Assembly (NCBI GenBank): GCA_051251855.1
Contig: JBPOGI010000001.1
Coordinates: forward strand, 992,001-1,056,000
Length of the DNA: 64,000 bases
Direction of reading: 5' to 3'
Origin: Roseibacillus sp.
Lineage (GTDB): Bacteria > Verrucomicrobiota > Verrucomicrobiia > Verrucomicrobiales > Akkermansiaceae
Both the position numbers and the translations under genes were made by a program. Every line of letters begins with the position of its first letter. The stretch's first letter is position 1. Shown here one piece after another: positions 1-64,000 of the stretch. The notes under the pieces are model-generated. The model had not been told where the DNA came from. It did no database searches and was given only the letters and a program-made list of their open reading frames with translations.

Positions 1-361
1 CCAGTTCACAGGCGCGTTGGGCGTTGTTGATAGTGGCTTCGATTTTGCCTCGGTGGCGAACGATGCCGGCATCCGCGAGAAGACGAGTGATATCCTTTTC
101 ATCAAAGCACGCTACTTTCTCGAAATCGAAGTTGGCAAATGCGGCGCGAAAATTTTCGCGCTTTCGTAGGATGGTGAGCCAGCTGAGGCCGGATTGAAAT
201 CCTTCAAGCACCACTTTTTGAAAAAGAAGATGATCGTCGTGAACGGCCTTTGACCACTCGTGGTCATGGTAATGCCGATAGTCGTCAAAAGAATTGCCCC
301 ACCAACAGCGGGGCAATTGATCAGGACCATATTCGAGTCCGTCTGGAAGTTCCTTAGAAAT
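1..361 (-). CDS. tag: DNA-3-methyladenine glycosylase I (3' end runs off window; start codon uncertain: ATT at 361 or TTG at 316)
   Basis: Not in the ORF track. Manual translation: ...PRCWWGNSFDDYRHYHDHEW...VVLEGFQSGLSWLTILRKRENFRAAFANFD...LLADAGIVRHRGKIEATINNAQ, which carries the Tag motifs RCxW, YHDxEW, LEGFQxGLSW, RxRxKIxA. Confidence 0.93.
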   Translation of the reverse strand, partial: MSKELPDGLEYGPDQLPRCWWGNSFDDYRHYHDHEWSKAVHDDHLLFQKVVLEGFQSGLSWLTILRKRENFRAAFANFDFEKVACFDEKDITRLLADAGIVRHRGKIEATINNAQRACEL

Positions 362-365
362 CGTT

Positions 366-902
366 CTACTCGGCTGCTTCAGTGGCCTCTTCTACAGGAG
401 CCTCTTCCGCTGGAGCGTTTTCTTTGGCAATGCGCTCTTGGAAGGCTTGCATTTTGGCCATCAGCTCAGGCTGCTTGGCTTGGGCTGCATTCATTCCAAT
501 CTGCATACCCTTTTGAGTCAGCTCAGGCATAGTCATGAGGACCTTCTTACCGAGGGGGGTCTGATAGAAGAGCTCAAGTTCGGTGAGTTCTTCGGCGGAG
601 AAGGTGTCAGCGTAGAGCTTCTTATACTCCGCGATAATGGCATCTTGGTCGATATCGTTTTCCCACCAACTACTGAAGATCGCATTGAGCTCAGCAACTT
701 GTGTAGGATTGAGACCCATCTGTTGAATCATGGGTTGGAGCATGGGCTCCATTGCGGTTTTGAAGCCTACGGCCATTTCTTCGCGGATTCCCATCGTTTC
801 GATGAGCTTATCAGCGGCTGTGAGAATCTCTTCATTGGCCTCCTGAGCAGGAGCAAGGACGGTCAAGAGAGCGAGAGTAGTGGATGCAATCAGTGCTTTC
901 AT
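366..902 (-). CDS. Secreted DUF2059-like protein
   Basis: Signal peptide MKALIASTTLALLTVLAPA; YADTFSAEELTELELFYQTPLGKKVL resembles the DUF2059 core. Confidence 0.75.
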   Translation of the reverse strand: MKALIASTTLALLTVLAPAQEANEEILTAADKLIETMGIREEMAVGFKTAMEPMLQPMIQQMGLNPTQVAELNAIFSSWWENDIDQDAIIAEYKKLYADTFSAEELTELELFYQTPLGKKVLMTMPELTQKGMQIGMNAAQAKQPELMAKMQAFQERIAKENAPAEEAPVEEATEAAE

Positions 903-914
903 AGCGGCGTAAGT

Positions 915-1451
915 TTACGTGGGTTGTTCGCCTCTGGCCATGACAACTTTCCCGGTTCTCACAGTTTCGATAATTTCAAAGGTCGAGAGCATTCCAACTG
1001 CGGCATCGATTTTGGGGCTGTCGCCTTGGAACATCGCAATCATGGAAGTTGGAGTAAGGTCGAGAGCTTTACCGCTGAAGTGATCGACGATTTGAAGAGC
1101 TTCAGTGCGCTTCGATGCATCGACGAGGACTTTGACAAGGAGCATTTCCTTAACGACGGCATTTTCGGCTGAGTGCTCAAAGCAATGAATGACGTCGATG
1201 AGCTTGTTGACCTGTTTAATAATCTGCTCGAGCCCCTCGGGGTCGCCGGAGATGCCAATAGTCATGCGAGAGAAGTCTTTGGTGCGACCTTGTGAGACGA
1301 CAAGAGAGTCGATGTTAAAGGCTCGACGGGCAAAGACTTGGCAAATGCGCATCAGCACGCCGGGGTCGTTGTTGACCAAGACGGAAAGAGTGTGTGCTCC
1401 GCCCCGGGTGAGGTCTTCGACGGGAGTGTCAGTGGTGACGATAGTTTTCAT
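915..1451 (-). CDS. ilvN: Acetolactate synthase small (regulatory) subunit
   Basis: ACT domain HTLSVLVNNDPGVLMRICQVFARRAFNIDSL; C-terminal IIETVRTG; directly downstream of ilvB. Confidence 0.95.
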   Translation of the reverse strand: MKTIVTTDTPVEDLTRGGAHTLSVLVNNDPGVLMRICQVFARRAFNIDSLVVSQGRTKDFSRMTIGISGDPEGLEQIIKQVNKLIDVIHCFEHSAENAVVKEMLLVKVLVDASKRTEALQIVDHFSGKALDLTPTSMIAMFQGDSPKIDAAVGMLSTFEIIETVRTGKVVMARGEQPT

Positions 1452-1541
1452 GAGAAATTTAGGTGATATGATTGATGTTCGTTTTGAGGAGAGGGTGGCC
1501 GGTTTGAATCCAACACACCCACAAAGGTGAGCGAACAGGGC

Positions 1542-3272
1542 CTAGGTTGAGCCGACAGGTTTGGCCATTTTGGTCTTGGGTGCCTCAGTAATCATGTCTT
1601 CGAGGGCCGCTCCGGCAGGAATCATCGGAAAGACGTTCTCGTTCTTGACGCACTCGGCGTGGATGAGGATGGGGCCGTCGTTGTAGGCGAGAGCTTCCTC
1701 AATCTTCCGTGAGACATCGGCTGGGCGCTTAATGTTGACGCTCGGGATATCGTAGGCGGCTGCCAACTTACAGAAGTCTGGGTTACCGAGGAGATCGACA
1801 CCGGACTCGCGATTGTCGAAGAAGAGTTCCTGCCACTGGCGAACCATGCCGAGGTAGTGGTTGTTGAGAACCACAATTTTGATCGGGAGCTTGTGAATCT
1901 GAGCCGTTGCCAATTCAAAGAGGGTCATCTGGAATCCTCCATCGCCAGAAATAGAGATCACGCACTTTTCAGGTTGGGCGAGCTGGGCGCCGATAGCAGC
2001 AGGGAAGCCAAAACCCATAGTGCCTGCTCCTCCAGAGGAGAGCCAGTGATAAGACTCGTCGTTCTTGTAGAACTGAGCCGCCCACATCTGATGCTGACCA
2101 ACGTCAGTCGAGACGATGGCTTTGCCCTCGGTCTGCTCGTAAAGTTCATGGATGACCTGCTGCATGCGGAGACCGCCTTGCTTGCGGAATGAGAGAGGGA
2201 ACTTCTTCTTGTAGCCGTCGAGGTGAGTAAGCCACTCAGCGGTTTCAAGAGGTTGAATTCTTTCGATCAGCTGAGTGAGCGCTGCTTTGGCATCTCCAAT
2301 GACTTGGACGTCTGGACGGATCATCTTGTCCATCTCGGCGGGGTCGATGTCGATGTGGATGATTTTCGCATCTTGGCAGAACTTTTCAGGATTACCGATG
2401 ATACGATCGTCGAAGCGAGAACCAACATTAAGAAGGAGATCGCATTCGCACATCGCTTTGTTCGCATAGGCCGTTCCGTGCATGCCGAGCATGCCGAGTG
2501 ACAGGTCGTGAGTTTCGGGGAAGACGCCTTTGCCCAAGAGCGTCGAGGTGACAGGGCAACCAAGAGTCTCAGCAATTTGCATGAGTTCGCTATCGGCCCG
2601 TGCAATCATACATCCTTGGCCAGCCAAAATGACGGGGCGCTTGGCTTGAGCAATGAGAGCCGCGGCCTCTTCAATGGAAGAGGGCTCGATGTTCATGGAC
2701 TCGTAAGGGTCATACCCAGGAAGGTCGATGTCGGCGTTCATGTCGCCAGAGAACTCGCCTGAAGAAATATCCTTGGGGATATCGATCAGGACGGGACCGG
2801 GGCGTCCGGTGGTCGAGATGTGATACGCTTCCCGAGCGATGCGGGAGAGGGAGTTGGTGTCCTTAACAAGATAGTTATGCTTCACCACTGGGATAGTGAT
2901 GCCGAAGATGTCCGCTTCTTGGAAGGCGTCTTTACCGAGCATCCAGGTGACTTGCTGACCACAGAGGACAATCATAGGGACTGAATCCATCATGGCAGTC
3001 ATCAGACCAGTGACCGTATTACCTGCTCCGGGACCTGAAGTCACGAGGACTGCGGCAGGCTTGCCAGTGGCACGAGCGTAGCCATCGGCCATGTGAACGG
3101 CGCCTTGTTCGTGACGAACTAGGATGAACTTCATCTTAGTTTTTACCGTTTCAAGGGCATCAAAGATGGGGATTGCGGCTCCGCCAGAATAACCGAAAAT
3201 ATATTCAATACCCAAATCGTCGAGGGTCTTAATGAGAGCCTGCGCTCCGTCGAGTGGTTGTTTTTTAGCCAT
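1542..3272 (-). CDS. ilvB: Acetolactate synthase large subunit, biosynthetic
   Basis: [46 protein letters not shown] (ThDP motif), LGMVRQWQ. Confidence 0.97.
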
Positions 3273-3290
3273 AAGATTCGCTACGGAGTG

Positions 3291-3319
3291 ACTTTGCTCT
3301 ATTTTTCAGGCGTCCGCAA
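3291..3319 (-). promoter_or_regulatory. Putative sigma70-type promoter of ilvB
   Basis: Minus strand TTGCGG-17 nt-CAAAGT, 18 nt before the ATG. Confidence 0.4.
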
Positions 3320-3692
3320 GGCGAAAGCGAGTCGTTTTCCCCTAAGTTGATTGTTTTTTCGCGCCAGTCCTCTCGAAGTTGAGTGTTTTCACTGGAAGTC
3401 TCTCTCTTCGGGGGGACGAAGGTTCTAAAATTAAGGCTGTTTTCGCTAAGGGGGCAGTTTTGTCGAGGGTCGGGGGACTTGAGGTAGGCCGTCTGTTAAA
3501 TCTGAAGTTGCTGGGTAAAGTGGAAATTAGTTAGCGAGACTATATGTTTTCGAGCGTTTTAAGAGGGCGATTCACATGGGGTTAACGCAAAGGAAATCAA
3601 GCGATTAAGCTAATCTTAGCAGTCGACAAGTTCTTCCTGTTTGGCGACTTCCAGTCTTTTTGGTATCTGTTACGAGGAAACAACAACAGTTT

Positions 3693-6600
3693 ATGAATAT
3701 TAGAAGATTCCTCTTTTGGATCGTTCTGGGAACGATTCTGTCCGGAAATTTGCTTAGGGGGCAAATACCACCAGTCAACAACCCAGAGGTGTGGCTTCGA
3801 GGGGATTTGGGAGTGGTAACCGACGGTGGTGGATTGATCGAACGGTGGGAGGACCAATCGGGGAATAGCTATCATTTCGAGCAACTCGATGGAACAAAGA
3901 GGCCTTCGTTAGCTCCTCATGGTTTTGTTGTCGGTGGTGGTGTATTGAACGAGATTCCAAGAAATAGTAATGGGAACGCAACTTGGGGTGGGACAGTTGC
4001 GACAGACTTAGTGATTGATGAAGAGGTTCAGGTCACCGAGTTAGCTGTCTTCGATCAAAACCAAGATGGACTCTCGGAGACTATTACAGTTGCCCTTTGG
4101 CAAAGACTCGAAAATGGTACTCCTAATGTATTCGAAGATGACATTGAAGGTGCCATTTTGGTGCAACTGGACTTTACGACGGCGAGCCCAGGAACTCTTG
4201 ATGGCAATCGACGTTGGAAGACGCTTGCAGCTCCGCTGACGCTGCCACCTGGAAGCTACTCACTGGGGGCATGGGGATATGGCGTCCAGAATTACCACTT
4301 TTACAATGATGCGACTCCTTCTCCAGCAAGCCCTGTCAGGCGGGTGGGTTGGGGGCGGTTCTCAGACACGACAGCTCCAGGGGCTTGGCCAAATAATCGA
4401 GGGTCCGGTTCCAGTACAGATCGGTATGCGGGAGCGGTGGATATGCGATACGAGGTCACGGGGACTCCGACTTTGTCGCGGGCAGCGGTTCGGTTCGATG
4501 GCTCTAATGATGGGCTGCAGGCGGTGGATACTCTTTCGCTGAGTCGTCCTGGGAGCGTCTTTGTCGTCTATCGAAGAGATTGGGCTGATGCGGGATATAT
4601 TTTGCAGAATACCAGTGGGACCCACTGGTATCTGGACCACAATACCGCTTACGCGGGAGGAACGGTCAGGGAGCAAGATCGTAGTTGGACTGCGCCTTGG
4701 TATGCAGAGATGCAGAACAGTGCCGATGGCACTCGCTTTCGCACGAATGGGGAAGACTGGACGTATTTTGGCGACTTTAATGGTGCCAATCCCGGTCGGC
4801 TTACGATTGGCGGCGGCGCGGGGCGAAGTAATAGCCCTTTAGGGGTTCGCATCGCTGAGGTCTTGGCTTACGAACGGGAGTTGACGGACTCCGAGAGGTG
4901 GCAGGTGAACGACTATCTCGCGGAACGTTATGGTTTTGAAACTTTGCCAGTGGCGACTCCTAAAATTGCCCCCGAGAATTCGATTGGTTCTGGTTCCGTT
5001 TCGGTATCGATCACATGCGACACTCCCTCGGCAGAAATTCGGTATACGATCGACGGAAGTGAACCGGACGGGTCTTCAATATTGTATGGCGCGTCCTTTT
5101 CGGTAGCGCGCGGGGTAGAGGTGAAATCAAAAGCGTTTCTTGCTGGGAATACTGATAGTGGGGTGGCTGCTCGCTACTATGAGGATAGTAGTGATAGTGA
5201 GATTCCGGTAAGTGGCTCCACGATGTGGTTGCGAGCCGATCGTGGGATCGAGCTTGATTCTGCAGGAAGGGTCGCTCGCTGGCAGGACTTGACGGGTAAT
5301 GGGAGGGATATGACTCAAGGTACGGGATATCAGCGTCCAGAGCTGGATCCGAGCGGGATGGAATTAGGGCAAGGAATAGCGATTCAACCTTCAACAAGGA
5401 GCAATAATGGGGGCAATGCTTATAACGGAACATTGGGAATGGACTTTGTAGTGACTGAGGAAATTGAGGTCACCGAGTTGCGTGCGTTTGACCATTTGGG
5501 AGATGGTTTCGCTACTCCTGTCACGGTGGCGATTTGGGTGCGCGATGATGGCGGAACGGCTCTGACTCCAGAGGACGATCTTCCTGGAGTTTCTTTGGTT
5601 GAGATCGAATTTTCCGCAGCGAATCCCGGGACGCTTGGGGAGTTTTCACAAAGGGTTCAAACCCTACCCAGTCCGCTGGTGTTGGCTCCGGGTAGTTATA
5701 CTCTGCTGGGATGGGGGTTCTCAGGTGACAATAGATACCACAATGGCACGAGTGGGAGTTGGCCTTTGGACAAGGGCATCGAATTTGTGAATCGTTCTCG
5801 CTATCTAGGCACTCTTGGGAGTTGGCCAACAACTTTGGATATTGATGAGGTCAAGTATCACAACTCCGCCAACTTCCGCTTCAATCGCACGAGCGGGACT
5901 GTCGTTTCCCGTCCAACGGTGACCTTTGATGGCGCTGATGACGGGCTATGGGCGCTCCCTGCCACCGATTTAGCCAATCCTGCTACGGTTTATGTGGTTT
6001 ACGATCGGCAGGGAACAGACAGTGGCTATGTGATGCAAAGTAGCCCCGGTCAAAACTGGTGGTTCTTGCGTAATGATGGGGCCTTTAATAACAACTGGAT
6101 TCAGAATCGGGCTATCCCTCGCGCCAAGGTGACGATTGCTGGAATGTCGAGCGATGGCTCCGGCACTCGATTTTTTGTAGATGGCAATGATTGGACCGAA
6201 CGTCCGGGGCAAGTAGGTGCGCCGAGTCGTTTGACGCTGGGTGGCGGCGTTGGGAGGTCCATTGACCCCCTCTGGGTTGAAGTTGCAGAAGTGGTTGCCT
6301 TTGATCGGGTCCTCGATGCCAATGAACGTTTGGAGGTTGAGAATTGGCTACGCACTCGCTATCTCGATGAAGGCGCCATCGGTCCTGAGGTGGTCGTTTC
6401 TCCAGAAGGTGATTTTGGAGCGAGCTCGGTTTCGGTAGAACTCTCTTCGATTTCGGGTGCAGAGATTCGTTATACTCTGGATGCAAGCGAACCCACTCCT
6501 AGTAGCGCTCTCTATTCGGGGGCGATTTTGGTGCCGCGTGACACGAAGGTTCGAGCTCGGGCTTGGCTCAATGGGAACGGAGGAACGATTAACGACGAAT

Positions 6601-9600
6601 TTTATGGTGATTCAGGAACAATCGAGCTGCCGGTTGCAGGGGCGAATTTATGGGTGAGGGCTGACTGTGGTTTGACTTACGATGAGGATGGGGCGGTGAA
6701 GGCTTGGAAAGATCTCACTGGGAATGGGAACGATTTTTTGCAGGAAATTCCCGAGCTTCGACCCCGACTAGATGAGTCCGGTTTAAATTCGAGTGAGCGT
6801 GGAGCAATCCAAGCAACGGATGGCAATGGTAATGGAGTTTACGCCGGATCACTTGGTAATGATTTGTCGGTGACGAGCCCAATTGAAGTAACCCATCTCG
6901 GTGCCTTCGATCATCTGGGGGATGGCTTCAATGGGACGATCACGGTGGAGATCTGGACTCGGAACGACAATGGGACGGCCTCAAGGTCCGATGATACGGG
7001 AGGAACGATGTTGGCGTCGGAGACTTTTACCACGGCTTCTCCCGGCACTTTAGTTGGGCGTCAGCAACGATTTAAAGCTCTCGCTTCAGCAATCACTTTG
7101 GCACCTGGTGAATACACAGTCTTTGGTTGGGGCTATGTTGGTGGAGACCGCTATCGTGAAGGTCGTGGTTCGACTCAGATCAACGATAATCGGTTTTCGT
7201 TTCCCGCTTGTGTCTACAATGGAACCGCAGGGGCTTTCCCAACTGTGGTCGATGGAAGTGGTCCTCTCGATTACAACGGAGTGGCGAATTTTCGAGTGAC
7301 GCCTGTTTCGCCAGTTGCTCAGGTGCCTGCGATTGTGTTCGATGGCGTCAACGATGTCATCCATGGGGTCGATACCATGAACTTTGGTCGCCCTTCCACG
7401 GTCTTTACGGTTTTCGAAATCGATCGTGATGAAAATGGTGATGTCATTCAGAATACTTCGGGAACTGCTTGGGCTATTGATAAGCGAGGCTTCTATGCGG
7501 GGAACTGGGTGAGGCTTGAGGATTTTGCCATTGGTCAGCCGACCTTGGCTACGATGGTCAACGGGGCTGATTATACCGAGGCTTGGCGCAACGGGAAGAA
7601 TGTGACCACCAATAGGACGTTGTCCACGGGTTCACCAGGAAGACTCATTATGGGTGGGGGTGAGAATGGTGTGTCGGTCGATCCTCTTCCGGTCCGAATT
7701 AGCGAGGTGATCGTCTTTGAACGAATTCTCGATGAAGGAGAGTTGAATTTGATGTCTAACTATCTCGCCGAGCGGAATGGTCTCTATTTGCCTCGGGCGG
7801 AGATGCCGGAGATTGGACCCTTTGCTAGTTACGGATCTGGTCCTGTGGAAGTGAATTTGAGTTCGGTAACACCAGGGGCGGAGCTTCGTTACACGATTGA
7901 TGGAAGTGAGCCGACTGCAACATCACTTCTCTACTCGGGACCATTTAATGTTGCTCGAGGGACCCTTGTTCGTGCGCGGGCATTTGGGCCTGGTCTTCAA
8001 GCCAGCACGATTTCCGAAACATTCTTTGGAGATGAGGCGATGCATCCTCTTCCGGTCACAGATCCTGCGATGTGGCTTCGGGCCGATGTTGGGGTTGAAG
8101 AGGGGGTGAATGGTGGGGTCGAGCGTTGGCGCGACTTGTCAGGAAATGGCCATGATGTGGTCCAAGTTTCAGAGGCAAGAGCACCGCAAAGAATTACAGG
8201 ACAGTTTGGCGGGAGTGGCCAAAGCCGGCTCATGGCACCGAATGAGAGCCCTTTGGGCTTGGGTGCCTACAATGGGTTTCTGGCTGCCGATTTTCAAGTG
8301 GACTATCCCATCGAGGTGACTCATCTCGGAGCTTTTGATTCTCTTGGTGATGGAATAGCGGGAGCCATTACGGTGAAGCTCTATGAGACTGATGATGGAG
8401 GCACTTCTGGAAATAGTAATGCCGACCGAGCAGATGATACCTTGGTGAGCTTGTTGGGGGAGCTTACTTTCACAAACGCTAATCCAGGAGTTCTCGACCA
8501 AGGAATTCGGCTTCTCCCCTTGCCGAGTCCTATCATTCTACAGCCGGGGATCTACACTCTCTATGCGACTGGCTATACGGGAGCCGATACCTACCTCAGC
8601 CAAGATTTGACCAACCAACCCGTTGGTTTCGGGGTCACAATGCTGAACCGAAGTCGCTATTCCGGCACGGAAGGGGCTCTATTTCCTGGGATTGCAGTGA
8701 ACGATGATCGCTATCTGATGGTGGCCAATTGTCGCTTTCAACCTGTTGGATTTGGAGGGACATCGCCTGCGAGTGATGCGATTCGATTTGATGGTTCGGA
8801 TGACGGCTTGTTGGGGCCTGCTGATTTTCTTGTGGACCGTCCTTCGACTGTTTTCATGGTTTTTGATCAGCTTTCGTCTTCACAAGGAAGACTTCTCCAA
8901 AGTGGCAGTGGCGCCAATTATTTGCTGGGGCCACATAGTGGAACTCAAGGCTTGTTTGCCAACGGGTGGGTTGCTCAGAGACCAGTGAGTCCTAATCAGC
9001 CTGCTCTCGTGATTGGTGAGCAGGGAACCGACTATAGCCGCTATTTCTACGCGGGTAGCGAATTTACCCAAGAACCTAATTTCACCGGAAATTTAGGTCG
9101 AGTCGCTCTGGGCGGTGGAGAAGGAGTTTACTTCCAGCCCACCAATGCGGATTTGGCTGAGTTAGTGATCTATGATCGTGTGTTGAGTGTGAGTGAGCGT
9201 CAAGCGGTTGCCCAATCGCTTTCCGATAAACATGGTTTGGCACCTCAGCCTCTGCCCGCGCCCGAGATGACGCCGGACGGAGGACTCTATGCTTCCTCTC
9301 AGACGGTGACCATCTCCTCTCCAATTCTGGGATCTGAGATTCGCTATACCTTGGATGGAAGTGAGCCTGATGTCGCGTCGACTCTTTATACTGGAAGTCT
9401 CACGATAGCGGCGGATACCGTGGTGAAGGCTCGTTCCTATGCTGCTGGTTATCTCGCAGGGCCCGTTCAAACGGGAGCCTTCTTTATCGATAGTGGTGCG
9501 CCTGTGCCTCCTTCTCGCAGCACGATGGAGCTTTGGCTCCGAGCTGAGAAGGGAGTCGAGGGCAGTGGCTCAGATGTTACTGTTTGGAGAGACCTTTCAG

Positions 9601-12600
9601 GTCGGGGTGCAGATGCCACCGTTGTCGGTTCTACTAACCTTCCGCAATTAAATGCCTCTGCTATTGGAGGGGCTCCGGGGGTTGTCTTTGATGGAATTGA
9701 TGACTATTTGAGACTTGAACCAGGCTTCGAGGGCTTTGGCTCAGGGCATACTGCGATTTTTGTCACAAACCCTGATGAGTCACTTTCTAACTGGGAGCGG
9801 CTAATTGATTTTGGTCGTGCCACCAATGTCGATAACCTCTTCTTTGGAAGGAGTGCCGCCACAACCGATTTCGTTCTTGGTACTCGTTCGGGTAGCACGG
9901 CTGGAGGTCTGGGCGCCACTGATGCTTTCCGTTCCTTGTCTGACCAGATTCTCACAGTGGTGCAGAATTCTGATGGAAGAACTCGAATCTATCGAAATGG
10001 CAATCTCGAAGTGGAATCTCCTTCGATTCTATTACCGCGTGATATTTTGAGGACGAGAAACTATGTGGGGCGGAGCAATAGGACAGCTGATGCCTACTTT
10101 TCGGGAGCCATTAGTGAAATCATCCTATTTGAGGGAGCGCTTGATGATTTCGAGCGAGAGGTTTTTGAAGACCAGATTCGTGCGACCTACGGAATTGCGA
10201 GTTCAGCGACAGGCACGGTTGGTTTTTCACCGGATTCGACCTCTCTTTATCCGTCAGGAGTATCTGTTGTTCTTCAAAGCGCAACTCCTGGAGCCGCGAT
10301 TCACTACACTTTGGATGGCTCCATTCCGGACGAGGCTTCTCCATTGTATGCCAGTCCGATTGCTCTGGCTCAGTCGAGTCGCGTTCGCGCTCGCGCCTTC
10401 TTCGTAGGTCTGAATCCAAGTAACCTTTCTGAGACGACTTATCTTGTGGGTGATCCTCCTTCGAGCGGAGACGGCCTTTTGGGTAATTATTATGACAATG
10501 AGGATTTCACCGGAGCGTCTCTTACTCGAGTTGATCCCACTGTTGCTTTCGACTGGGGCTCCGGAAGTCCGGATCCGGCGATCGATTCGAATTCATTTTC
10601 GGTGCGTTGGACGGGGCAAGTGGTGCCTCGTTTCACGGAAGATTATGTCTTCTCGACTTTTGATGATGGCGCTCGCCTCTGGGTGGACTTGAATCAGAAT
10701 GGTACTTTTGAGGACGCGACAGAACTCCTCATTGATGAGCTGGATGCGAGCAGTTTCGTTGAGAGGTTCGCGCCTCCGGTGGCGATGGTGGCAGGCGAAC
10801 TTTATGATATCCAGCTAGAGTATCAGGAGGAGACAGGCACTGCACGAGTCAGTCTGCGCTGGGAGTCCTTTAGCGAACCCTTGGCTGTCATTCCGCAGAG
10901 CCAGCTCTTTAGTGATGCAGAGTTTGGACAGACTGTGACAACGCCAGTAATTTCTCCTGTAGGAGGAACCTACACTGCAGCAGTCGATGTCACTATTGAT
11001 ACGACAACTGCGGGATCGACTCTCTACTACACCGTTGATGGGAGTCTTCCAGACGAAGGTTCGCCTGTGTATACTGGAGTGTTCGTGGTTCCCGCAGATA
11101 CAACTGTGCGAGCGAGGGCCTATAAGGCGGGATTCAATCCCTCCGGTGTAGATACTAAGGTTTACGATATAGATGCGCAGCCTCCCACAATTACTTCCTT
11201 TGCTTGGGATGGGTCCGAACTGTTGGGCGGGGAGACGTTTGTTGCGTCTGGTCAATTCAGTATTGAGGCGACGGACAACCAGGGAGTTGCGAGCGCGGAG
11301 TTCTATTATCAGCCGGTAGGGTTTTCCAATCAGGTCTTGATTGGGCGTGATACTTTTCCGAGTAATGGGCTTACTACCAACTGGAATGTAGCGAGTGTTC
11401 CGGATGGTTCCTATGATATTATTCTACGGGTGTTCGATACAGCAGGGACGTTTTCAGAGACCTCGCGGCAAGTTGACGTTTCTCTCATCACCCTCGCAGC
11501 GCCGGTCATTTCGCAACCTGTCACTGGTTTTGAAATTGAGGAGCCTACAGTTTCCCTACGAGTGGACACTTTGCCATCAGCCAATGTTCGTATTCGCCGC
11601 GATGGAATACTGATTTTTTCAGGCTATGCTAATACTTCCGGTATTCTCAACTACGTGGCGTCGGTGCCGGTGGGAACTAGCTCTTTTGTGGCCACTGCGG
11701 TCAATCGTGCGGGATCGAGCCCAAGTTCGAATTCAGTAGCGGTGACTCGGGTGCGAGAGTTCCCGCAGCTCACGCTTTCTTTCTCGAGCGATACTCTGGC
11801 AGAGGGTTCGCCCCTTAATGGCTTGGTATCGATTCCGGTGGCAGTGGCGGAAAATGTTTCGGTGGTGATTTCTAGCAATCGACCCGGTGAAGTTGAAGCA
11901 CTCGCAGCGGTTACCATTGTTGCCGGCGACACCAGCGCGCCTTTCATCTTAAATGCAGTTCAAGACGCTCGCGTGGAGGCTATGAGCATGGTGAGAGTGA
12001 CCGCGACGGCTCCGAATCATCGTGATGGAGTTGGGAACCTAATGTTGATGGATGATGATACTCCGATTCTGACTTTGGAGATTGATGAAGTCTCGGTGGC
12101 GGAGGACTTCGGAACGGTAACAGCCCGAGTGAGCCGAGCGAATTCTACCAGCCTTTCGCAGCGGATCTCCCTCTCGAATTCTGCTCCTGACCAAGTGAGC
12201 GTGCCAGCCTTCGTGACCATTCCTTCGGGACAGACTGAGATTGGCTTCACGATGAGCGTTAATGATGACGACCTTGCGGATGGCAATCAGTTCGTCAGTA
12301 TTCAGGCAATAGTGGAGTCTAGTGGGCAGGTAGTTTCTTCCTCGACGGTGGAGATTCTCGAGGTGAGAGACAATGAGGGACCATCGTTAGCGCTCATTCC
12401 AAATGCCTCTTTGCTCACCGAGGGTTCGGTCAATACCTTTACTCTCCGACGTTCGGGGATTGCCGTTACCGAGTCTTTGGTGGTGTCGTTGGAACAGACT
12501 CCGACCGGAGAAGTGACGGCTCCTGCAACGGTGACTTTCCCAGCGAACAGTTCTGAGATTTCGGTTTCGGTAACGGCTTTGGACAGCAGTAATCCGGGTA

Positions 12601-15600
12601 CGCGAACGGTGATCTTGCGAGCGACGGCGGTTGGCTATACGGATGGTTTGGCTCGTTTCTCGGTAACTGACGAGGTGTTGCCGGACCTTGCTCCTGATCA
12701 ACTAACGTCTCCTTTGATAGCGAAGTCGGAGAAGAGCATACCTATTTCTTATCGGGTGCGGAATCTGGGCTTGGCGGAGACCGAAGATGTCTCCTATCTG
12801 GAGCGAGTTTACCTGTCCGATGATCCTTCGCCGAGTGATGACGATACCATTGTATATCAGGTCGAGCAGACAGGTGCTGTTGGCGCGGGAGGAAGCTACG
12901 CACGGAACGTCTCAATTTTCACTCCTAGGGAGGAAGGGCAATACTTCATAATCGTGACGATCGATGCTGCTGATGCGGTCACAGAGGTTCTGGAATCTAA
13001 CAATACGATTGTCAGAACCACGCCGCTAGAAGTGCAGCCAGCTTATTCGGTGACGGTTCAGACTGCTGAGACCATGATTCCAGCTAACACTCCGATCGAG
13101 TTTACGGGTTCGGCTACCACCTCCGAAGGACTGGCTGCTGCTTTCTCAACGGTGAGTATCCATATTGGGATGGGAGATACCGAGCGAGTGATTACTGCCT
13201 TCACAGACGCGTTAGGAGTTTTCAGTGCGACGTGGACCCCACTTCCCAATGAAGGCGGCTCTTATACTATTGGCGCAACCCATCCCGGAACGACGAGTGC
13301 GCCGGTGCAGGATTCCTTCGAGATTCTGACGATTGGATTCGACCAGCCACCGGCTGTGAGTTTGAAAGAGGGCGAGTCGGTCATCGTGCAGACCACTCTG
13401 TCCAATCCCAATGAACAGGCCCTAACGGGAGTGAGCTTGGATGTGGTGAGCGACCTCCCAAGTGGACTCACTATCACGCCGATGCTTCCTTCCACGACCA
13501 TTCCTGCGGGTGGCGAACTGATGGTGCCCATCACGGTCTCGGCAGGGAATGGCTTTTCGGGCACTGGCTTCTTTGGTCTTGAAGTGTCGACTGCTGAGGG
13601 AGTGGTGAGGTCGCAGGGGATTTCGGTTCGTTCACAACTCTTAGTTCCGGTTCTCACTTTGGACCCCTCCAGTCTGGTCTGCTCGGTGCTCAGAGGGTCT
13701 TCGAAGACAGTGAGCTTCGAGGTCACAAACACGGGCGGGTTGCAGACGGGAGCAATCCAGGTTCTCATTCCAGATGTGACTTGGATGAGTTTAATCTCCA
13801 GTAATCCCTTGGCCTCACTGGCGCCTGGTGAATCAACAACGGTCAACCTTCAATTGGCTCCTGATAGCACCGTGGACCTCACGCTCTTCACCGGTAATCT
13901 AGCTCTCAATGCCGAGAATGGAGGTTCGCGAAACATCAACTATCGCTTCCGAGTGGTCTCCGATTTGATGGGAGATCTCGCCGTCACGGTGGTCGATGAG
14001 GCTTACTACTTCACGGAAGAGGCGCCTGCTTTAGAGGAGGCGCGGGTGGTGGTTCGCGATGCCATTACTTCGCAGCAAATTGCTGAGTTCACTACTGGGG
14101 TGGACGGGGTGGCTAGTTTTCCGAATTTAATGGAAGGATGGTATCGGGTTGAAGTGACTGCCGAGCAGCATGATCGTTTTTCTGGCAATGTTTTTGTAGA
14201 TGCAGGCTCTACGAAGGAGGAGCTTATTTTCATTTCTCGCCAGCTGGTGAACTACTCTTGGACCGTCGAGGAGATCGAAATTGAGGATACGTATCGTATT
14301 AAAATCGAGACCACCTTTGAAACCAACGTTCCGGCTCCAGTGGTCACCTTGGCTCCCGCTGTCATCAATGTGGAAGAGCTCCAAGAGCTGAGTCAGCAGA
14401 AGGTGGTCAATATAACGATTACGAATCATGGTTTCATCGCGGCTCAGAATAGTGAGTTCGTATTTTCGAGCCATCCCTTCTACACGTTCACTCCTTTGAT
14501 TTCTAGCTTGGGGACGATTCCACCGAGGACGTCGGTTGTGATTCCGGTGACGGTGTCTCGGACTGGGATTTATACTTCCGAAGGGAACGTCATTACTCTC
14601 GATCCCTCGGTCGTGATTCCGACAGGACCCTGTGGGATTCCCTGCGGAGCGGGAGGCGGGCTCTGCTATAGCTACCCTTGTGGCCCGAATGATGTCAATA
14701 AATGCTCCAATATAGGTTTCAGTGGAATCGACGGGGATTGTGGGACGAAGGGTGGGAGTAGCGAAAGTTACCTTGCCTTCCATGGCGGATTCTATGGGGG
14801 AGGCGGCGGAGGTGGTGGTGGCGGAGGTGGGGCTGGCGGTTCGGGGCTTTCGTTCGCGCTTCCTGATCCTTGTGACCCCTGTTTGGCACGAGCCTTCGCA
14901 GAATGTCTCATCGGGTTTGTTCCGGGATTGGGTTGTGTCTACGGAACGATGAAGTGTGTATCTTCGGCCAACCAGGCTGCGGGTGGAGCTGGGGGAACGG
15001 CGTCCACGATTTTTGGAACAAATGGCAACACCCAAGCCGAAGCTTACGTGAATTGCATGAATGCCATTGCCAGTTGTGCCGCCGATGCTTCCAAACTCAG
15101 TCCTTTAGGCTGGTTTATCTCCGCAGTTCAATGTCAGCAAGCCTTCTCTGCCTGTGGTGGCAGTGGCGCAAGCGGGGGCGGAGGAAGTTCCTTGCGAAGT
15201 GCCGAGTCCTCGGATTCGAAGAGTGACAAGAGCTTAGGCGGCGAGAAATCCGGTGGATCTCTAAATGAGACTCTTGCTTCTCAGCTAGGTGAACCATGGT
15301 TGGAGCTAATGAGCGAAGGTGATCGAGCGCGTTCGGCGGAAGTTGCAGATGCCGTTTCCGGGGTGGAGGCCTTGTTCGACTTGATGGCAGTGATGCTTGG
15401 TTCTCGTGAGCGCTATCTCTTGACCAACGAGCCAGGCGGAAAAGAGTGGTTTGCGGCCTATATGGTAGCAATTCAAAGCACGAGCGAAGACGGGCGCATC
15501 ATGAGCGCCAGCGAACTGAGCCAACTGACGACCCTTGCTAACGCGGTTACTGGTGGTTCGGCTCCTTTGGGGGCGGCTGCGGAGCGATGGAATCGGTCTG

Positions 15601-18600
15601 TTGTTTATGGAGCGATGGAAATCTTCGAGGATAGCGATGTTCCCGCTGGTGACAGCACGGACTTTATCGCCAATTCGCTTTTCTTCGCAGCTATCGAAAG
15701 AGGAACTGTGGTCTACGATGAGTCGCTTGAGGATGGCTTCCTCGACCCTACGGAAAAATTTGCAGTAACTCTAAATGACTACCTAAATTCCTTGACTGAA
15801 GGAGGAGGGGGAGTTTGCGCCCGGGTGAAAATTGAGATTTCGCAAGATTTGATGCTCACTCGGACTGCCTTCGAAGCGACCTTGGTGTTAGAGAACGAAC
15901 GCGAGGATGCCGAGGTGACGAATGTCGGTTTCGATCTTCAAATTCGTGACCTGTTAGGGGAGCCTTCCGAGGACCTGTTTAATATTCAAGTCTCCAAATT
16001 GGAGAACTTGGGCGCAATTGATGGCACGGGGGTGATTGCAGAAGATCTCTCAGGTAAGGTGCAGTGGACTTTGATTCCGCGGGATACGGCGGCCTTGACT
16101 GAAGAGACGCAGTATACTGTTGGAGGGGTGATTACCTTTACTCAAGATGGTCTCTCTTACACCATTCCAGTGGAGAACGTGCCTATCACGGTGCGTCCAG
16201 ATGCCTCTTTGACGCTGAAGTATTTCCACCAGCGTGATGTCTACAGTGATGACCCTTACACCGATGCTATTGAGCCATCCGTCCCTTACAAGTTGGCGGT
16301 CCTAGTTGAAAATAGTGGCTATGGGGCTGCGCGGGATTTGAAGATTATTTCGGGACAGCCCGAGATTGTTGAGAATGAGTCGGGGTTGATTATTGATTTT
16401 AAAATCATCGCGACTCAGGTGGATGGGCTACCAATGACGCCGTCGCTCACGGCAGATTTTGGAGACTTACCTCCTCAGGAGAGTTCGATTGCAACTTGGT
16501 TCTTAACGTCGACTCTGCAAGGGCTCTTCATCGATTATAAGGCCACCTTCGAGCACTTATCAGGACTGGGTGATTCGCGGATCTCATTGCTCCAGAGTGT
16601 TGAGATTCATGAAACCATTCGCTTCATCGAAGCAAAAGATGGTTCACAAGCCTTCCTGGTGAATGATGTGCCGGATGTGAATGACTACCCGGATACGATT
16701 CACTTCGAAGATGGCAGCATTGACTTGGTGACGGTCTCGGAAAGTGCTTCCGTTATCGGTTCTCTTGGTGGTGGGAATTTTCAAGTGACATTGGAGACAG
16801 GTGCGTTCTCAGGATGGAATTACATTCGGGTTCCTGATCCGAGTGAAGGGGACTATCAGCTAGTGGGGGTAACTCGTTCGGATGGTGGAATTCTTCCGTT
16901 GGACTTCAATGCCTGGACTTCTGATCGGACCTTTATCGGGCAAGGGCGTCGTCCCCGTTACGAAGATATTTTGCACTTGGTTGATTGCGATAGTCCTGGG
17001 TCTTATATTCTCACTTATGCAACGAATCCTGCTGCGGATTCAGTGCCGCCGAGCAGTAGCGTTACGGCGTTACCCGCAACCAGCCCTAAGGATATTCCTG
17101 TCTTTTGGAGTGGTACCGACAATGTCGGAGTCGCGCTCTACGATGTCTTTGTTTCTTCGGATGGAGGACCGTGGGCTCAGTGGAGAGATAACACTGCTGA
17201 GGTTGGTGCGGTGTATCCCGGCACCGTAGGGGAAACTTACTCATTTTATTCCGTCGCCATTGATGTGGCAGGAAACAATGAAGTGAAGCCACCTTTGGCG
17301 GAAGCGACCACAGAAGTGGTCAATAATAACTTGTCGCCGAGTATCGTGGCGATTTCTGACCAGTCTATTGGGGAGGGGGAAACTTTCCAGCTCCAAGCCT
17401 TGGCTAATGACCCTGATGGGAACAACGCTGACATCCGCTTCTTGGTGGGCACTGGTGCCACGGGATTAACAATCGATCCCATCACGGGACAGATGCAGTG
17501 GGTCACCGGGGAGACCACGGGCGGTTCCGCCGTCAGTGTGATTGTGGTCGCTCGCGATGCGGCTGATCCAGCCGGAGTGGCGAATGAGGAGTTCACGATC
17601 ACGGTGCAAGAGGTAAATAGCGCCCCGACCATTAGCAGTGTTGGACCGCAGACTCTGGAAGAAGGGGGAATGCTAATTGTTGATATTGACTCTGATGATG
17701 GTGATGTTCCGGTGCAGGGCCTGACTTATTCTCTGGGAGCGAGTTCTCCGTCTGGTGCGAGCGTAGATTCGGCTAGTGGGGTGGTGACTTGGATGCCGAC
17801 TTCAGCACAGGCCGATCAGAGTCACGTTATTACGGTGAGAGTAGTCGACAATGGTAGCCCTAATCTCATGGCTGAAACGAGCTTTTCGGTGACGGTCATA
17901 GGTGAAGACGATCTTGCTCCAGTCTTTAATGCCGTTCCTATTCTGTTGTGGCTAGAGGGGCAGAGCTACAGCTTCGATGTTGTTGCTGTCGATCCAAATG
18001 GCGACCCGATCACGTTGGGTGCGAATGTCTCAGGAGCTCCAGGCGCGAGTTTTGCTGACTTGGGTGGAGGCATCGGTCGAGTAGACTGGGATACCTCCGG
18101 AGTCCCATCATCAAGCTATATTATTTCACTGATAGCGTCTGCAAACGGGCTTTCTACTAACGGGCAGTTGGTGATTCGAGTAGAGGAGGATGATTTGTAT
18201 TGGTCCTGGGTTGAAGATGAATTCGGGGAAGTGCTACCGGCAGGACTCGCTGCTGCGGATATTGCTTTCGATGGAGATCCTGACGGTGACCTGAGGACGA
18301 ATGTTCATGAAATGGCCCTTCTGACTGACCCTCTTAAGAGTGATCAGCCCAAGATCGAACTCGAACTCATACAGCAGGGTAATTTCCGTCTTATTCAGCT
18401 AGAAATCCTTCGTCGGACGGGCTCAGAGGCCTACGTCGAACTCTACCCTTTCCGCAGTGATGATTTAAAAGGTCCATGGGAATTTGTCCCTGAGTCGGAT
18501 TGGAACGTGGCTTTCGATCGATTTGGCGATGAAGATTCTCGGCCGGAAACTGAGTCAGTTGAATTCTCGATTCTTGAGTTTGATTCAGAGGAACTTCCTG

Positions 18601-18644
18601 CTGAAAATTTTTTCCGAATTGAGTCCTATGAGACACTTCCCTAG
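3693..18644 (+). CDS. Giant secreted/surface multidomain protein (~4980 aa): 5 LamG/ConA-like units with chitobiase-C/Fn3-associated linkers, PA14, Ig/Calx-beta-like, CARDB, Cys-rich segment, cadherin-like repeats, C-terminal DxDGD domain
   Basis: Uninterrupted ORF; likely start ATG 3693 after GAGG, followed by a signal peptide. W(L/V)R(A/G)(D/E)xG repeats at 3792, 5226, 6651, 8073, 9534; repeated (I/L)RYTxDGSEP; PA14 GLLGNYYDN...FSVRWTG...DDGARLWVD (~10470-10910); PDLAP CARDB start (~12681). Confidence 0.9.
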   Translation: MNIRRFLFWIVLGTILSGNLLRGQIPPVNNPEVWLRGDLGVVTDGGGLIERWEDQSGNSYHFEQLDGTKRPSLAPHGFVVGGGVLNEIPRNSNGNATWGGTVATDLVIDEEVQVTELAVFDQNQDGLSETITVALWQRLENGTPNVFEDDIEGAILVQLDFTTASPGTLDGNRRWKTLAAPLTLPPGSYSLGAWGYGVQNYHFYNDATPSPASPVRRVGWGRFSDTTAPGAWPNNRGSGSSTDRYAGAVDMRYEVTGTPTLSRAAVRFDGSNDGLQAVDTLSLSRPGSVFVVYRRDWADAGYILQNTSGTHWYLDHNTAYAGGTVREQDRSWTAPWYAEMQNSADGTRFRTNGEDWTYFGDFNGANPGRLTIGGGAGRSNSPLGVRIAEVLAYERELTDSERWQVNDYLAERYGFETLPVATPKIAPENSIGSGSVSVSITCDTPSAEIRYTIDGSEPDGSSILYGASFSVARGVEVKSKAFLAGNTDSGVAARYYEDSSDSEIPVSGSTMWLRADRGIELDSAGRVARWQDLTGNGRDMTQGTGYQRPELDPSGMELGQGIAIQPSTRSNNGGNAYNGTLGMDFVVTEEIEVTELRAFDHLGDGFATPVTVAIWVRDDGGTALTPEDDLPGVSLVEIEFSAANPGTLGEFSQRVQTLPSPLVLAPGSYTLLGWGFSGDNRYHNGTSGSWPLDKGIEFVNRSRYLGTLGSWPTTLDIDEVKYHNSANFRFNRTSGTVVSRPTVTFDGADDGLWALPATDLANPATVYVVYDRQGTDSGYVMQSSPGQNWWFLRNDGAFNNNWIQNRAIPRAKVTIAGMSSDGSGTRFFVDGNDWTERPGQVGAPSRLTLGGGVGRSIDPLWVEVAEVVAFDRVLDANERLEVENWLRTRYLDEGAIGPEVVVSPEGDFGASSVSVELSSISGAEIRYTLDASEPTPSSALYSGAILVPRDTKVRARAWLNGNGGTINDEFYGDSGTIELPVAGANLWVRADCGLTYDEDGAVKAWKDLTGNGNDFLQEIPELRPRLDESGLNSSERGAIQATDGNGNGVYAGSLGNDLSVTSPIEVTHLGAFDHLGDGFNGTITVEIWTRNDNGTASRSDDTGGTMLASETFTTASPGTLVGRQQRFKALASAITLAPGEYTVFGWGYVGGDRYREGRGSTQINDNRFSFPACVYNGTAGAFPTVVDGSGPLDYNGVANFRVTPVSPVAQVPAIVFDGVNDVIHGVDTMNFGRPSTVFTVFEIDRDENGDVIQNTSGTAWAIDKRGFYAGNWVRLEDFAIGQPTLATMVNGADYTEAWRNGKNVTTNRTLSTGSPGRLIMGGGENGVSVDPLPVRISEVIVFERILDEGELNLMSNYLAERNGLYLPRAEMPEIGPFASYGSGPVEVNLSSVTPGAELRYTIDGSEPTATSLLYSGPFNVARGTLVRARAFGPGLQASTISETFFGDEAMHPLPVTDPAMWLRADVGVEEGVNGGVERWRDLSGNGHDVVQVSEARAPQRITGQFGGSGQSRLMAPNESPLGLGAYNGFLAADFQVDYPIEVTHLGAFDSLGDGIAGAITVKLYETDDGGTSGNSNADRADDTLVSLLGELTFTNANPGVLDQGIRLLPLPSPIILQPGIYTLYATGYTGADTYLSQDLTNQPVGFGVTMLNRSRYSGTEGALFPGIAVNDDRYLMVANCRFQPVGFGGTSPASDAIRFDGSDDGLLGPADFLVDRPSTVFMVFDQLSSSQGRLLQSGSGANYLLGPHSGTQGLFANGWVAQRPVSPNQPALVIGEQGTDYSRYFYAGSEFTQEPNFTGNLGRVALGGGEGVYFQPTNADLAELVIYDRVLSVSERQAVAQSLSDKHGLAPQPLPAPEMTPDGGLYASSQTVTISSPILGSEIRYTLDGSEPDVASTLYTGSLTIAADTVVKARSYAAGYLAGPVQTGAFFIDSGAPVPPSRSTMELWLRAEKGVEGSGSDVTVWRDLSGRGADATVVGSTNLPQLNASAIGGAPGVVFDGIDDYLRLEPGFEGFGSGHTAIFVTNPDESLSNWERLIDFGRATNVDNLFFGRSAATTDFVLGTRSGSTAGGLGATDAFRSLSDQILTVVQNSDGRTRIYRNGNLEVESPSILLPRDILRTRNYVGRSNRTADAYFSGAISEIILFEGALDDFEREVFEDQIRATYGIASSATGTVGFSPDSTSLYPSGVSVVLQSATPGAAIHYTLDGSIPDEASPLYASPIALAQSSRVRARAFFVGLNPSNLSETTYLVGDPPSSGDGLLGNYYDNEDFTGASLTRVDPTVAFDWGSGSPDPAIDSNSFSVRWTGQVVPRFTEDYVFSTFDDGARLWVDLNQNGTFEDATELLIDELDASSFVERFAPPVAMVAGELYDIQLEYQEETGTARVSLRWESFSEPLAVIPQSQLFSDAEFGQTVTTPVISPVGGTYTAAVDVTIDTTTAGSTLYYTVDGSLPDEGSPVYTGVFVVPADTTVRARAYKAGFNPSGVDTKVYDIDAQPPTITSFAWDGSELLGGETFVASGQFSIEATDNQGVASAEFYYQPVGFSNQVLIGRDTFPSNGLTTNWNVASVPDGSYDIILRVFDTAGTFSETSRQVDVSLITLAAPVISQPVTGFEIEEPTVSLRVDTLPSANVRIRRDGILIFSGYANTSGILNYVASVPVGTSSFVATAVNRAGSSPSSNSVAVTRVREFPQLTLSFSSDTLAEGSPLNGLVSIPVAVAENVSVVISSNRPGEVEALAAVTIVAGDTSAPFILNAVQDARVEAMSMVRVTATAPNHRDGVGNLMLMDDDTPILTLEIDEVSVAEDFGTVTARVSRANSTSLSQRISLSNSAPDQVSVPAFVTIPSGQTEIGFTMSVNDDDLADGNQFVSIQAIVESSGQVVSSSTVEILEVRDNEGPSLALIPNASLLTEGSVNTFTLRRSGIAVTESLVVSLEQTPTGEVTAPATVTFPANSSEISVSVTALDSSNPGTRTVILRATAVGYTDGLARFSVTDEVLPDLAPDQLTSPLIAKSEKSIPISYRVRNLGLAETEDVSYLERVYLSDDPSPSDDDTIVYQVEQTGAVGAGGSYARNVSIFTPREEGQYFIIVTIDAADAVTEVLESNNTIVRTTPLEVQPAYSVTVQTAETMIPANTPIEFTGSATTSEGLAAAFSTVSIHIGMGDTERVITAFTDALGVFSATWTPLPNEGGSYTIGATHPGTTSAPVQDSFEILTIGFDQPPAVSLKEGESVIVQTTLSNPNEQALTGVSLDVVSDLPSGLTITPMLPSTTIPAGGELMVPITVSAGNGFSGTGFFGLEVSTAEGVVRSQGISVRSQLLVPVLTLDPSSLVCSVLRGSSKTVSFEVTNTGGLQTGAIQVLIPDVTWMSLISSNPLASLAPGESTTVNLQLAPDSTVDLTLFTGNLALNAENGGSRNINYRFRVVSDLMGDLAVTVVDEAYYFTEEAPALEEARVVVRDAITSQQIAEFTTGVDGVASFPNLMEGWYRVEVTAEQHDRFSGNVFVDAGSTKEELIFISRQLVNYSWTVEEIEIEDTYRIKIETTFETNVPAPVVTLAPAVINVEELQELSQQKVVNITITNHGFIAAQNSEFVFSSHPFYTFTPLISSLGTIPPRTSVVIPVTVSRTGIYTSEGNVITLDPSVVIPTGPCGIPCGAGGGLCYSYPCGPNDVNKCSNIGFSGIDGDCGTKGGSSESYLAFHGGFYGGGGGGGGGGGGAGGSGLSFALPDPCDPCLARAFAECLIGFVPGLGCVYGTMKCVSSANQAAGGAGGTASTIFGTNGNTQAEAYVNCMNAIASCAADASKLSPLGWFISAVQCQQAFSACGGSGASGGGGSSLRSAESSDSKSDKSLGGEKSGGSLNETLASQLGEPWLELMSEGDRARSAEVADAVSGVEALFDLMAVMLGSRERYLLTNEPGGKEWFAAYMVAIQSTSEDGRIMSASELSQLTTLANAVTGGSAPLGAAAERWNRSVVYGAMEIFEDSDVPAGDSTDFIANSLFFAAIERGTVVYDESLEDGFLDPTEKFAVTLNDYLNSLTEGGGGVCARVKIEISQDLMLTRTAFEATLVLENEREDAEVTNVGFDLQIRDLLGEPSEDLFNIQVSKLENLGAIDGTGVIAEDLSGKVQWTLIPRDTAALTEETQYTVGGVITFTQDGLSYTIPVENVPITVRPDASLTLKYFHQRDVYSDDPYTDAIEPSVPYKLAVLVENSGYGAARDLKIISGQPEIVENESGLIIDFKIIATQVDGLPMTPSLTADFGDLPPQESSIATWFLTSTLQGLFIDYKATFEHLSGLGDSRISLLQSVEIHETIRFIEAKDGSQAFLVNDVPDVNDYPDTIHFEDGSIDLVTVSESASVIGSLGGGNFQVTLETGAFSGWNYIRVPDPSEGDYQLVGVTRSDGGILPLDFNAWTSDRTFIGQGRRPRYEDILHLVDCDSPGSYILTYATNPAADSVPPSSSVTALPATSPKDIPVFWSGTDNVGVALYDVFVSSDGGPWAQWRDNTAEVGAVYPGTVGETYSFYSVAIDVAGNNEVKPPLAEATTEVVNNNLSPSIVAISDQSIGEGETFQLQALANDPDGNNADIRFLVGTGATGLTIDPITGQMQWVTGETTGGSAVSVIVVARDAADPAGVANEEFTITVQEVNSAPTISSVGPQTLEEGGMLIVDIDSDDGDVPVQGLTYSLGASSPSGASVDSASGVVTWMPTSAQADQSHVITVRVVDNGSPNLMAETSFSVTVIGEDDLAPVFNAVPILLWLEGQSYSFDVVAVDPNGDPITLGANVSGAPGASFADLGGGIGRVDWDTSGVPSSSYIISLIASANGLSTNGQLVIRVEEDDLYWSWVEDEFGEVLPAGLAAADIAFDGDPDGDLRTNVHEMALLTDPLKSDQPKIELELIQQGNFRLIQLEILRRTGSEAYVELYPFRSDDLKGPWEFVPESDWNVAFDRFGDEDSRPETESVEFSILEFDSEELPAENFFRIESYETLP

Positions 18645-18727
18645 GAACACAAGCAGGGTATTCCTCTCACTATCTTGACGGAGGTTCCTTTGGCACTTCT
18701 GAATGGTTACGCTAACATCTTTGGGAG

Positions 18728-19336
18728 ATGGCTAGAGTTGATTATCCTGAAGTAGTAGGGGAGTTAATCGGTGAACTGAAACGTTTGCCCGGAGTGGGAC
18801 CGCGTAGTGCGGAGCGCATTGCGATTTGGCTGTTGCAGAATGAACGAGCCAATCCGCTCGAGTTGGCCGCGGCTCTTCATAATGCTAAGACCGAGATTAG
18901 CAATTGTCAGGTTTGTGGTTTCTTCGCCACACAAGAGGGTTGCCCAGTTTGCAGCGATACTCGCCGAGAGCTGAATCGCATCTGTGTGGTGGAGCAGCCG
19001 GCCGAAGTGTTGCCTCTCGAGAGGTCAGGGGTGTTTAGGGGGCTTTACCATTGCTTGGGCGGCAAGCTATCTCCGCTCGATAATGTGACTCCCGATGACT
19101 TGCGAATCGGGGAGTTGGTGCGCCGAGTGAGTGTGAGCGAGGTTCCGATTGAAGTCGTTCTTGCGGTGGGTGCAGATGTGGAAGGAGAAGCGACTGCTAG
19201 TTATCTTGCTGATGTTTTGAAGGGGGAAAATTGTGAAGTGACCCGATTAGCGCAAGGACTCCCGGCAGGTGGTGGATTGGAGTTCGCAGACGATCTTACA
19301 CTGACGAGAGCGTTTGAAGGTCGCAAAAGCCTTTGA
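18728..19336 (+). CDS. recR: Recombination mediator RecR
   Basis: HhH LPGVGPRSAERIA, C4 zinc finger CQVC...CPVC, Toprim ICVVE...EGEATA, RLAQGLPAGGGLEFAD. Confidence 0.97.
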   Translation: MARVDYPEVVGELIGELKRLPGVGPRSAERIAIWLLQNERANPLELAAALHNAKTEISNCQVCGFFATQEGCPVCSDTRRELNRICVVEQPAEVLPLERSGVFRGLYHCLGGKLSPLDNVTPDDLRIGELVRRVSVSEVPIEVVLAVGADVEGEATASYLADVLKGENCEVTRLAQGLPAGGGLEFADDLTLTRAFEGRKSL

Positions 19337-19370
19337 GGGAAATTTGGACAATTATTCAACAATGTTTGAA

Positions 19371-19477
19371 CATCTCGATAGGTCGAGAGTCTTAACCCCT
19401 GAACATCGCATTGGAACACGGTGTTCAACTTCATAAAATGGTTACAAAGTGTTTGAGTTAACTCTCGTCCGTGAGTG
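19371..19477 (+). ncRNA. Candidate structured small RNA, family unknown (strand inferred from the terminator)
   Basis: Nested complementarity: CGAGAGT(19384-90)/ACTCTCG(19461-67), TAAC/GTTA, inner hairpin TGAACATCG(19400-08)/CGGTGTTCA(19419-27); lies between convergent genes, followed by a terminator-like hairpin. Confidence 0.35.
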
Positions 19478-19501
19478 CGGGTCCGAGGGTGACGACAACA
19501 A

Positions 19502-19540
19502 CGCCGCCGGGCTCGAGTGAGTCTGGCGGCGGTCTTTTGT
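19502..19540 (+). terminator. Intrinsic terminator-like hairpin
   Basis: CGCCGCCGGGCTC-GAGT-GAGTCTGGCGGCG (13-bp stem, two G-U pairs) followed by GTCTTTTGT. Confidence 0.65.
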
Positions 19541-19549
19541 ACAGAAGTC

Positions 19550-20131
19550 TTATTCTGCCTCTTGTGTGTTAGGGGTATCCGCTGGAGCGCTTTTATTCAG
19601 GCGTTCTACAATCAGGGAAGTGATATCAGTCTTGTTTCTTAGATAGATAACAGGAGAAATCTGGGAGGAAGTCTTACCCGCGTTTTCGAGGACAAAGTCG
19701 TAATTCTCTTCTCTACAGACTTTGGAGATCTCTTTGCGAACGATAACAATAATCTCTTCAAGTGATTCGACGAGCTCGCGGGTAGCCTTTTGCTTTTCAT
19801 CGGCAAGATACCGTTCCATCTCTTGGATGAGAGATTGATGCTCAATCGCGAGCGAATTGAACTCTTCGGCAGCTAACTCACGGGTCTCCGCGGCAAGGGT
19901 TTTGTCACGGACGGTCTTCGCTAAATCCTTGAGCTTTGCATCCGTTTCTTGGACCGCAACGACTCGAGATGAAGTCTTTAGAGCCTCAATTTTGGCTTGG
20001 ACATCCTTCTCGATTTTTAGTTTCAGGTGATAATTTAAGTAAACTTCATCCATGTTGATCACCCCAATCTTCGGTTGCGCGGAGGAGGTGAGGGCGCTTA
20101 AGAGAAACAAGAAGCTGAGGAACACTTTCAT
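19550..20131 (-). CDS. OmpH/Skp family periplasmic chaperone
   Basis: Signal peptide, KIGVINMDEVY, coiled-coil middle, ENYDFVLE...DITSLIVERLN. Confidence 0.88.
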   Translation of the reverse strand: MKVFLSFLFLLSALTSSAQPKIGVINMDEVYLNYHLKLKIEKDVQAKIEALKTSSRVVAVQETDAKLKDLAKTVRDKTLAAETRELAAEEFNSLAIEHQSLIQEMERYLADEKQKATRELVESLEEIIVIVRKEISKVCREENYDFVLENAGKTSSQISPVIYLRNKTDITSLIVERLNKSAPADTPNTQEAE

Positions 20132-20201
20132 GATACCGATGAAAGTGTTCTTTTGTTCCGGATCTGTCGAGTGGTGGCTTTGTCAGGTGATGGAGCGGAC
20201 C

Positions 20202-21719
20202 TTAGTAGCTCCGTCCCCACAAGGCACGTTGCCGAGTAGGCTCCCCAGTAAGCAAGCAAGGAGCCTCGGTAGCGCCGTCTTCGATGAGAGGAAGACAGCG
20301 AATCGATATTTTGTGTTTTTTGGAAAGTTCTTCTTCCTTCTCTCGGCTGCCATTCCAAGGAGTCAGCAACCAGCCGGGATTGTTATCTGAACTCCAATGG
20401 CTTTCGAAGACCTCCAAATCGTAACACTCCTGAGTGCCTTCATCGCGCAAGCTGGTAGCCCTTTGAAGGAGACCCTGATGAACGGCGTCCAAGTGGGTCT
20501 GGACTTCGCGAAGGAAGTCTTCTCGGTCGAGAAATTGTTTGTCGCGAATGGGTTGGTCACGGCGTTGTAGACAGACCTTCTGCCCTTCAAGGTCGCGCGG
20601 TCCGATTTCGATGCGAAGAGGTACTCCTTTCTTGACCCATTCCCACTTCTTTTGACCACCGCCCATATCGCGGTCATCAACGTGAACGCGCAGGGGTTGT
20701 CCGTGGAAGGTCTGAGCTCCGAGAGTGGCTGCGAGGGCCTCACAAGAATCCAAGATAGCTTGGCGGGAATCTTCTTTGGGCGTGACGGGAATGATGACAA
20801 TTTGTTTAGGAGCCACGCGTGGGGGCAGAACGAGACCATCATCATCTGAATGCGCCATGATGAGGGTTCCGATGAGTCGGGTAGATACGCCCCAAGAAGT
20901 TGTGTATGCGAACTGCTTCTGATTCTCGCGATCGACGAAGCTGATGTCTTGAGCCTGCGAAAAATTCTGCCCCATGAAGTGAGAAGTTCCGGCCTGAATG
21001 GCTTTGCGGTCTTGCACCATAGCTTCAACGGTAAGGGTCATTTCGGCACCAGGGAAACGCTCAGCTTCGGTCTTTTCCCCCATCACTACAGGAATGGCGA
21101 GAATGTCGCGGAGGAAGTCGGAGTAGAGTTGGTGAATGGAGCTCGCTTCGGTGACGGCTTCGGTGGCGGTTTCGTGAGCGGTGTGTCCTTCTTGCCAAAG
21201 GAATTCAGCGGTGCGCAGGAAGAGGCGAGGGCGCATTTCCCAGCGCATGACGTTTGCCCATTGGTTGATGAGCAGAGGAAGGTCGCGATAGCTCTCGACC
21301 CAGCGTGAAAAGGCAGCCCCAATGATGGTCTCGGATGTGGGGCGAATGACGTAAGGTTCGGTGAGCTTTCCAGCGGGAACCATAGTTGTTTTTCCACTTT
21401 CGGGATCCTTCTGAGCTTCGAGGCGATGATGGGTGACCACAGCGCACTCGGTAGCAAAGCCTTCGGCATGCTCGGCCTCTTTTTCTAAGTAGGAAAGAGG
21501 AATAAGGAGAGGGAAATAGGCGTTTTCGTGGCCAGTGGCTTTGAAGCGGGCGTCGAGATCGTTTTGAATAAGCTCCCAGATTCCGTAGCCCCACGGTTTG
21601 ATCACCATGCACCCGCGGGTTTCCGAGTTCTCGGCCATATCGGCACCTTTGATGACTTGCTGATACCATTCGGGAAAGTCGTCGCTACGAATGGGAGTGA
21701 TTGCGGTTTTGTCAGCCAT
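20202..21719 (-). CDS. proS: Proline--tRNA ligase (archaeal/eukaryotic-like type)
   Basis: DFPEWYQQVI, IRPTSET, QWANVMRWEMRPRLFLRTAEFLWQEGHT, QAGTSHFMGQNFS, TSWGVSTR, C-terminal GRSY. Confidence 0.97.
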   Translation of the reverse strand: MADKTAITPIRSDDFPEWYQQVIKGADMAENSETRGCMVIKPWGYGIWELIQNDLDARFKATGHENAYFPLLIPLSYLEKEAEHAEGFATECAVVTHHRLEAQKDPESGKTTMVPAGKLTEPYVIRPTSETIIGAAFSRWVESYRDLPLLINQWANVMRWEMRPRLFLRTAEFLWQEGHTAHETATEAVTEASSIHQLYSDFLRDILAIPVVMGEKTEAERFPGAEMTLTVEAMVQDRKAIQAGTSHFMGQNFSQAQDISFVDRENQKQFAYTTSWGVSTRLIGTLIMAHSDDDGLVLPPRVAPKQIVIIPVTPKEDSRQAILDSCEALAATLGAQTFHGQPLRVHVDDRDMGGGQKKWEWVKKGVPLRIEIGPRDLEGQKVCLQRRDQPIRDKQFLDREDFLREVQTHLDAVHQGLLQRATSLRDEGTQECYDLEVFESHWSSDNNPGWLLTPWNGSREKEEELSKKHKISIRCLPLIEDGATEAPCLLTGEPTRQRALWGRSY

Positions 21720-21776
21720 GTTGTTAATACGATGCGTTAGGATGTTTGAGCGTAAAATGCAATAGGTTCGATTGCC

Positions 21777-22463
21777 CTAGCGAATCCAAGAGCCGTTGAC
21801 CTGAGGCATTCTTCCAAAACTGAGGTGTGAGTAGTCGGTCTTGCCCTTGGCTCCGACCAGGGTAACTCCGGTGGCACGCTTCCAATAGGCTGACATCGAT
21901 TCGCCGGTGTGGCATCCGTAGGACTGGCAAAGAGCATTGGAGCTGAAGACGCTCCCTTTGATGCGCCCGAGTTCAGTTTCATGAATCCACGATTTACAGG
22001 AAGCCATGATTTCGTTGCTATAATCGAGGAGGAAACAATGTTTGTTGGAGTGGCCAAAGAAGTCGAAGTTGGACACTGAACCTCTGGGCAAGGCATTCAT
22101 GTTCCGGAAAAAGTCGGCACTTGAGTTGAGCCAGATGAGCTTGGCGCGCCGCTTGGTCGCTTGTTCGGTGATCCAAGTGACGTAGGGCTTTCCCTCTTCA
22201 CGCCCACGAGTGACGTAGCCTGGTTTATAGACCATCCAGACAACTTTGGTATTCTCGCCGTAGGCTTTCTGGAGAATGTCCATGCGCATAGTGGAAGCGC
22301 GCACAAAGTTAGCCCACCAGCGGTCGTGCTGGTCGGGGCCAACTCGAAGCTCTTCCCAACTGCGCAGAGCAGGGCCGCCACAGAGAATGACATGAACCTG
22401 CTGAGCCGTAGCAGCCAGTTGGCTGAAGGAGAGGAAAAGGAGGATAGCCGCAAGCGTCTTCAT
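21777..22463 (-). CDS. Secreted hypothetical protein, possible caspase-fold (CD clan) His-Cys hydrolase
   Basis: Signal peptide; FDFFGHSN and CQSYGCHTG motifs. Confidence 0.6.
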   Translation of the reverse strand: MKTLAAILLFLSFSQLAATAQQVHVILCGGPALRSWEELRVGPDQHDRWWANFVRASTMRMDILQKAYGENTKVVWMVYKPGYVTRGREEGKPYVTWITEQATKRRAKLIWLNSSADFFRNMNALPRGSVSNFDFFGHSNKHCFLLDYSNEIMASCKSWIHETELGRIKGSVFSSNALCQSYGCHTGESMSAYWKRATGVTLVGAKGKTDYSHLSFGRMPQVNGSWIR

Positions 22464-22469
22464 GGCGTG

Positions 22470-22498
22470 ATCCTAGCGAAGGAGAAGGGGGGGACCAA
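22470..22498 (-). promoter_or_regulatory. Putative promoter giving a leaderless mRNA
   Basis: TTGGTC-17 nt-TAGGAT, then 6 nt to the ATG at 22463; no room for a Shine-Dalgarno. Confidence 0.5.
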
Positions 22499-22607
22499 GC
22501 GAAGAGTGTGACTGAGAATGGGAACTTTTCGGTTCGGGCGCGGTATCAATCAGCTTTGCAAAGAAACTCTCGATAAAAAGTAAGAGACATCTTAGCGCAA
22601 GCAGTGG

Positions 22608-22874
22608 TTATGGTTTTTGGGCACCGTAAGCGAATCCAATAGTGGCCGCTTCAAGAGGCTCCTCGGAATGATCAGAGAGGGACTCGAGAACAGCTTGGAC
22701 ACGGGTTTTCCCTGAGGGAGGATTTTGCATGGCTTGCAGAGCGCTCATGAAGGCAGGATGCCGGAAATCGGCCTCGCCCTCCATCCGATCAAGACGGTCT
22801 AGAAACGAGGCGATATCGATGAGCTTTGCACGCGAATCCATGAAATAGAGGTCTTGTGTTTCTTTTTTAGTCAT
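22608..22874 (-). CDS. Small helical hypothetical protein
   Basis: 88-aa ATG ORF downstream of the S41 protease with natural-looking composition (FMDSRAKLIDIASFLDRLDR). Confidence 0.7.
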   Translation of the reverse strand: MTKKETQDLYFMDSRAKLIDIASFLDRLDRMEGEADFRHPAFMSALQAMQNPPSGKTRVQAVLESLSDHSEEPLEAATIGFAYGAQKP

Positions 22875-22920
22875 AGGGAATCTTTGATGAGATTGAATGA
22901 GGAATCAAGGAGAAGCATTA

Positions 22921-24174
22921 TTACTCAGAAGGTTTTTGAAGGTGTTCTATAGCGGCCTTGAGCACGGGATCGGTCCATTTCTTGAGGATGTCCTGTGTCT
23001 CAGGGGGAGCCGTGAGCCGTGTTTTAAAGCGTTCAAAATTCGAGAGGTCTACTTCAGAAATCGCGATAGCAATATCGGGGTCAACCCCAACTTCATGGGG
23101 AGTGCGGCCTGAAGGGGTGTGATAAGTGGCAAAGGTGAGGCGAAGCGCGGTGCCTCCATCGCGGCTGGTGATGTTCTGAACGGAACCTTTTCCAAAGGAG
23201 GTCTCTCCAATCAAAGTGGCCCGTTCGAGGTCTTGTAAAGCGGCTCCCACGAGTTCGGAGGCGCTCGCTGAGTTGCGGTCGAGAAGAACGACAAGAGGGT
23301 ATTCACGTTTTACGCGCTGGCGCTCCGCAGTCTTGAGCGCAGGTTGCTGGGCACTAGGCGAACGGCCTTGTGTCGTCACCACTTCAGTGTTGGGTGGAAG
23401 GAAAAGGCTGAGGATGTCGACAGAAATATTGAGGAGGCCTCCGGGGTTTCCGCGAAGGTCAAGAATGAGGGCGTTCATTCCTTGGTCCTCCATTTCGTCA
23501 AGGGCAGCTTCCAATTCGCGGGCCGCGGTCGCGGTGAATTGGGTCAAGCGGGTGTAGCCAATTTCGGGAGCTCCATATTGGTTTAGAAGAAAGGCATCAG
23601 GGAGGGCTGCTTGCTTGATGACTGCATGAAGGAGGTCAACGGTGATCTCTCGTCGAGCGCTCTTTCGGTAAATCGTGAGCTGGAGGCTTTGACCCGGTTG
23701 ACCCATGAGAGTTTTGGTTGCCTCGGGCAGGTCGAGTTCGGTGAGGTCTTGTTCATCTACTCTGAGGAGAGTGTCGCCTTGCCTGAGGCCCGCGCGTTCG
23801 GCAGGGGAGTGGGCTCGAACGCTTCCCAGATAGACTTTGCCATCGCGTTTGCTGAGACTCATACCAAGGCTATGAACCGCAAATTGCTCTTCGATAGCGG
23901 GTCCATCAAAGTCCATGTGTTGAACCGTTTCGGGATGATAGAAGGCAGTAAAGGTATCGAGAGAGTCGAGCATTCCTTCCAAGGCATGATTTACAAGACG
24001 CTCGTAACTCACCTTGTCGGCATCGGGATGATTGCTACGAACTTCTTCTAGAATTTTGATGAATCGTTCGACGTGTTGATAGCCGTCACCGTCATCGGGG
24101 AGAGAAGTGATTTCACCTTCCTGAGCAGCGAGGCAGACGCTGAAGAGAAGGGAAGTCGTAAGGAGGTTTCGCAT
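22921..24174 (-). CDS. S41 family C-terminal processing peptidase (CtpA/Prc-like) with PDZ domain
   Basis: LILDLRGNPGGLL, SASASELVGAALQD, GETSFGKGSVQ; likely start ATG 24174 (MRNLLTTSLLF signal peptide). Confidence 0.93.
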   Translation of the reverse strand: MRNLLTTSLLFSVCLAAQEGEITSLPDDGDGYQHVERFIKILEEVRSNHPDADKVSYERLVNHALEGMLDSLDTFTAFYHPETVQHMDFDGPAIEEQFAVHSLGMSLSKRDGKVYLGSVRAHSPAERAGLRQGDTLLRVDEQDLTELDLPEATKTLMGQPGQSLQLTIYRKSARREITVDLLHAVIKQAALPDAFLLNQYGAPEIGYTRLTQFTATAARELEAALDEMEDQGMNALILDLRGNPGGLLNISVDILSLFLPPNTEVVTTQGRSPSAQQPALKTAERQRVKREYPLVVLLDRNSASASELVGAALQDLERATLIGETSFGKGSVQNITSRDGGTALRLTFATYHTPSGRTPHEVGVDPDIAIAISEVDLSNFERFKTRLTAPPETQDILKKWTDPVLKAAIEHLQKPSE

Positions 24175-24432
24175 AGCTGAGCCTTTCGAATCTGGAGCAT
24201 GGAGTCCAGACATCTCATGAGGAGGACGCTGGCGAAATTTTCGAGTAAGAAGGGCTGATTGAGCGATCTGGTGAACACGATATTGTCAAAAAATACTCTT
24301 GAGGTGACTGTAAGTAACTCCCAGTAAGAGTGATATTGATATTTTAATTTTGCGGGAAAGTGAGACCCCAGTGTTGGCATGAGGTGGTCTCCACGATAGT
24401 ATTCGGGCTTCGAGTGATAGCGTTGGCTGCAT

Positions 24433-26106
24433 TTGAAACAAACCAAACCGATTTTGGAATTTTTCGATAAGATTAAGCGAGAGCGTCTAGCACGACGCGG
24501 ATTGTCTTCGGGTAAGAAGCGACGAACCCAAGAGGATCGTCATGTGACGGAGTCTCTCGAAAGTAGCTTGGGACTTCGGATTGGCCTCTATGGTGTTCTG
24601 GCTCTGATCGCGGGCTGGCTAGTGACGACCGTGCCGGGTGGCACCTTTGAGGGCGAGATGGTTGCTGGCTGGACGGTGACTCTGGTGATTCTCGCTGCGG
24701 CTATTCTCATCTTTCACTTTAACTACCCGACGACCTCTGGCCGCAGCAGTAAGACCTTTTTGGTTATTGGTGGACTGCTTGCTGAGCTCTTTCTCATTCG
24801 AGGCGTGATGGCGATGGACCCAGCCCATGAGATGTTGGTGCTTCCGGTGGCTTTGATCCCCATTTTTCACTCGGTTCTCATGGGCCAGCGAATTGGAACG
24901 TTCTCGGCAATTTTCACCTCAATTCTGGGGGCATTGCTAATGGAACCAGGAAAGGCGATGCAGTTCTTAGCTTTTTCTCTGGTGGCGAGTTACACTGGCG
25001 TGCTGGTTACAAGACGCGTTAAAAAGCGGGGGCGTTTACTGAGAGCAGGCTTCTATGTGGGAATCGTGAGCGTGCTGCTTGGGGTCCTCTTTGGCGAAAT
25101 TAGTGTTTCTGGCTTATGGGGTGGCCAAGAGGCCTGTCAAACATGCTTAGCCCAACTGGGAATGTCTTTTGGAATGGGTCTGTTAACGGGAATGGCAGTC
25201 AGTGCAGTGTTGCCCATTCTGGAGGGTGTCTTTCTCGTCACCACGGAAATCAGCTGGCTGGAGATGAGTGATCTCAACCATAAGCTTCTCAAGCGGATGC
25301 AACTGGAAGCTCCTGGCACCTTTCACCACAGTCTGATGGTCGCCCAACTCGCGGAAGCCGCAGCAGAAGCAGTCGGAGCGAACTCGTCGATGTGCCGAGT
25401 TTGCGCCTACTTCCATGACATTGGCAAGCTGAAGAAGCCTCTCTACTTTGTGGAGAATCAGTCGGAAGGGAATCCCCATGATGACCTGACCCCGACAATG
25501 AGCGCGCTCGTGATTGTGGCCCACGTAAAGGACGGGGTCGACATGGCGATTAAGGAGAAGCTTGCTCCAGAGATCATCGATGTCATTCAAGAGCATCATG
25601 GTGATTCTCTGGTCTATTACTTCTACCGGAAAGCTCAGGAACAACAGAGTAAGGAGGAAGGTGAAGTCGAAGACGGTCAAATTTCTGATGAAGAGGTGGT
25701 GGAAGTCGATCGCAAAAATTTCAGTTATCCCGGGCCGGTGCCGCAGTCTCGCGAAAGTGGAATTATCTCTCTGGCTGACGCAGTGGAAAGTGCCTCACGT
25801 AGTCTAGAAAAGCCCAATCCAACAAAGATTCGCACCTTAGTAGACGACATCGTATTGGGTCGAATTAAGGATGGTCAGCTCGATGACTGCGGTTTGACTC
25901 TGAACGATGTGAAGGTGATTCGAGAGGTGTTTTCAAAAACACTTCGCAGTATGCTTCACACTCGCATCGCATATCCTGAGGAGAAAAAGAAGAAGGCTAA
26001 GAAGTCAGCCAAGAAAGAGGGCTCCAAGACCAAGTCCAAGGACGAAGCGAAGAACGTGGTTCCGGTCGAGGAACTGGAGCGTCAGCGCAAAGCCGGAGGC
26101 AAGTAA
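24433..26106 (+). CDS. 7TM-HD (HDIG) phosphohydrolase, PgpH-like
   Basis: Multiple TM helices then EAPGTFHHS, AYFHDIGK, YFVENQ, HVKDG, EHHG, YPGPVPQSRE, LADAVESASR. Confidence 0.9.
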   Translation: MKQTKPILEFFDKIKRERLARRGLSSGKKRRTQEDRHVTESLESSLGLRIGLYGVLALIAGWLVTTVPGGTFEGEMVAGWTVTLVILAAAILIFHFNYPTTSGRSSKTFLVIGGLLAELFLIRGVMAMDPAHEMLVLPVALIPIFHSVLMGQRIGTFSAIFTSILGALLMEPGKAMQFLAFSLVASYTGVLVTRRVKKRGRLLRAGFYVGIVSVLLGVLFGEISVSGLWGGQEACQTCLAQLGMSFGMGLLTGMAVSAVLPILEGVFLVTTEISWLEMSDLNHKLLKRMQLEAPGTFHHSLMVAQLAEAAAEAVGANSSMCRVCAYFHDIGKLKKPLYFVENQSEGNPHDDLTPTMSALVIVAHVKDGVDMAIKEKLAPEIIDVIQEHHGDSLVYYFYRKAQEQQSKEEGEVEDGQISDEEVVEVDRKNFSYPGPVPQSRESGIISLADAVESASRSLEKPNPTKIRTLVDDIVLGRIKDGQLDDCGLTLNDVKVIREVFSKTLRSMLHTRIAYPEEKKKKAKKSAKKEGSKTKSKDEAKNVVPVEELERQRKAGGK

Positions 26107-26546
26107 TGGCAGAACCGGAGGCAGAGCTGTTTGTGCACTACGCAGGCGGTTTAAATGAGGAAGATCTTGCTTGGTTGAGTGCGCAGCTGGGGCCTGTTCT
26201 TAAAGAGGTCATCGGCAATCACCCCGGAACTGGATTAGAGGAACTTGAGGAACTGGAGTTCTCTCTTGTTGATGACGCTACGCTCGCCGAAGTGCACGGC
26301 GACTTTCTCGATGACCCCACCGTGACGGATGTGATCACTTTTCCTCATGGCGAGATTCTGGTCAGCGTGGAAATGGCGGCTCGCCGTGCGGAAGAGTTTG
26401 GTAAGGGACTGCGAGGGGAGACCTTCCTCTACCTTATCCATGGTATTCTCCATCTGGCTGGTCTCGACGATCGCAGTAAGGAAGATGCTGCCGTCATGGC
26501 CAAGGAGCAGGAGCGGGTTTGGTCCAAATTTTACCAAGCAAGCTAA
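26106..26546 (+). CDS. ybeY: rRNA maturation endoribonuclease YbeY
   Basis: TDVITF and YLIHGILHLAGLDD (third His of HxxxHxxGxDH replaced by D); overlaps the stop of the HD gene. Confidence 0.88.
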   Translation: MAEPEAELFVHYAGGLNEEDLAWLSAQLGPVLKEVIGNHPGTGLEELEELEFSLVDDATLAEVHGDFLDDPTVTDVITFPHGEILVSVEMAARRAEEFGKGLRGETFLYLIHGILHLAGLDDRSKEDAAVMAKEQERVWSKFYQAS

Positions 26547-26596
26547 AGAGCTCGGATGTGAACTAATGTTTCCGGAGCTGCAGGCCCTTTAGGGTG

Positions 26597-26866
26597 CTAA
26601 ATCCCCATTCTCCCCAGAGCATAGGCAATGCGACGGAGAAGGCCTTCGGCCTTGGGGTGCTGAACGGCGAAGTCAGTGGCTGTCTCTTCGATTTGAGAAA
26701 TGACTTTCTCGGGAATCGTCTCTTCTTGGTTATCTTTATCCAAAAGGTCTTCGATTCGCTTCTCGAGCTTACTGAGTTCTTCACGAGTAGTGTCATCTAC
26801 TTCATCAAGATTTTGAAGGTCACGGCGGAGTTGGGTGATTTCCTCTTGCAGGTTTTCGTTGCTCAT
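26597..26866 (-). CDS. DUF4404-like small protein
   Basis: LQEEITQLRRDL...FAVQHPKAEGLLRRIAYALGRMGI, with the typical F-x-x-x-HP and C-terminal MGI. Confidence 0.8.
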   Translation of the reverse strand: MSNENLQEEITQLRRDLQNLDEVDDTTREELSKLEKRIEDLLDKDNQEETIPEKVISQIEETATDFAVQHPKAEGLLRRIAYALGRMGI

Positions 26867-26986
26867 CGTGCAAGGATGATACAGCGGGCTACGGGGGCTT
26901 TGCCAAGCGTGGACTTGTTCCGGAACGCCTTTTTCAACGCCGTCAGCATCCGAAAAGACCTTGCATCAAGGGGACTTCCTTGGCAT

Positions 26987-27021
26987 GGCGCATCTCCCGA
27001 CAATGTGGCGGGAGATGCGTT
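26987..27021 (+). promoter_or_regulatory. RBS-sequestering hairpin in the SulP 5' region
   Basis: CGCATCTCCCG-ACAATGTGG-CGGGAGATGCG, a perfect 11-bp stem containing GGGAG, ending 2 nt before GTG 27022. Confidence 0.6.
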
Positions 27022-28551
27022 GTGAATAAGAAGTCGATCAAAGAAGAGTGGTTTTCGAATGTGAAGGCCGATATCCTTGCAGGGCTCGTGGTGGCGCTCG
27101 CGCTGATTCCCGAGGCCATTGCTTTCTCACTTTTGGCCGGAGTCGATCCGAAGGTTGGGCTCTATGCCTCCTTTATTATCGCGGTTATTATCTCTTTCAT
27201 TGGCGGACGTCCTGCGATGATTTCGGCTGCGACGGGCGCGATGGCGTTATTGTTCAAGCCCCTTATTGTCGAATATGGTCGCGTGGAGGGACTTCAGTTG
27301 GTTCTGGCAGCGACCGTTCTCACTGGCATCATTCAGTTTGTCTTGGGCTGTTTCAACATTGCAAAGGTGATGCGGTTTGTTTCCAAAGCGGTCATGACGG
27401 GCTTTGTCAACGCCTTGGCGATTGTCATCTTCATGGCTCAATTGCCGGAACTCGGCTATGGAAAATTACTGGATGACGGACCACCGGTGACTCCAATGGC
27501 TTGGGTGTTTGTCGCGGGTGGCCTCGCCATCATTTATCTTTTGCCTCGTCTGACGAAAGCGGTGCCTTCGCCACTTGTCTGTATCATTGTGCTGACTGCG
27601 GTTGCTCATTTCTTTAAGTTGGATGTCAGGACTGTGGCTCATCTCGGCGAGTTGCCGAGTTCCTTGCCGGTGTTTGCCCTGCCAGAGTTTGCCGCCAAGT
27701 GGACCTTCCTTGAGGTCTTAAAAGTAATTCTTCCGGTCAGCTTGGGTCTGGTCGCGGTAGGTCTCCTCGAGTCGTTGATGACTGCTCAGATCGTGGATGA
27801 TTTCACCGATACTCCGTCGGATAAAAATAAGGAGGCTCGGGGTCAGGGGATCGCGAACTTCGTGACTGGATTCTTCGGAGGAATGGCCGGCTGTGCCATG
27901 ATTGGTCAATCTGTGATTAACGTGAAGTCAGGGGGGCGGACCCGACTTTCTACCTTTCTGGCTGGAGCGGTGCTGATTGTTCTTTGTATCGCGCTCAAGG
28001 ACTTGGTCGGAATGATTCCCATGCCGGCGTTGGTGGCGGTGATGATTATGGTTTCCATTGGAACGTTCAACTGGGGTTCCTTCAAGAACTTGCTCGTTCA
28101 TCCTGCGACCACCAGCATTGTGATGCTCGCAACGGTGGGGACTGTTCTCTATACCCACAATTTGGCGATTGGAGTGGGCGTGGGTGTCCTGCTGGCCGCT
28201 ATCTTCTTTGCACGCAAGGTGGCTCAACTCATCGCGGTGGAGAGTGAACTCGATGCGGCAGGCGAGTGCCGGACTTACCGCGTTTCAGGGCAGTTGTTCT
28301 TTGCTTCCTCCGATAGCTTTGTGGACTTCTTTGACTTTAAGGAGGTGGTCTCCAAGGTGGTGATTGATGTTTCTGAGGCTCACTTTTGGGACCTGACTTC
28401 GGTAGGCGCTTTGGACAAAGTGGTTTTCAAGTTCCGCCGTGAGGGCGCGGAAGTGGAAGTTCTGGGAATGAATGAAGCCAGTGCAACCATTGTAGGTAAG
28501 CTGGGAACTCACGATAAAGAAGGGGCCACAGGAGAGCCCGGTGGTCATTGA
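27022..28551 (+). CDS. SulP/SLC26 inorganic anion transporter with STAS domain
   Basis: [56 protein letters not shown]; likely start GTG 27022. Confidence 0.95.
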
Positions 28552-28587
28552 TTCCCTTTTTTCGAAAAACACGTTAACGTTCTCATT

Positions 28588-29439
28588 ATGAAACCAATTC
28601 TTGCCTGCACTGATGGTTCCCAATATTCGCCCAGTATCTATGACCATGCCGCTTGGGCTGCGCAAAAGGCCGGGACGGCGGTGCGTGTTTTGCATGTTCT
28701 TGAAAGAGAAGAGAGCACTCGAGGCCGAGACTTAACGGGTAGCCTTGGGTTCGATGCTGGGGCTGAATTGATGGAGGAGTTGGTGCAACTTGACGAAGCT
28801 CATGCTCGAGTAGCGCGGTTGCGTGGAAAAGCGGTTTTGGAAGACGCTAAGAAGCAACTTACGGAGCGGGGAGTGCAATCGGTAGAGGCCTTGCAGCGGC
28901 ACGGGGCGCTGGTAGACACCGTGGAAGAGTTTGAAGATGATGCGGAACTGGTCGTGCTCGGGAAGCGTGGTGAGCATGCGGATTTTGCCAAGGGGCACCT
29001 TGGAAGTAACCTGGAGCGAGTCGTGCGGACTGCAAAGATCCCTGTGATGGTGGCTTCGCGGGCCTTTCATCCCATTGAGTCTTTCCTAATAGCTTTTGAT
29101 GGGGGCGCGAGCGCGCTCAAGGCAGTCCACTATGCGGCATCGAATCCTCTCTTGAAGGGGTTGAAGTGTCACTTGATTGCGGTTGGAAAACTAGGGAGCG
29201 AAGTGGAACGTGAGCTGGAAGGTGCCGCTACGGGCTTAAAGGGTGCTGGTTTCGAGGTCGAATCTGAACTACTTCAAGGAGACGTTGAAGACATCATCAC
29301 CCGCGAAGTAGAGGCTAGAAACGCAGGCTTGTTAGTGATGGGTGCTTATGGGCATTCACGAATTCGACGCATGGTCATCGGTAGTACGACGGCGCAACTT
29401 GTGCGTGATTGCCATGTTCCTGTGCTGATGTTCCGTTAG
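28588..29439 (+). CDS. Universal stress protein (tandem USP domains)
   Basis: ILACTDGS, LVVLGKRG...LGSNLERVVR, AFDGG, LLVMGAYGHSR...IGSTT. Confidence 0.95.
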   Translation: MKPILACTDGSQYSPSIYDHAAWAAQKAGTAVRVLHVLEREESTRGRDLTGSLGFDAGAELMEELVQLDEAHARVARLRGKAVLEDAKKQLTERGVQSVEALQRHGALVDTVEEFEDDAELVVLGKRGEHADFAKGHLGSNLERVVRTAKIPVMVASRAFHPIESFLIAFDGGASALKAVHYAASNPLLKGLKCHLIAVGKLGSEVERELEGAATGLKGAGFEVESELLQGDVEDIITREVEARNAGLLVMGAYGHSRIRRMVIGSTTAQLVRDCHVPVLMFR

Positions 29440-29509
29440 GAATGTAAATTGGCGTTGGTTCTTCTTTGTAAATTTTGGGTTTGAGTGTGCATCCAATGAA
29501 GATCCCGAA

Positions 29510-30058
29510 ATGAGGATTCTGATTGCTCTCACGGGGTTGGGTTTGCTCACGCTTCTCTTGAGGCGGATCCCCGAGTCCACGTTTCTGATGTTTAGTTCTC
29601 CTTCGAATAGGACGTTTACTCTCTCACGAACAGGAGTCTCCGTTGGAGCAAAGCCTCAAGTTTTTGAGAACAATGGGATTAACCAACTACGACCTTTTGT
29701 TGAGCGTCTCAATACCTTTTCTGAAGAGTTTCAGTCGGTCCACATATTTACTCTGGATGGTGAACGTGGGTTAGGCCTGGATTCGCAGGACGGTGTGATT
29801 TCGGTAGGCTTTACTGTGGAATGGAGACAGGAAACGGAACGGGAGGATGCCATTCGAGAGTTTTTAAAGGTAAGGGATTATAAGCCATCGAGCGACTATC
29901 TGGCTGCAAATGGTGACGTTCCAGATGCTACTCGGGTTCTGGACTATGAAATTGCCGGCACCACTGAAGAACTCACCGAACTGTTGAGAACTCTCTTACA
30001 GGACATCTACGGTATTCAGCCGAACGAGGCGATTTCGGTATTGTATGAGCCTCGCTGA
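29510..30058 (+). CDS. Hypothetical protein with N-terminal membrane anchor
   Basis: 182-aa ATG ORF, hydrophobic N-terminus, no recognised motif. Confidence 0.6.
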   Translation: MRILIALTGLGLLTLLLRRIPESTFLMFSSPSNRTFTLSRTGVSVGAKPQVFENNGINQLRPFVERLNTFSEEFQSVHIFTLDGERGLGLDSQDGVISVGFTVEWRQETEREDAIREFLKVRDYKPSSDYLAANGDVPDATRVLDYEIAGTTEELTELLRTLLQDIYGIQPNEAISVLYEPR

Positions 30059-30163
30059 GCCTTCTGCTGGCAGCTGCCCGCAAGGTTCAAGGTGAGGAAC
30101 TCTCGAAGATGGACGGGAACCTACAAAGGGAGAAAGTGTATCCTCGACCATAGCGAGGCTAGT

Positions 30164-30856
30164 ATGGAAGACTCGAATAAGATGATATCGGAGTATGTAA
30201 GAAGAGGACTTGGGGGACTGGGTGTTTGTCTTGGACTCTGGTGGATAGGGATGATTGGAAACCCGTTTCTGGCAAGTTTTTGGAGGAGCGAGTGGGAGCC
30301 TTTTGATCTCGGGTTCCTGCTGACGATAGGTCCGATGATGTTGGCGCCTGGAATCTTCCTAGTGATTCACGGAGTCCGGCTTTTTCGCAGTTTTCGCGAG
30401 TCTTCTCTCCGATGGACTACCGGAATCTTAAGCATTTATGGCGCGTTTTGGCTGGCTGCTCGGCTTCTTGAGCTTTTCCCAAACCTGCATTCTTCAAGGA
30501 TTGGGGATTCCGTGTTTCTTTTTGCAAGTAGCTTGGTGGTAATCCCTGTTCACCTTTTTGTGGTGCGGTCTCTTCTTCGGTATTTTACAAACGAGGAACG
30601 GTCTTTGGCGTCTCTCCTGAGTAGAGGAGTGTTGTTTTTAATGGCTTGGCAATTGTGGCTTTTGCTTTCTTCCGTCTTCGATAAATATGCGCCCGTGAAG
30701 GAAGGCTTCACTCACATTTATGAGGAGCCTTGGGAGACTCTTGGTCTTTTTGTGCCGATTGTGATCGCAGTGGGTTCCTACTGCATTTTTTCCTCTATCC
30801 TGACCAAGGCACAAGGGGGGAATGTTAAAGCCGTCGATACTCCTATTGAGTCCTAG
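30164..30856 (+). CDS. Hypothetical multi-pass membrane protein
   Basis: About six hydrophobic segments; likely start ATG 30164. Confidence 0.6.
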   Translation: MEDSNKMISEYVRRGLGGLGVCLGLWWIGMIGNPFLASFWRSEWEPFDLGFLLTIGPMMLAPGIFLVIHGVRLFRSFRESSLRWTTGILSIYGAFWLAARLLELFPNLHSSRIGDSVFLFASSLVVIPVHLFVVRSLLRYFTNEERSLASLLSRGVLFLMAWQLWLLLSSVFDKYAPVKEGFTHIYEEPWETLGLFVPIVIAVGSYCIFSSILTKAQGGNVKAVDTPIES

Positions 30857-30890
30857 CCAGGTGCCCCTTCAGTTCGTCGGACTTGTGGAA

Positions 30891-32717
30891 CTAGGAGTCC
30901 TTGTTTGCGTCGTGAAATATGGAAATTTCTGCCTCCTTAGTGCCGAGGAGTTGTTGGGCACGGATCAGGGCGTTGCGGGTGGAGATATTGGGGTTGGAAG
31001 AGCCATACATGAAGAGGTTGGAGGTGCCTTCTTCTTTGCTCGTTCCTTCTTGGAGTAGTTCGAGGACTCCTGAGTTCTTAAGGACACGATAGACGGGACG
31101 TGGGGTGCCAGAAATGAGAACGTGCCGATCGCGCTCTCGCATAAACTTGATAAGGTCGGCCAAGGCGAGAACGGAGGTTGCATCGAGGTGGCGTGCATTT
31201 TTGAGCCGAAGAATCACAACTCTAAGATTATCATCGGCGGCAATCCGTTGAATCTGAGAACGGAAAAGCTCGGAGGCACCGAAGAAGAGGTCTCCTTCGA
31301 CGTGAACGATTGAAATTTCAGGATTTGGCCGAGGACGCTTCTCTCCTAGTTCGCGAAGGTCGCCATCGTCGTGAACCGCGTATTCGACCATTTGGGGGAC
31401 GGCTGCCTTCCGTAAGAAGAGAGCAATGGAGAGCGCCACGCCAATGAAGATAGCGACGTGAAGAGGAGTGAGGAGAGTGGCCAGAAAAGTGGTAACGAGA
31501 ACGAGTGCATCTGAACGGGTCGAACGAAGGCAAACGCGAATATTCTTGGGAGATATCAGCGATATAGCGATGGCAATCACGAGCCCAGCGAGGACGGCCT
31601 TAGGGATGAGAGATACGATAGGAACAGTCGCTAACAAAAAGGTAGCACCTAGACAGAGTAAACCGCAAATAATCGAGGCGAAAGGGGTGCGCGCTCCCGA
31701 TGAATAGTTGAGGGCGGACCGAGTGAGGGAGCCGGAAGCCGGCATGGCCGCCAAGCAGGAGGCTGCGAGATTGGCCATTCCTACTGAAAACATGTCTTGG
31801 TTGACGTCGGGCCTATCTCCGGTTTGGGAGGCAAGGGATTTCGCCATGGCGGTGTTCTCTAGCGAAGCGAGGAAGGCAATGGCAAAGGCAATGGGAAGGA
31901 GCGTGGCGGTTTGGTCGAGAAGGTCCTGAAAACCGCTGATTTGGGGTAAGGATGGAGAGAGGTCGGTGAGACTGAAATTTTGAAAAAAGACGAGGCTTTC
32001 GCGCGGAAAAAGGGCGCCGGCGGCCGAGGTGATAAGGAGAGTGAGTGCAAAATTAGGGAGCTTCTTAAGGAAACGCTCTAGAAATAGAAAAATGGTGAGG
32101 GCCAGCAGACCAAGAACGGCTGGTTGCCAACTCGCGTGGTAGAGATGTTCGCTGATTTTTGCGACAAGAGTTGGAAAAGTTCGGCCGTCTGTTTTTTCGA
32201 AATATTGAGCTATGCCCAGCAGCGGTTTGAGCTGATTGAACATGATGAGAGTCGCCGCTCCAGTGATGTAGCCCACGAGGACTGAGCGAGAGATGAATTG
32301 CAGAAGGTCGGCGAGCTTAAGCATAGCGCCAGCGATCGAAAGAAGGGCGACGAGGATGACCAAGAAAGGAACTGCTTCGAGTCCTAGGGTCCCTGCGGCG
32401 AGACTCGAAAACAGCATGAAGGAAGTGGCATTGGTGGGGCCGAGAATGGTGTGCCGCGAGGAGGCAAAGACGGGAGCGACCAAAGCGGCGATGGCCGAAC
32501 AAAGGATGCCGTTGACGATGGGGAGTCCTGCGATGGTGGCGTAGGCCATTCCCTGGGGGACTGCTAAGAGGGCTACATTGACTGCGGCCTTGGAGTCGGC
32601 TCCAAGATTTCCTGGGGTCAGGTTCTTAAAGTGATGTCGGAGAGGGAAAAAATCAGGCAAGCTATCGAACTTGTTCCGACTGGCGTTGCGCCGCACATGT
32701 CTCCAGAAAAACCGCAT
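30891..32717 (-). CDS. Second SulP family transporter with STAS domain
   Basis: VALLAVPQGMAYATIAGLP, ILGPTNAT, MPASGSLTRS, VEGDLFFGA, HLDATS. Confidence 0.93.
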   Translation of the reverse strand: MRFFWRHVRRNASRNKFDSLPDFFPLRHHFKNLTPGNLGADSKAAVNVALLAVPQGMAYATIAGLPIVNGILCSAIAALVAPVFASSRHTILGPTNATSFMLFSSLAAGTLGLEAVPFLVILVALLSIAGAMLKLADLLQFISRSVLVGYITGAATLIMFNQLKPLLGIAQYFEKTDGRTFPTLVAKISEHLYHASWQPAVLGLLALTIFLFLERFLKKLPNFALTLLITSAAGALFPRESLVFFQNFSLTDLSPSLPQISGFQDLLDQTATLLPIAFAIAFLASLENTAMAKSLASQTGDRPDVNQDMFSVGMANLAASCLAAMPASGSLTRSALNYSSGARTPFASIICGLLCLGATFLLATVPIVSLIPKAVLAGLVIAIAISLISPKNIRVCLRSTRSDALVLVTTFLATLLTPLHVAIFIGVALSIALFLRKAAVPQMVEYAVHDDGDLRELGEKRPRPNPEISIVHVEGDLFFGASELFRSQIQRIAADDNLRVVILRLKNARHLDATSVLALADLIKFMRERDRHVLISGTPRPVYRVLKNSGVLELLQEGTSKEEGTSNLFMYGSSNPNISTRNALIRAQQLLGTKEAEISIFHDANKDS

Positions 32718-32772
32718 TGAGGCCCGACGCTAACAGATGAGGGCGGGGTTTGGGAAGTGATTCTGAGTCAGG

Positions 32773-33873
32773 TTATTCCTGAATGAGTTCGAGCTTGAAG
32801 GGATACCGGCAAGCAGCGTTCCACTCCATCACGTAGATGTTCCCCAATTCATCGACCATCAAGTCGTGAACGTGCAGAAAAACGGGATGCGTTTGGTGGA
32901 GAGGCTGAAGTTTTTCGTTCTTGAAAACAGGCTCACTGCCCCCAGGAGCGGAAACGACTTGCTTGGTTGTACGATCTAGAACGGCGACAAAACCACTTTT
33001 TTCAAGACGTTTACCGGTCTTAGGGTCCTTTGACCAGCATACCCCTGTATAAATGTGATCTCCGTGGAAGACGGCCTGTCCAGCATAGGCTCCTGGAAGG
33101 GGAATTGTTTCGAGATGCTTTCCTTCGAGGGTAAATCGCTTCAGCTGATTTTGCTCACGAGAACTGACCCAAAGGACGGGATTCTCAGGATCGCTCTCAT
33201 CGATCGAAATCCCATGACCGTTTGAAATATCCGAATCTTTACCAGGCTTGCGGCCGCCCCAATCTCGAATGAGTTCGCCGTCGATGGTGAAATGAAGAAT
33301 TCGGTTGGTGCTATAACCATCAATGACGAGGATTTCGTTATCGGCCGTCACCGCGACGTCGCAAGGTCCGTAGTAGGTGCCTTCATCTTCGAGGCCTAGG
33401 TCGATAGGGGAGGGCAAAGTGCGGACGAGCTCTCCTTGCTTAGTGAGCAGATTCACTGAGCCGGTCTTTTTGGTCGCTTTGCCTTCAGCGCTAAATTCCC
33501 AGCCACAATCGACGTGGATAATGAGTTCGCGGTCATCCTCTTGAATGAGATCGATGCCGTGACCGCCCTTAAGGCCCTCACCAAAGCTGCGCACATAAGT
33601 CCCATCGGGTTTGAGCACAATGATGGCATTTCTAGGATGGTCGTTCACGAGATAGAAGAAGCCGTCTTCACTCGCTACCATGGCATGGGCGTTGATCACG
33701 GGCGCGACTTCGCGGTCTACTTTAGCCCAGTCACGGATGACGCGATAACGCAAGTCGTTGTGACCGAGGACTTTTTCTTCCTCAGCCAAGGGGAGAAGAG
33801 TCTCGGTTGGTTGAAACTGAGCTGAGAGAGGACTTGAAAGTAGGCCTGTGAGGGTGAGGAGAGAAAGCTTCAC
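32773..33873 (-). CDS. Secreted NHL-repeat beta-propeller (peptidylamidoglycolate lyase-like)
   Basis: Signal peptide; GGHGID, PCDVAV...VIDGYS, NGHGISID, VSSREQ, HVHDLMVDELGNIYV. Confidence 0.8.
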   Translation of the reverse strand: MKLSLLTLTGLLSSPLSAQFQPTETLLPLAEEEKVLGHNDLRYRVIRDWAKVDREVAPVINAHAMVASEDGFFYLVNDHPRNAIIVLKPDGTYVRSFGEGLKGGHGIDLIQEDDRELIIHVDCGWEFSAEGKATKKTGSVNLLTKQGELVRTLPSPIDLGLEDEGTYYGPCDVAVTADNEILVIDGYSTNRILHFTIDGELIRDWGGRKPGKDSDISNGHGISIDESDPENPVLWVSSREQNQLKRFTLEGKHLETIPLPGAYAGQAVFHGDHIYTGVCWSKDPKTGKRLEKSGFVAVLDRTTKQVVSAPGGSEPVFKNEKLQPLHQTHPVFLHVHDLMVDELGNIYVMEWNAACRYPFKLELIQE

Positions 33874-33947
33874 GGGAGAGGACTCTGTGAGTTCAAAACT
33901 GAGCTGACAAGGGTAAGGTTGTTCCTTGCTCTGGAAAAACCATCGTG

Positions 33948-33983
33948 TTTTCGCAAGCTTTGGGGTTCACTTTTCGCAAGCTT
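33948..33983. repeat. 13-bp direct repeat in a divergent promoter region
   Basis: TTTTCGCAAGCTT at 33948-33960 and 33971-33983. Confidence 0.7.
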
Positions 33984-33987
33984 AACT

Positions 33988-35799
33988 ATGTCCGAATACC
34001 AAACTAGACCTGGCAGCCACACGGGAATGCCGCCCGGAGTGCCGCACATCATCGGGAACGAGGCTGCGGAACGATTTTCGTTCTATGGAATGAAGGGGAT
34101 CTTAGCGGTTTTCATGGCGCAATATTTGCACCTGATGAATGACACGCCTGGCGAGGCCATGAGCGAAACAATGGCTTCCTCGAACTATCACGCTTTCAAC
34201 TTTTGGGTCTACATAACGCCATTCGTGGGTGCCCTTTTGGCAGATTTTTTCTGGGGAAAGTATCGCACGATTATCTGGCTGTCGGTGGTCTATGTGATGG
34301 GTCATGGCGCGCTGGCGTTCATGGGGACGACCGGTGATGCGCGATGGTGGATGTTTGGAGGTCTCGCTCTCATTGCGATTGGTTCGGGTGGCATTAAGCC
34401 CTGTGTTTCGGCCCATGTGGGCGACCAGTTTGGGGCCAGCAATGCGCACCTGCTGCCTAAGATTTTCAATTGGTTCTATTTTTCAATCAATGTAGGGGCG
34501 ATGGTTTCGATGCTACTGACGCCATGGCTTCTCGAGTGGTATGGCCCACATTGGGCATTCGGCGTTCCTGGGGTGTTGATGGCATTGGCAACCTTGGTGT
34601 TTTGGATGGGGAGAAAACGCTTCGTGCATATTCCAGCTCAGCCAGAAAAGACAAGAAGAGAGCTTACAAGCCCCGAGGGCATGAAGAGCATCCTGTCCCT
34701 CATTCCGCTATTCCTATTTGTTGCCATGTTCTGGGCACTCTTTGATCAGACTGGCTCGACTTGGATTTTTCAAGCGCAAGATATGGAGCGAAACTTTCTA
34801 GGGAAGGAGTGGCTACCTTCTCAAATCCAGTCTTTGAACTCGGTGTTTGTCCTCATGTTCATTCCTTTGTTCGCCTACGGACTCTATCCGCTCATTTCGA
34901 AAGTGTGGCCGCTGACTCCGTTGCGGAAAATTGGCGTTGGGCTTTTCCTGATGACTTTGTCCTTCGCGATGGTTGCCTTAGTGCAATCACGCATCGACAT
35001 GGGTGCGAGACCGAATATTTCATGGCAGGTTCTCTCCTATGCCTTGTTGACGGCGTCCGAAGTGATGGTCTCTATTGTAGCCTTGGAGTTTGCTTACACG
35101 CAGGCACCCAAGACTTTAAAGTCGATTGTAATGAGCCTCTTTCTTGCCGCGGTGGCTTTCGGTAACCTTTTTACTGCAGGTATCAATCGCATCATTGTCG
35201 TTGCCGAGCCGAAAGAATCCGAGAGTTTCGAGGGAAATAAGGTGAACTATCTTGGCGAGGATAAGGTGCTTGGCTCTGAGGATGATTTGATGCGCTTAGA
35301 AAATGGGGTTTTGACGCAAGGGCTGAAAACTGTCGAACTGGTAGATGGAAAATTTCCCCAAACGATAGCGGCCTTTAAAACATTGAAGGATCCCTGGGGG
35401 AATGCACTCCGCTATCGAGTGATGAATTCACGAACGGCTCGAATCTCCTCCGACGGCCCAGACGGGAAGGCTCGAACAAAATGGGACCAAGGGGTTGTGA
35501 TGTCGCTGCCGGAGCCAGAAGCCGTGCAGAAAACATCATGGTCCGATACTTGGCGACCTCAGGAAAGTTGGCTCACAAAGAGAAAGCGTGAACTTGGTCT
35601 CATAGAAGAATCCTCGGATGAGAAGAATCCCTATCCGTTCTCAATCGATTACTATAGCGGAGGAGGGACTCGTCTGGAGGGCGCATCTTACTTCTGGTTC
35701 TTTGCCGGGTTGATGTTCTTAACGGCAGTCGGGTTCATCCCTTATGCCCTGAGATATCAAGGAAGAACAATTCTGCAAGACTCTCACCGTGAAACCTGA
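33988..35799 (+). CDS. POT/PTR proton-dependent oligopeptide transporter with a large late loop insertion
   Basis: NEAAERFSFYGM (ExxERFxYY motif), GSGGIKPCVS, FYFSINVG, LEFAYTQAP; likely start ATG 33988. Confidence 0.93.
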   Translation: MSEYQTRPGSHTGMPPGVPHIIGNEAAERFSFYGMKGILAVFMAQYLHLMNDTPGEAMSETMASSNYHAFNFWVYITPFVGALLADFFWGKYRTIIWLSVVYVMGHGALAFMGTTGDARWWMFGGLALIAIGSGGIKPCVSAHVGDQFGASNAHLLPKIFNWFYFSINVGAMVSMLLTPWLLEWYGPHWAFGVPGVLMALATLVFWMGRKRFVHIPAQPEKTRRELTSPEGMKSILSLIPLFLFVAMFWALFDQTGSTWIFQAQDMERNFLGKEWLPSQIQSLNSVFVLMFIPLFAYGLYPLISKVWPLTPLRKIGVGLFLMTLSFAMVALVQSRIDMGARPNISWQVLSYALLTASEVMVSIVALEFAYTQAPKTLKSIVMSLFLAAVAFGNLFTAGINRIIVVAEPKESESFEGNKVNYLGEDKVLGSEDDLMRLENGVLTQGLKTVELVDGKFPQTIAAFKTLKDPWGNALRYRVMNSRTARISSDGPDGKARTKWDQGVVMSLPEPEAVQKTSWSDTWRPQESWLTKRKRELGLIEESSDEKNPYPFSIDYYSGGGTRLEGASYFWFFAGLMFLTAVGFIPYALRYQGRTILQDSHRET

Positions 35800-36385
35800 T
35801 CAGTCATCAACCAAGAAAATCCATCGAAGTGTTCTCGACGGATAAAAGAGGGCTGAAATCGCTTTTCATTACCGGCGTGGATGAGGGAGGAAAACTCAGC
35901 CCCACCAAGAAGAGCTGATTACGACTCAGGAGTCTATTGTGACATCACAGCGACGCTATCGTTCTTGGCATCAAGCGGGAGATAAGTGCAAAGAATAGGC
36001 TTAAAAGATTAATTTTTAACCTTCTCGGACGATTTAGGAATGCGATACGGCAATCGTAAACGGGAAAACGCATGGAGTTGCGGTCGCTTCGGCTTGACTT
36101 CGATGGCTTTGGTCCAGAAGTCACAGTAACTTATCATTAGAGCGTGGAACATTTTTTTAAAGTTCTTCACCGCTATTTCTCATTCGTTTAAGAAGTCTAA
36201 ACTAAACTGGAGTAATTTCTTAGGGGAATCGGGTCGAAATATCTGACTGAAGATAATTTTCATTAATTCATTTAGAAGGCATGACTCAGAATGACAGTTT
36301 ATATTATTGCCTTCGGTAATTTTACCCTTGGTTAAGCATTCATTGAGAGTAGGTTAGTGAAGTTCACCAGTAACACCTATCCACT

Positions 36386-36964
36386 ATGAAGTATTTGAAA
36401 CTATCCGGAATCGTTGCTGCCGCTTTACTTGCCTGTAGCTGCAGTACCTCTAGCGTCGCGGTCAAAGAGACCTCGCTCGTCAATAGCAACTCTTCGTCCC
36501 GCGAACGTCATCTTGCGAGTTCGATCCACCAAGAAATCAATCGGTATCGGGCCACCCAAGGCCTCAAGGCACTGAAGCTACACAGTGGTTTGACCAAGCT
36601 GGCAAAGCCCCACAGTAACTATATGATGACGAATGCGGGCTCATTTAGTGTGGATTCGCAGAAGAGTCTTATTACTCACTACGGGTTTGGTGCTCGGTCG
36701 ACGATGGCCAATCGCAAGTATCAAATCGAGTCTCTCGGCGAGAACGTGATCGCTAGTTACGAGATGGGGCAGGGAACCGATTTGGCGGCAAAAATGGTGA
36801 GAGGTTGGCTGACGTCTCCCAATCACAAGCACAACATTCATTCGAAATGGACCCGAACAGGGATTGCCGTTTCATTCGATGCGCGAGGACGGGCCTTTGT
36901 TACCCAGCTCTTTGGCACGGAACCGTCTCAACTTCTGAAGGTCGGCGGTCCTGCTCAATGGTAG
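36386..36964 (+). CDS. CAP/SCP domain lipoprotein
   Basis: Lipobox-like LLAC; INRYRATQGL, HSNYM, GENV, WLTSPNHKHNI, GIAV, FVTQLF. Confidence 0.88.
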   Translation: MKYLKLSGIVAAALLACSCSTSSVAVKETSLVNSNSSSRERHLASSIHQEINRYRATQGLKALKLHSGLTKLAKPHSNYMMTNAGSFSVDSQKSLITHYGFGARSTMANRKYQIESLGENVIASYEMGQGTDLAAKMVRGWLTSPNHKHNIHSKWTRTGIAVSFDARGRAFVTQLFGTEPSQLLKVGGPAQW

Positions 36965-36969
36965 TCTTT

Positions 36970-38382
36970 TTAAATCGAACCTCCGAGAGCGAGAAGGAGA
37001 TCGAGGTGATTCTGCAGTCTCCTGTTCTTGAGTGAAATCAAACTCGCTCGGGCATTGAGAGCTCTGCGTTGCGCCTCCAGCACCTCCAAGATACTCGGTC
37101 GATTGCCAACGTCGAGACCTTCGACAAAGTTGCTCTCAGCCCATTTTTCAGCAAGAGCAGTATTTTCCACTTCGGTGAGAAGATGCTGCTCTTGTTTTTT
37201 GAGTGAGTCGTCAGTAGCGAGCGCGGACTCTACTTCCTGAAAAGCTCGCAGAACGTCGCGTCGATAAAGACTGATTTGATTCTCGTTGTCTGCGAGTGAT
37301 TGGCGGGCTCGGGCAGAAAGCTCACCACCTGAGTATAGATTCTGGGCAATGCTCGCAGCTAGAGAGGAAGTGAGGTTGCCGACGTCGAGGAGATCGCGAA
37401 GCTCAGGCGATGAGGTGCCTGAACTGGCAGTGAGCCGAAAATTTGGAAGAAGATTTTTGCGAGATGCGTCGGCCCGTCTGGCGGACGCAAAAACGCGAAT
37501 ACGGCGAGCGGTCAAATCGGGCCTTCGCTCGAGAAGTTGAGAGGGTAGGCCCGCCTTAACGGGGGGAATCCTTGGCAATTGGGTTGAGGAATCGATTTGA
37601 GAGTTTGGGTATTCTCCGAGCAACAGCTGGAGAGAGCGCGCAGCTTCATCGCGGGCCAATTGTCGAGACTTGAGGGAGCGCTCGGCGGAAGCAATGTTAC
37701 TGCGCCCAAAGGCATCGTCGAGGGGACGTAACGTCCCTAGTTTGTAACCTCTTTGGATAATTTGGTAATTATCGCGGAAGGACTGAAGGGTTTCCTTAGC
37801 CAAAGTGAGTTGGTTTTCGGCGGTGACAAGATTACACCAGCTTTGAGCGGTATTGACTGCGAGGGAAAGTCGCGCGGAACGAAAGTCGGCGACGGTTGCT
37901 TCGTAGTCAGCAACCGAGGCGGATTCGAGATCTCGGAGTCTTCCCCAGATGTCAGGTTCCCAGGATGCATTCAGCGATAGGGCGTAGGAATCACTGCTTT
38001 CTCCGTCGCTTCGAGAGCGTGTTCCGCGTCCTGAAGCATTGATGTCTGGCAATCGGCTTGCTCGACCGATGATGGTTCCTTCGCGAGCGGTCTTGAGCCG
38101 GGTTGCAGTCGCTTGCAGGTCAGGGTTATTTTTGAGGGCAGTTCTGACAACTCGACTCAGTTGAGGATCTCGGAGGCTGGCAAGCCAATCGGTGGTGATT
38201 TTGGCGTTTTGACCCTCTTGGGCGGCGGCGAATGCAGAGAGGGTATCAAATGCGACTCCTTCGGCGGGCCTCTGACCTGGGATTGGGTTGCAGGCACTCA
38301 TAAATAGAGTGCACCCAACGAGTAACAAAGAAATTGTTCTTTCGTGACGAAAGTGGGGTGAGATTTGTATTCTGGATTGCAT
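36970..38382 (-). CDS. Outer membrane efflux factor (NodT/OprM-type lipoprotein)
   Basis: DPQLSRVVRTALKNNPDL, SWEPDIWGRLR, GLPSQLLERRPDL, AFQEVESAL, ALGG. Confidence 0.92.
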   Translation of the reverse strand: MQSRIQISPHFRHERTISLLLVGCTLFMSACNPIPGQRPAEGVAFDTLSAFAAAQEGQNAKITTDWLASLRDPQLSRVVRTALKNNPDLQATATRLKTAREGTIIGRASRLPDINASGRGTRSRSDGESSDSYALSLNASWEPDIWGRLRDLESASVADYEATVADFRSARLSLAVNTAQSWCNLVTAENQLTLAKETLQSFRDNYQIIQRGYKLGTLRPLDDAFGRSNIASAERSLKSRQLARDEAARSLQLLLGEYPNSQIDSSTQLPRIPPVKAGLPSQLLERRPDLTARRIRVFASARRADASRKNLLPNFRLTASSGTSSPELRDLLDVGNLTSSLAASIAQNLYSGGELSARARQSLADNENQISLYRRDVLRAFQEVESALATDDSLKKQEQHLLTEVENTALAEKWAESNFVEGLDVGNRPSILEVLEAQRRALNARASLISLKNRRLQNHLDLLLALGGSI

Positions 38383-38415
38383 TCTCCGATGAAACAGTCA
38401 AATACCGCGTAAGCA

Positions 38416-39120
38416 ATGAATTGGTTTCAAAAAACGTCTCTGATGACCACAATCATCTCCATAGCCCTCTCGGGAGGCCTCTGGAGTGAAGTCGAAACTT
38501 CGCGAGTAGTGGAGAAAGGAGATACCTTGGAGGAAGTCAAACCTGAGGTCAAGGTCGAGGCTAAGACTGAGATTGAAGAAGGAGCCAAGAGCAAGGGGGA
38601 AACGGAGCCTGAAATTTTAACAGAAAAGGCAGCGGAGGCACTCGAGGAGGCAAGAGATAAAGAAAAGAAGGAGCCTTCTGAGCCCGTAGAACGGCAAGTC
38701 TTTGGTTGGAAAGAGTGGGTGAAGGTTGGAACGAAGGCGGATGTGATGAGAGCCAAGTTAGATAGTGGCGCGCGAACCTCTTCCCTCCATGCCGAAGGCA
38801 TCGAAGAGTTCGAGCGTGACGGTCGCGAGTGGGTACGCTTCACGATGCGGGATCCTGACGAGAAGGATTCGAAGTCGATTCTGATTAAGGCCCCGGTTCA
38901 ACGTGTTGCAAAGGTCAAGAATACCGATGGCACGATGGAGAGACGTTTTGTCGTCGAACTTGGTTTCTCAATGGGAGACCGCCAGCTGCGCGAGGAGTTC
39001 AATCTCAATGATCGAACTGGGATGACCTGCCCCGTCTTGATTGGGCGCAATGCCCTCCGTCATCTTGGTTATGTTGATTGCAGTCGCGTCGACCTAGCTA
39101 CCAAAAAGATTCTTAAATAA
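38416..39120 (+). CDS. Secreted retropepsin-like aspartic protease ('putative ATP-dependent zinc protease' family)
   Basis: FGWKEWV, AKLDSGARTSSLHA, FNLNDR, VLIGRNAL. Confidence 0.88.
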   Translation: MNWFQKTSLMTTIISIALSGGLWSEVETSRVVEKGDTLEEVKPEVKVEAKTEIEEGAKSKGETEPEILTEKAAEALEEARDKEKKEPSEPVERQVFGWKEWVKVGTKADVMRAKLDSGARTSSLHAEGIEEFERDGREWVRFTMRDPDEKDSKSILIKAPVQRVAKVKNTDGTMERRFVVELGFSMGDRQLREEFNLNDRTGMTCPVLIGRNALRHLGYVDCSRVDLATKKILK

Positions 39121-39126
39121 ACTCCC

Positions 39127-40653
39127 ATGAAACGAAAGAATGCCCTTCTTTGGGGCTTGGTAATCTTGCTTTGCGGAGTAGGGGTCGGACTTACGATTTA
39201 CAAGAGTGGAAAATTAGGTGTTCCTTTCTTCCCTGGAAGCAAGGTGACAGCTTGGATTATCGAGGCGACAGTTCGTCTAGAGGCGAACGGGAAAGAAGTT
39301 GAGGTTGAGCTAGGGCTTCCTCCCATGAAGGAAGGGGCCGAAGTGAGGCAGGAAGTGGCTTCACTGGGATATGGTTACCAAGAGCGAAGTCTACCAAGGC
39401 AGGGACGTCGGGGGATTTGGAGTGCCCGTTCTCGATCGGGAGTGCAAAGACTCTACTACCAAATTAGCCTTGCAGAAGAAGACTTACGCCTATTGGAAGA
39501 GCAAGCGAGTTCAGCTCCTCAAGTGGAGCCAAGTAGTGTTGGCGGAAGTGCTTCTGAAATGGCGGCTCGCGAGACCTTACGACTTGAGTGCCGCGAAAAA
39601 TCAGCCAACGCCGAGACCTTTGTGAGTCAGCTGAGAGCACAACTTTTCGGAGAGATGCTCAGCCAAGAGGCGGGCTTCCTACGCCGAAGTTATGAGGCGC
39701 GGATCGGGGAGGGGTGGGAGCGTTCGCTCTTACAGGACTTCCTGCAGATGGAAGGTATTCCCTATCGAAACGCTTGGGGAGTAGTGCTCAATGAGTCGCT
39801 AGGTTCTCAACGCCCCGTTCCAATGATCGAGTTTCATGATGGCCGTAACTGGGAATCGGTGGAAGCCGTGGAAGCGCGCGAGACAGGTAAGCTCGTTGTT
39901 TGGTCACGTGGTGACTCATTGTTGGACGTGCGAGGGGGAGAGAATTCGCAAGTGTTTTTCACTACTGCCAAGAATCTTGCTCCATTGGATGCAATGGAGG
40001 CGCTCAAGGATGCCCCCGCTTGGATTGGTTCCATTTCGTCCTTGCCGGTGAATGAACGCCGAGTCTTTAGGTATATTGCATTAATTCCGGTGGGGGTTTG
40101 CTTGATCGTCTTTTTAAGAAATATTGTGGGTTTCAATATGTTAGGCACGTTTATGCCGGTTCTTTTAGCTTTGTCCTTTTTGGAGATGCCGTTGGGGCCC
40201 GCGTTGCTGATGTTTGCCCTTCTCTTGACTGCTGGGCTAGCATTTCGATTCTTCTTAAGCCGCCTCAACTTGCTCGTGGTGCCGAGGGTGGCGGCGTGTG
40301 TGGTGGTCGTGAGTTTATTGATGATCATGTTTGGTCTCTTTAGCTGGCGAATGGGGATGGCGGTCGGCTTACAGGTAACAGTGTTTCCAATGGTGGTTCT
40401 TGCATGGACCATTGAGCGGATGTCGTTGCTTTGGGATGAGGAGGGACCAGTGGCGGCTTTGGCCCAAGCTGGCGGAAGTGTTCTGGCTGCTGTTTTGGCT
40501 TATCTCTTAATGCGGATTAGGGTCGTCGATTATTGGGCTCAGTATTTCCCGGAACTACTTTTGATTCTATTAGCAGGAATTATTTTGATTGGGCGATACA
40601 CTGGTTACCGACTTTCTGAGTTGGTGAGATTTAAGAGTTTCCCGAAATCATGA
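39127..40653 (+). CDS. Inactive-transglutaminase-like domain fused to 7 TM helices
   Basis: C-terminal LRNIVGFNMLGTFMPVLLA, LLVVPRVA, FPMVVLAWTIERMSLLWDEEG, GRYTGYRLSELVRF. Confidence 0.87.
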   Translation: MKRKNALLWGLVILLCGVGVGLTIYKSGKLGVPFFPGSKVTAWIIEATVRLEANGKEVEVELGLPPMKEGAEVRQEVASLGYGYQERSLPRQGRRGIWSARSRSGVQRLYYQISLAEEDLRLLEEQASSAPQVEPSSVGGSASEMAARETLRLECREKSANAETFVSQLRAQLFGEMLSQEAGFLRRSYEARIGEGWERSLLQDFLQMEGIPYRNAWGVVLNESLGSQRPVPMIEFHDGRNWESVEAVEARETGKLVVWSRGDSLLDVRGGENSQVFFTTAKNLAPLDAMEALKDAPAWIGSISSLPVNERRVFRYIALIPVGVCLIVFLRNIVGFNMLGTFMPVLLALSFLEMPLGPALLMFALLLTAGLAFRFFLSRLNLLVVPRVAACVVVVSLLMIMFGLFSWRMGMAVGLQVTVFPMVVLAWTIERMSLLWDEEGPVAALAQAGGSVLAAVLAYLLMRIRVVDYWAQYFPELLLILLAGIILIGRYTGYRLSELVRFKSFPKS

Positions 40654-41654
40654 CTGCAAAGTGGTGGCACCGTTGGTTTTTAACACCTGGCGAATTGAGT
40701 CGCCTAGGGGTGGTGGGTATCAACGCGCGCAATGGTCGCTACCTTTTGCCCAATAATTCACGGAAGTACTATCGCACAGTCGATGACAAGGTGATGACCA
40801 AGAAGTTGTCCATCGAAATGGAGATTCCGGTTCCCGAACTCTACGGAACGATCGATAGCCCAGGTGGACTCAAAAACATTGGTAAACTGGTCGAGGGTAA
40901 AGACGCCTTTGTGATTAAGCCGGCCCGAGGAAGCGGAGGGAAGGGGGTGCTCGTGATCCAGGGGCGTTCCGGTGATGCTTTTCTAAAAGGCAGTGGAAGT
41001 TCATTGACGTTGGAAGAGGTGCGGTTCCATGTCTCAAACATTTTAGGTGGACTCTTCAGTTTGGGAGGTCAGCGCGATGTTGCGATGGTGGAGCAATATA
41101 TCGCGTGTGCTGATGAGGTGATGGCGATGAGCTATCGTGGAGCGCCCGATGTGAGGGTGGTCATGCTGCATGGATATCCAGTCATGGCGATGTTGAGAGT
41201 CGCGACCAAAGAGTCAGATGGTCGAGCAAACCTGCACCAAGGAGCGATTGGAATTGGTATAGATTTGGAGACGGGAATTAGCCATCATGCGGTGTGCCAT
41301 GGGGAACCGATCGAGACTCATCCTGACCTTGGAACACCTCTGTTAGGCCAACAAATACCGGATTGGGAAACCGTGTTGAAGCTAGCAGGACTTTGTTATG
41401 AAATGACTCATCTCGGTTACCTAGGAGCCGATATCATGATCGGTAAAGGGGTAGGACCAATGATTATTGAGGTAAATGCTCGGCCAGGTCTCGCGATTCA
41501 GCTGGCGAACGGGGAAGGGCTCCGTAACCGGTTTCAGATTGTGCACGACGAGGCCCTTCGGATGCAGCGCACGGCGTCGCTGGAGGAGAGAATCGACTTT
41601 TCCCGTGGTAAGCTCGTTCATCTCGCTCTGAAGGCAAAGAAGAGCCTAGTCTGA
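40650..41654 (+). CDS. Alpha-L-glutamate ligase-like ATP-grasp protein (RimK-related)
   Basis: GINARN, VDDKVMTK, FVIKPARGSGGKG, PDVRV, RANLHQG, YLGAD, IEVNARPGLAIQLANG. Confidence 0.92.
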   Translation: MTAKWWHRWFLTPGELSRLGVVGINARNGRYLLPNNSRKYYRTVDDKVMTKKLSIEMEIPVPELYGTIDSPGGLKNIGKLVEGKDAFVIKPARGSGGKGVLVIQGRSGDAFLKGSGSSLTLEEVRFHVSNILGGLFSLGGQRDVAMVEQYIACADEVMAMSYRGAPDVRVVMLHGYPVMAMLRVATKESDGRANLHQGAIGIGIDLETGISHHAVCHGEPIETHPDLGTPLLGQQIPDWETVLKLAGLCYEMTHLGYLGADIMIGKGVGPMIIEVNARPGLAIQLANGEGLRNRFQIVHDEALRMQRTASLEERIDFSRGKLVHLALKAKKSLV

Positions 41655-42545
41655 GCACTTACTTTTTGGCTCGTTGAAGTTCTGGCTGAAGACAGCCGAA
41701 ACTAGGTCGAGACTGGCAAAGTCCATGATAAGAATGCCCGGAGGCATTTGTGTGTTTGAGAGATGTAATAGGAGGCGCTGGTTGACCCTGTTGCTGATTG
41801 CGGTGATGTTTGGGATTCCCAGCTTCCCCTTCGTGTAGCCACTCGTGAAGTTGAGGGAAAGATGGTTAGGGTGTTTCAACGAATCCTGCCAAAGCTCTGC
41901 AATAAGGTTCCATTTTTCTTCGCCGCTCGAGAGCTGAAATCGGTCTTGGATGAGAAGGCGCTTGCTACGGTGGACACCGCGGTGTCCCCAATTGGTGCCA
42001 TCTATTCCTAGGAGCTTTCTTGCGGGAAAGCGGCGAATAAGAACTGCTTGTCCTCTTACTTGCCCAAGATCGGGCAACTTGGAACCAAGATGCCAGAGGG
42101 ATCTTCTGTGAGAGAAATAGGTTCGCGCGGTTTCCTCAAAGGATCGGGAATTCTGAGAGGGCTTGGAAGTTTCTTGGATCGATACAAGAACGAACTCGCT
42201 AGGATTCTCTTTAAGGAAACTGATGAGCGTTTCCTGCAGCTCAGCAAAGGTCTGTTTTTGGGGAATGAGACCATGATAAAGCAAAAAACCGTCCTCTTCG
42301 TGGCGGCAGCGGATGTCAAGAAAGCGCACTCCTGCGTCAAGTTGCTGTCGAACCGTGAGGCTTTGGCAGCGAGCTGTGCCTAGCAAGGGTTCGAAGAGGG
42401 CAGCAGAATTATGGGTGCCTGGCAATCGAAGCTCCACTAGGGGCGTTTTGCTGGAAACCTCTTTGAGCCATTCATGACCAAAAGGAATTTCTGCCCGTAA
42501 TAGGGGCGACGCTATGAACCAGAATGCTAGCGCAATTTTTCTCAC
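41646..42545 (-). CDS. Secreted phosphatidylinositol-specific phospholipase C (PI-PLC X domain)
   Basis: LPGTHNSA, CQSLTVRQQLDAGVRFLDIR, LYHG, FLKENPSEFV, VRGQAVLIRRF, GILIMDF. Confidence 0.9.
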   Translation of the reverse strand: MRKIALAFWFIASPLLRAEIPFGHEWLKEVSSKTPLVELRLPGTHNSAALFEPLLGTARCQSLTVRQQLDAGVRFLDIRCRHEEDGFLLYHGLIPQKQTFAELQETLISFLKENPSEFVLVSIQETSKPSQNSRSFEETARTYFSHRRSLWHLGSKLPDLGQVRGQAVLIRRFPARKLLGIDGTNWGHRGVHRSKRLLIQDRFQLSSGEEKWNLIAELWQDSLKHPNHLSLNFTSGYTKGKLGIPNITAISNRVNQRLLLHLSNTQMPPGILIMDFASLDLVSAVFSQNFNEPKSKCSD

Positions 42546-42547
42546 CT

Positions 42548-43300
42548 CTAAGCCAAGGCTTCTTTGGCTGCAGCGGCGATGTAGTCGCGGTTCAGCTTGG
42601 CGATGTTATCGGCTGAAATCTCTTTAGGGCAGGCACCTTCGCACTCATACTGGTTGGTGCAATTACCGAAGCCTTCGTCGTCCATGGCGCGAACCATGGC
42701 AAGGGTGCGCTTATCTTTTTCGGGCTTTCCTTGGGGGAGCTTGTTGAGGTGTGCTGCCTTGGCTGAGACGAACAACATGGCGGAGGCATTTTTACAAGCG
42801 GCAACGCAAGCTCCGCAACCGATACAGGCCGCTGCGGAAAAGGCTTCGTCGGAAACGGTCTTGGGAATGGGAACCGAGTTGGCGTCAGGAGCGGAACCGG
42901 TCCGCACATCGATATAGCCGCCGGCGGAGACAATGCGGTCAAAAGCTGAACGATCGACAACAAGGTCGCGCACGACAGGGAAGGCGTTGGCGCGGAAGGG
43001 CTCGATCCAAATCGTTTCGCCATCTTTAAAGTGGCGCATGTGAAGCTGACAGGTGGTGATCGCCTTTTCCTCGCCATGAGGAATACCGTTGATGGTGAGC
43101 GAGCACATTCCGCAGATACCTTCGCGACAATCGTGGTCAAAGTGAATAGGATCGCCGCCGCTGGTGATGATTCCTTCGTTGACGATATCGAGCATCTCCA
43201 AGAAGGAAGCCGAGGTCGGAATGTCTTTGGCGTCGTAGGTTTCAATGTGACCCTGTGCTTCAGGGTTTTCTTGCCGCCAGACTTTGAGAGTGAGGTTCAT
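42548..43300 (-). CDS. sdhB: Succinate dehydrogenase/fumarate reductase Fe-S subunit
   Basis: [34 protein letters not shown]. Confidence 0.96.
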
Positions 43301-43321
43301 GTTCGGGAAAGGGTGGTTGTC

Positions 43322-45295
43322 TTATTTGTAGCTGCGGATACTGGGTTTGACGTCTTGGAAAACGAGTTCCTCCTTGTGGAGGACGGGGTCTTTACAGGCT
43401 CCAGTAAATTCCCATGCGGAGACATATTGGTATTCGTTGTCGTGGCGCTTGGCTTCGCCAATTCCGGTGCGACCGTCTTGCACTTCAGGATCGGATTCGG
43501 TGAATTGATGTTCCAGTCTGAAATGTCCGCCGCAGGACTCTTCACGTTCCAAAGCGTCGTGACAAAGGGTGTAAGCAAACTCAAAGAAGTCTGCAACGCG
43601 GCCCGCTTTCTCCAGCTCGGCGTTCATGCCATCACCGGAGCCTGGAACTCGAACATTTTTCCAGAAATCCTCGCGGATGCGGTCGATTTCTTTAAGGGCG
43701 AATTGAAGGCCTTCTTTAGTGCGAGCCATTCCACATTTGTCCCAAACGAGAAGTCCGAGTTCGCGGTGGAAGGAATCAACGGAACGAGTACCGTTGATGG
43801 AAAGAAGGGTTTCGAGCCGTTCCTTGACCGTTTTTTCGGACTCGGCAAAGGCAGGGTGGTCGGTAGTGACGGCGCCTGCTTTTTCATTGGCCAAATAGTT
43901 AGCAATGGTTGTTGGTATGACGAAGTAGCCATCGGCAAGTCCTTGCATCAGGGCGGAGGCGCCTAGGCGGTTCGCTCCGTGGTCTGAAAAATTTGCTTCC
44001 CCTAGAACATGCAACCCAGGGACATTGGACATGAGGTTGTAGTCTACCCAAAGGCCACCCATCGTATAGTGGACGGCAGGGAAAATCTGCATCGGCTGCT
44101 TGTAAGGGTTCTCTCCGGTAATCTTCTCATACATCTGGAAAAGGTTTCCGTAACGAGCGCGAATGGTGTCCTCGCCGAGGCGGTCGATGGCATCGCGGAA
44201 GTCAAGGAAGACACCCAATCCAGTAGGGGCCACTCCTAGCCCTTCGTCACAGACCTCTTTTGCAGAGCGGGATGCAATGTCGCGGGGAGCGAGGTTACCG
44301 AAAGAAGGATACTTACGCTCCAGATAGTAATCGCGATCGTCTTCGGCGATGTCAGAAGCTTTCTTTTTGCCTTTGCGAATGGCTTCTGCATCTTCCTTAC
44401 TCTTAGGAACCCAAATCCGTCCGTCATTGCGAAGAGACTCGGACATCAGGGTCAACTTGGACTGGTAGTCGCCAGAGACGGGGATGCAGGTGGGGTGGAT
44501 TTGAGTGTAACAAGGATTGGCCATGTAGGCGCCCTTCTTATGAGCCTTCCAAGCGGCCATCACGTTGCAGCCCATGGCGTTTGTGGAGAGGTAAAAAACG
44601 TTTCCATATCCGCCGGTAGCGAGGATGACGGCATCGGCAGCGTGCTTGGTGATTTCGCCGGTCTTGAGATTGCGCATCACGACACCTTTGGCATGACCGT
44701 CGACGATGACGAGGTCGAGCATCTCGGTGCGGGTGAACATTTCGACGCCGCCCTTGGCAACTTCCTTCTCGAGAGCTTGATAGCAACCGATGAGAAGTTG
44801 CTGTCCAGTTTGGCCGCGAGCGTAAAAGGTGCGGGAGACTTGGGCGCCACCAAAAGAGCGGTTGTCGAGAAGACCACCATACTCGCGAGCGAAGGGAACA
44901 CCTTGCGCGGTGCACTGGTCGATGATGTTTCCAGAGACTTCCGCGAGGCGATGAACGTTAGAGTCACGAGAACGAAAGTCGCCACCCTTGAGAGTGTCGT
45001 AAAAGAGACGGCGAATTGAGTCACCATCATTGCGATAGTTCTTAGCGGCATTAATGCCCCCTTGAGCCGCAATGGAGTGAGCGCGACGAGGAGAGTCTTG
45101 ATAGCAGAAGCACTGAACCTGATAACCTAGTTCAGAGAGAGTGGCTGCGGCGGAACCTCCTGCAAGCCCAGAGCCCACGACAATGACCTTGAATTTCCGC
45201 TTATTGGCTGGGTTGATGAGCTTGGAGTTCATCTTGTGGCTAGTCCACTTGTCGGCAAGAGGGCCATCCGGAACGTTACTATTGAGAGTGCTCAT
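43322..45295 (-). CDS. sdhA: Succinate dehydrogenase/fumarate reductase flavoprotein subunit
   Basis: [48 protein letters not shown]; likely start ATG 45295. Confidence 0.96.
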
Positions 45296-45324
45296 AGAGT
45301 TGGAAAAATAGAGAAAAGGTGAAA

Positions 45325-46008
45325 TTAGTTGCTGCCGAAGCCGAAGATACGAATAGCAAAAGGAATGGAGAGGAAACCAATGAGGACTAGGAGAGCGTAT
45401 GCTTTGCCTGCCTTGTCGAGGATATCGCGGGTTTTGGCTGACCGGAAGCCGAGGGTTTGGAAGACAGAAGAGAAACCGTGGCTCAAGTGAGAGCAAAGGA
45501 GAACCATGGAAACAGTGTAGAAAATCACCACAAGCCAATTCTGGAATCCTACAATGACCATCTGGTAGGGACTCTCTTTAGCGATTTTAGCCAGTTCGGG
45601 GTCGACACGCACCGTGTAGTGAAGAATGTGAAAGATGATAAAAGCGAGAACGGTGAGCCCCGACCAAATCATGATTTTCGATGACCTGCTGGCTCCGATA
45701 GTCGCTTCGTGGGCGTAGGCAGGTCTGGCGGCTTTGTTTTGGCGGACAAGGGAGACCGTCGCTACAACATGGAGAATAAGGGAACCAAGAAGAACGAAAC
45801 GAGCTATCCAAATGACCGAACCGTGGCCCATGTGATGGAGAAAATAGGCGTAATCGTTGAAAGATTTCTCACCAGCAAAGATGAGCATGTTTCCTGTTAG
45901 ATGAGCCAAAAGAAAGCCAATGAAGACAAGTCCGGTAACGGCGACTACCGTCTTTTTTCCGATCGAGGAGTTCCAAAGAGAGAAGACAGATTGCGTAAGT
46001 GCGGTCAT
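45325..46008 (-). CDS. sdhC: Succinate dehydrogenase cytochrome b subunit
   Basis: [13 protein letters not shown], heme His in AHLTGN, ILH, FHILH, HLSHG; first gene of sdhCAB. Confidence 0.93.
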
Positions 46009-46172
46009 GGAGTGAAAGACGGCCGAAGGTGTGCCCAGAACATGGATTTCGCAAGTGAGAATGTTGGCACTTTGTTCTGGAAGCGAGGTCTAAGGCTCTG
46101 GCGAGTCTTTTGTCATTAATCTTTTTAAAAGAATTGCCTATTTGTTAACAATTAAGTATTCTTAAGTTTGTT

Positions 46173-46793
46173 ATGAGAACCAATGCTCTCCCATCATTAC
46201 TTGTGGCGTCTGCTGGCTTCGGCTTTGCAGGCGAATCTCCCAAGCAGGCGATTATCCCTGCAGCTGTTATTCCTCAATCATCAGGTTGTCCTGAGTGTTT
46301 GAATTTTTCAGGGCTCTTCTTGGGCGCTGGAGTTGACTACTTATTTGATGCCGAGAGCGAGTATTACAATGGACGTGTGGGCTATGAGTTTGCGAACAAG
46401 AAGGGTTATTCACAATCTCTCTTCTTGGAAGTTGGTTGGATGGACAACGATGATGATTACTTGAACGGGCTCCAAGCTATTCCAGTAACTCTCAATTATG
46501 AGTATAAGCGTGCGCTCACTCGTTGTTTGAATTTTTATATTGGAGGTGGTGTTGGTGTGGCGTTTACAGACAACGACTCTGAGGTTCTCGATGATAAGGG
46601 AGCTCCTACCGGAGAATTCGATAGTCACGACGACACTGTTTTCGTGGTGCAGGCTTTCGCTGGTTTAACCTACTGCGTGACTGAAAGCGTTGAGCTTTAT
46701 GGTGGCGTTCGTTACCTCTGGTCTGACGACATCGGCGACGGTGAGGGCATTGATGACTGGTCGATCGGTGCAGGACTTCGCGTAAAGTTCTAG
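46173..46793 (+). CDS. Small outer-membrane beta-barrel protein (8-strand-type)
   Basis: Signal peptide, amphipathic strands (IPVTLNYEY, FYIGGGVG, LYGGVRY), C-terminal Phe. Confidence 0.85.
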   Translation: MRTNALPSLLVASAGFGFAGESPKQAIIPAAVIPQSSGCPECLNFSGLFLGAGVDYLFDAESEYYNGRVGYEFANKKGYSQSLFLEVGWMDNDDDYLNGLQAIPVTLNYEYKRALTRCLNFYIGGGVGVAFTDNDSEVLDDKGAPTGEFDSHDDTVFVVQAFAGLTYCVTESVELYGGVRYLWSDDIGDGEGIDDWSIGAGLRVKF

Positions 46794-46816
46794 CCAAACC
46801 TCTTCATATTTTTTTG

Positions 46817-46845
46817 GCCGATTCCATCTGGGATCGGCTTTTTTT
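46817..46845 (+). terminator. Intrinsic terminator
   Basis: GCCGATTCC-ATCT-GGGATCGGC followed by T7. Confidence 0.85.
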
Positions 46846-46850
46846 ATGCC

Positions 46851-47438
46851 CTAGTATCCACCTTTCTCAGACGCTGGGGAGGTGTGCGGGCCGTGACCAG
46901 GGTAGATGCGGGTTTCATCGGGGAGGGTTAGCAGCTTGGTTCTGATCCCTTCGAAGAGTTCTTCGTGACTGCCGCCGGGGAGGTCGGTTCGTCCTGCTCC
47001 TTGATTGAAGAGGGTGTCGCCTGCGAGAGCTAAGTTGGCTTGGGGTAATGAGTAGACGAGAGAGTCTGGCGAGTGTCCGGGAACATGCAGAAGGTCGAAG
47101 GCGAAGTTGCCGAATTGAAGGGTTTCTTTGTCCTTTAGAATGACATCGACATTGAAGTCGGGAACCTCGATGGGAAGGCCCCAAGAGCGTGCTTGTTCGT
47201 CCAGTATGAGATCGTGGGAAAAGGGAGCGTAAGCGTGGATGGGGCAAGTGAAGCGGTGGGCATCTTCGACATGGTCGAAGTGTTGATGGGTGAGGAGGAG
47301 ATAGTCGGGAGTGAGGTCTTTCTGGAGAAGCCAATCGAAAACTCCAGCAGGAGCATCGACCAGAATGGTAACGCCCCCGTCTTCGAGCAAATAGGCGTTG
47401 GTAGCGACCATGCCGCCAGTGAACATCTCAAGATTCAT
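46851..47438 (-). CDS. MBL-fold metallo-hydrolase (glyoxalase II/YcbL-like)
   Basis: LTHQHFDHV, PGHSPDS, GDTLF, GRTDLPGG, YPGHG. Confidence 0.92.
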   Translation of the reverse strand: MNLEMFTGGMVATNAYLLEDGGVTILVDAPAGVFDWLLQKDLTPDYLLLTHQHFDHVEDAHRFTCPIHAYAPFSHDLILDEQARSWGLPIEVPDFNVDVILKDKETLQFGNFAFDLLHVPGHSPDSLVYSLPQANLALAGDTLFNQGAGRTDLPGGSHEELFEGIRTKLLTLPDETRIYPGHGPHTSPASEKGGY

Positions 47439-47502
47439 GGGGGTGATCTATGAGGTGTGAAGACGCTTGTCGATAGTTTGCGGGCGGATTGTCGGCAGGC
47501 TG

Positions 47503-49023
47503 TTAGCGTCCGTCGCCGGTGTAGATGATTTTTCCGTCCTTGGGTGCTTGGGGCCAGGGAGTGGTGCCGGGCGCCCATTCTTTGGGTTGGGTGTCGCGGA
47601 TTTTTTGGACGTGGTCTTTGACCCATTGGGGAGCGTTTGCGTTTTCGTCTTGGCCATAGACCCAGGGAAGAGCGGGGCTCATGAGGCGGTCCATCCCTTC
47701 GAGAGGAGGACGTTCTTTAGCGGCTTGGTCGAGGATGGCTTGGAGGCTGGCGACGATGTCGGGGTGCTTGTCGGCGATATTGGTTTTCTCGCTCGGGTCC
47801 TCTGCGATATTGAAGAGTTCTTCGCCAAGAAGCTTGTAGTCGCCGCGCAAGATGCAGGGAGGACGCACGGAGCCGGAGATTTCGAAGATAATTTCGTCGC
47901 GAGGGCTTTGCTTTCCTTCGAAGAGGGCGGGTAGCATGCTGAGACCGTCGAGGGGACGTTCTTGTTTGAGGCTGCCGCCACCAAGTTCGACGAACATGTT
48001 GTAGAGATCCACGATGTGGAAGACGGCTTCGTTCTCGCCGCCTGCTTTGACTTTTTCAGGCCAGCGCATCACGAAGGGAACGCGGACGCCTCCTTCGAAA
48101 TTGGTGTTCTTGGTGCCACGGAAGGGAGCGTTCATTTCTTCGCGAAGACCGCCATTGTCGTTGGCAAAAATGACGACGGTGTTGTCACCGAAACCAGCTT
48201 GGTCGACGGCTCCCACGATGCGGCCGACGGCGTCGTCGAGGCATTTGAGGGCGGCATAGCGCTTGTCGAGGGTGTCGGTGTAGCGGGGGATTTCTTCTAG
48301 TGGACCGTGAACAGCGTTGAAGGGCACGTAGAAAAAGAAGGGCTTGTCGGCGGTTTGTTCGCCGATGAGACGAACGGTCTCGTTGGCGATGAGGTCGGTG
48401 GCGTAGCCTTGCTCAAAGACGGGCTTCTGGTCGCGGTGCCAGTCGTAGACCGCGTAGCGTGCGGGGGCGTTGTGCGGGATGGTGTAATTGTTGTAGTCGA
48501 TGCCCCAGCCATAGTGGCCGTATTGATGGTCGAAGCCTTGTCCCATGGGAAGGTTTTCGGGCAGCCACTCGCCGCAATGCCACTTGCCAATCATGCCAGT
48601 GGTGTAGCCGACTTCTTTGAGAGCTTCGGCGACGGTGCGCTCTTCGGTGGCAAGGGCGTGAATGCGTCGGGTCTCGTCACCTTCATCGTTTTTGACGAGC
48701 TCCATATCTAACATTGCGAGGTAGCTGGGCTTGCCGAAGTCCTCTGAGCGCCAGTCACTCCAAGTCCGGAAAGCATAGCGTCCGGTGAGAAAGGCGGAGC
48801 GAGTGGGCGCACAAACAGCATGGACATAAAATCGGGTGTAGCTGGTGCCTTCTTGGCGCAGCTTGTCGATATGCGGAGTGTGGTTGGGGTCGCCACCGTT
48901 GAAGCCGGGTTCGTTCCATCCCATATCATCGGAGAGGATGAAGACGATGTTGGGACGGGTGCCTGCGACTTCGGCGTGAAGGACAGGCGAGAGGAGAGCG
49001 AGAGCGCAGAGAAGTGTTTTCAT
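47503..49023 (-). CDS. Formylglycine-dependent arylsulfatase
   Basis: Signal peptide, RPNIVFILSDDMG, CAPTRSAFLTGR (CxPxR), GKWH, NDNGG, EGGVRVP. Confidence 0.93.
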   Translation of the reverse strand: MKTLLCALALLSPVLHAEVAGTRPNIVFILSDDMGWNEPGFNGGDPNHTPHIDKLRQEGTSYTRFYVHAVCAPTRSAFLTGRYAFRTWSDWRSEDFGKPSYLAMLDMELVKNDEGDETRRIHALATEERTVAEALKEVGYTTGMIGKWHCGEWLPENLPMGQGFDHQYGHYGWGIDYNNYTIPHNAPARYAVYDWHRDQKPVFEQGYATDLIANETVRLIGEQTADKPFFFYVPFNAVHGPLEEIPRYTDTLDKRYAALKCLDDAVGRIVGAVDQAGFGDNTVVIFANDNGGLREEMNAPFRGTKNTNFEGGVRVPFVMRWPEKVKAGGENEAVFHIVDLYNMFVELGGGSLKQERPLDGLSMLPALFEGKQSPRDEIIFEISGSVRPPCILRGDYKLLGEELFNIAEDPSEKTNIADKHPDIVASLQAILDQAAKERPPLEGMDRLMSPALPWVYGQDENANAPQWVKDHVQKIRDTQPKEWAPGTTPWPQAPKDGKIIYTGDGR

Positions 49024-49045
49024 AAGGTTGTGGGAAAGTGAGATG

Positions 49046-49945
49046 TTAGACGTCGCAGATACTGATGGCTTCTTGGAGGCCTTTCAAAGGGTCGCCGACG
49101 GGGAGCCATTCGTGTCCGATATAGCCGGTGTAGCCAGTGGCGAGGATGGCTTTCATGAGGCCGCGGTAATTGATTTCTTGGTCGTCGCCGATTTCGCCAC
49201 GACCGGGGTTGCCGGCAATTTGGACGTGGGCGATGAGGTCTTTGTTTTCTTGGAATCGTTTGATGAGGTCGCCATCCATGACTTGAATATGATAGGCATC
49301 GAAGAGGAGTTTGAAGTTGGGTGAGTTGACGGCCTTGATGATTTCGAGGCAAGTGTCCATGTGGTCGCCTTGGTAGCCGGGGTGACCCTTCATGGCTTCG
49401 TCGTTGCGGGTGTTGAGGGGCTCAAGAATGAGGGTGACTCCAGCTTTTTCGGCGATGGGGGCCATTCGCTGGTAGCCTTCAACACAGCTAGCAAAGCCTT
49501 CTTCGGGGGTGACTTTGCTGCCGTTTTCTTCGGAAGAGGTGTCGAGTAGGCCGGTGAAGGTCATGACGTTGGGGAAGCCAGCTTCGGAGGTGGCGGCGAT
49601 GGCTTTTTCGAGAGTGGCAAAGACTTCAGCGTGGTGGCCCTTGTTGTTCATGCCGCGAACGAAGGTGTGGGATTTAGTGGCGCCGCAGACGAGTCCGGTG
49701 CCTTTAAGGAGAGGGAGGTCTTCGGCGGGGAAGAGCTCGATGCCGGCTACGCCGAGGTTTTGAGCGTGTTTGATGAGTTCTTGGTGGGTCCAGCCAGCTT
49801 TGGTCATAAAGGGCCAGGCGGCGATGACCTGCTTGAGATTGCCTTTGAGCTTGGTGGGAGCTTCTTTTTCGGCCCCTGTGAGGAGGGAGGGGCTGGCGGC
49901 GGCGCAGGTGGCGAGAAATCGTCGTCGATTGGTAGATAGGCTCAT
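49046..49945 (-). CDS. Tat-exported hydroxypyruvate isomerase family TIM-barrel protein
   Basis: NRRRFL Tat motif after ATG 49945; LEPLN, LLFDAYHIQ, HVQIAGNPGRGE, GYIGHEW. Confidence 0.87.
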   Translation of the reverse strand: MSLSTNRRRFLATCAAASPSLLTGAEKEAPTKLKGNLKQVIAAWPFMTKAGWTHQELIKHAQNLGVAGIELFPAEDLPLLKGTGLVCGATKSHTFVRGMNNKGHHAEVFATLEKAIAATSEAGFPNVMTFTGLLDTSSEENGSKVTPEEGFASCVEGYQRMAPIAEKAGVTLILEPLNTRNDEAMKGHPGYQGDHMDTCLEIIKAVNSPNFKLLFDAYHIQVMDGDLIKRFQENKDLIAHVQIAGNPGRGEIGDDQEINYRGLMKAILATGYTGYIGHEWLPVGDPLKGLQEAISICDV

Positions 49946-50052
49946 TCGGGAAGAGTATGTGCACTGGAATCGCTTTTGTGCAGTCAGAAAAGAAGGGCTG
50001 ACGGCGAAACTTGCTCTTGTCGGTAGCGCGGGGTTTGCGCAGGCTTTTGCCG

Positions 50053-50559
50053 ATGGCAACAGGTTCAGAAATTGTGCAAGTGGGGGTCGTGATGGGGAGT
50101 GACTCGGATTGGCCCACGATGGTGAAGGCGACCGAGGTGCTGGAGGAGTTTGGGGTCGCTTACGAAGCCCGAGTGGTCAGTGCGCATCGGACGCCGGAGC
50201 TTTTGATGGAATATGGGCAGACTGCTTTAGACCGAGGCTTGAAGTGTATTATTGCGGGAGCGGGTGGCGCGGCGCATTTGCCTGGGATGTTGGCTGCGGC
50301 GACCATTGTCCCTGTGCTGGGGGTGCCGGTGCGGTCGAAGGCGCTGAGTGGGATGGATTCTTTGCTGTCGATTGTGCAGATGCCGAAGGGAATTCCGGTG
50401 GCGACGTTCGCGATTGGGGAAGCAGGGGCTGCGAATGCGGGTTTGGCGGCGGTTTCGATTTTGGCGAATGAGAATGCGGAGCTACGCGAGAAGTTGTTGA
50501 AGTTCCGCGAGAACCAGCGGGATACTGTTTTGGCGAAGACGCTGCCACCGCAACTCTGA
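50053..50559 (+). CDS. purE: N5-carboxyaminoimidazole ribonucleotide mutase
   Basis: [45 protein letters not shown]. Confidence 0.97.
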
Positions 50560-50563
50560 TTTT

Positions 50564-51694
50564 TTGAAGACGATGATTTTACCGGGTGGAACACTGGGGG
50601 TTTTGGGCGGCGGACAGTTGGGACGCATGTTGTGTCTGGAAGCACGGCGCATGGGTTATCGCACCATCGTGTGGAGCGGTTCGGATGTGGCGGAGCCGAC
50701 GCAAGGGGTGGCGGATGAGGTGATTTTGAAGCCGTTTTCCGATGCGGAGGCGCAGGCTTACTTTATTAAAGAGGTCGATGTCGCGACGGTGGAGTTTGAG
50801 AATATTGACCATGATGTTTTACGAGCGGTTGATGAAGCGGTGGGTCTGCATCCTCGACCAGAGGCGGTGGCGATTTGTCAGAATCGTGAGCGAGAGAAGA
50901 TGTTTTTGCAGGGACAAGGGATTCCTTGTGCGCCTTTTCGTGTGATTGAGAACGCGGCTGATTTGGCGGCGGGGGTGACGGAGTTGGGTGGCAAGGGAGT
51001 GCTCAAGACCGCAGCCTTTGGTTATGATGGTAAGGGGCAGATTCGGGTTTCGGAGGGAATGGACTGGGAAACGGTTTGGGCGGAGTTTGATTTTCCGCGG
51101 GCGGTGTTAGAAAAATGGATTCCGTTCGAAAAAGAGGTTTCAGTCATGGTGGCTCGGGGTGGGGATGGTGAGATGGTGGTCTATGATGTCGCGGAGAATG
51201 TGCATCGAGAGCATGTCTTGGACTATTCGATTGTTCCCGCCGAGATTGACCCTGCGATTGCGCAGAAGGCTCAGGAGTTGGCGAGGAAATTGGCTGAGGG
51301 CCTCGATTATCGTGGGATTATGGGGGTGGAGTTTTTTGTCTCGGAGGCCGATGGGTTGATCGTGAATGAAATGGCGCCACGTCCGCATAACTCGGGGCAT
51401 CACACCATGGATGCGTGTGAGGCGTCGCAGTTCGAGCAGCAGTTGAGGGCGGTGATGGGGATTTCGTTGGGAAGTTCCAAGTTGTTAGAGCCGGTGGTGA
51501 TGTTGAACCTGTTAGGCGACCTTTGGCGTGGGGAGGGGCTCTTTGATAAGTTGGCTAATTCGGAACGGACGACTTGGCATGTTTATGGGAAGTCTCGGAG
51601 TTCGGGATTGAGGAAGTGTGGGCACGCGAACTTTTTGGGGGGAGGGGCGCTAGAACGGGCCTCGACGCTGAAGAAGTCGGTGTTGGGTTCCTGA
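50564..51694 (+). CDS. purK: N5-carboxyaminoimidazole ribonucleotide synthase
   Basis: LGGGQLGRM, TVEFENI, GYDGKGQ, NEMAPRPHNSGH, SQFEQQLRA. Confidence 0.96.
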   Translation: MKTMILPGGTLGVLGGGQLGRMLCLEARRMGYRTIVWSGSDVAEPTQGVADEVILKPFSDAEAQAYFIKEVDVATVEFENIDHDVLRAVDEAVGLHPRPEAVAICQNREREKMFLQGQGIPCAPFRVIENAADLAAGVTELGGKGVLKTAAFGYDGKGQIRVSEGMDWETVWAEFDFPRAVLEKWIPFEKEVSVMVARGGDGEMVVYDVAENVHREHVLDYSIVPAEIDPAIAQKAQELARKLAEGLDYRGIMGVEFFVSEADGLIVNEMAPRPHNSGHHTMDACEASQFEQQLRAVMGISLGSSKLLEPVVMLNLLGDLWRGEGLFDKLANSERTTWHVYGKSRSSGLRKCGHANFLGGGALERASTLKKSVLGS

Positions 51695-51702
51695 CTGGGT
51701 TT

Positions 51703-51834
51703 GTCACTGGGAGCGCTGGTCTTCGACCGGCCCCACTGGTTCGTTTTTCCGAAGTGATTGGGGTGGTTTGGGGTTTTGACGAACCTGCTTTGACGGGGCA
51801 GTGGGGCCGGTCACAGACCAGCGCTCCCAGTGAC
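51703..51834. repeat. REP/REPIN-like long inverted repeat
   Basis: 36-bp arms 51703-51738 and 51799-51834, reverse complements with 2 mismatches; each arm is itself a short palindrome. Confidence 0.8.
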
Positions 51835-52248
51835 GGTTCTTGTGAGAATTTCGGCGTGGTCGAAGGCGAGTAGGGGGAGGTTGTGGAGGGGGTGCCATTG
51901 GACGGCGGTGGCGTCGTCGGCGGCTTTGGGGGATTGGGTGTCTTGATTAGTTTTTGCGAGATAGACGAGTGAGACGGTATGACCTCGAGGGTCTCGGTTG
52001 GGGCGGCCGTAGAAGCCGGCTTGGTGGAATGTGAGTCCGGTAAGGTGGGTTTCTTCTTCCAGTTCGCGTGCGACGGCGTGGTCGGGATTTTCATTCTCGT
52101 CAACGAAGCCTCCCGGGAAGGCCCATTGGCCAGCGAAGGGTTCGTTCTTTCGCTGGATGAGGAGAACGTGAGTGGGGTTCTCCTCGGGCGCGAGCACGAT
52201 GGCGTCGACGGTGACCGCTGGGCGAGGGTAGTCGTAGGTGAAGGGCAT
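51811..52248 (-). CDS. Nudix hydrolase (ADP-ribose pyrophosphatase-like)
   Basis: Nudix box PGGFVDENENPDHAVARELEEET, RDPR, AADDA, LAFDH; no C-terminal wHTH. Confidence 0.9.
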   Translation of the reverse strand: MPFTYDYPRPAVTVDAIVLAPEENPTHVLLIQRKNEPFAGQWAFPGGFVDENENPDHAVARELEEETHLTGLTFHQAGFYGRPNRDPRGHTVSLVYLAKTNQDTQSPKAADDATAVQWHPLHNLPLLAFDHAEILTRTVTGSAGL

Positions 52249-52252
52249 GGCG

Positions 52253-54193
52253 TTAGAGTTCGTTCAGTTCTTTGGCGAAGCTGCCGCTGAGAATGGGGAA
52301 GCGGCACCAGGTCTTGGGGTCGAGGTTGTCGTCGTCGAGGTGGAAGCCGGGGGCGTAGCGTTCGCGTTTCCATTGGTTGCGGCTCCAGAGTTGGAAGAAG
52401 CGTTTGACCCAGGCCTTGAGTTGCTCCGGTTGGTATTGAGGGAAGGCGTCGGTGACGAGTTGGAGGATGTCTTTCGGGCTGCGCTTGTCGCGGATGGCCC
52501 ACTTTTCGATTTGGTCGAGGAGGGGGTAGGGCATGAGGTCGCCTTCGTCGGTTTGCTCCGCTTCGCCGGGACGGAGTTCGGCGGTGGGTTGCTGTTTGTT
52601 CACTGAGGCGAGTGCGGGGATGGGGGAAATCTCGGGAGCGCCGGTTTCTTCTATCCAGCGCAGCCAGTGACGGAGGAAGGCTTTGTCGATCCCTGCAATG
52701 GGGGCAAGTCCGCCGCAGGTATCGCCGTCCATGGTGGCATAGCCGACGGCTGCCTCTGAGCGGTTGCTGGTGGTGAGGAGGAGGGCGTTGCGAATGTTGG
52801 CGAGCATCCAGATGCCGGGGGCACGGACGCGGGCTTGGATGTTTTGGCGTGCGATGTCGTCGTCTTCCCAAGTGAGAGGGCGATCGAGGTGTTTTTCGAG
52901 AATACCTTCATAGCCATCAACGAGGGGAGCGATGTTCCAGTTGTCAAAGGTGCAGCCGAGAGCCTCGGCGAGGTCGCGTGCGGCGTTGAGGGTGGTGTCG
53001 CCGCTGTTTTCGCTGCCCTGATAGATGCAGGCGAGGAGGGTGGGCATGGCGAAGGCGTCCTTGTCTTTGCCGAGGTGAGCGAGTCTCTTTTTGAGGGCTT
53101 TGGCTCCGAGTTCTTGTTCGGCGAGTTGAAAGGTGAGGGCGACCAAGACCGCGCAGGCTGCTGAGTCGGCTCCGCCACTGAGAGAGACGATGAAGCCGCG
53201 GCTGTAGCTTTTGCGGAGGTAGTCGAAGAGTCCGAGGGTGACGGCGCGGGTGAATTCTTCTTCTTTGCCGAGAGGCTCAGGAAGTTGCGCGGCGGTGGGA
53301 AGGTGGGGACTCTCTTCCAAATGAGAGGGGTGCCGATGGAGTTGGTCAGACTCGAGGATGAAGGGGCGTCCGGCAGAGCGTGCTTGCGCCAGGCGGTTGA
53401 GTTCGAGGTCGACGGTGGCGGTGGTGAGGCAGTGGTCGCGGAAGCTGAAACGAGGGCCTTCCGCAATGAGTCGTCCACTGTTCGCGATGAGGTTGCCGCC
53501 GTCGTAAATGATTTTGCCGGCTTCGTTGCCGAGGAGGTTGGCGTAAAGGTAAGCCACTCCGAAGGCGCGTGAACCTTCGCGCACGAATTGACGGCGGGTG
53601 GTTTGTTTGCGAAAGGCGAAGTGGCTGGCGCTGGGGTTGAGGATGATGTCGGCTCCGAGTGAGCTGGCGTTGCGACCGGGGCGGTCGGGGACCCAGGCGT
53701 CTTCGCAGATTTCGAAAGCAACGCGCACGTCGCCCAGGGTGAAGACGAAGTCGCCGAGAGGGTATTCGCGGCCGTCGATGCGCACCTGTTCTTGCATGGT
53801 TTCGGGCCAAGGTGAGAACCAACGGGGCTCGTAGTGGAGTCCGTCGCCGGCGAGGTTTTGTTTGGCGTAGAAGCCGACGAGTTCGGCGTCAGAGATGAGG
53901 GCGACGACGTTGAAGAGTCTGTTTTGGTAGCGGAGAGGGAGTCCAATCGCGACGGCGAGGCCTTGGGTCTCGGGAAGCATGTTGAGGAGGATGGCGAGGG
54001 CGCGGTCGGCGGTGTCGGGAGCGAGGAACTGGTCTTCGCAGCCGTAGCCGGTGATGGCGAGCTCGGGGAGGCAGAGGAGGGCGGCCTGCTCTTTTTTTGC
54101 TTCGGCAATGACGGCGAGGATGCGCTCTTGGTTGCCGTCCCAGTCGAGTGGGGTTTGGTTGATTGAGGCGGCGGCGAGGTGGAGATTTCTCAT
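52253..54193 (-). CDS. nadE: Glutamine-dependent NAD+ synthetase
   Basis: Nitrilase domain (LPELAITGY, AKQNL, EICEDAW) plus SLSGGADS, QNIQARVR, TSNRSE, PTAEL; likely start ATG 54193. Confidence 0.96.
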   Translation of the reverse strand: MRNLHLAAASINQTPLDWDGNQERILAVIAEAKKEQAALLCLPELAITGYGCEDQFLAPDTADRALAILLNMLPETQGLAVAIGLPLRYQNRLFNVVALISDAELVGFYAKQNLAGDGLHYEPRWFSPWPETMQEQVRIDGREYPLGDFVFTLGDVRVAFEICEDAWVPDRPGRNASSLGADIILNPSASHFAFRKQTTRRQFVREGSRAFGVAYLYANLLGNEAGKIIYDGGNLIANSGRLIAEGPRFSFRDHCLTTATVDLELNRLAQARSAGRPFILESDQLHRHPSHLEESPHLPTAAQLPEPLGKEEEFTRAVTLGLFDYLRKSYSRGFIVSLSGGADSAACAVLVALTFQLAEQELGAKALKKRLAHLGKDKDAFAMPTLLACIYQGSENSGDTTLNAARDLAEALGCTFDNWNIAPLVDGYEGILEKHLDRPLTWEDDDIARQNIQARVRAPGIWMLANIRNALLLTTSNRSEAAVGYATMDGDTCGGLAPIAGIDKAFLRHWLRWIEETGAPEISPIPALASVNKQQPTAELRPGEAEQTDEGDLMPYPLLDQIEKWAIRDKRSPKDILQLVTDAFPQYQPEQLKAWVKRFFQLWSRNQWKRERYAPGFHLDDDNLDPKTWCRFPILSGSFAKELNEL

Positions 54194-54195
54194 GT

Positions 54196-55533
54196 TTAGG
54201 CGGGAAGGTGTTTTTGAATGAGTTCGTGTCGAGCGGCTTCTAACTGTGGGCTTCTGACGAGGGTGGCTGGATTTTGGCGATAGTGAGCCCAATTGGCGAG
54301 GGCGCGTTCGCGAATCTTGCTGAGAGGTTCGGCGGGTTGGGTCGCTTTGCCTTTTTTGAGGATGGGTTGCAGGAGGTGAGGCGTGGCGGGGTCTTCTTCG
54401 AGTTCGTTGAAGAGAGTGACTACGTTGTTGGTGTGGGTGGCGTTGAGGCAGCCGGGGTTCGAGACTTTGATGGCGTCGTTGCTGAGTTTGACGGTGTAAC
54501 GCCAGTCCTTTTTTTCGCGGATGGCTCCGAGTTTGTAGACGCCACCGAGGGCGGGTTGCTCGTAGGCGGTGACGAGTTTGGTGCCGACGCCCCAGGTGTC
54601 GATTTTTGCTCCCTTGGCTATGAGCTGCTGGATGGTTTCGACGTTGAGGTCGTTGCTGGCGACGATACGAGCTTGAGGGTAGCCGGCTTTGTCGAGGAGT
54701 TTGCGGGCCTCGATACTGAGAGCGCAGAGGTCGCCCGAATCGAGGCGGATGCCAGCGAAGGTATGACCTTGGGTTTTGAGCTCGTTGGCGATTTGAATGG
54801 CTTTCTTGACGCCTTCGGTGGTGTCGAAAGTGTCGACGAGGAGGGTGGTGTTGTTAGGAGCGGCTTCGGCATAGGCGCGGAAGCTGTCGAGCTCGTCATC
54901 GAAGCTCATGACCCAGCTGTGGGCGTGGGTTCCTTTGACGGGAATATTAAATTGTTGGCCGGCCAGAACGTTCGAGGTGGCGACACAGCCTCCGAGGTAG
55001 GCGGCTCGGCTGGCGCTGAGCCCACCATCGGGGCCTTGCGCGCGACGGAGTCCGAATTCAAGGACGGGATCGCCTTGCGCTGCTTCACAGATGCGTGCGG
55101 CTTGGGTGGCAATGAGGGTTTGGAAGTTGATGATGTTGAGAAGGGCTGTTTCGACGAGCTGACATTGCAAGATGGGACCGCGCACTTGCAGGATGGGCAT
55201 GTTGGGGAGAGCGAGGCTGCCTTCGGGGAGGGCTTTCACGGTGAGGCTCCAGTCGAGGTCGGCGAGGGTGTCGAGGTAGCCTTTTTGGAAGAGTGGTTGC
55301 TCGTCGTTGCCGGTGAGAGTGGCGAGGTAAGTGAGGTCTTCTTTGGTGAAGGTGAGGTTGCTGAGGTAGTCGAGGGCGGGTTGGATGCCGGCGACGAGGG
55401 CGGCGGTTTCGCCGAAGGGGGCGCGGCGGAAGAAGAGATGGAAGACCGCTTCCTGTTGGTGGCGGTCATGGTGCCAGTAGGCTTGCCCCATGGTGAGCTG
55501 GTAGAGGTCGGTGAGGAGGGGGCTGTTGGTCAT
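54196..55533 (-). CDS. pncB: Nicotinate phosphoribosyltransferase
   Basis: LLTDLYQLTM, EFGLRRAQG, GTHAHSW, LLVDTFD, IRLDSGD, GVGTKL, GGVYKL. Confidence 0.96.
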   Translation of the reverse strand: MTNSPLLTDLYQLTMGQAYWHHDRHQQEAVFHLFFRRAPFGETAALVAGIQPALDYLSNLTFTKEDLTYLATLTGNDEQPLFQKGYLDTLADLDWSLTVKALPEGSLALPNMPILQVRGPILQCQLVETALLNIINFQTLIATQAARICEAAQGDPVLEFGLRRAQGPDGGLSASRAAYLGGCVATSNVLAGQQFNIPVKGTHAHSWVMSFDDELDSFRAYAEAAPNNTTLLVDTFDTTEGVKKAIQIANELKTQGHTFAGIRLDSGDLCALSIEARKLLDKAGYPQARIVASNDLNVETIQQLIAKGAKIDTWGVGTKLVTAYEQPALGGVYKLGAIREKKDWRYTVKLSNDAIKVSNPGCLNATHTNNVVTLFNELEEDPATPHLLQPILKKGKATQPAEPLSKIRERALANWAHYRQNPATLVRSPQLEAARHELIQKHLPA

Positions 55534-55544
55534 GGAAAAGATGA

Positions 55545-55565
55545 TAGGTGTATTTTTTACACGAA
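55545..55565. promoter_or_regulatory. NrtR-type operator palindrome within the pncB promoter
   Basis: TAG-GTGTA-TTTTT-TACAC-GAA (GT-N7-AC core), lying between TTGTTC (-35) and TATCAT (-10) on the minus strand. Confidence 0.75.
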
Positions 55566-55611
55566 CAAGTTTTTTCTGTTTTGAATGACTGATGGCGAGT
55601 GAACTGGGGGC

Positions 55612-56568
55612 ATGATTGAACGGGCGGCAGCTTGGGTGACGGAGAAATTCTGGCTATGGACCTTGCTAGGGTTTGCCTGGGCTTGGCTGGTGCCGGCTCA
55701 CTTCACTTGGTTTTTGGGGACAATTGGTGAGGTGAAGCTCACTGCGCTAGGGTTGGGGATTATTATGCTGGGAATGGGGGTGACTCTGACGGTGCGCGAT
55801 TTTAAGGAAGTGTTGAAGATGCCGTGGCAAGTGGGCATTGGAGTGGGGGCCCAGTTTGTTGTGATGCCGTTTGTTGGCTGGTCGGTGGCGAATCTGTTTC
55901 AGCTACCAGATGAATTGAAGTTGGGGGTGATTTTGGTGAGTTGTTGTCCGGGAGGAACGGCGTCGAATGTGGTGTGCTTTTTGGCTCGTGGAAATTTGGC
56001 GCTGAGTGTCTTGATGACGATGACTTCGACGCTGCTGGCGGTGGTGTTGACGCCGCTTTTGACGAAGGCTTATGGGGCAGGGACTCTAGAGGTGAATGCG
56101 GGGGCGATGATTGTGACGATGGTGACCATTGTGCTTTTGCCGATTATTGCGGGGGTGTTGCTGAATCAGTTCTTTGGAGAAAAGTTGAAGTTGGTGAAGA
56201 CGATTTCGCCGGTGCTTTCGGTGTTGGTGATTGTGTTGATCGTGGGTGCGGTGGTGGGAGTGACGAAGGAGAATATCATCAAGTATGCGGGGACGCTGAT
56301 TCCGGCGGTGTTGACGGTGCATGTCTTGGGTTTTGGTTTGGGATATGGGTGGGCGAAGGTCTTTGGGTTTGGTTTGCGGGAGCGGCGGACGGTCTCGATT
56401 GAGGTGGGGATGCAGAACTCGGGGCTGGGGTCGGAGTTGGCGAAAACACATTTCAATTTATTGGTGGCGGCACCGTGTGCGATTTCGGCGTTTTTTCACT
56501 GTGTGATTGGGAGTGTGCTGGCGAGTTGGTGGTCGCGGGTTGATGAGAAAGAAGAGTCAGACATTTGA
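55612..56568 (+). CDS. Bile acid:sodium symporter (BASS) family transporter
   Basis: LGIIMLGMGVTL, AQFVVMP, CCPGGTASNV, SIEVGMQNSGL. Confidence 0.93.
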   Translation: MIERAAAWVTEKFWLWTLLGFAWAWLVPAHFTWFLGTIGEVKLTALGLGIIMLGMGVTLTVRDFKEVLKMPWQVGIGVGAQFVVMPFVGWSVANLFQLPDELKLGVILVSCCPGGTASNVVCFLARGNLALSVLMTMTSTLLAVVLTPLLTKAYGAGTLEVNAGAMIVTMVTIVLLPIIAGVLLNQFFGEKLKLVKTISPVLSVLVIVLIVGAVVGVTKENIIKYAGTLIPAVLTVHVLGFGLGYGWAKVFGFGLRERRTVSIEVGMQNSGLGSELAKTHFNLLVAAPCAISAFFHCVIGSVLASWWSRVDEKEESDI

Positions 56569-56606
56569 CTTTTGTTGGCGGGGTAGTGCCTTAGCTTGGA
56601 GGGGCG

Positions 56607-58433
56607 ATGGGTAAGGTGCAGGTGATGTCCGAAACGCTGGCGAGTCAAGTGGCTGCCGGTGAGGTGGTCGAGCGCCCATCGAGTGTGGTCAAGGAGCTGG
56701 TGGAAAATGCGCTGGATGCGGGGGCGAAGGAGATTGTGGTGGAGGTGCGGAAGGGCGGCATTGCGCTCATTAAGGTGCGCGATGATGGTTGTGGGATGTC
56801 GCGCGAGGATGCGGTGAAGAGTTTGGAGCGCCATGCCACGAGTAAGTTGACGGCGGTGGAGGATTTGGATGGGATTCGCACGCTGGGGTTTCGGGGGGAG
56901 GCGGTGCCGAGTATTGCCAGTGTGGCGCGGTTTCGGCTGACGACGCGGGAAAAGGGGGCGGACTTTGGCACCGAGGTGCTGGTGGAAGGCGGGACTCTCG
57001 GTGAGGTCAAAGAAGCGGGTTGTGCGGTGGGGACGGAGGTGGAGGTGAAGGACTTGTTTTTCAATGTGCCGGCGCGACGAAAGTTTTTGCGGACGGAGCT
57101 CACGGAGGGGGGGCATGTGGAGCATGAAGTGCGAATGCATGCGCTGGCGTCGCCGGGGGTGCGGTTTGTGTTTCGGAAGGACGGGAGGACGGTGTTCGAT
57201 GTGCCGGCGAGTAAGGATGCGCGGGTCAGGATTGGGGAACTGGATGGGCGTGAGTTGATGCGCTCGATGCAGGAGGTGAATTGGAGTGAGGGTGGGATGA
57301 CGGTGAAGGGATACGCTTTGCCGGCGGAGGGAGCGCGTAAGACGAGGCGCGGGCAGGCGATGTTTTTGAATGGGCGTCCGGTGGATGATCGGGTGATTTG
57401 GAAGGCAGTGTCGGATGCCTATGGAGAGAGATTGGGTCGAGGATTGTGTCCGGTGGCTTGGTTGTGGTTAGATTTGCCGGCGGGTTCGGTGGATGTGAAT
57501 GTGCATCCGGCGAAGAAGGAAGTGCGCTTTCATAAGCCGAGTGAGGTGCGGTCGGTTTTGATGGAGGCGGTGGCTGCGGGGCTGAGGGGGGAGATTCAGG
57601 GGGAGGATGACATCGTTGAAGGTGAGGAAGTGGCGGCGGTGGAGTTGGTGGGGGTGGCTACTGAAGAAGTTTCTGCTGAGGCGAAGGTTTCGAAGAAGAA
57701 GGTTCCTTTGACAGGGAAGGGTGCCTCAAATTTGCCTCCTTTGCCGTCGAAAGAGGCGTTGCAAGAATTGGTGAAGGCGGCGCCCAAGCCTGAGATGAAG
57801 GCTCGCACGATTGAGGTGCAGCAGCAGGGGGAGTTGGCGGTGGAGAAAGCTCCCACGGAGGGGGCGGAGAGTTTTCGGGTGGTGGGGTGCTTGCAGGACC
57901 GCTTTGTGATTTTAGAGGGGAAGGAAGGCTTAGTGCTGATGGACCCGAGAAACTCACGGGAGCGTATTGTGTATGAGCGCTTGTTGGGGAGAAAGCAGGA
58001 GAGTTTGTCGCAGGGACTGTTGGTGCCGGTGGTGTTGCATTTGGATGCGCGGGATGCGGCGGTGGTGTTTGCGAATCGAGAGAACTTTGCGGAAGCAGGG
58101 ATGGATATCGATGAGTTCGGTGGCAATACGGTGCAGGTGCGGAGTGCGCCTGATTTTCTGGGTGAGGGGGAAGTGGAAGAGTTGGTTTTGAGGTTGGTGG
58201 ATGAGTTGGTGGAGAGTGAAGGGACGCGAGGAGGGCGCTCGGTGGCGTTTGAGATTTTCGCGGCGAAGTTTGCGAGGCAAGGGGCCAAGGGCGAGAAAGC
58301 GCGAGTGGGGACGGCGCAGGGATTGTTGGAAGCGCTCTTTCAATGTCAGTTGCCGTATTGCACGGCAGATGGGCGTCCCACGATTGTGCATTATTCGACG
58401 AGTGAGCTGGATAGACGTTTTGGGAGGAAGTGA
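56607..58433 (+). CDS. mutL: DNA mismatch repair protein MutL
   Basis: AAGEVVERP, VKELVENALDAGA, RHATSK, GFRGEA, FFNVPARRKF, VDVNVHPAKKEV. Confidence 0.96.
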   Translation: MGKVQVMSETLASQVAAGEVVERPSSVVKELVENALDAGAKEIVVEVRKGGIALIKVRDDGCGMSREDAVKSLERHATSKLTAVEDLDGIRTLGFRGEAVPSIASVARFRLTTREKGADFGTEVLVEGGTLGEVKEAGCAVGTEVEVKDLFFNVPARRKFLRTELTEGGHVEHEVRMHALASPGVRFVFRKDGRTVFDVPASKDARVRIGELDGRELMRSMQEVNWSEGGMTVKGYALPAEGARKTRRGQAMFLNGRPVDDRVIWKAVSDAYGERLGRGLCPVAWLWLDLPAGSVDVNVHPAKKEVRFHKPSEVRSVLMEAVAAGLRGEIQGEDDIVEGEEVAAVELVGVATEEVSAEAKVSKKKVPLTGKGASNLPPLPSKEALQELVKAAPKPEMKARTIEVQQQGELAVEKAPTEGAESFRVVGCLQDRFVILEGKEGLVLMDPRNSRERIVYERLLGRKQESLSQGLLVPVVLHLDARDAAVVFANRENFAEAGMDIDEFGGNTVQVRSAPDFLGEGEVEELVLRLVDELVESEGTRGGRSVAFEIFAAKFARQGAKGEKARVGTAQGLLEALFQCQLPYCTADGRPTIVHYSTSELDRRFGRK

Positions 58434-58488
58434 GTTTTTTAGCCGCAAAGATGCTCAAAATCCGCAAAAATGAACTACCGTTGGAGAG

Positions 58489-58878
58489 TTGTCTCAGTTA
58501 ACTTCTCAAGGAATGGAGAATGCGTTCTACAAACTGATAAAGGATGAAGAAGCGATCCGTCTCGCAAATAGTGCTGTTTCTGATGATTTCCTGAAACAAA
58601 GAGCTGAATGCACAAGGTTTCAGTTCTATTTCAGGATATTTCAGAGCGAGCTGACCTTTCGTTCTTTTGTGGTGGTTGCGGTGTGGTTTTGGATCGGACA
58701 CTTTTTCGAGGACTCCTTTTTAGTAGCCATGCTGCTTGCTCTCCTCGTATTGGAAGTGAACTGGCGGCTGGTGAAAAGGGATGCAGTGAAGCAACTCTAT
58801 CGGAGGGAAACGGAGAGAGAAAAGAAGTCGGAGGAATCGAAGCAAGACAACGTATCCCAAATTCGAACGAGTTCGTGA
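58489..58878 (+). CDS. Hypothetical membrane protein (2 TM); start uncertain
   Basis: Two hydrophobic segments followed by a charged tail. Confidence 0.5.
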   Translation: MSQLTSQGMENAFYKLIKDEEAIRLANSAVSDDFLKQRAECTRFQFYFRIFQSELTFRSFVVVAVWFWIGHFFEDSFLVAMLLALLVLEVNWRLVKRDAVKQLYRRETEREKKSEESKQDNVSQIRTSS

Positions 58879-59432
58879 GTCGAGGTGGTCAGGTTGAAAG
58901 GGCTGGAAGATTAGGCCAAAACTCAAGGTTACCGGTTCGAGAGGTCTCTTTGGGGCAGAGAATTGCAGGTGTGTTCTTGGTGTTGATGAGTTGCCTCATT
59001 GCGGCTATCGGTGGGATGACTGTTTTTGCTGGAATTTCCCTTTGGATACGGTTGCAGGTGAACTCTGCAAAAGCTTCCGGGCAGCATGAATGGTTGCTGG
59101 CTGTTGGGATGATTCTGGGAGGGGTGAGTGCAATGTTCGCGGGGAATATCGCGGTGCAAGTGGGTCATTGGATTGCGGGAAAAGAAGTTTGGTCTCACAG
59201 CCGGAATCCGGTCAGAGCTGCGTGCCGAAAGGCTGTTTTTGAACTTGCTACTGTTTTCGGTTTTGCCGGTTCTATTGCGGGATTTCTTTGGCTGAGTATG
59301 CTTGTTCTTTACCGAGATTTTTCGATGTTGTGGTTTGCTCTCGGAACTTTTGTTCTCAGTCTGTTTCTTCTAGCGAGTGTGGCATGGTGGAGCAGAAGGA
59401 AGGGGCGTAGTTCTACTCCCTTGGGTGAGTGA
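58875..59432 (+). CDS. Hypothetical membrane protein (about 4 TM)
   Basis: Likely GTG 58875 overlapping the upstream TGA (GTGA coupling); four hydrophobic segments. Confidence 0.55.
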   Translation: MSRGGQVERAGRLGQNSRLPVREVSLGQRIAGVFLVLMSCLIAAIGGMTVFAGISLWIRLQVNSAKASGQHEWLLAVGMILGGVSAMFAGNIAVQVGHWIAGKEVWSHSRNPVRAACRKAVFELATVFGFAGSIAGFLWLSMLVLYRDFSMLWFALGTFVLSLFLLASVAWWSRRKGRSSTPLGE

Positions 59433-59462
59433 AATAGTGGAGACTGAGCGCCGAGATTCTCT

Positions 59463-59556
59463 CGCCCTTTCAGGGCTTGGTTTTCTACTCAATGGCTTAA
59501 CCCGGGGTGCCGCTTCGCTCTACCCCGGGCTTTGTTCTCTCGTCCCGTTGGGACTC
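59463..59556. repeat. Three-hairpin REP-like extragenic palindromic element
   Basis: GCCCT-TTC-AGGGC; CCCGGGGT-13 nt-ACCCCGGG; GTCCC-GTT-GGGAC; between convergent genes. Confidence 0.7.
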
Positions 59557-59561
59557 TGATG

Positions 59562-62500
59562 CTACCTCGAAGGGGTGAGTTGGTTGTGCCAGTGTTCGGC
59601 GATTTCGGTGAGGGCGCTTTTGGAACCTGATTTGGAGAAGGCGCTTTGTTGGAGGTCGGAGATTTCTTTGCTGAGGTCGGCGGCCTTTTCGGTGGGGACG
59701 GATGTCTTGAGCTGTTCGAGCCAGTGGAGGAGGCTGACTTCGGTGAGGTTGGAGGGGATGGCTGGACCGGAGACGATTTGTTCGGTGGGCGCGTTTGATT
59801 TCTTGAAGAAGCGCCAGGCGAAGAAGGCGATTGCCACGAGGATGAGGAGGAGAATCCAGGGCCAGATGCGAGGGCCGGTGGATTCGTTGAGTTGAACAGT
59901 CTCGCCAACAGGGAGAAGATCGACGTCTTGATAGCGCTGACGAAGGATGGCGTCTTCTTCGGCGAGAGAGTCGGTTGCGAGTTCGGTGAGGGCGGGGAAG
60001 GTGAACTCTGAGGGGGAGGAGCCTTTGGGCTTGAGGGTGACGCGGTATTCATGGGTGGACAGGGGGGCTCCGTCGTCGGTTTCGGTGGTGAGTTCTTCCA
60101 CTTGAAGTTCGCGGTCATCGATGCTGACGACTTCGAAGCCTTTGGGGGGCATGGTGACCAGTTTATCCAAGGAGGGAACGAGTCCATTAGCGGAGGTTTT
60201 GACTTCGAGTTGCCATTCTTCTTTTTCGGCGGCGGTGCGCTCGTCCAAGGTCATGGTGAGCTTGAGGTCGCGCACGGGGCGAGGGCCTGCTTCGGCTGCG
60301 ACGACGGAGACGTTTGCGGAGCTGATGGGGAGGACGACATGGCCGGAGGTGTCGAGGAAGTCGAGGTCGATTTTTAAGGGAGGGACGGTGTCGGTTTGGG
60401 GGCCTTTCGCTTTCAGGAGGAAGTAGGCGTAGGGGGTGGTTCGCCAGCCGATACGGGGGGAGGTGCGGGATTCGATTTTGTCGGTGTGGAAAGTGAGGGA
60501 GACCACTTCGAAGTTTTCTTCGAGGGCGGCGCGGGAGGCTTTCTCGAACTTGTCGCGGTAGTCTTCGGTGGGGCGGCCGAAATTATAGGAATAGGAGACG
60601 GTGTTTTGATTTTGGAGGTAGCGTTGGAAGCCGCCAGACTCGCGTTCGATTTCGCGGGTGTGATGAATGTTGATGAAAAGTCCGAAGGGCTCGGTGCCGA
60701 TTTGGGCGGAACCATCTAAAGTGGAGACGAGTTCGATTTCGGTGATCAGATCCTGATAGTAGTCGAAGACGGCTTGCGCGGATTCGATTTCTTCGCGATC
60801 GCCGACGATGCCGATAGCGGCTTCGAGATAGCGGTATTTGAGATCGGGAGAAACGTTGGCGAGTCGGGTGTTGAGGGTGCTAGCGAAGCTCTGGTAGTGA
60901 CGTTCGCGGGTCTTATCGTCGGGAAGAGCGTCGAGAGCAGCTTTGATTTTTGCGAACTCGGAGGAGACCGGCATGTGATGATTCTTGAGGGCTTCTAACA
61001 GAGGAGAGCCGAGGGCGGCATAAAACCAAGTCTCATAGACGGCAGAGGATTCGTCGCTTTCTGTCTCCAAGGGCAAGGATTGGGCGTAGAGCTGAGCGGC
61101 ATCTGCAAAGTCGTCGAGGGCGGTTCTCTTGGTGGTGGAGTGGGTAGATTGCGGCTGTAGGGCGGAGAGGTAGTTGGATTCCTCGTAAGTGAGGGCGGCC
61201 AGTTGGGTGAGGAGTTTGGAAGACTTGGGCTCGTTGCCCCAGGCGTTGGCGGTGACTTCGCGGGCCATTTCGTAGCCGGCGAGAACCTGTTGATGGAGTT
61301 CTTTGTCTTTTCGCTTGGTCTTGAATTGCTCCTGGAGTTTGGGATTGGGCCAGAGGGCGGCCAAGTTGATACGCATCTTTTCGATGAGAGAGGCAATGGT
61401 GTCGCCATCGACGGCTTTGATATCGCCGAAGACGGTTTGGAGGGCTTCGACGCGCCAGACTTCAGCTTGGGAGTGAACGGTGATGAAAGCACTGGCGAAT
61501 TCTTCGTTGAAGTTCTCTTCTAGTTTAAGCTCGCGCACGGAGGTCACCAGTTCAGAGAGTTCGACGAGGTTGCGCTCTTGCTTGGAGCGGGTGAGGGGGA
61601 TGGTTTCGGCGCGGTTGTTGTAGCCGTAAAAGTAGGAATAGGAGGAGCGGTAGCGGCTTTGCTGATTGGGGTTGTGGTTATCGGCCCAAACGTCGATGAG
61701 GTTTCTGACGAGTCCTTCGGCGGTATCGGGCTTGTGGGTGGAGAGCTGCTTGATGAAAGGGAAGGCTTTCTGGTGTTCTTTGACCTTGAGAAAGAGGCGG
61801 GGGATTTTTTCAATAAGCTGTAACTGAACGGTCTCGTCGACGGCGGCGATCCACTTGTCAGAGGGCGCGACTTCGATGATGTCGCCAGCGGGGATGGGGT
61901 TGGGTTGCTCGCGATTGTTGTTTTGAGAGTATTGCCGAGAGCCGTAGTATCTGTTGCCGTAGTTATCATACTGCATTTGGGGGCGCATGGAGTCGGAACG
62001 GTCGAGGCGTTGGGTGAGGTCGGCTTCTTTGAGCCAGTTGAGAGCGTAGATGGTGAAGATTTCTTTCCACTCGGGGAGGTCGATTCCGTCGGTGGCGAGG
62101 AGGGCTTCGGCGGCGCTTTTTTGGAGCTTGGCTTGTTGGAGGCGGAATTGGGAATTGCGAATTTGTCCTGCTTGAGAGGCGAGGGTGCCGACGGCAGCGA
62201 GGATGTCAAAGCCTTCGCCTGCGGGGTCGGAGAAGGTCTTGCGCAGCCAGTCTTGACCGGAGCCTTCTTCGAGTTCGGAGACGAGAGAGAGGGCGCGGTA
62301 AAGCGCTTCGCCGCGTTGGTCCATGGGGGCGTTCTCGGTGGACATGACCTGTAAGGAAAGTTCCCAAGCGAACGGGAGGTGCTCTTTACCTAGGTCCTTC
62401 TGGTGGGCTTCGGCGTGGTAGCGAGCGATAACGTTGAGTTCTTTGACTCGTTCGTATTTCTGCGCTTCTTGAACAGGGGGGAGGAAGTCTGCGGCTTGCT

Positions 62501-63281
62501 CGACTTGTCCCGCGTTGAGAAGAAGAGAAGAGGTGCGGAAGCGTTGCTCGGAATCGCTGGCACCGAAGTAGCGGGTGCCGGTCTTGAGTCGGTTGAAGAA
62601 GCTTTTGGGGGCGTCTTTGGAGAGAAGTTTAGCGAGGGACTCGATAGTGGAGACTTCAGGGTCGACTGGAGATGCGTCGGAGAGTGCGAGGACGTCGTCG
62701 GGGCTGAGGTAGTTGTTTTGGTTGTGGGGCTTGGCTCCCATGACCATGACTTCGGGCCTTGGCTTTACTTGAACGGGTTTGCCGAGCTCGGTGAGGAGGT
62801 GGGTGTAAGTCGTTTTGGCGAGGTCTTCGGGGAGGTCGGCGAGGTATTCGCGGACGGCGGTCCACTCGCCGAGGATGACGTTGCTTTGGAAGGTCTCGGC
62901 TGCTTTTTGATAGTCTTTGCGTAGCTCTTCTTTTTTAAGCGCTTCGGGATCGGGGGGAGGCTGTTTTTCGGCGTTGGGATTGGGTGCTGGTGGCACCTTT
63001 TCTTCTTTGGGGGGCTCGGGGTGGCGGCGTTCGCTTTCTTCCTTGAGGATCCCTGAGGGAGTGCGGTCGAACTTGAGCTTGGCTAAAAACTCCTTGCGAA
63101 AGGCTTCGGGGTCTTTCTGTTTGCTGCCTTGGTTTCCTTGGCTGCTACTTGGTTTCGCCCCTTGGGCCTGAGCCTGTTGGGGGTTGTCGAGATTCATGGG
63201 GATTTCGACGCGTTGACCATTGATGGTGATCTGCGAGAGGACGGGCGTGACGAGGAGAAGGAGAGGAAGGGTGAACTTCAT
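59562..63281 (-). CDS. Large exported protein of unknown function with C-terminal membrane anchor (1239 aa)
   Basis: Signal peptide MKFTLPLLLLVTPVLS, Q/P-rich linker, long helical body, beta-rich region, TM IWPWILLLILVAIAFFAW, short tail. Confidence 0.85.
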   Translation of the reverse strand: MKFTLPLLLLVTPVLSQITINGQRVEIPMNLDNPQQAQAQGAKPSSSQGNQGSKQKDPEAFRKEFLAKLKFDRTPSGILKEESERRHPEPPKEEKVPPAPNPNAEKQPPPDPEALKKEELRKDYQKAAETFQSNVILGEWTAVREYLADLPEDLAKTTYTHLLTELGKPVQVKPRPEVMVMGAKPHNQNNYLSPDDVLALSDASPVDPEVSTIESLAKLLSKDAPKSFFNRLKTGTRYFGASDSEQRFRTSSLLLNAGQVEQAADFLPPVQEAQKYERVKELNVIARYHAEAHQKDLGKEHLPFAWELSLQVMSTENAPMDQRGEALYRALSLVSELEEGSGQDWLRKTFSDPAGEGFDILAAVGTLASQAGQIRNSQFRLQQAKLQKSAAEALLATDGIDLPEWKEIFTIYALNWLKEADLTQRLDRSDSMRPQMQYDNYGNRYYGSRQYSQNNNREQPNPIPAGDIIEVAPSDKWIAAVDETVQLQLIEKIPRLFLKVKEHQKAFPFIKQLSTHKPDTAEGLVRNLIDVWADNHNPNQQSRYRSSYSYFYGYNNRAETIPLTRSKQERNLVELSELVTSVRELKLEENFNEEFASAFITVHSQAEVWRVEALQTVFGDIKAVDGDTIASLIEKMRINLAALWPNPKLQEQFKTKRKDKELHQQVLAGYEMAREVTANAWGNEPKSSKLLTQLAALTYEESNYLSALQPQSTHSTTKRTALDDFADAAQLYAQSLPLETESDESSAVYETWFYAALGSPLLEALKNHHMPVSSEFAKIKAALDALPDDKTRERHYQSFASTLNTRLANVSPDLKYRYLEAAIGIVGDREEIESAQAVFDYYQDLITEIELVSTLDGSAQIGTEPFGLFINIHHTREIERESGGFQRYLQNQNTVSYSYNFGRPTEDYRDKFEKASRAALEENFEVVSLTFHTDKIESRTSPRIGWRTTPYAYFLLKAKGPQTDTVPPLKIDLDFLDTSGHVVLPISSANVSVVAAEAGPRPVRDLKLTMTLDERTAAEKEEWQLEVKTSANGLVPSLDKLVTMPPKGFEVVSIDDRELQVEELTTETDDGAPLSTHEYRVTLKPKGSSPSEFTFPALTELATDSLAEEDAILRQRYQDVDLLPVGETVQLNESTGPRIWPWILLLILVAIAFFAWRFFKKSNAPTEQIVSGPAIPSNLTEVSLLHWLEQLKTSVPTEKAADLSKEISDLQQSAFSKSGSKSALTEIAEHWHNQLTPSR

Positions 63282-63322
63282 ACGTTGAGGTAGGAGAATG
63301 TTGTGTTGGAAAAGAGACGTTT

Positions 63323-64000
63323 TTAGCTGCCAGAGCCATCGGGTGGAGGACCGCTGCCTGCTCCGCGAGCGTCTTCGGTTCCTGGCTTTTTACCGGACTT
63401 TCCTGCTTTCGGGCGACCGCCCGAGGAGCAGCCTTGTCATTGGCTGGGGATGGGAAGGCCGTAGAGTTCGGCGGGGTCGATACGTGCGAGGCGGATGGTG
63501 GCTTCGAGGTCGTCGGCGGAGGTCTTGGCGAGTTCGGGATCGGCGGCGGTTTGGGCGAGGAGCTTGTATTCTTGGCGAGCGGCTTCGATTTCGGGCTCCC
63601 ACTCGGAATCGGGGAGGCCTTCGAGCTTCATGAGGTAAGTCATGTAGTACCGCGCATTGGCGAGGGCAGCCCGGGTTTCGTCACGAAGCTGCGGGTCGGC
63701 GTTGGGGTCTTGGTCGAGGACGAGCATGAGTTCAGCGAGTTCTTCGCGGGCTTCGGGGAGCTTCTTGTTGAGCATTTTCGCTTTCGCGATTTCGAGCTCT
63801 ATGCGACGGGCAGTGGTGACCTCTTCTTTGGGAAGTTTGCCCATGGCGGCTTCCCAGCACTTAATGGCTTGAGAGTAGTCCTCGTCGGCAAGAGCGGCTT
63901 CGGCTTTGTTGATGGACCCTTGAGCCTCGTCGAGGTCGAGATGGCTTTGTCCGGGGCCGAAATGCCATGCGGCAAATGCGAGCGGGATGAGGAGCCAGAG
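63323..64000 (-). CDS. TPR-like membrane/secreted protein, 5' end outside window; candidate selenoprotein with in-frame TGA at 63437-63439 (ends at 63437 if not recoded)
   Basis: Frame open from the window edge (LWLLIPLAFAAWHFGPGQ...DYSQAIKCWEAAMG...) to ...LYGLPIPSQ-TGA-QGCSSGGRPKAGKSGKKPGTEDARGAGSGPPPDGSGS-TAA(63325-63323). Confidence 0.75.
63403..63436 (-). promoter_or_regulatory. Candidate bacterial SECIS element
   Basis: UGA-CAAGG-CUGC-UCC-UCGGGC-GGUC-GCCCGA-AA-GCAG: perfect 6-bp upper stem, GGUC loop at +19..+22, 4-bp lower stem. Confidence 0.7.

Follow-up and report, generated by a model that had tools for sequence, protein, structure and literature searches.

In the fdhF gene of E. 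coli, the SECIS places its GGUC at positions +19 to +22 and carries a bulged U. SELENOS and SELENOK are single-pass membrane selenoproteins of another kind, in which Sec sits in a disordered tail rich in Gly, Pro and charged residues, and which work with the AAA+ ATPase p97. A further point of reference is the Bacteroides aerotolerance (Bat) operon, whose function, in the words of PMC3557215, "remains elusive". As summarised in that article, reducing agents partly rescued bat mutants of B. fragilis, and Leptospira bat mutants were without an oxidative-stress phenotype; for Borrelia, PMC5700661 puts a BatA-like protein's VWA domain on the periplasmic side. Neither Sec nor a conserved Cys cluster is reported in the articles on Bat proteins that were consulted, and a literature search returned no paper connecting selenocysteine, aerotolerance and MoxR.

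The window, that is, the whole stretch of 64,000 nucleotides from Roseibacillus sp. that was analysed, ends within a minus-strand gene that resembles genes using an fdhF-type SECIS: after an in-frame UGA comes a short hairpin with a GGUC loop inside the coding sequence, and homologues have Cys at the Sec column. The gene differs from fdhF and fdhA in that its product is unrelated to the molybdopterin enzymes and in that the hairpin's offset from the UGA ranges between 21 and 36 nt across the family, with the codon register constant as Gly-Arg. The bulged U of fdhF was not seen in the hairpin of the new family. The initial annotation had proposed a Sec-containing protein, and this proposal is now supported by the alternation of UGA with Cys, a coding tail, a covarying hairpin and the presence of selA, selB, selD and tRNA-Sec. 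A genuine selenoprotein of about 232 amino acids is the best explanation overall, and we would put its probability at roughly 85%. In the mechanism that we propose, the UGA at residue 195 would be read as selenocysteine via the canonical bacterial SelB/tRNA-Sec pathway, decoding would be directed by a short fdhF-type GGUC hairpin 15-30 nt past the UGA inside the coding sequence, and the ribosome would then proceed along a 37-residue tail to a TAA.

The reading frame beyond the UGA

Read through, the gene encodes 232 amino acids and occupies 63323..64000 of the window on the minus strand, with the TAA at 63325-63323 as its true stop. As had been claimed from the letters, the frame runs through ...GLPIPSQ to a TGA at 63439-63437 and then stays open for 37 more codons, QGCSSGGRPKAGKSGKKPGTEDARGAGSGPPPDGSGS, up to this TAA; read-through thereby shortens the intergenic gap to the next gene (ATG at 63281) from 155 to 41 nt. 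That co-oriented downstream gene (59562..63281, minus strand) encodes a 1239-aa product and is the family's most constant neighbour. Codons 1-7 of the selenoprotein gene (MKIALTT) lie outside the window, where they would occupy 64001-64021 (C1:1055326-1056021 for the gene); the true start, 21 nt past the window end, overlaps the stop of the upstream gene as ATGA. The proposed Sec codon, residue 195 (63437..63439, minus strand), for which the orthologue column holds TGA, TGC or GGC, opens a U-Q-G-C motif from Sec195 to Cys198 (63428..63439, minus strand). The 37 codons of the tail (63326..63436, minus strand) comprise a Lys/Gly/Pro-rich linker and then, at 63373-63326 (minus strand), the conserved motif DARGAGSGPPPDGSGS that ends the protein, and the tail is predicted to be disordered. 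Databases carry the protein as a 194-aa "hypothetical protein", and 59 of the 120 listed matches stop at 84% coverage; one family model could correct this systematic truncation at 194 aa in annotation pipelines.

An in-frame stop in a draft genome is often an error, and this prior is all that would favour an artefact of sequencing or assembly or a nonsense mutation private to this genome. Independent assemblies supply 52 unique sequences with the identical TGA; the possibility of a private TGA, which the initial annotation had itself raised, is thereby refuted, and the probability left to it is negligible. Contigs of four seawater-metagenome DNA runs also agree with the stretch with zero differences, these runs belonging to one study that is possibly the source of the DNA. 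Among the sequencing runs listed, none of those holding the stretch was an RNA run.

Orthologues were sought in a family sample of 101 genomes, a full-length orthologue being defined as a match that spans the TGA from query residue 1 or 2 to 231 or 232. Nineteen genomes contained one, ten with one in-frame TGA and nine without; in the TGA-free orthologues the column was aligned to Cys in seven and to Gly in two. The search was widened to contigs, where the best 80 of 349 loci encoding relatives were examined. The alternation of Cys with TGA that had been predicted for this column is borne out by the 98 parsed loci (61 TGA, 35 TGC, 2 GGC) and persists after deduplication: of the 85 unique orthologues that remained, drawn from Verrucomicrobiota and Planctomycetota, 52 have TGA, 31 TGC (Cys) and 2 Gly. 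TGA forms were found in both phyla, and the cultured strains that carry one include Roseibacillus persicicus KCTC 12988, Rubritalea profundi SAORIC-165 and Oceaniferula spumae NT6N. About five Sec/Cys changes are needed on the tree, of which only two are forced by well-supported branches in a quick IQ-TREE run, the relatives being non-independent. The motif itself is best written U-x-G-C, since Cys stands at +3 in 52/52 and Gly at +2 in 51/52 unique TGA forms; directly before the UGA, a CAA codon is fixed in the family. Of the 85 unique sequences that were examined, 52 are Sec forms; this would be a new selenoprotein family of two phyla, and selenium use in marine Verrucomicrobiota and Planctomycetota therefore looks under-counted.

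It could be argued that the TGA is a real stop after a 194-aa protein and that the conservation downstream reflects a small ORF, a regulatory RNA, a terminator-like hairpin or decaying pseudogenes. All public gene calls do put the protein end at 194 aa, a G+C-rich hairpin right after a stop can look like a transcription or translation control element, and SelB decoding never reaches full efficiency, so that some truncated product is probably made as well. However, a conserved C-terminal tail is common to 85/85 unique orthologues; in 52/52 unique TGA forms it keeps the reading frame of the upstream ORF, and residue by residue it matches the tail that Cys forms carry without interruption, the motif D[AS]RGAxxGPPxDGxGS being kept in both, as the initial annotation had anticipated for the tail. 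Its length differs between relatives by whole codons only. In the 52 TGA forms, pN/pS of the last 16 tail codons is 0.27 (pS 0.73, pN 0.20), similar to the 0.29 of the 16 codons preceding the TGA, and third-position entropy in the tail is 1.66, against 0.55 and 0.46 at the other positions. The tail of the TGA forms is under purifying selection. Moreover, the TGA column is maintained over two phyla, and the hairpin, embedded in conserved codons, has no T-run after it, two observations by which a terminator was also ruled out. Termination at the TGA as the sole outcome is, in our opinion, highly improbable.

The SECIS-like hairpin and the proposed decoding of the UGA

The SECIS-like hairpin extends over 63403..63431 on the minus strand. 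Its upper stem UCGGGC/GCCCGA (63424-63409) closes on the apical loop GGUC (63418-63415), exactly as first described from the sequence, with GGUC at +19 to +22 after the codon, or at an offset of 21-24 when counted from the U of the UGA. A lower stem, CUGCU/AGCAG, does extend the hairpin in the Roseibacillus sp. genome, as had also been pointed out; it was ruled out as part of the conserved element, being specific to that genome. A 45-nt fold has -20.8 kcal/mol (z = -2.93), a value equalled by 0/200 shuffles. A crude scan of the genome counted 865 hairpins with a GGUC loop and at least 5 bp of stem; for 69 of these, a TGA in an open frame lies 15-39 nt upstream. The hairpin alone is accordingly not beyond what chance would give, and it stands above chance because it is conserved in relatives.

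Indeed, a GGUC-loop hairpin with at least four adjacent base pairs occurs in 50/52 TGA forms and in 0/33 Cys/Gly forms. The two exceptions among the TGA forms are locus L020, which has a stem mismatch, and locus L093, which has an AGUU loop. The number of different complementary pairs in the stems is at least eight. Covariation, for which the initial annotation had asked, was evaluated on 30 of the 50 hairpins after removal of near-identical rows, in an alignment anchored on GGUC; the longest-stem occurrence was taken when there were several, a choice by which pairing is somewhat favoured. Under these rules 85.7% of the cells were paired, versus 60% after shuffling and at most 45% with the partner slid, and both sides change in 6/7 pairs, with 41 compensatory cells and 0/500 shuffles reaching the observed values. 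The synonymous sites within the hairpin are frozen: codons +5 to +8 (TCG GGC GGT CGC) have third-position entropies of 0, 0, 0 and 0.19 in 35 forms, versus 1.6-1.9 at nearby Pro and Leu codons that are equally conserved. Such a family provides a natural series for working out SECIS rules, with an invariant GGUC loop, free covariation of the stem, offsets of 21-36 nt kept in codon register and the fixed CAA.

The genome also contains selA, selB, selD and tRNA-Sec (selC), all of which the initial annotation had suggested looking for. Its selD has an in-frame TGA of its own, with a GGUCU loop at +35, and its fdhA (CSRAUH) has a GGUC hairpin at an offset of 21, the same as in the new gene. In the family sample, selA is present in 10/10 genomes with TGA forms and was not found in genera g8 (0/9) and g5 (0/9), which hold all nine Cys/Gly forms. 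Among the planctomycete genomes with TGA forms, 4/5 have a strong selA match and the fifth, G101, a MAG of unstated completeness, has a weak one (E 4.8e-9). In Planctomycetota, selA is present in genomes with Cys forms as well.

Comparative data of this kind show that translation continues and not which residue is inserted, and the hairpin is unrecognised by any Rfam model: a scan of 63200-63600 with E up to 10 returned no SECIS family and, besides, only Atu_Ti3 and RAGATH-25 at chance level. Both points would suit a UGA that is read through by an ordinary aminoacyl-tRNA, whether a suppressor or a near-cognate one for Trp, Cys or Arg, or that is recoded in some other way. Yet the same apical GGUC loop follows the UGA in the genome's own fdhA and selD, and in the family sample the TGA forms are confined to genera with selA and the Cys forms to genera in which selA was not found. 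The aligned residue, moreover, is Cys, the classical counterpart of Sec. TGA is also the ordinary stop of the Cys-form orthologues: in the 98 loci, before deduplication, they end with TGA in 30 of 35 cases (TAA in 4, TAG in 1). The true stops of the TGA forms are TAA in 29, TAG in 28 and TGA in 4. Read-through without Sec thus appears very improbable, and the sequence evidence indicates that Sec is very probably inserted at the UGA.

A predicted TPR-like membrane protein in a Bat-like operon

Three parts would make up the selenoprotein: a membrane anchor at the N-terminus, a scaffold of TPR-like type and a flexible tail rich in Lys, Gly and Pro, which has U-x-G-C at its base (C-x(1,2)-C-x-S-G-x-C in Cys forms) and D-x-R-G-A-x-x-G-P-P-x-D-G-x-G-S at its end. 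The hydrophobic anchor that had been noted in the ORF, reading ...AAWHFGPGQ, is indeed there; its in-window part (residues 8-19) and the H[FY]GPGQ motif that follows lie at 63947..64000 on the minus strand. An AF2 model is all-helical and TPR-like, with a helix at residues 2-20 and eight helices at residues 23-180 (pLDDT above 90) that make up the helical-repeat domain (63482..63955, minus strand), and places the U-x-G-C motif in a segment with pLDDT below 50. Foldseek matches include the TPR of STI1/Hop, BamD and YbgF (E 3e-3 to 4e-2, TM up to 0.79 on the target). When the read-through protein was compared with Pfam and NCBIfam, no match was obtained apart from BamD at a sub-threshold score (21.9 bits, cut-off 81.4); Pfam TPR_19, precomputed for some Cys homologues, is not matched by the Roseibacillus sp. 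protein. The protein clusters nearest to a Cys-form orthologue are only unnamed or TPR-like ones from Planctomycetota and Verrucomicrobiota. The N-terminal flank of the anchor is MK or MR, and the 15 residues after the anchor contain on average 1.14 K/R versus 2.64 D/E (72 parsable of 85 sequences). On balance, this charge bias suggests that the body and the tail face the periplasm.

The initial annotation could not place this scaffold in any thioredoxin-fold or molybdoenzyme selenoprotein family, and the analysis supports this: the model is all-helical and TPR-like, the tail is disordered, and no selenoprotein model of Pfam or NCBIfam is matched. The thioredoxin-fold selenoproteins with UxxC (Trx, Grx, DsbA-like, TlpA-like, GOS_C) share with the new family the U-x-x-C, the Cys homologues and a probable location in the envelope; unlike them, the new protein is all-alpha and carries its motif in a disordered segment, and neither a thioredoxin-like nor a GOS_C (NF045500) match was obtained in Pfam/NCBIfam. 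The family resembles KCU-star, UXX-star and the GCUG tail of thioredoxin reductase in having a reactive Sec on a flexible C-terminal extension, but in those proteins Sec is within a few residues of the stop, whereas here a conserved 37-residue tail follows it, and no NCBIfam match was found. With SELENOS and SELENOK it has in common a membrane anchor, a disordered, basic, Gly/Pro-rich tail with Sec, and an AAA+ ATPase (MoxR) in the same system, a likeness for which homology is not claimed. It differs from both in having a TPR domain and in the position of Sec at the tail base, 38 residues from the C-terminus; furthermore, a periplasmic tail would be apart from the cytoplasmic MoxR, unlike SELENOS/SELENOK with p97.

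None of the annotations and catalogues checked describes the family as a selenoprotein, in line with the suspicion that it might be undescribed. Table 1 of the 2026 review on prokaryotic selenoproteins (PMC13188914) does not list it, and no Pfam/NCBIfam match to the families of that table was obtained; its motifs are absent from the GOS supplements and from a part of the BSepDB supplement. The family is missing from the catalogues checked, one of which (Table S9, PMC4807772) gives one 'hypothetical' P1 candidate (IMG genes 2643311185 and 2643311186) without a sequence, which might belong to it. A membrane-anchored TPR domain with a disordered tail is a scaffold unlike the thioredoxin-fold and metalloenzyme contexts that dominate such catalogues.

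The gene order around the selenoprotein gene is MoxR (AAA_3), DUF58, unknown, VWA, VWA, the TM+TPR selenoprotein and a large exported protein. Pfam AAA_3, DUF58 and VWA_2/VWA are matched both in the Roseibacillus sp. genome and in planctomycete loci; the MoxR-DUF58-VWA genes lie upstream in 50-64 of the best 80 loci, and some loci retain only the target and the large protein. The gene occupies fifth place in a Bat-like operon of the type MoxR-DUF58-(unknown)-VWA-VWA, and the ATGA overlap would couple its translation to that of the second VWA gene. By its TM anchor, TPR fold and MoxR-DUF58-VWA-VWA setting, the protein is like BatC of the Bat operon, the likeness being one of gene order and fold. 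The VWA proteins match Leptospira BatA and BatB weakly (NCBIfam). The 1239-aa neighbour has a signal peptide, a single C-terminal TM segment (1135-1153) and zero cysteine; its nearest named clusters are BatD (scores 0.78-0.79), which is a lead only, and it is unlike BatD in its size, 1239 aa versus 462-547 aa for the BatD clusters, and in matching no Pfam BatD model. A complex prediction for the Cys-form orthologues of the target and the upstream VWA protein (L069) gave a score of 0.00, where the mark is 0.32, a result that is uninformative on binding in either direction.

Possible roles of the Sec/Cys tail

The U/C-x-x-C pair may form a redox-active selenenylsulfide/dithiol centre of the complex, an assignment to which we give slightly less than even odds. 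The large neighbour is excluded as a dithiol partner because it has no cysteine, and such a centre would act on an external substrate or oxidant instead.

In the main alternative, the same selenoprotein may use its U/C-rich segment as a soft-metal site (Cu, Zn, Hg, Cd or Fe-S), with the tail sequestering or handing over metal in the envelope complex. The motif C-x(1,2)-C-x-S-G-x-C of the Cys forms holds three invariant Cys, the tail contains 3-5 Cys in 31/33 Cys/Gly forms, and certain planctomycete forms stand out as very rich in Cys and Lys, for example CKGCKSGQCKCKGKCK. The spacing varies between C-x-C and C-x-x-C in a disordered segment, which is untypical of a classical redox CxxC, and metal-binding selenoproteins (MbdU, CopZ-family and mercuric-transport-like) do figure in the table of the 2026 review (PMC13188914). 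On the other hand, U and one Cys are all that 48/52 Sec forms keep, and two chalcogens cannot make up a tetrahedral site or a cluster, although they would suffice to bind Cu(I) or Hg(II) linearly; nor is a metal transporter, chaperone or regulator found among the operon genes. A role in metal binding seems to us unlikely on these data. Independently of either role, the step from three Cys in the Cys forms to U and one Cys in 48/52 Sec forms fits a fixed metal cluster poorly and is left unexplained by redox chemistry too.

If the redox-active centre is nevertheless accepted, it is tempting to speculate that the tail is the long-missing reactive centre of the Bat-like MoxR-VWA machines of PVC bacteria. 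A selenenylsulfide arm held by the TPR domain beside the Cys-free 1239-aa partner would then sense or detoxify oxidants or reduce envelope targets, as a bacterial counterpart of SELENOS/SELENOK in which one Sec functionally replaces a three-Cys cluster; this extended scenario is a long shot. In any event, the conserved Sec/Cys motif is a first candidate for a reactive residue in Bat/MoxR-VWA operons and offers a mutable handle on a redox or metal role. As to the end of the tail, the C-terminal tryptic peptide of the read-through product, after the last Arg, is of the GAGSGPPPDGSGS type.

The reading frame across the TGA and its orthologues

The minus-strand ORF that crosses the window end at 64000 reads ...AELYGLPIPSQ up to the TGA at 63439-63437. 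As claimed in the initial annotation, the frame stays open beyond this codon: it reads QGCSSGGRPKAGKSGKKPGTEDARGAGSGPPPDGSGS as far as a TAA at 63325-63323, which indeed reduces the gap to the next gene (ATG at 63281) from 155 nt, if the TGA is the stop, to 41 nt. In the whole genome, the gene (63323..64000 within the window) starts 21 nt past the window end; its protein begins MKIALTT, and its start codon shares an ATGA with the stop codon of the gene upstream.

With the read-through protein as query, matches were obtained in 20 of 101 genomes of the taxonomic family, that of Roseibacillus sp. counted, and 19 of them were full-length, spanning the TGA to the final residue. Exactly one in-frame TGA is present in ten of these 19 orthologues and none in nine; at the TGA column, Cys is found in seven (PKQ-C-N(G)C.SGKC) and Gly in two distant ones, and in all aligned family orthologues the tail D[AS]RGA..GPP.DG.GS precedes the stop. 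A scan of one genome per species yielded 349 loci encoding a relative, of which the best 80 were kept. These 80 span two phyla, Verrucomicrobiota, with TGA in Roseibacillus, Rubritalea and Oceaniferula and Cys in Haloferula and Luteolibacter, and Planctomycetota, with both forms (Gemmataceae, Pirellulaceae, Isosphaeraceae and others). A few contigs labelled Rhodobiaceae, Alcaligenaceae or Thermodesulfobacteriota are taken to be mis-binned, since they are nested among PVC sequences in the tree. The codon at the column, counted in 98 of 99 loci (the remaining one, L091, is a Cys form by eye), is TGA in 61, TGC in 35 and GGC in two; once identical sequences are removed, TGA and Cys alternate as 52 TGA, 31 Cys and two Gly forms among 85 unique sequences.

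The tail, shared by both forms, evolves as coding sequence. Its last 16 codons in the 52 unique TGA forms give a pS of 0.73 and a pN of 0.20, the ratio of 0.27 being close to that of the 16 codons before the TGA (0.29). Tail entropies in the TGA forms are 0.55, 0.46 and 1.66 for codon positions 1, 2 and 3, and tail lengths, from 36 to 44 codons, differ by whole codons only. After the TGA, Cys occupies position +3 in 52/52 and Gly position +2 in 51/52 unique TGA forms. With identical sequences retained, the final stops are TAA (29), TAG (28) and TGA (4) in TGA forms, and TGA (30), TAA (4) and TAG (1) in Cys forms.

One orthologue, from an uncultured Verrucomicrobiales MAG (L082:6567-6616), has two in-frame TGAs (U-Q-G-C-U-S-G-K), the second lying over a column that is Cys in CxGCC-type Cys forms. 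Its one GGUC hairpin might serve both TGAs, which it follows at distances of 36 and 24 nt, respectively.

The GGUC hairpin and the selenocysteine machinery

The hairpin proposed just 3′ of the UGA was found on the minus strand as UCGGGC-GGUC-GCCCGA, 15-30 nt after the U, with a lower stem in this genome. Its 45-nt fold has a free energy of -20.8 kcal/mol (z = -2.93), which none of 200 shuffles equalled. A crude scan of the whole genome detected 865 GGUC hairpins with a stem of at least 5 bp, 69 of which have an open-frame TGA 15-39 nt upstream, most of them plainly spurious; taken alone, the hairpin of the gene is not significant.

It is raised above chance by its conservation among the orthologues. 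A GGUC-loop hairpin with at least four adjacent base pairs occurs in 50/52 unique TGA forms and in 0/33 Cys/Gly forms; of the two exceptions, L020 retains the GGUC loop with one mismatch in the stem, and L093 has the stem GCGGC/GCCGC with an AGUU loop. Counted from the U of the UGA, the loop begins 21 nt downstream in 35 forms, and 24 (2), 27 (2), 30 (9), 33 (1) or 36 nt (1) downstream in the others. All these offsets are divisible by three, and GGU-CGN is therefore read as Gly-Arg. The stems vary yet remain complementary (GGGC/GCCC, GCCGC/GCGGC, GGGCC/GGCCC, GCUCC/GGGGC, AGCCC/GGGCU, GCUGC/GCAGC and others). For covariation, rows identical or nearly so in a 22-nt segment were dropped, leaving 30 of the 50 hairpins, and GGUC served as the anchor of the alignment; where it occurred several times, the occurrence giving the longest stem was chosen, which tends to favour pairing. 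Paired cells amounted to 85.7%, as compared with 60.0% in shuffles and at most 45% with a slid partner; double-sided changes occurred at 6/7 pairs, with 41 compensatory cells, and none of 500 shuffles reached these values.

Constraint on the nucleotides is also apparent at synonymous sites. In the 35 offset-21 forms, codons +5 to +8 (TCG GGC GGT CGC) have third-position entropies of 0, 0, 0 and 0.19, as against 1.6-1.9 for equally conserved Pro/Leu codons just upstream. The codon before the UGA (63440-63442, minus strand) is Gln CAA in 34/35 of the unique forms of this offset, with a third-position entropy of 0, and conserved codons near it vary freely at the third position. This pattern, near-zero entropy against 1.6-1.9 upstream together with the frozen CAA, indicates that selection on codons +5 to +8 is on the RNA and not on the peptide; Sec decoding may require the CAA as part of its context.

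All four components of the Sec machinery were found in the genome: selA (376 bits), a SelB winged-helix domain inside a 754-aa frame, selD, with an in-frame TGA of its own, and one tRNA-SeC with anticodon TCA. The fdhA gene (...CSRAUHAP...) carries a GGUC-loop hairpin at a 21-nt offset, equal to that of the gene studied here, and selD a GGUCU loop at +35. Within the 101-genome sample, selA was found in genera g1 (8/8), g9 (2/2), g11, g12 and g15 (9/9 each), and in none of the genomes of g8 (0/9) or g5 (0/9). All ten TGA-form family genomes belong to selA-bearing genera and all nine Cys/Gly-form genomes to g8 or g5. Among planctomycete TGA-form genomes reached through the loci, 4/5 have a strong selA match (E ≤1e-130), the fifth being a MAG with a weak match only. 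In Planctomycetota, a genome with the Cys form has not necessarily lost the Sec trait, since 5/5 Cys-form genomes reached in this way have selA matches, in pieces in 3/5. In these three (G106, G108 and G110, via L083, L094 and L107), the match falls in two to four adjacent pieces, owing perhaps to frameshifts in the assembly or to decay of selA. In a quick IQ-TREE built on the 85 protein bodies, five Sec/Cys changes are required, at least two of them forced by well-supported branches, and deep branches in both phyla carry Sec forms. At the level of sequence comparison, these data show a conserved UGA recoding tied to the covarying GGUC hairpin and to the Sec machinery.

Novelty, protein context and possible role

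In public databases, members of the family appear either as "hypothetical proteins" of 194 aa, which end at the TGA, or as Cys forms of 229-268 aa, some of which are called "tetratricopeptide repeat protein"; 59 of the 120 matches listed stop at 84% coverage, including the NCBI entry of Roseibacillus persicicus. The family does not appear in the part covered here, most of the table, of Table 1 of a May 2026 review of prokaryotic selenoproteins (PMC13188914), and the Pfam/NCBIfam models named in the parts of that review covered do not match the protein. No TPR, Verrucomicrobia or Planctomycetes family is mentioned in the sections covered of the deep-Sep paper or in the BSepDB main text, and the family motifs do not occur in the four GOS supplementary files or in the part of the BSepDB supplement covered. 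GOS_A is an unrelated sequence. In Table S9 of PMC4807772, planctomycete P1 has a "hypothetical" candidate, listed without sequence, whose Cys homologue is from Rhodopirellula sallentina; it might be a family member. The interpretation as a Sec-containing protein is supported, and in the portions of these catalogues compared the family is undescribed; the sequence data support a new selenoprotein family that would use the canonical insertion mechanism.

The protein context of this Sec is unusual and informative. The predicted anchor and TPR-like body are upheld by the AF2 model (19 orthologues; mean pLDDT 80.4): residues 2-20 form one helix and residues 23-180 eight more (pLDDT >90), and pLDDT drops below 50 in the tail, which begins near residue 190. 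Foldseek against the PDB gave no match at E ≤0.001; its best rows are all TPR proteins (STI1/Hop TPR domains, BamD, YbgF; E 3e-3 to 4e-2, TM up to 0.79 on the target). Searches of Pfam and NCBIfam returned no name for the protein. The anchor is preceded by MK or MR, and the 15 residues that follow the anchor average 1.14 K/R versus 2.64 D/E (72 parsed of 85 sequences), a charge bias that mildly favours an N-in, C-out orientation.

Co-oriented genes upstream encode MoxR (AAA_3, 6.5e-63), a DUF58 protein, a 280-aa protein without family and two VWA proteins, each of which has three hydrophobic segments. The gene downstream on the minus strand (59562-63281) encodes a 1239-aa protein that bears a signal peptide and a single C-terminal TM segment, lacks cysteine altogether and is assigned to no family by Pfam or NCBIfam; its closest named Atlas clusters are BatD, at scores of just 0.78-0.79, a weak resemblance that may serve as a lead, not as evidence. 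Gene order is the same in planctomycete loci. Among the best 80 of 349 loci, a homologue of the large protein directly follows in 73, VWA genes lie upstream in 63-64 and MoxR in 50, and some contain just the gene studied here and its large neighbour. Bat (Bacteroides aerotolerance) operons have been described with this same layout. The sections of PMC3557215 covered here report that reducing agents partly rescued B. fragilis mutants, for which a periplasmic complex was proposed, and that Leptospira mutants lacked an oxidative-stress phenotype, the function "remain[ing] elusive"; those of PMC5700661 place the VWA domain of a Borrelia BatA-like protein in the periplasm.

The flexible tail, which would project from the membrane-tethered TPR scaffold, is inferred to carry a reactive pair, Sec195 and Cys198, at its base, and its conserved terminal peptide would probably dock on a partner. 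Three Cys are invariant in the Cys forms (C198, C201 and C206 in the alignment of these forms), and 31/33 Cys/Gly forms have three to five Cys in the tail; just the U and one Cys are kept in 48/52 Sec forms, the third Cys position being, in those of Verrucomicrobiota, the Arg codon that builds the hairpin. The U/Cys segment might instead bind a soft metal, which we consider less likely. We tentatively favour a redox (selenenylsulfide) role for the pair, with a probability of roughly 0.45. The two-residue site conserved in Sec forms and the Cys-free large neighbour would suggest that the pair acts on a substrate or oxidant outside the complex, and not by disulfide exchange within it.

Further candidate selenoprotein genes

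The genome appears to be rich in unannotated selenoproteins. About 17 kb past the window end, at 1073305-1074693 (minus strand) of the same contig (locus L109:7303-8694), lies another candidate Sec gene. Its product is a membrane protein of 463 aa; the in-frame TGA falls within a Gly/Gln-rich linker (...EGGPG-U-QGNGQ...), and the GGUC hairpin is at +24. It has homologues in 73/101 family genomes; the TGA is present in 6/9 genomes of the genus, one with two TGAs, and the conserved C-terminal domain goes on past it. At the TGA column there is no aligned Cys, but a CxxC some 20 residues upstream is present in homologues from other genera. The candidate is closely followed by a DsbD gene.

A tandem pair of paralogues of about 1280 aa each (C6:420847 and C6:424896, plus strand; locus L110) combines FG-GAP repeats, ASPIC/UnbV, AhpC/TSA-redoxin and TPR domains; in both, the in-frame TGA stands in TGDL-U-SVYW and a GGUC hairpin comes after it at +20. 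Genes of this kind are described in Table S9 of PMC4807772. The crude scan detected further TGA and GGUC-hairpin candidates at C1:1812084 (plus), C10:234380 (minus) and C8:392860 (minus), one being a thioredoxin-like protein with PG-U-GPC, adjoining selA, one a small exported WGG-U-GGC protein and one a 395-aa protein with HPAGET-U-NNGIVG.
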